Below are positions 1-17,192 of a DNA stretch of 17,192 nucleotides, in pieces (position 1 is the stretch's first letter; every line of letters begins with the position of its first letter). The notes under the pieces are model-generated. The model ran no database searches. It saw nothing but the letters and a program-made list of their open reading frames with translations, and had not been told where the DNA came from. Source of the stretch: Nitrospinota bacterium (lineage in GTDB: Bacteria; UBA8248); assembly GCA_046581755.1 (NCBI GenBank), contig JAYGFR010000312.1, forward strand, positions 1-17,192, written 5' to 3'. The translations under genes and the position numbers were made by a program.

Positions 1-149
1 AAATCATATCATAATAGAAGCTTTTCTATATAATTTGCTGCTATTGGATATTTTATCGGTCCGGAGAAGCTCACTTTGGGACTTTTAAGCAGTCTCTACA
101 ATATAAATGAAAGGTCATCGGATATGGTTCAAGCATGCCGACCATGAAA

Positions 150-158
150 TGATATAAT
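150..158 (+). promoter_or_regulatory. Extended -10 sigma70-type promoter element (TGnTATAAT) upstream of the TadG-like gene
   Basis: Exact TG-A-TATAAT at 150-158 at the end of an AT-rich region (1-156). It overlaps the ORF-track ATG at 157, which favours the ATG at 190 as the real start. Confidence 0.5.
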
Positions 159-189
159 GGTCCGGCGCAGAAAAACAGGGGGTTCCGGA

Positions 190-1212
190 ATGGAACGCGG
201 GGTTCCAACAAAACGAATCATCCGGAAATGGATTCGCCGCCTCGCCAGCGATGCGCGGGGACAAACCCTTGTCATCGTCGGGTTGGCGCTTCCCGTCCTC
301 ATCGGAGGAGGAGCGATTGCCGTTGACGTGGGCTACATGTTCGTGGCCAAGGGCGTCATGCAAACGGCGGCGGACGCCGGCGCCCGGGCGGGAGGAGCGA
401 TCCTGGCCCAAGGGGGCACGCAAGGCGAGGCTCAAACCGAGGCCCTCAACTACGTCAACCAAAATTTAAACAGCGTCACCTATCTTACGGGGGCGGTGTC
501 CACGATCACTTTTCCCACCCCCGAATCCGTCAAGGTGAACCTTAGCCACGCGCTTCCCCTGTTTTTCGCCCCCTTCATCAGGGTCGATGCCGTAACCGTC
601 ACCACCGGAGCCACCCCCAAGCTGTTCCCGGTCAGCGCCATCGCGCCGGGCAACCTGGTCCCCTTCGGCATCTATTGCAACAACGCCGCCGGGTGCAGCG
701 GCCAACTCGGCGTATTGCAATCCTTCGCCGGGATGCTCCGCCACTGCGGGAACGTCTTCGGGGCCAGCGGGAGCGCGTGCAACTACAGCCCCAATACTCC
801 TTTGGAGGGCGAAATTTTTCTGACCGGCCTGAGCTTCAACGACAACAACAGCAACGGGGAGCTCAAGGACGAGGTTGAGAACGGCTACTCGGGAACCGCC
901 ACAATCGGGCAGGTCCTGGGCGCCCTGTCGGGAATGCGGCAGGGCTGGCAGCCCGCGATGAGGAACCGCCTGAACGCGGGAGAAAACGAAATGACCTTCA
1001 CGGTTCTCGCGCCCGCCGATCCAGGAAGCGGAACGGTGAAAATCGTCGATTTCGTCCAGGTCCGGATCGACGCATTTCGGTCGGGCTCGGCCAACTCGCA
1101 GGATCAGTTCGACTTCCAGATCATCCCCAGGGCCGTCTCGTCCAACGATTTTGCCACCAGCGACCAGGGGCTGGGCATCGGCTCCGTCCAGGGGGTGCGC
1201 CTGATCCAGTAG
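190..1212 (+). CDS. TadG/TadE-like Flp pilus assembly protein (N-terminal Tad domain plus a C-terminal domain with four Cys)
   Basis: Basic leader followed by RG|QTLVIVGLALPVLIGGGAIAVDVG...MQTAADAGARAGG, the typical Tad N-terminal motif (hydrophobic helix, D-x-G, Q-x-AADAAA-like). Start placed at ATG 190 (AGGGGG upstream); the ORF is open from 157. Confidence 0.85.
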   Translation: MERGVPTKRIIRKWIRRLASDARGQTLVIVGLALPVLIGGGAIAVDVGYMFVAKGVMQTAADAGARAGGAILAQGGTQGEAQTEALNYVNQNLNSVTYLTGAVSTITFPTPESVKVNLSHALPLFFAPFIRVDAVTVTTGATPKLFPVSAIAPGNLVPFGIYCNNAAGCSGQLGVLQSFAGMLRHCGNVFGASGSACNYSPNTPLEGEIFLTGLSFNDNNSNGELKDEVENGYSGTATIGQVLGALSGMRQGWQPAMRNRLNAGENEMTFTVLAPADPGSGTVKIVDFVQVRIDAFRSGSANSQDQFDFQIIPRAVSSNDFATSDQGLGIGSVQGVRLIQ

Positions 1213-1337
1213 GACCCCTCTTTCGGGCAGAGGCGCCGTGCCCGGCGCGCAATTCATCCGGAAAATCCAGGAAAAAAGCTATCCCGGAATTCGAAAAATC
1301 AAATGGAATACAGAAGGGATTGAAACGAGGGACCGGG

Positions 1338-1610
1338 CTAGATCTTTACGCCCTTGCGCCTGAGACCGACCAGGACCGCGAAGATACCCTTTTTGGCGAT
1401 GGTCTTGATCCCGCGCGCGGATATCAGCAAAGTCACCCAGCGCTTTTCCTCGGGAACCCAAAAACGCTTGTTGTGGAGATTCGGCTCAAAGCGCCTCCGG
1501 GTTTTGCGGTGCGAGTGGCTGACCGTGTTGCCGTAGGTGACGGCTTTCCCCGTGACGATGCAGCGGCGGTGCGCCAGAGAGACCTTTGGCGATACTTTTA
1601 GGCGGGCCAT
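1338..1610 (-). CDS. rpmB: 50S ribosomal protein L28 (long form, no Zn ribbon)
   Basis: RRCIVTGKAVTYGNTVSHSHRKTRRRFEPNLHNKRFWVPEEKRWVTLLISARGIKTIAKKGI is a clear L28 signature. Its ATG directly follows the rpmG stop (TAA-ATG). Confidence 0.97.
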   Translation of the reverse strand: MARLKVSPKVSLAHRRCIVTGKAVTYGNTVSHSHRKTRRRFEPNLHNKRFWVPEEKRWVTLLISARGIKTIAKKGIFAVLVGLRRKGVKI

Positions 1611-1760
1611 TTACTTGTTCTCCCTGAACAGCACGTGCTTGCGGCAGAATCGGCAATACTTCTTGAACTCCAGCCGGTCCGGTGTGGCCCGCTTGTTCTT
1701 GGTCGTGGGGTAGCGCATCTTCTTGCACTCGGTGCATTCGAGCAGGATTTTGTCTCGCAT
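1611..1760 (-). CDS. rpmG: 50S ribosomal protein L33 (Zn-ribbon C+ form, 49 aa)
   Basis: [49 protein letters not shown] has two CxxC motifs and the TTKNK and LEFKKYC L33 motifs. True start is ATG at 1760 with a GGATGGGA purine tract upstream; the longer ORF-track start is an artefact. Confidence 0.97.
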
Positions 1761-1883
1761 CGAACTCAATTCCCATCCGGAGGGATAATAACAAAAGCCA
1801 TTTCCGGCGGGCTCCGGCGCACCGCCCAAAAAAAGAAGCACTATCCATAAAGGAAAGGGCGGGAAAATTCAACCCCCCCGGGA

Positions 1884-1895
1884 TGAATATATTCA
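1884..1895. promoter_or_regulatory. Perfect 12-bp palindrome TGAATATATTCA in the divergent rpmG / cytochrome c intergenic region; candidate transcription factor site
   Basis: AT-rich perfect dyad embedded in GC-rich flanks. Its TGAA-N4-TTCA core resembles a Rex box core. Confidence 0.35.
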
Positions 1896-2221
1896 CGCCC
1901 CCCGGCGTGCAAACGGCGGAAGGAGCTGATACATAAAGCCTTAGCCTAAAATCCTCACCAAGACACTGAAAATCATGGGGTTGCGAACCAAAGGCCCCAT
2001 GGCAGCAAAGCCCGAAAGCCCTGGCCTGTCTGATGCGCCAATCCGAACCGGGCCGCCAGCGATCGAAATACTTGGCCGTTTGTTGGATTTTTGATTTCCC
2101 CACAACCCAAACTGAATCCGGTTTATAATTCCAGCATTCAATCCTTTCTGCTGCCGATCTATGGGGAACACCTTATGGATTTGCCAAGTTTGCCCGCCCG
2201 CCTTCCGGTGAAATTTATCCG

Positions 2222-2677
2222 ATGATTTTTCGTGAAAATGGCTCGAAGAAACCGGCGAGATTTTTCTATGTCCTTCTTTGCCTCGTTCTAACCGCCGCGG
2301 GATTTTGCGCCTCGGCGGAGGGGACATCAAAACTTTCCCGCGCGGAGGGGGCGAGACTGGGGAAAAAGGTCAAGGGAATATTTGAGAAAAAGTGCGCCAG
2401 GTGCCACACCCCCGATGGATCGGATAGAGAAAAATACAAGAACGAGGTGGATATCGATTTTATCCTGAATCTGAAGAAACTGGCATCGAACCTGGACATT
2501 ATTAGCCCGGGAGATCCGAGAGGGTCCGGACTTTACCCCCAGGTGGAAGACAGCAGCATGCCGTATTCCGATACGGGAGAGAATCATCTCCCAAAGGAAG
2601 AAAAGAGCATCATCGAGAAATGGATCAAAGCGGGCGCACCCGATGAAAAAGGGGATCTCGTCCCGGCCGCCCCGTGA
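2222..2677 (+). CDS. Exported mono-heme c-type cytochrome (planctomycete cytochrome C-like domain)
   Basis: Signal peptide (KK..RFFYVLLCLVLTAAGFCASA), CARCH heme motif at 2393-2407, then ISPGDPRGSGLY...SMP...LPKEEKSIIEKWIKAGAP, matching the PGDP..S / MP / I..WI..GA pattern of this family. Confidence 0.85.
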   Translation: MIFRENGSKKPARFFYVLLCLVLTAAGFCASAEGTSKLSRAEGARLGKKVKGIFEKKCARCHTPDGSDREKYKNEVDIDFILNLKKLASNLDIISPGDPRGSGLYPQVEDSSMPYSDTGENHLPKEEKSIIEKWIKAGAPDEKGDLVPAAP

Positions 2678-2895
2678 TGCGTACCCAATAATCGCGCGTA
2701 CCAGAGATTATAATACGCGGCAGCGCCGGTTTATGCTCCCTTTTCACAAAAGGTACGTCATGGGAAACGTCCAAACGAGCACGATAGATGGCCTCTGCTT
2801 CCTTCATACCCCCAAATAGGCACCAAGCACCCCTTCGCAGAAATTGGATACTTGTGTGCTGCGGGGATACTTGAATCCTATTTTAACAATTCGGC

Positions 2896-3879
2896 CTAGG
2901 TCGGCTTTTTAAAACTGCCCTCGACCGGGAGGTCCTCGCCGGCGCCAGCGGCCTTGGCCCGCTTGTAAATCTCGGCCCCGATGGCCACGTCCTCGATTCC
3001 GACCCCCTGGCTGACGAACATGTTGATCTCGTCCGCCGAGGCGCGGCCCGGCATTTTCCCCGAGGCGATCTGGCCGATCTCGACCACCTGGCCCCAGTCG
3101 ATGGCGCGGGCGGCGACGGCCCGGATCAGGTCACCGCTTTCGATCCGCGCGCCCTCGAGGCTGTCGGTCGCGATGCGGCCCCTGGCGGCCCGGCGGAAAG
3201 TCTCATCGTCCACCTCGCGGTTCGCCGCCCGGTTGGAGCCGGCCGGAATGACGGTGGTTCCGGGTTCGAGATCGTTTCCGTCGAAAACCGGCTCGCGCGC
3301 GGTGGTCATCGTGCAGACGATCTGGGAGCCGCGGACGGCCTCGGCGGGCGTCTCGACGGGCACGAGCTCGGCCGGGACGGCGTCCTTCATCTTGTCCACG
3401 AACTTCTCGCGCTTCTCGGCGCTCCGGCTATAAATTTTCACCCGCTCGAGCGGGCGCGCACAGCACAGCGCCTCGAGCTGGGCGCGGGCCTGCCAGCCGG
3501 TGCCGAAGAGCCCGGCCTCGGTGGCGTCCTCGCGCGCCATGTAGCGCGCCCCCACCCCGCTGGCCGCGCCGGTTCTGATCTGCCCCAGGATGTTGGCCTC
3601 CATGAACGCCAAAAGCTCGGCCGAATTCGAATCCCAGAGCAGGAAAATAAAGCGGACCCCGATGCCCGGAAAGGTGGAGTAGGCCTTGAGGCCGAAATAG
3701 CCCTGGCCGGGCAGGCCGCCGTACATCACCTGGAGGGCGCCCTTGGGCATGATCAGCCGCCTTCGCGGCTGGTTGGGCGCCAGGCCCTCGCCCTGGGCCT
3801 GGAAGGCCGCATCGACGAGGTCGAGTACGTCCTTCATCTGGATCAGAGATTTGATGTCGGTCTCATTCAGGTAAAGCAT
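2896..3879 (-). CDS. Ornithine cyclodeaminase / mu-crystallin family protein (imine reductase or alanine dehydrogenase-like)
   Basis: Motifs QPR, GLK, RTGAASGVGARYMAR, Rossmann GTGWQARAQ, C-terminal SQGVGIEDVA; 327 aa; GGGGAAGGA ribosome-binding site. Confidence 0.93.
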   Translation of the reverse strand: MLYLNETDIKSLIQMKDVLDLVDAAFQAQGEGLAPNQPRRRLIMPKGALQVMYGGLPGQGYFGLKAYSTFPGIGVRFIFLLWDSNSAELLAFMEANILGQIRTGAASGVGARYMAREDATEAGLFGTGWQARAQLEALCCARPLERVKIYSRSAEKREKFVDKMKDAVPAELVPVETPAEAVRGSQIVCTMTTAREPVFDGNDLEPGTTVIPAGSNRAANREVDDETFRRAARGRIATDSLEGARIESGDLIRAVAARAIDWGQVVEIGQIASGKMPGRASADEINMFVSQGVGIEDVAIGAEIYKRAKAAGAGEDLPVEGSFKKPT

Positions 3880-3940
3880 ATCCTTCCCCTTCTATTTTTA
3901 TGATGACGGTAAAACCGCCCGGAAAAATTCGGTCCCTCGT

Positions 3941-5206
3941 TCAGGCGCCCGCCGATTCGAGCGCCACGCTGCAAAACGTCACCGTCCCGCCCGGATCGGG
4001 CCACTGGCTGTAGCGGAGGACCTCCCCCCGGCATCCCTCCAGGGCCCTTAGCATGGTGTAGATGGGCGCGAGGCCGCACACGTTCCTGGCGTCGCCGTCC
4101 TCCGCCACGCTCCAGTAAAACGCCTCGGCGTCCCCGCGGCATACGGCATCGAGGGAGGCGCGGTCGGCCTCCTCCAGGGCGCGGAGCTGCCCCTCGTCCA
4201 CGGGTTTTTCGTCCCCGAACTGGGGCCCCACGTGGGCCAGATCGACGCTGGCCAGGAGACACACCCTCCGGCCCGCGGCCTCGGCCTCAAATTCGGCCAC
4301 CACCCCCTTGAGCGCCTCGATAAAACCCTCGACCTCCGCGTCCCCTTCGGGGGAGCGGCCCTCGGCGACGAAGTTCCCGAACGAGCCCACCAGGACGGGC
4401 ACGAACCGGACCGGCTTGGGCTCGGGATAAAGATACCGGAGAAACACCGCCTGAAACTCTATCGAATGCTCGCCGCGCTGGGCGAATTCGTCCTCGAAAA
4501 GATCCCCCGGCGCGCGCCGGACCAGGGCGTCCACGAAGCTGGCATCCACCTCCAGGGCGCCCAGCGGGGTCTCGAAGCTTTTCCGCGTGAGGGTGTACAT
4601 CCCCCGCGTGGGGGCGTGGACCGTCCCGAGGACGACGAAGACATCCGCCGCCGCCCGGTCGGCGAGCGCCCGGTAGCTCCAGGCGAAAGCCGGGCCGCCG
4701 CGCTGAAAATCGATGTGGGGCGCCACCAGCCCCCGCAGGGGAGAGCCGCCCGCGCCGCCATTGGGCGGGGGGAGCCCCGGCCCGTCCGCATCGGTGAAAA
4801 AGCTGTCGATTTGGCTTCGCAGCGCCGCCGGATCGGCATCGTAGCTCTTGCCCGCAAGATAGCTCGGCCGCACCGCCGCGTCGAGATAAGATTGCTCCAC
4901 CCGGCGCTGCCAGGCCTCGAACTCCTCGCCGCCGAGAAAATGCGCCTGCTCCAGGAGAGAGAATACGTTGCGGATATTTTCGGCGGGAATTTCCAACTTG
5001 AACTCCGTCCGGATTTCCCGGCGGATCTCCTCGAGGGTGTGCGATCCGTCGAGCCGCTGAAGGACGGGAACCAGGCTCATCGGAACGACGAGAGTCTCAT
5101 CGCTCAGGTGGAGCGAGTCGCGCAGCAAGAGGACGTTTTGCCCTTCATGCTCGGTGGGGATGATCTCAAGGGACCTCAGGCGGGGCCGCCAATTTTCCCG
5201 ATCCAC
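3941..5206 (-). CDS. Memo / AmmeMemoRadiSam system protein B, long form with N-terminal PqqD/RRE-like winged-helix extension
   Basis: Memo motifs R...AG..Y, VAPHID, LGTVH, FETPLG, EHSIE, SVDLAHVG, NVCG. Start placed at GTG 5206 behind AAAGGAG; the ORF is open to 5233. Confidence 0.9.
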   Translation of the reverse strand: MDRENWRPRLRSLEIIPTEHEGQNVLLLRDSLHLSDETLVVPMSLVPVLQRLDGSHTLEEIRREIRTEFKLEIPAENIRNVFSLLEQAHFLGGEEFEAWQRRVEQSYLDAAVRPSYLAGKSYDADPAALRSQIDSFFTDADGPGLPPPNGGAGGSPLRGLVAPHIDFQRGGPAFAWSYRALADRAAADVFVVLGTVHAPTRGMYTLTRKSFETPLGALEVDASFVDALVRRAPGDLFEDEFAQRGEHSIEFQAVFLRYLYPEPKPVRFVPVLVGSFGNFVAEGRSPEGDAEVEGFIEALKGVVAEFEAEAAGRRVCLLASVDLAHVGPQFGDEKPVDEGQLRALEEADRASLDAVCRGDAEAFYWSVAEDGDARNVCGLAPIYTMLRALEGCRGEVLRYSQWPDPGGTVTFCSVALESAGA

Positions 5207-5220
5207 GAACTCTCCTTTTG

Positions 5221-5261
5221 AGGAAATCTCCAAAAAACCCCAGGAAATCTCAAAACAACCC
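5221..5261. repeat. Imperfect tandem repeat with 21-bp period (AGGAAATCTC at 5221-5230 and 5242-5251)
   Basis: aggaaatctccaaaaaacccc / aggaaatctcaaaacaaccc, directly upstream of the Memo ribosome-binding site. Confidence 0.6.
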
Positions 5262-5291
5262 GCGCCCGGGAATCATAAGCGCCGGGGCGGG
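5252..5291 (-). terminator. Possible intrinsic terminator after the MFS gene
   Basis: Minus strand CCCGCCCCGG, 12-nt loop, CCGGGCGCGGG (one bulge), then TTGTTTT; 16 nt after the MFS stop codon. Confidence 0.45.
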
Positions 5292-5307
5292 GCCGCGCCA
5301 TCTCTCC

Positions 5308-6564
5308 CTAACCCGCGCGGCGGCCCAGGCTGGGCGCGGTCACGAGCGAGAGAATCGTCGCGGCCGCGAGGATATAGAGCACCGGGGCGAAATCGCCCAC
5401 CGCGTCCCGGATGATGCCCGCCGCCCAGGGGCCAAGGAACCCGCCGAAATATCCCAGGCCGATGATCATCCCCCCCGCCTGGCCCGCCGATTCGGCGGGC
5501 ACCGCCCGCGCCGGATACCCCATGCACAGGACAAACCAGAAGCTCAGCGCAAACCCAATGAGGATAACCGCCCACGCGGCGGTCCAGCCGCCCGGCAGGG
5601 TGAGCGCCACGAGCGCGGCCGCTGTCGCAAGCGTGCAGATGACGGTGAACCGCGCCACCCCCCCCACGGCGGGAGCGATCTTGTGGGCGGTCAAAACGGC
5701 CACCACCCCCAGCCAGGCCAGCAGCGAGACGATCAGCCCCGCCTGGGCGAGCGGCCAGCCTTTTGTCCGCAATATCGTCGGAAACCAGCCGATGCCGGTA
5801 TAAAAAATGACGTTGTTGAGAAACAGCGCCGCCGTCACGGCCCAGACGGGGCGGCTGCGCCATACGGAGAACGCGGCCCCGGCGCCGGGTCCGCCCCCCC
5901 GCGCCTCAGGTTCATCCCGCGCCCCGGGCTCATCCCGCGTCCCGGGCGCAACCGGGTTCACCGCCATGGTCCGCCCACATGCCCGCTCCCAAAGGATAAA
6001 AGTCAGCAAAAGAGCGAACGCCCAAGCGAGGTAGCCCCCGCGCCAACCGGCTCCGCCCCGGGCAAACGGCACCTCCCCCAAAAACGCCGCCAGGTAGCCG
6101 CTCAGGGCCACCCCCATCGCGGCGCCCGTGACCACCGCCGCCGTGTAGAAGGCCGCCGCGGCCTCCCGCCTTTCCGGAGGCGCCGTCTCCCTCGCCACCT
6201 TGGGCAAGATCGGAAAAATCACGCCCGCGCCCGCCCCGACCAGCGCGATGCCCGCCGCCAGCGGCCACAGCCCGGTGGACCACACCCGGATCAACCCACC
6301 CGCCAAAACCAGGGTCGCGCCCAGGCGCGCCATCTTCGCAACGCCCAGCCGATCGACGAAGATGCCTCCGGTGAGCGCGAACAAAGTAATCAGCGGAAAC
6401 GGCACGGAAAGAAGGAACCCGCCCTGCGAATAGCTCAGGCCGAGATCGGCCCGGATCACCTCGACGAGACCGCTGGTGGAAACGAGGGAGCCGAAAACCG
6501 CCCACGTCAGGAAGCACACCGCCGCCAGGGGCACGAACCAGCGGGGGCGGGCATCCGCCTTCAC
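5308..6564 (-). CDS. MFS transporter, CynX/NimT-like
   Basis: About 12 hydrophobic segments, IRADLGLS...GFL, motif A GIFVDRLG, WFPTIL, C-terminal GYFGGFLGPWAAGIIRD. Start placed at GTG 6564, overlapping the upstream TGA (GTGA). Confidence 0.88.
   Translation of the reverse strand: MKADARPRWFVPLAAVCFLTWAVFGSLVSTSGLVEVIRADLGLSYSQGGFLLSVPFPLITLFALTGGIFVDRLGVAKMARLGATLVLAGGLIRVWSTGLWPLAAGIALVGAGAGVIFPILPKVARETAPPERREAAAAFYTAAVVTGAAMGVALSGYLAAFLGEVPFARGGAGWRGGYLAWAFALLLTFILWERACGRTMAVNPVAPGTRDEPGARDEPEARGGGPGAGAAFSVWRSRPVWAVTAALFLNNVIFYTGIGWFPTILRTKGWPLAQAGLIVSLLAWLGVVAVLTAHKIAPAVGGVARFTVICTLATAAALVALTLPGGWTAAWAVILIGFALSFWFVLCMGYPARAVPAESAGQAGGMIIGLGYFGGFLGPWAAGIIRDAVGDFAPVLYILAAATILSLVTAPSLGRRAG
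5912..5947. repeat. 18-bp tandem duplication in the MFS central loop (RDEPGA-like units)
   Basis: tcatcccgcgccccgggc / tcatcccgcgtcccgggc, plus a degenerate third copy at 5898-5911. Confidence 0.75.
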
Positions 6565-7514
6565 GCGGAGATATCCAACAGGCGGGCCGCGTTGCCGCCC
6601 ATCCATTTTTCGGTGACCTCGGCCTTGAGGGGCAGCGCCCGCGCCTCATCGGCGATCTCCTCGAGGCTCATCGGCATGAGCGGCCAATCCGTCCCGAACA
6701 GCACCTTGTCCTTCAGGACCGAGTTTCCAAAATGAAGGAGCATCTCCCACCCCGAGTTCGGGGTGGCCAGATACTTCCACCGGTGGCCCGAGGGGTCGAT
6801 GTAGAGATTCGGGTGCCGCCAGGCGGCGGCCACTATCTCGGGAACCCAGGGCCACCCGCCATGGCCGGCGATAACCTTCAACTCCGGCATCTCGCCGCAC
6901 AACCGATCCAGGGCCAGCGGGCGGCCCAGCTCCATGGGATGGGCCTGGGCCCAGTTCACCGAGGTGTGAATCCAGACCGGGACATTCAGCTCAACGCATT
7001 TCCTGTAGATTGGCCGGTAGGCCGAATCGTCGGCGGGAATGAGGTGGAGAAACGGGCACAGCAGCGCCCCATGAAGGCCCAGTTCCTTCACTCCCCGCTC
7101 GAGGGTGCGCGCGGCGTCTTCTTTATTGGGGTCCAGGCCGATCATCGCGAGGAGGCGGCCCGGACATTCATTCACAGCATCCGAAAGAACCTGGGGGTCC
7201 AACGGCGCCGCTCCGGTGGTCGTCTCCTGATCGATGCTGAATACGACCGACACATCGTATCCGGCCTCGTCCATCTCCAAGACGAATTGGCTCGCCCCCC
7301 GGGCCTGGCGGGCGGCGACTTCTTCGATGAACGCCCCGACCTCAAAATCCGGGCGGCCCTTCACCCGACGGAGAAACTCCTCCTCGTCTACCCCGCAAAA
7401 CCGTGAAATCCCCCGGGCGAACATCAGAAAATATCCGGGGATGGCCGCCCACCCCGACAATCTGGCGCGGAAGGAGGGCTCTACCGGAAGGAAACTGCAG
7501 ATATCAACGAGCAT
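6561..7514 (-). CDS. Amidohydrolase-2 family TIM-barrel protein
   Basis: YRPIYRKCVELNVPVWIHT, GRPLALD, PELKVIAGHGGWPW, HPNLYID, KVLFGTDWP, KWMGGNAARLL. The N-terminal strand reads VDICSF instead of IDxHxH. Confidence 0.92.
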   Translation of the reverse strand: MLVDICSFLPVEPSFRARLSGWAAIPGYFLMFARGISRFCGVDEEEFLRRVKGRPDFEVGAFIEEVAARQARGASQFVLEMDEAGYDVSVVFSIDQETTTGAAPLDPQVLSDAVNECPGRLLAMIGLDPNKEDAARTLERGVKELGLHGALLCPFLHLIPADDSAYRPIYRKCVELNVPVWIHTSVNWAQAHPMELGRPLALDRLCGEMPELKVIAGHGGWPWVPEIVAAAWRHPNLYIDPSGHRWKYLATPNSGWEMLLHFGNSVLKDKVLFGTDWPLMPMSLEEIADEARALPLKAEVTEKWMGGNAARLLDISA

Positions 7515-7535
7515 CGATCCCCCCCGCTTCCCGCC

Positions 7536-8582
7536 TCAACGCCGGGGCAGGCCCGGCCCCTGGGGCAACCCCGGTCCCCGCGGCAGTCCCGGGCCCTGGA
7601 GAAGGAGATTTTGGTCCGGGGGTGGAACCCGGGAGGAGCCACCCAGGGAAATCACGGCCATCGCGAAGAACACCGTTCCGACCAGCAATGCCGCCGCCGC
7701 CAGGCTGGCGCGAGGGGCGTTTCCGCGCCATCTCAAAATACTCACAAATAATTCAAGCAATCCCAGGACACCCCCGATCAGGAAAATCACCATGACCAGG
7801 ACCAGCGGCCGGGACGAACGCATGACCTCGCGGATGGGCTCCAACTGTTCGGTAATCAACCAAACTACCGCCAGGACGATCAGGAGAATCAGGCCTCCGA
7901 AGGATACAGAGGCGCCCAGCCGTATCATCCGAGCGCCCATCGAGACGGATTCGCCGCGTTCCCAGAAAAATGAACGGCATCCCACCACCATGAGCACCAC
8001 CCCGCCCGTCAGGGCGGAGGCAAACAGGATAAAGGCCATCAAAAATAAAAATGAAAGAGAGGTCCAAGCGGCGAGAGGGCTTTGCCGAATTTGGGGCCAA
8101 AGAGATGGATCGCCCACCCCCGCGATTAACCCGGCAACCACTGCCACCACGATAATGGCGGTGATTCCAGACCCGACAGGCCCCCATATCTGGCCCGGGG
8201 ACGGTCCCCGACCCCATCCAGGGGCCCTTTCTCCAATTTGAAACAGCCCTCCCCACGCCACCAGGAACAGGGGGACCGTCCAGAGAACGGGCGCCAAAAA
8301 AACGGAAACCGCGAACCACCCGGCGGGATTCCGGCTCGACGCCAGGTGGACCGAATACAGCCCGAAGAAAAACACCCCCGCAAGGCAAACGCCCGAATAG
8401 CGGCCAAGCAGATCGGCCGCATCGAGTTCCCCCTTCGCGCCGGTCCGCCCGCCCCAGAATCTCATGTGGGCCACCGTCCAGGGAATCGCCACCAAGGCGC
8501 ATACGAAAAGAACGCACATGGACAGCACCAGCACCATCAGCCAGGCCGTCCACTCGGAGGAAACGAATCCGGCCGCGATCAT
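7536..8582 (-). CDS. Polytopic membrane protein, probable divergent second subunit of a cytochrome bd-like (CydA-homologous) module
   Basis: About 8 hydrophobic segments; ATGA overlap with the upstream CydA-like gene. Helix spacing resembles the partner subunit of cytochrome c-fused bd-like oxidases as I recall it, with weak similarity. Ends in (GPGLP[R/Q])x3. Confidence 0.6.
   Translation of the reverse strand: MIAAGFVSSEWTAWLMVLVLSMCVLFVCALVAIPWTVAHMRFWGGRTGAKGELDAADLLGRYSGVCLAGVFFFGLYSVHLASSRNPAGWFAVSVFLAPVLWTVPLFLVAWGGLFQIGERAPGWGRGPSPGQIWGPVGSGITAIIVVAVVAGLIAGVGDPSLWPQIRQSPLAAWTSLSFLFLMAFILFASALTGGVVLMVVGCRSFFWERGESVSMGARMIRLGASVSFGGLILLIVLAVVWLITEQLEPIREVMRSSRPLVLVMVIFLIGGVLGLLELFVSILRWRGNAPRASLAAAALLVGTVFFAMAVISLGGSSRVPPPDQNLLLQGPGLPRGPGLPQGPGLPRR
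7542..7595 (-). repeat. Three tandem 18-nt coding repeats encoding GPGLP(R/Q)
   Basis: C-terminus GPGLPR-GPGLPQ-GPGLPR-R; copies differ at synonymous positions. Confidence 0.8.
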
Positions 8583-10507
8583 GGCGTTTTCCCTCCCGGT
8601 TTCGGGGTCTTGGCATCCGCCGGTTTTTTACTTTTCTCATCCTTGGCCGTGGTGGGTTTCGATTTTACGCTCTTCCCGGCGCCGCGCTCCGGCTTCTTGC
8701 CTTTTCCTTCGCCGGGAGCCGGGATTTTATCCTTTGCCTTTAGAGACGCGGGGGGAGGCGGCTTTTTTCCGGCGGCTTCAGGTTCCTTGGCCGTCTTATC
8801 CTTGATTGTCTTATCTTTGGCCGTCTTATTTTTTCCTGGGCCATCGGGAGATTTCCCGGGTTCGGCGGCGGGCCGGTCCGGCTTCGCCCCGGAAGGCTTT
8901 GGCCGGGCGGGTTTCGCCACGCCCGGTTTGCCCTCGGCCGGCTTCGCTCCAGCCGGTTTGGACACAGCGGGTTTGGTTTCAGTCTGTTTCGCCTCGGCCG
9001 GTTTGGTTTCAGTCTGTTTCGCCTCGGCCGGTTTGGTGTCCGCCGGTTTGGACTTCGCCGGTTTGGTGTCAGCCGGTTTCGCCTCGACCGGGGCGCCGCC
9101 GGAGGCGGGCGAAGAGGCTGGGACACGGGAAGGCTCGGTTTTTTTCACTACCGGAGGAGCGGGTTTGGGCTTGGCCCGGACGGCAGGAACGGGCTTGGCC
9201 TGGACAGCGGGAGCGGGCTTGGAAGGCCGGGACGCCAGCGTGCCGCCTGAATCCCTAATAAGTTTTTCGAGGTAAAGGGCGGCCGCCTTTTTTTCCCGTC
9301 GGTTTCCACCGAATATGGGAAGCTGGGGATGGCGCGAGGATAAATTACCGAGAAACGACAGTGCGTCTCCCTCGTACCGAATCGCGGCCAGTGCCGGGAG
9401 ACCGCCCTTTTTCAGCCACTTCGAATGACAAGAAAAACATTGGGCGCGGAAGCTGAACGCCCCGAGCCCCACCCCGCTGGGAGGCGGCTCATTCCGCCGC
9501 CAGGGCGCCGGCTTCCAAAGGCCCGAAACGCTGAGCTGCCCAATTTCGGAAATCAAAATTCCGTTCCGGAACAAGTATCCCTGGATCGAGAACGGGCCCT
9601 CCACATGGGTCCGAATCCGGTAAATGCCGCCCGCCTGGGCCAGCAGTACGACGGCGGCGATGGCCGACAGGGCGAGACCGAAGCCTTCCGATCGCCTGAC
9701 CGCGGTCCAAAACAGGAATGCGCTCAGCGACAGGGCCAGCGCCGCCGTGACTGCTCCCGGAACGACGGAGGCGGCCACGCGGAAGAAGAGAACGAAAACC
9801 CAGTAGGCAGTGAAAACGATCCCGGCGATCGAGGCGGCGATGGTCCAAACCCCCAGCCACCCCGCCAGGGAGGAGCGCCAAAGGTCATCCTTTCGCAGGG
9901 CGGCGTAAATCAAACCGGCACCGCCCGAGACCGCAAGGGAAAACGAGCACCAAACGAGATAGGCGGGCGCGAAGGAAGGGTTCAGCAATGCGTCCCAGGT
10001 GGAGCGCGTGTTGTGCCAAAACCCCGGCGTCATGGAAAACGAGGCCATCGATACCGGAAGCGCCGAGGCCGCGAAGAGCGCTACCGCCGCCAGGACGCCC
10101 ACTCCGAAATGGGCCGGGAACGACGAGCACAGGCGGGTCCATTTCCCGGTGTGCAAAAAGAGCGCCACCATGCCAGCGAGCAGGAACCCCCAGGCAAACC
10201 GCATCGGGAGCTGAAATATTTTTTGAAACTCCGCCGCCGCCATCGGGCGAAGAACGGTCTGGGCCAGCCACAGGAGGGACCCGGACAGCCCCACCCCGAA
10301 CACCATGAGGTTCACCACCCGTGAGGAGATGGCGCGGGCGAGCTGGTCCCACCTCGGATCGACGCTCCGGCGGCCCCGGACCTGGGCGGCCAGGGCATAC
10401 ACCATGCCGCCCGCCGCCAGCCCCGTGAGGATCATGAAAACGAACGACAGCGAGGCGAGAAGGCCGGAAGCCAGGGACGGGGAAACGTTAACGAAGGGAT
10501 ATTGCAC
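8579..10507 (-). CDS. Divergent CydA-like (cytochrome bd-like subunit I) membrane protein fused to a cytochrome c domain and a Lys/Pro/Ala-rich repeat tail
   Basis: N-terminal QYP, about 9 TM helices, motifs AAGG, VFG..LSG..LW, SMTPGFW...WDALLNPSFAP, RIR....PFSIQGYLFRNGI, CFSCH at 9425-9439, PIFGG.R.EK.A.A.YL. Start is GTG 10507 (AAAGG upstream) or ATG 10522. The ORF-track extension to 11215 is spurious. Confidence 0.75.
   Translation of the reverse strand: MQYPFVNVSPSLASGLLASLSFVFMILTGLAAGGMVYALAAQVRGRRSVDPRWDQLARAISSRVVNLMVFGVGLSGSLLWLAQTVLRPMAAAEFQKIFQLPMRFAWGFLLAGMVALFLHTGKWTRLCSSFPAHFGVGVLAAVALFAASALPVSMASFSMTPGFWHNTRSTWDALLNPSFAPAYLVWCSFSLAVSGGAGLIYAALRKDDLWRSSLAGWLGVWTIAASIAGIVFTAYWVFVLFFRVAASVVPGAVTAALALSLSAFLFWTAVRRSEGFGLALSAIAAVVLLAQAGGIYRIRTHVEGPFSIQGYLFRNGILISEIGQLSVSGLWKPAPWRRNEPPPSGVGLGAFSFRAQCFSCHSKWLKKGGLPALAAIRYEGDALSFLGNLSSRHPQLPIFGGNRREKKAAALYLEKLIRDSGGTLASRPSKPAPAVQAKPVPAVRAKPKPAPPVVKKTEPSRVPASSPASGGAPVEAKPADTKPAKSKPADTKPAEAKQTETKPAEAKQTETKPAVSKPAGAKPAEGKPGVAKPARPKPSGAKPDRPAAEPGKSPDGPGKNKTAKDKTIKDKTAKEPEAAGKKPPPPASLKAKDKIPAPGEGKGKKPERGAGKSVKSKPTTAKDEKSKKPADAKTPKPGGKTP
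8780..9215 (-). repeat. Low-complexity pentapeptide (KPAxx) coding repeats with 15/30-bp periodicity, including an exact 30-bp duplication
   Basis: gtttggtttcagtctgtttcgcctcggccg occurs exactly at 8971-9000 and 9001-9030. Protein reads KPADT KPAKS KPADT KPAEA KQTET KPAEA KQTET KPAVS KPAGA KPAEG..., also KDKTI KDKTA. Confidence 0.9.
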
Positions 10508-10572
10508 GCCGAAACCTTTCATCCACGCCCGGGGGTTTGAGCGCCGGGACGGGGGGACCGCAACCGGGGGGT

Positions 10573-11691
10573 CTAAACCTTCGCGGCGCCTTTCGCCCGG
10601 TAGCGCTCCAGCTTGTCCTCGTCGAACGACACGCCCAAGCCGGGCGCCACCGGCACGGGTATCCGGCCGCTTCCGATGTCGAGCGGGCGATCCACCACGT
10701 CGTCCATCATTTTTTCGGGGCCGACGGATTCGATGGCCGGTAGGAAGACGGACGATGTGGCGGCGAGGTGCACCTCGGCCAGGGTGTGGATGGTGAGGCC
10801 GAATCCGTGGCCGATGACGAGGCGCATCCCCGCCGCCTCGGCGGTGCTCGCCATCTCGCGGGCCGGGATGAGGCCGCCCTGCTTCATGACCTTCAGCTTC
10901 ACGATATCGGCCGCCTCGGCCCGGATGATTTCGAGGAGGCTGGCGTGATCGTAGACGCACTCGTCGGCCATGACCGGAAAGCTTATCGAGCGGCGGACGC
11001 GGGCCAGGCCCCCTAAATTCTCCCGGGGGACGGGCTGCTCGAAGAGGACGGGGTTGGCCTCTTCCACCTCGGCGGCGAAGGCGATGGCATCCTCCACGCG
11101 GGCGTAGGATTCGTTCGCGTCGATGCGGATGTCCATGGCGCCGCCTACGGCCTCGCGCACGGCGAGGACACGCGCCGCGTCCGATCCGATATCCCCTCCG
11201 GCCTTGACCTTGCACGATACCCAGCCCCGTTGGCTGAATTCCAGCGCCTCGGCGGCGGCCTCATCCGGCGGGTTGATGCCGATCCAGGCGTTGAAGAAAA
11301 TCTCCTCGCGCACCGCACCGCCGAGAAGCGCATGGAGGGGCGAGCCGATGGCCTTGGCGTGGATGTCCGCCAGGGCGACGTCGAGGGCGGACTTGGCCTC
11401 GAAGAGCCCGGGGGCCGCCTCGGCCATCCGGCGCGAAGCCTCGCGCGCGCGGCGCGGGTCCGCCCCCAGCAGGGCCGGCCCGAGGACACTCTCGATAGCT
11501 TCGGCACTCTCGTCCCGGCCTGCCGATGAGTATCCGCTGAACGGCTCGGCGTCCCCGAACCCCTCGAGCCCCTCGTCCGTCCGGACCCGGACCAGGACGC
11601 AGGGCTGGACGTTGTGGTTGTGCGAGGCGTTCTTGTAGAACCCCTTCATGGGCATATCGACGCGGTAGGCTTCGACCGAGGACACTTTCAT
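10573..11691 (-). CDS. Enolase superfamily enzyme, muconate lactonizing enzyme (MLE) subgroup
   Basis: VRVRTDEGLEGFGDA, AKSALDVALADI..K, catalytic KVK, metal ligands DAN / EQP / ADE, second Lys in KLKVMKQGG, ESVGP, PGLGV. AGGAG ribosome-binding site. Confidence 0.93.
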   Translation of the reverse strand: MKVSSVEAYRVDMPMKGFYKNASHNHNVQPCVLVRVRTDEGLEGFGDAEPFSGYSSAGRDESAEAIESVLGPALLGADPRRAREASRRMAEAAPGLFEAKSALDVALADIHAKAIGSPLHALLGGAVREEIFFNAWIGINPPDEAAAEALEFSQRGWVSCKVKAGGDIGSDAARVLAVREAVGGAMDIRIDANESYARVEDAIAFAAEVEEANPVLFEQPVPRENLGGLARVRRSISFPVMADECVYDHASLLEIIRAEAADIVKLKVMKQGGLIPAREMASTAEAAGMRLVIGHGFGLTIHTLAEVHLAATSSVFLPAIESVGPEKMMDDVVDRPLDIGSGRIPVPVAPGLGVSFDEDKLERYRAKGAAKV

Positions 11692-11736
11692 CCAGTCCGC
11701 TCCTGCTATTGGCCCGCGCCGGGGCCGGGTGAATTT

Positions 11737-11769
11737 TTGCGCAACGCGAATGATATTCGCATCCTACCA
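11737..11769 (-). promoter_or_regulatory. Putative extended -10 promoter (TG-G-TAGGAT) with adjacent operator-like inverted repeat GCGAAT-N3-ATTCGC
   Basis: Minus strand TGGTAGGAT at 11769-11761, perfect 6-3-6 dyad at 11746-11760, and palindrome TTGCGCAA at 11737-11744, all upstream of the MLE start. Confidence 0.45.
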
Positions 11770-11811
11770 GAGACGGCACGGACCGTCTCTCGGCGCGGGG
11801 CGTCTCTGGGC

Positions 11812-14800
11812 TCAGGCCTCCCGCCCCGCATGGATCCGCCCGGCGGCCCGGCGGACCTCCTCTCGCGCGGCCCCGTCCAGCGGAAACGCCCTCTCCGCCC
11901 CCGGCCTCAAGAAGGCGAAGATCACCTCCCGGACCTCCTGGCCCGCCGCCGCCCCGGCCGCCATGGCGTAGGCGGCGCCCTGGGGGCGGTAATGCGCCGC
12001 CCTTCGATCCACGTCGGCGCCGCTCACGGCGTCGGTTTTGAAATCCACCACCACCAGCGCACCGCCCTCCTCGAACACCAGGTCGGCCACCCCCCGGAGG
12101 ATCCAGTCCCCCTCGCGCATCAAAACCGGAAGCTCCCGGAACACCCGCCCCGAGGCCGCGATGCGCCCGAACAGCGCCCCCTCGGTCGCCCCCCGGATCA
12201 TGGCCACCGCCTCGCCGATCTCTTTATCCGAAAGCCCGAATCCAGCCGCCGCCGCGCGCGCCTCCTCCGCCAGCGCATCCACCCCGGCCCGGTCATAGGA
12301 ACCCAGCCGCGCGAGCAGGGCATGGACCAGCTCCCCGAATTTCCGCCCGCCCTGCGCGCCCCCGGCCTCCAGGCTCGATATCCCGTAGCGCCCGGCCTCG
12401 CCCGCCGCCTCGGCCTCCCAATCCTCCGCCTCGGCCCCCGCCCCTTCCGGCAGGCTGCTCGGGCCGATGAACCGAAATCCCGGCCCCGGCTCCCCCAGCG
12501 CGGCGAGGCTTTTTTCCGCCCCGGCCCTCCGGCGGAGCGCGGCCCGCCTTTTTTCCTCATTCGCCTCGAAGGCATTCTCCGGCAGGCGGAGCACGCCGGG
12601 CTCGATAAGCTCCCCGGCGCCTTTCACCTCGGCCATTTCCGTCAGTCTCTCCACCTCCTCGCGCATCCCCTCGCCCGCCGCGCCGCTCTCTATGAGAATT
12701 TTCCAGAAAGAACTTTCGCCCGCGCCCTCCGCCGCCGGCAGGATGAGCCAGTCCCGCGCCCGCGTCGCCGCCACATAGAGCAGCCGCCTCCGCTCCGCCT
12801 CCTGAATCTCCGCCTCGCGCTCCCTCGCCCGCGCGTATCCGGCCGAAGTCAGGCCCCGCCCCTTCGGCCCCGTCTTCAGGTGAATCCGCCCGCTCTCCCG
12901 GTCCGCGATCCGGGCCATCTCGTCCGCCCTCGGCGCGCTCCCCAGGTCCACCAGGATCACCACCGGAAACTCCAGCCCCTTCGAGGCGTGAATCGACATC
13001 AAGCGCACATCGTCCCCGCCCCCGCCCGCCGCCGCCTCCTCGGGCTCCTTCGCCTCCCGCCCATGAGCGAGCTGGCGCTTCAGGTGGAGCGCGAACTCGT
13101 CCACCCCGCGCGCCCCGCCGCCCGCGAACTCGAAGGCGAGGTCGAGAAGCTTGAGCAGATTGGCCACCCGCCGCTCCCCGTTGAAGGAAGAAAGAAAAAG
13201 CTCGAACGCCTGGGTCCGGCGAAAAATCTCCTCCAGCAGCGCGCGGGGGCTCATCTCCCCGCGCCTCTCGTGGAACTCCTCCATCTCGGCCACCGCCCCG
13301 TCCATCTCCGCCGGATATCCAAGAGTGTCCTTTTCGCAAAGACGCCACCGGGCCAGATCTACGTCCGAGAACCCGTAGAGCGGCGAGCGCAGCGCGGCGG
13401 CCACCGCCAGCGGGTCCCCCGGATGCACCGCCGCCCAGAGCACCGCCCCTGCCGCCGCCACCTCGGCAGTCTCGTAGAAACCGCTCCCCCCGTCGGCGGA
13501 GACCGGAATATTCAACCGTCCGAAAGCCTCCTCGAAATTCGAAAAGGCCCCCCGCGTCCGGGAGACCAGGACGATATCCCCGTAGCGCACGGGCCTCGGC
13601 TCCTCGTTTTTGGGATGGACCACCGTCTTTTCATCCACCAGCCTCCGCACCTCCGCCGCGACGCAGGCCGCCTCCCTCCGCCGGCGCTCACCGGCGCTCA
13701 TCTTTCCCTCCAGCTCCTCGCCCGCGAGCAGCCGGACGCGCGCGCCCGCGTCCCGGCGGAAGGCATTTAGGGGCTCGTAGCGGGGCTGGACCGAGCCCCG
13801 CTGCACGATGATCCGCCCGAAAACCGCGTTCACCCAGTTCGTCACGCCGGGGGCGCTCCGGAAATTTTCGGTAATCTGAATCACCTTCCCGCCGGGCGAA
13901 TCCGCGATCCGGTTCTTGACGCCGTGATAGATGGCGATGTCCGCCCGCCGGAACCGGTAGATGGACTGCTTGGGGTCTCCCACGACGAACAAACCGCCCC
14001 CGGTGAGCTTCACCTTCCGCCAATCGTCCGCGCCGCCGCCCTCGCCCGCGAGACGAAAGATCAACTCGGCTTGGAGCGGGTCGGTGTCCTGGAACTCGTC
14101 CACAAGAAAATGATCGAAACGGCCCTGGAAATCCGCGCGGGCCTCAGGGCTCTCCCGAACCAGCCGGGCCGCGTGAAAAAGAATCCCCGCGAAATCGAGA
14201 ATCCCCTCCTCGCGCGCGCGAGCAGCGAGCGCATCGGCGTATACCGATAGAGAAGCCGCCAAACCCGACAAGACCTCATGGCCCGCCCCGGCGAGGGACT
14301 CTTCGAGAAAGCCGTCGTATCCATCCCGGAACGCCTTCCGGCCCTCACGCCCGCCCCATGCCTTGATGCCGCCCAGATTTTTGTTGAGCTTGGCCGACGG
14401 GCTCCAAAGCTCCCGTATCAGGCCGATGAGGTTGGAATCGGGAAGACCCTCCACCCACCCCGAGAGTTCTTCGAGCTGGAGGTAGGCCTTGTCCGATTTG
14501 TCCTGGACGATTGAATCGGCGAGGGCGCGCCAGCGCCTGAACGACGCGCGGACCGTTTCCTTGATCTCCGCCGGGGACCGGTTTTCGGGGATTGGAAACC
14601 CCGCGCGCAGTTCGGGAAAATCGAGCAGTGCATCCCGGACCTCCTCCAGATTCTTCAGCCCGAAGCCGAGTTCCAGGAACATCTCGATGGCCGGGTCTCC
14701 CCCGGTCATCCGCTCCCGCAGCCACCCCTCCCAGAGCCGGTCCCGCAGATCGTCGTGCGCGTCCGTATCCACGTCACCCGCGCCGGGCCGGAGACCCGCC

Positions 14801-15159
14801 TCGATGGGACGTTCCTGAAGGAGGCGCATCGCGAAGCTGTGGATGGTCGAGATCGGCGCCCGGTCGATCCGGTCCAGCGCCTCCCGGAAGCGGACGCGGG
14901 CCTCCTCGTCCGTTTCCTTTTCGAACGCACCCGAAAGGGCGGCGCGAATCCGGGAGCGAAGCTCGGCGGCGGCCTTGATCGTGAACGTGATGGCCACGAT
15001 CCGCTCTATATCGATCCCCTCGCTCCGGACGAGATGAAGCACCCGCCTCACGAGCAGATCGGTCTTGCCCGTTCCCGCGCCCGCCTCGACGAGGATGGGC
15101 CCCTCCGTCCAGCGGACCGCCAGCTCGCGCGCGCTTTGATCGCGGGGCGCGCGGCTCAT
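11812..15159 (-). CDS. addA: ATP-dependent helicase/nuclease subunit A (UvrD/RecB-type SF1 helicase plus C-terminal PD-(D/E)XK nuclease)
   Basis: EAGAGTGKT, ITFTIKAAAELRSRI, STIHSF, VDEFQDT, VGDPKQSIYRFRRAD, ENFRS, MSIHASKGLEF, RRLLYVAATRARD, nuclease GVADLV...VDFKT...Q...Y. ATGA overlap with addB. Confidence 0.93.
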   Translation of the reverse strand: MSRAPRDQSARELAVRWTEGPILVEAGAGTGKTDLLVRRVLHLVRSEGIDIERIVAITFTIKAAAELRSRIRAALSGAFEKETDEEARVRFREALDRIDRAPISTIHSFAMRLLQERPIEAGLRPGAGDVDTDAHDDLRDRLWEGWLRERMTGGDPAIEMFLELGFGLKNLEEVRDALLDFPELRAGFPIPENRSPAEIKETVRASFRRWRALADSIVQDKSDKAYLQLEELSGWVEGLPDSNLIGLIRELWSPSAKLNKNLGGIKAWGGREGRKAFRDGYDGFLEESLAGAGHEVLSGLAASLSVYADALAARAREEGILDFAGILFHAARLVRESPEARADFQGRFDHFLVDEFQDTDPLQAELIFRLAGEGGGADDWRKVKLTGGGLFVVGDPKQSIYRFRRADIAIYHGVKNRIADSPGGKVIQITENFRSAPGVTNWVNAVFGRIIVQRGSVQPRYEPLNAFRRDAGARVRLLAGEELEGKMSAGERRRREAACVAAEVRRLVDEKTVVHPKNEEPRPVRYGDIVLVSRTRGAFSNFEEAFGRLNIPVSADGGSGFYETAEVAAAGAVLWAAVHPGDPLAVAAALRSPLYGFSDVDLARWRLCEKDTLGYPAEMDGAVAEMEEFHERRGEMSPRALLEEIFRRTQAFELFLSSFNGERRVANLLKLLDLAFEFAGGGARGVDEFALHLKRQLAHGREAKEPEEAAAGGGGDDVRLMSIHASKGLEFPVVILVDLGSAPRADEMARIADRESGRIHLKTGPKGRGLTSAGYARAREREAEIQEAERRRLLYVAATRARDWLILPAAEGAGESSFWKILIESGAAGEGMREEVERLTEMAEVKGAGELIEPGVLRLPENAFEANEEKRRAALRRRAGAEKSLAALGEPGPGFRFIGPSSLPEGAGAEAEDWEAEAAGEAGRYGISSLEAGGAQGGRKFGELVHALLARLGSYDRAGVDALAEEARAAAAGFGLSDKEIGEAVAMIRGATEGALFGRIAASGRVFRELPVLMREGDWILRGVADLVFEEGGALVVVDFKTDAVSGADVDRRAAHYRPQGAAYAMAAGAAAGQEVREVIFAFLRPGAERAFPLDGAAREEVRRAAGRIHAGREA

Positions 15160-17192
15160 TTCGTCCTCTCCCGGAGGTCATCCAGCTCCGCTCGGAGATC
15201 GCTGCCCGCCTTCCGGTCCGCCCGGCCCTTCCGGTCGGGCCCGCAAACCGAAGTGAATTCGCAGTAGCCGCACGTTCTCCCCGAAAAGGATTGAAACGGC
15301 GTCGGGAAAAATTGCCCCCGATCAACCGCCCTCGCGTAAAAGCCCAGGAGGGCGCTCACCTCCTCCCGCCGCGCTTCGATCGCCTCGGGGGGAATTTCCG
15401 CAAGGCGGTATTCCCCCCGCTCGGTGGGGAAGGCATAGGCGGCGCTCACCCGAGAGCCCTCCCCGAAGCGATCCGCCGCGCAGTGGAAATACAGGTCCGG
15501 TTGAAGGCGTGTCCCACTCCCGAGGCCCGGCACAGTTGTTTTGGGGAGGGCGGTCCGACCACTTTTGTAGTCGATGAAGCGGTGCTCCTCCCCGTTCCGC
15601 TCCACCAGATCGAAGCGCCCGATCAGGTGAATTTTTTTCCCGTTCTCCGTCAGGGCGAACCGGGGCGTTCTTTTTCCGCCGATCCATCCCTCGATCTCGA
15701 CTGGGGCCCAACCGGGCTCCTCTCGATAGGTTTTCTCGAAAAACAGGTTCAGGTCGCGTTCCGCCGCCCTTTGAAGAATCCCCCAAGGGACCGGGAGCGG
15801 GGGCCGGTCTTCGGTCTCGAAAATTTGACCGGCCTCGCGCACCGCCTCTCCGATCAGGCTCCGCCGCTCTCCCGGGGCCAGCGCGCCGAATCCTTTTCCC
15901 GTCTTTTTGACCCGCTCCGCGAACCGCTGGAGGGCGCTGTGATAGAACCTGCCCCGGGCGTCGCTTTCAGCCTCCAGCGCAAGGCCGGACTCCTTTTCTT
16001 CCCCCAGGCCGAGCAAATGCTTGAGCGCGAACTGGTATGGGCAGGTGAAAAAACGCTCGAGGGCGGTGACGGAGATGTGGGCGCTCTCCGGGTCCAGCCG
16101 CTCCCGGATGCGCTCGATCAGATCGGGCTCACCCAGCGCCCCGTCGAAGGGGGTAAGACGGTTCGCCCAGCGCTCCCTCCAGGCGGCGACCCGCCTCCCG
16201 AATCCAGGCTTTCGATCCGTGAAATCCGAGAGCGCCCCCTTGGCGGAGCGCTTGCCGATCTGGCCGAGGAGGCGGCCGAGATCGTGTTCGAGAAGAGAGA
16301 GGGGCCGGTCCTGGATTACATCGGGCTCCAGGGCGGTGGACACCACGCGGTGGCCCGGAAGCCGCCGCAACTTGGCTTCCGCGCCCTCCCCCTCCAGCCC
16401 GGAGGCGTCCGCGATATATTCGAGGAACAGGCTGGGCGGGCGCTCGGCCTCGTCCCCGGCCCCCTTGCCCCCTCTCGGGTAGCCCAGGATTACACGGCGT
16501 TCGGCCGCCTGAAGGGCGGTCCAGAACAAAAATTGCTCTTCGGCGGCGCGGCCCGATTTGAGCGGGAGGGGAGCCATCTCCCCTTCGGCGGACAGCATAT
16601 CGTTCAGGAGGGCGCGGACCGTATCGGGCAGGAAGGGGTCTTCGGCGCCCCGCGCGGGAAATACGCCCTCCGCCATGCCGGGAATCGCCACCGTCTCGAA
16701 CGAGAGGCCGCGCGCCTGCTGAAGGCTCAGCATGCGCAAACGCGCGGGCTCCCTGGCCGCGGGAACCCGCGCTTTTTCGAGGGCGGTCCGCGCCCAGCGA
16801 TGGAACTCTCCAGCACCGATTTCGCCCAAAATTTTGTCCAGCCCGCCGAGTTTCCGGATCACCCCGAAATCCATCTCCAAATTTTCGGAAACCGCTGTCA
16901 GCGCGTCGAACGCTTCGAGGGCGGCAGCGGAATGCGCTGAGGGAAGTGCCCGCTCGGGCAGGCCGTCCAGAAAGCCGAAAAGGCGCTCCAGCGATTGTTC
17001 GAGGAGATCGGCGGACCGGGAATCGTCTTCTTTTAATCGGCCCCTGAATTTGGGGGACCGGAGGGCTTCCCGCCATTCGTCCGCGCCGGAGAGAAACGGG
17101 AGCCGCCGGGTGATGTACTCCCACCTCGCGGGGAGGGCGGCATGGTCCCCGTCCGGGGCAATCCCCTCCACAAAAACCGGGGAGGCGCAAAA
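15156..17192 (-). CDS. addB: ATP-dependent helicase/nuclease subunit B (inactive helicase domain plus Fe-S PD-(D/E)XK nuclease); 5' part lies outside the window
   Basis: ARGLSFETVAIPGMAEGVFP...DPFLPD, SVTALERFFTCPYQF, GRFDLVE...IDYKSG, LQPDLY, CGYCEFTSVC (four-Cys Fe-S staple). The reading frame stays open to the window edge. Confidence 0.88.
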   Translation of the reverse strand, partial: FCASPVFVEGIAPDGDHAALPARWEYITRRLPFLSGADEWREALRSPKFRGRLKEDDSRSADLLEQSLERLFGFLDGLPERALPSAHSAAALEAFDALTAVSENLEMDFGVIRKLGGLDKILGEIGAGEFHRWARTALEKARVPAAREPARLRMLSLQQARGLSFETVAIPGMAEGVFPARGAEDPFLPDTVRALLNDMLSAEGEMAPLPLKSGRAAEEQFLFWTALQAAERRVILGYPRGGKGAGDEAERPPSLFLEYIADASGLEGEGAEAKLRRLPGHRVVSTALEPDVIQDRPLSLLEHDLGRLLGQIGKRSAKGALSDFTDRKPGFGRRVAAWRERWANRLTPFDGALGEPDLIERIRERLDPESAHISVTALERFFTCPYQFALKHLLGLGEEKESGLALEAESDARGRFYHSALQRFAERVKKTGKGFGALAPGERRSLIGEAVREAGQIFETEDRPPLPVPWGILQRAAERDLNLFFEKTYREEPGWAPVEIEGWIGGKRTPRFALTENGKKIHLIGRFDLVERNGEEHRFIDYKSGRTALPKTTVPGLGSGTRLQPDLYFHCAADRFGEGSRVSAAYAFPTERGEYRLAEIPPEAIEARREEVSALLGFYARAVDRGQFFPTPFQSFSGRTCGYCEFTSVCGPDRKGRADRKAGSDLRAELDDLRERTK

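Follow-up and report, generated by a model that had tools for sequence, protein, structure and literature searches.

The gene pair A-B, located on the reverse strand of the 17,192-nucleotide stretch of Nitrospinota DNA analysed here (the window), descends from the two subunits of an OR-C1a/OR-C1b cytochrome bd, and since the membrane-heme ligands and proton-channel glutamates are gone, it has very probably lost the ability to reduce O2 and can be regarded as a pseudo-oxidase. Its most likely present role, to which we assign a probability of roughly one in three, is that of a heme c redox sensor with a heme-free scaffold onto which a cytoplasmic partner would dock. The fuller version of this reading, in which a whole terminal-oxidase heterodimer without membrane heme in either subunit came to sense redox state or a gas across the membrane, its periplasmic heme c being re-ligated by His/His and its cytoplasmic side having acquired a docking face, and was inherited through a bacterial family, is offered tentatively. 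A lineage without the membrane-heme ligands that nevertheless retains the two subunits, their fold and heme c would amount to a respiratory pseudo-enzyme complex that has taken on a different function.

Gene A (positions 8579-10507) encodes 642 amino acids, comprising 8 predicted transmembrane (TM) helices, a monoheme class I cytochrome c domain and a low-complexity tail, and gene B (7536-8582) encodes an OR-C1b-like partner of 348 amino acids, also with 8 predicted TM helices and a CydA-like fold. Both frames are free of stops, and the stop of A overlaps the start of B in the ATGA at 8579-8582, in agreement with the two intact, coupled reading frames described in the first-pass annotation of this DNA. 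The motifs quoted there were also found as given, with FMILTGLAAGG at aa 24-34, MRFAWGFLLAG at aa 102-112 and YRIRTHVEGP at aa 296-305 of A, and SMCVLF at aa 21-26 of B. The start of A is the GTG at 10507; the ATG at 10522 was set aside, because the GTG matches the position at which homologs start and has a purine-rich stretch upstream.

The membrane domain of A (aa 1-303, 9599..10507) has the CydA fold (Z 31.6, rmsd 2.9 Å over 307 residues; next-ranked family Z 17.4), and an hhalign comparison of A with canonical OR-C1a gave a probability of 100 (E 3.7e-56, 411 columns), which bears out the proposed CydA homology. The best fold matches of B were likewise CydA chains, and its comparison with presumed b subunits gave a probability of 89 (E 2.4e-6). 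A global hhalign alignment with E. coli CydA could not be trusted past TM4. The helical fold of NrfD/PsrC (ActC/ActF of alternative complex III) is related, but matched far more weakly than CydA (Z 16.4-17.4), and no genes of this complex were recognised near A-B. ActF is a cofactor-free paralog. The cytochrome bd superfamily is defined by a four-helix core binding two active-site hemes. Within this superfamily, OR-C1a/OR-C1b form the CydAA'-type, heme c-fused family (Murali, Gennis & Hemp, bioRxiv 10.1101/2021.01.16.426971), and A and B share its layout: A is an 8-TM a subunit with a C-terminal heme c motif and no quinol site, B is the adjacent 8-TM b-type paralog, and the fold and scaffold motifs are the same. 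The suggested OR-C-type origin thus holds, with A being the a subunit and B the b subunit by descent. OR-N identity was rejected, as OR-N proteins have 10-14 TM helices and cytochromes encoded separately in the operon (bioRxiv 10.1101/2021.01.16.426971), and A has 8 TM helices, a fused heme c and no adjacent cytochrome genes.

A and B are predicted to form a heterodimer through TM2/TM3, with a score of 0.86 against 0.00 for the best of 3 controls, agreement between runs in at least 82% of contacts, and a partner pLDDT of at least 80. Of 157 solved pairs, 116 reached the mark that this model passed, as did 2 of 215 mismatched pairs, and the pass may stem from resemblance to bd complexes of known structure and from the presence of canonical rows in the alignments.

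The canonical motifs that the first-pass annotation had named (TM1 H..H, WxxEW..E and ExxRExxR[KR]P) are real and were found in outside homologs. In A, however, F24 takes the place of E. coli H19, G29 that of the second TM1 His, A105 that of E99, G112 that of E107, W186 that of an invariant TM5 Arg, T300 that of E445, and E303 that of R448. The H19 position holds a His in 0/29 aligned orthologs, and Glu at E99, Glu at E107 and the TM5 Arg are each found in 0/30. Rows of the A clade keep 0-4 of the 8 catalytic positions, and 16 of the 32 rows keep none, whereas all 8 are kept in 98 of the 115 outside homologs (an unselected count) and 5 or fewer in 10 of the 115. The canonical set of 98 rows used for the comparisons below was selected on four catalytic residues, which makes its counts at those four circular. 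The TM8 motif (E445/R448) is absent from A, with Glu present in 4/30 and Arg in 10/30 orthologs, and the ortholog in G008 even retains all four charged TM8 residues. The claimed loss of b/d heme ligands and proton channel is therefore complete at H19, E99, E107 and the TM5 Arg, but at TM8 only in some orthologs. The proposed alignment check at E. coli positions confirmed that the equivalents of H19, E99, E107, E445 and R448 are lost in A, but was uninformative at H186, where canonical OR-C1a itself varies (1 of the 12 rows shown has His), making this position unsuitable as a test of ligand loss, and it yielded no mapped equivalent of M393.

O2 reduction by canonical OR-C is itself assigned from sequence only in the superfamily study (bioRxiv 10.1101/2021.01.16.426971), a point against the preferred reading. 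There is precedent for non-catalytic subunits, since CydB, CydA' (qOR4b) and other 'b' subunits also have a bd fold without channel glutamates, but these always pair with a catalytic a subunit, whereas here both A and B are probably non-catalytic, and CydA' retains His19 (bioRxiv 10.1101/2021.01.16.426971). A long qOR1 branch that lacks the proton channel (Fig. 2 legend, bioRxiv 10.1101/2021.01.16.426971) resembles A in being a long-branched 'a' subunit lineage with lost channel residues; unlike A, it is a quinol-oxidase family, and that legend does not state a loss of heme ligands.

Both channel glutamate positions have become Gly in 27/30 orthologs each, which could open a cavity, and the genes around the pair, which include an MFS transporter and catabolic enzymes, form an operon-like run with it. 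It is conceivable, though improbable, that the emptied bd fold now serves as a transporter, channel or lipid- or quinone-handling protein. Neither membrane domain shows a conserved polar path across it, the neighbouring genes outlast deletion of the pair, and such a function would leave heme c without a role.

In TM1 of B, Cys23 is found where presumed canonical b subunits have a His (33/34), although only 4 of these 34 rows were shown to be adjacent to an a gene and the other 30 are search matches biased to one subfamily. The claim that the partner had lost its TM1 His is correct for B itself, and does not extend to the 3/29 B orthologs that keep it; a His in the outer part of TM5, also missing from B of this genome, is present in 19/29. 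Conservation in B is instead concentrated in two clade-specific patches, one at the end of TM1 predicted to face the cytoplasm (aa 34-46, 8445..8483), with P34 in 29/29, H39 in 28/29 and W43 in 26/29 orthologs, and the other at the corresponding end of TM5 and its loop (aa 193-224, 7911..8006), with M198 in 28/29, W207 in 29/29, E208 in 27/29, R218 in 28/29 and R221 in 27/29. Four inner segments of B reach conservation values of 0.62-0.74, against 0.33-0.52 for the other 13 segments. These patches are what suggests a docking face, although the conserved cytoplasmic residues are mostly W, R, P and G and could be structural, and the inside/outside contrast in A is weak (0.48-0.67 versus 0.29-0.60), which argues against a sensor or dock.

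The only membrane-domain His or Met residues conserved in at least 80% of orthologs are H39 and M198 of B, and H133 of A, which is the retained equivalent of E. coli H126 (25/30 orthologs); all three lie at predicted cytoplasmic ends. H39 in TM1 and M198 in TM5 lie about equally deep, and together with the outer His residues of some B orthologs they raise the question whether the pair is still a heme enzyme, in which B His39/Met198 or A His133, for example, bind a heme or metal on the cytoplasmic side. We consider this doubtful, as these residues and heme c are on opposite sides, B of this genome lacks the outer His residues, and the proton channel is gone.

The predicted periplasmic cytochrome c domain of A (aa 341-420, 9248..9487) has a c6 fold (Z 7.3, rmsd 2.9 Å, 73 aligned), and 22/30 orthologs matched Cytochrome_CBB3 at E<=1. 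The heme c attachment motif CxxCH (aa 357-361, 9425..9439) is invariant (30/30), which makes the proposed retention of heme c half right: the motif was kept, but the ligation may be altered. The distal Met, present in 85/98 canonical rows, is found in 0/30 orthologs, and its position is Leu396 in A and Tyr, Leu or Phe in 30/30. Three residues before it, His393 is present in 30/30 orthologs versus 4/79 canonical rows, making the stretch from His393 to Leu396 (9320..9331) a candidate Met-to-His ligand switch. Of note, His393 also occurs in the Met-bearing relatives P0019 and P0036, and may thus be inherited rather than a ligand. Heme c would be attached at Cys357 and Cys360, and its putative axial ligands would be His361 together with the new His393, instead of a His/Met pair. 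Such ligation might lower or switch the heme c potential, and the oxidase site would no longer be fed, its former heme cavity possibly being occupied by the aromatics F24 and W186. In the preferred sensor reading, the helix bundles would relay the redox state to the cytoplasmic face, where conservation is new, and this face would signal to a partner encoded elsewhere in the genome. Periplasmic c-heme sensors with ligand switching are known, namely DcrA, GSU0582 and GSU0935 (PMC8396549), and the analogy is one of function: a covalent heme c outside, a signal across the membrane and a change of axial ligand. In these proteins a PAS fold is fused to chemoreceptor output domains, whereas A-B contains no output domain; homology is not expected. 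Membership of this group was rejected, as the fold is CydA plus class I cytochrome c and Pfam and NCBIfam gave no PAS or signalling domain match, which makes membership less likely and leaves the analogy unaffected. The lack of a fused output domain counts against the sensor reading, as does the fact that no regulator genes were recognised next to A-B in the loci read, and no partner was recognised, two candidate cytochromes having been tested by loss pattern. One of these, an 8-heme cytochrome, is present in 42/42 genomes, and the other, a 5-heme reading frame, was matched in G027, G062 and G063 despite loss of the pair; both were rejected as co-lost partners, although the many stops in the matches of the latter suggest that part of the query may be in the wrong frame.

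A membrane-tethered monoheme electron carrier or supercomplex scaffold, in which heme c shuttles electrons among periplasmic or respiratory partners, the 16 helices are an inherited anchor and B provides stability, is a possible alternative that we hold with reserve. Constraint is strongest on the heme c domain (median dN/dS 0.25 versus 0.34 for the TM parts), and relaxed selection on the TM helices would suit a mere anchor. MtoD, a class I monoheme cytochrome c with bis-His ligation and a lower potential, is a soluble shuttle in an iron-oxidation cluster (PMC4412085) and offers a precedent with the same fold and His/His for His/Met, although in A the His/His pair is only putative. Potential partners exist, as G000, the genome that contains the window, encodes a bc-type cytochrome b and an A-type oxidase. 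On the other hand, a carrier leaves the cytoplasmic patches of B unexplained, no respiratory genes were found near A-B in the loci read, and the oxidase and 8-heme cytochrome remain in genomes that have lost the pair. COX1 was found in 41/42 genomes, and the copy in G000 has six ligand-type His residues, providing another route for O2 reduction, which favours the pseudo-oxidase reading.

The first-pass annotation had also proposed a regulatory role beside a canonical paralog, and a regulatory or assembly subunit of this kind is largely refuted by the distribution. Canonical OR-C1a/b does coexist with the degenerate pair in G012, G016 and G022, and PF01654 was above the cut-off in G003 and G005. 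However, canonical OR-C1a occurs in only these 3 of the 42 family genomes, three search routes found no canonical bd paralog in G000 (96.5% complete), none was found in most family genomes either, including single-contig ones, and the canonical copy of g9 is placed elsewhere in the tree. The proposed role therefore fails.

Gene A is full-length and stop-free in 33/42 genomes of this family of uncultured bacteria and monophyletic, and the pair keeps its synteny in every locus for which a wider stretch was read. Relative to locus L122, dN/dS of the window copy was 0.23 for the TM part of A, 0.22 for the heme c domain and 0.29 for B (each p<1e-7 versus neutrality), which, with the intact frames, upholds the claim that the pair was retained without decay. 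Selection is purifying but relaxed (dN/dS 0.2-0.45). Between G012 and G016, degenerate A and B gave 0.45 and 0.42, and canonical a and b 0.11 and 0.39, indicating that A now evolves like a non-catalytic subunit. The pair is dispensable: A and B were lost together, by deletion or decay, in 3/23 genomes of genus g8 (G027, G062, G063), and it was not found in the four genomes of genus g4. It is unlikely that A-B is a slowly decaying vestige, whose frames stay open mainly because frameshifts or misfolding of the membrane protein would be detrimental to the operon downstream. Its dN/dS is about three times that of the neighbouring enzymes and reaches 0.79 for B in the close pair L068/L070, the three losses just mentioned are consistent with decay, and old residues persist as a mosaic. 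Yet dN/dS is far below 1, the open frames in the 33 genomes span 28-59% identity, CxxCH and His393 are invariant and other residues have newly become so, and a clean deletion is feasible but rare (G062, with a 74-bp gap).

Neither A nor B matched Pfam or NCBIfam, not even PF01654 directly, and a PDB sequence search gave nothing beyond weak cytochrome c matches. The survey of Murali et al. removed sequences without quinol-site or proton-channel features (bioRxiv 10.1101/2021.01.16.426971), so that such forms may be undercounted. The literature searched contained no description of the A-B pair, although the journal version of that survey and its supplementary Tables S6 and S7 may mention degenerate OR-C1a. 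The pair offers the OR-C family a naturally heme-free counterpart for comparison, and cautions that OR-C-like genes are not safely scored as oxidases by fold or embedding similarity alone.

Between 6400 and 12000, no sigma-70-like promoter was found and terminator-like sites were mostly intragenic. Contigs from 4 of the 11 listed RNA runs map to parts of A and adjacent genes at a depth of 2-7, and single contigs span the MLE-A and B-amidohydrolase junctions; since DNA carry-over is possible, this coverage is not taken as evidence of expression. The Pro/Lys/Ala-rich tail of A (aa 421-642, 222 residues, 8582..9247) is a long low-complexity extension that distinguishes A from OR-C1a, contains 15-bp repeats at 8898-9091, and is weakly conserved in orthologs, where it varies from 24 to 281 amino acids.

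Gene A (642 aa, positions 10507-8579) and gene B (348 aa, 8582-7536) lie on the minus strand, and the stop codon of A overlaps the start codon of B (ATGA). They belong to a conserved minus-strand run of addB-addA (named for their UvrD and PD-(D/E)XK domains), a mandelate-racemase-family enzyme (MLE), A, B, an amidohydrolase, an MFS transporter, a Memo-like protein with a PqqD-like N-terminal extension, and an ornithine-cyclodeaminase-like protein. The genes flanking the pair occupy 2896-7514 and 10573-17171 (minus strand), and gene order was identical among the ortholog loci read at length. The plus strand carries a Tad/TadG-like pilus assembly protein (157-1212) and, in a lower-GC stretch, a 151-aa monoheme cytochrome c-like gene (2222-2677) with sub-threshold Pfam matches only.

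Neither A nor B matched Pfam or NCBIfam at E<=0.1. The motifs from which the first-pass annotation had recognized a cytochrome bd-like module were all present in the sequence, and the CydA homology of A was borne out by profile-profile comparison with canonical, catalytic-residue-bearing OR-C1a (probability 100, E 3.7e-56, 411 columns) and by fold. The AlphaFold model of A residues 1-420 (pLDDT 94), whose underlying alignment included canonical homologs, matched CydA with Z 31.6 (rmsd 2.9 Å, 307 residues), and the C-terminal domain matched cytochrome c6 (Z 7.3). Clusters of CydA-cytochrome c fusions adjoin A in the Atlas (cosine 0.96-0.97), and at E<=0.001 a profile built from 30 orthologs retrieved 723 proteins of the library, canonical OR-C1a being the majority among the best 150 when the clade (A and its orthologs within one bacterial family) was set aside. 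The best structural matches of the B model (pLDDT 92.5) were also CydA chains, and B matched presumed OR-C1b proteins (probability 89, E 2.4e-6), in agreement with the OR-C1a/1b definition in the available passages of Murali et al. (10.1101/2021.01.16.426971). An A-B heterodimer with a TM2/TM3 interface was predicted with a score of 0.86 (best control 0.00; contact agreement at least 82%, partner pLDDT at least 80). Among reference pairs, 116 of 157 solved ones and 2 of 215 mismatched ones attained the score mark, and the pass may owe something to similarity with bd complexes of known structure.

The proposed loss of the b/d heme ligand H19 and the proton-channel glutamates (E. coli CydA numbering) was confirmed across the clade, as none of 30 orthologs has His at H19 (one row being a gap), Glu at E99 or E107, or the TM5 Arg at W186. 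The window's A has F24, A105 and G112 at H19, E99 and E107, and T300 and E303 at E445 and R448, and retains the H126 equivalent (H133); Gly occupies the E99 and E107 positions in 27/30 orthologs each. Loss of the TM8 motif held for the window's A but not clade-wide, since the motif is a mosaic across orthologs and the G008 ortholog retains all four charged residues. Similarly, the TM1 His of the partner is missing from the window's B and present in 3/29 clade rows, versus 33/34 presumed canonical rows. An outer-TM5 His occurs in 19/29 clade B rows, the window's B not among them, and the H186 position is already variable among canonical OR-C1a. With any row gapped in a column dropped, clade members kept 0-4 of the eight catalytic positions (32 rows: 29 genome orthologs and three library proteins largely duplicating them), whereas 98 of 115 homologs outside the clade kept all eight. 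Ten outside homologs with five or fewer, most with the distal Met, suggest that partial degeneration of OR-C1a has recurred; none was found as complete in loss as a typical clade member. These proteins (P0046, P0099, P0114, P0126, P0133, P0038, P0065, P0136, P0143, P0149) keep 3-5 positions, several sit on separate branches, and P0133 lacks the distal Met and has a His three residues before that position.

By descent A-B is a member of OR-C1, but it lacks the catalytic residues expected of an oxygen reductase. Already described in 10.1101/2021.01.16.426971 are b subunits with no catalytic role and a qOR1 branch without the proton channel. A pair with both subunits devoid of the ligands was not found in our literature searches, which covered listings, abstract starts, and passages of that paper, PMC10839748, PMC13189123, PMC4412085 and PMC8396549; supplementary material to Murali et al., outside this scope, may bear on the point. 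A-B is a real, conserved and apparently undescribed OR-C1 variant.

An uninterrupted reading frame for A was found in 33 of 42 family genomes (in one of them split across contigs), and the nine other genomes of the phylum gave three weak matches and nothing more. The clade was monophyletic (FastTree support 1.0, 150 rows; SH-aLRT 100, 56 rows), and its sister group is uncertain because of long branches and skewed composition. Its tree neighbours P0019, P0036, P0128 and P0126 are its nearest relatives and group together; in them the second TM1 His is replaced by Asn/Thr and a His is retained at the H186 position, possibly marking a distinct OR-C subtype. A and B were cleanly deleted in G062, and remnants remain in G063 and G027. 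G007 (genus g4) lacks the whole A-to-Memo block, so that its MLE gene directly adjoins the cyclodeaminase gene; G022 is 67% complete, and in G029 the flanking genes also lack a match.

In 152 pairwise comparisons, not independent of one another, median dN/dS was 0.34 for the membrane part of A, 0.34 for B and 0.25 for the heme c domain (150 pairs), compared to 0.11 for MLE (119 pairs) and 0.12 for the amidohydrolase (150 pairs). The MFS transporter, as a control, gave 0.17-0.20 in three pairs. Between the window and locus L122 the values were 0.23 (A membrane part), 0.22 (heme c domain) and 0.29 (B), with Memo close at 0.21. Between G012 and G016, degenerate A (0.45) and B (0.42) compared with 0.11 for canonical a and 0.39 for canonical b. 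Selection on A-B is therefore purifying, yet has relaxed to the strength seen for a non-catalytic subunit. The first-pass view of retention rather than decay near a ratio of 1 agrees with these medians and the open frames in 33/42 genomes, and a module in slow decay, to which the relaxation and remnants might point, is unlikely.

The claim that heme c was kept did not extend to its distal ligand, as the Met found in 85/98 canonical rows is Tyr, Leu or Phe in 30/30 orthologs. His393, three residues before that position, is present in 30/30 orthologs versus 4/79 canonical rows, making a Met-to-His ligand switch a likely candidate, graded no higher because this His is already found in two of the closest relatives that carry the Met. 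Heme c attachment is plausible in G000, the genome holding the window, since it encodes heme c assembly genes, along with cytochrome b. With heme ligands, proton channel and distal Met gone, the ancestral electron path from heme c to the O2-reducing heme pair very probably cannot operate, judging from the residues. A tethered electron carrier is the second most probable reading, little behind the sensor or dock favoured below.

We predicted topology from CydA and the Lys/Arg bias (clear in A, weaker in B), which places odd loops in the cytoplasm and the heme c domain and A tail (24-281 aa, unconserved) in the periplasm. Clade-specific conserved residues were concentrated at the predicted cytoplasmic ends: in A at aa 48-53 and 207-211, and in B at aa 34-46 and 193-224, where His39 and Met198 are each conserved in 28/29. 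Mean conservation of B was 0.62-0.74 in four inner segments versus 0.33-0.52 in the other 13, a contrast that was weak in A. What selection has preserved would be the fold of the dimer, a heme c with a changed ligand and a surface facing the cytoplasm, and the redox state of heme c could be coupled to a cytoplasmic partner via a sensor or dock. We favour such a redox sensor or dock, at a probability of roughly one in three, narrowly over the tethered carrier and more clearly over the other readings. A transporter built on the membrane dimer is quite unlikely, and alternative heme or metal chemistry, for instance at His39 and Met198, slightly more improbable. No partner or output domain for A-B was found, and two candidate cytochromes (8-heme and 5-heme) failed a co-loss test.

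The suggestion that A-B regulates a canonical paralog found no footing and is hardly credible: no second bd-family gene was found in G000 (96.5% complete), and canonical OR-C1a occurs in 3/42 family genomes (PF01654 over cut-off in 2/42). The three copies (L033:5147-7677, L034:6301-8825, L036:2555-3679; b partner in L033 and L034) are confined to genus g9 and were probably acquired separately, because they fall far from the degenerate clade in the tree. COX1 was present in 41/42 genomes, G000 included (six ligand-type His), so O2 reduction is covered by another route. G000 also holds a truncated second COX1 (C188:1666-2013, L136) that shares 56% identity with the N-terminal ~120 residues of the intact one and appears to come from a second, broken oxidase. 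A 984-aa frame with 8 CxxCH (C75:11065-14016, L128), ~7 kb from Rieske/cytochrome b genes and matched in 42/42 family genomes, is likely a core respiratory cytochrome of the family, and a cluster of 5-, 4- and 10-heme cytochromes (C399:2682-13428, L127) had no family match over cut-off. Longer CydA homologs occur at L037, L120, L121 and L083 (G041, G037, G003 and G005), and around the G041 copy lie c-type cytochrome/EB_dh genes, the setting that an OR-N type should have.
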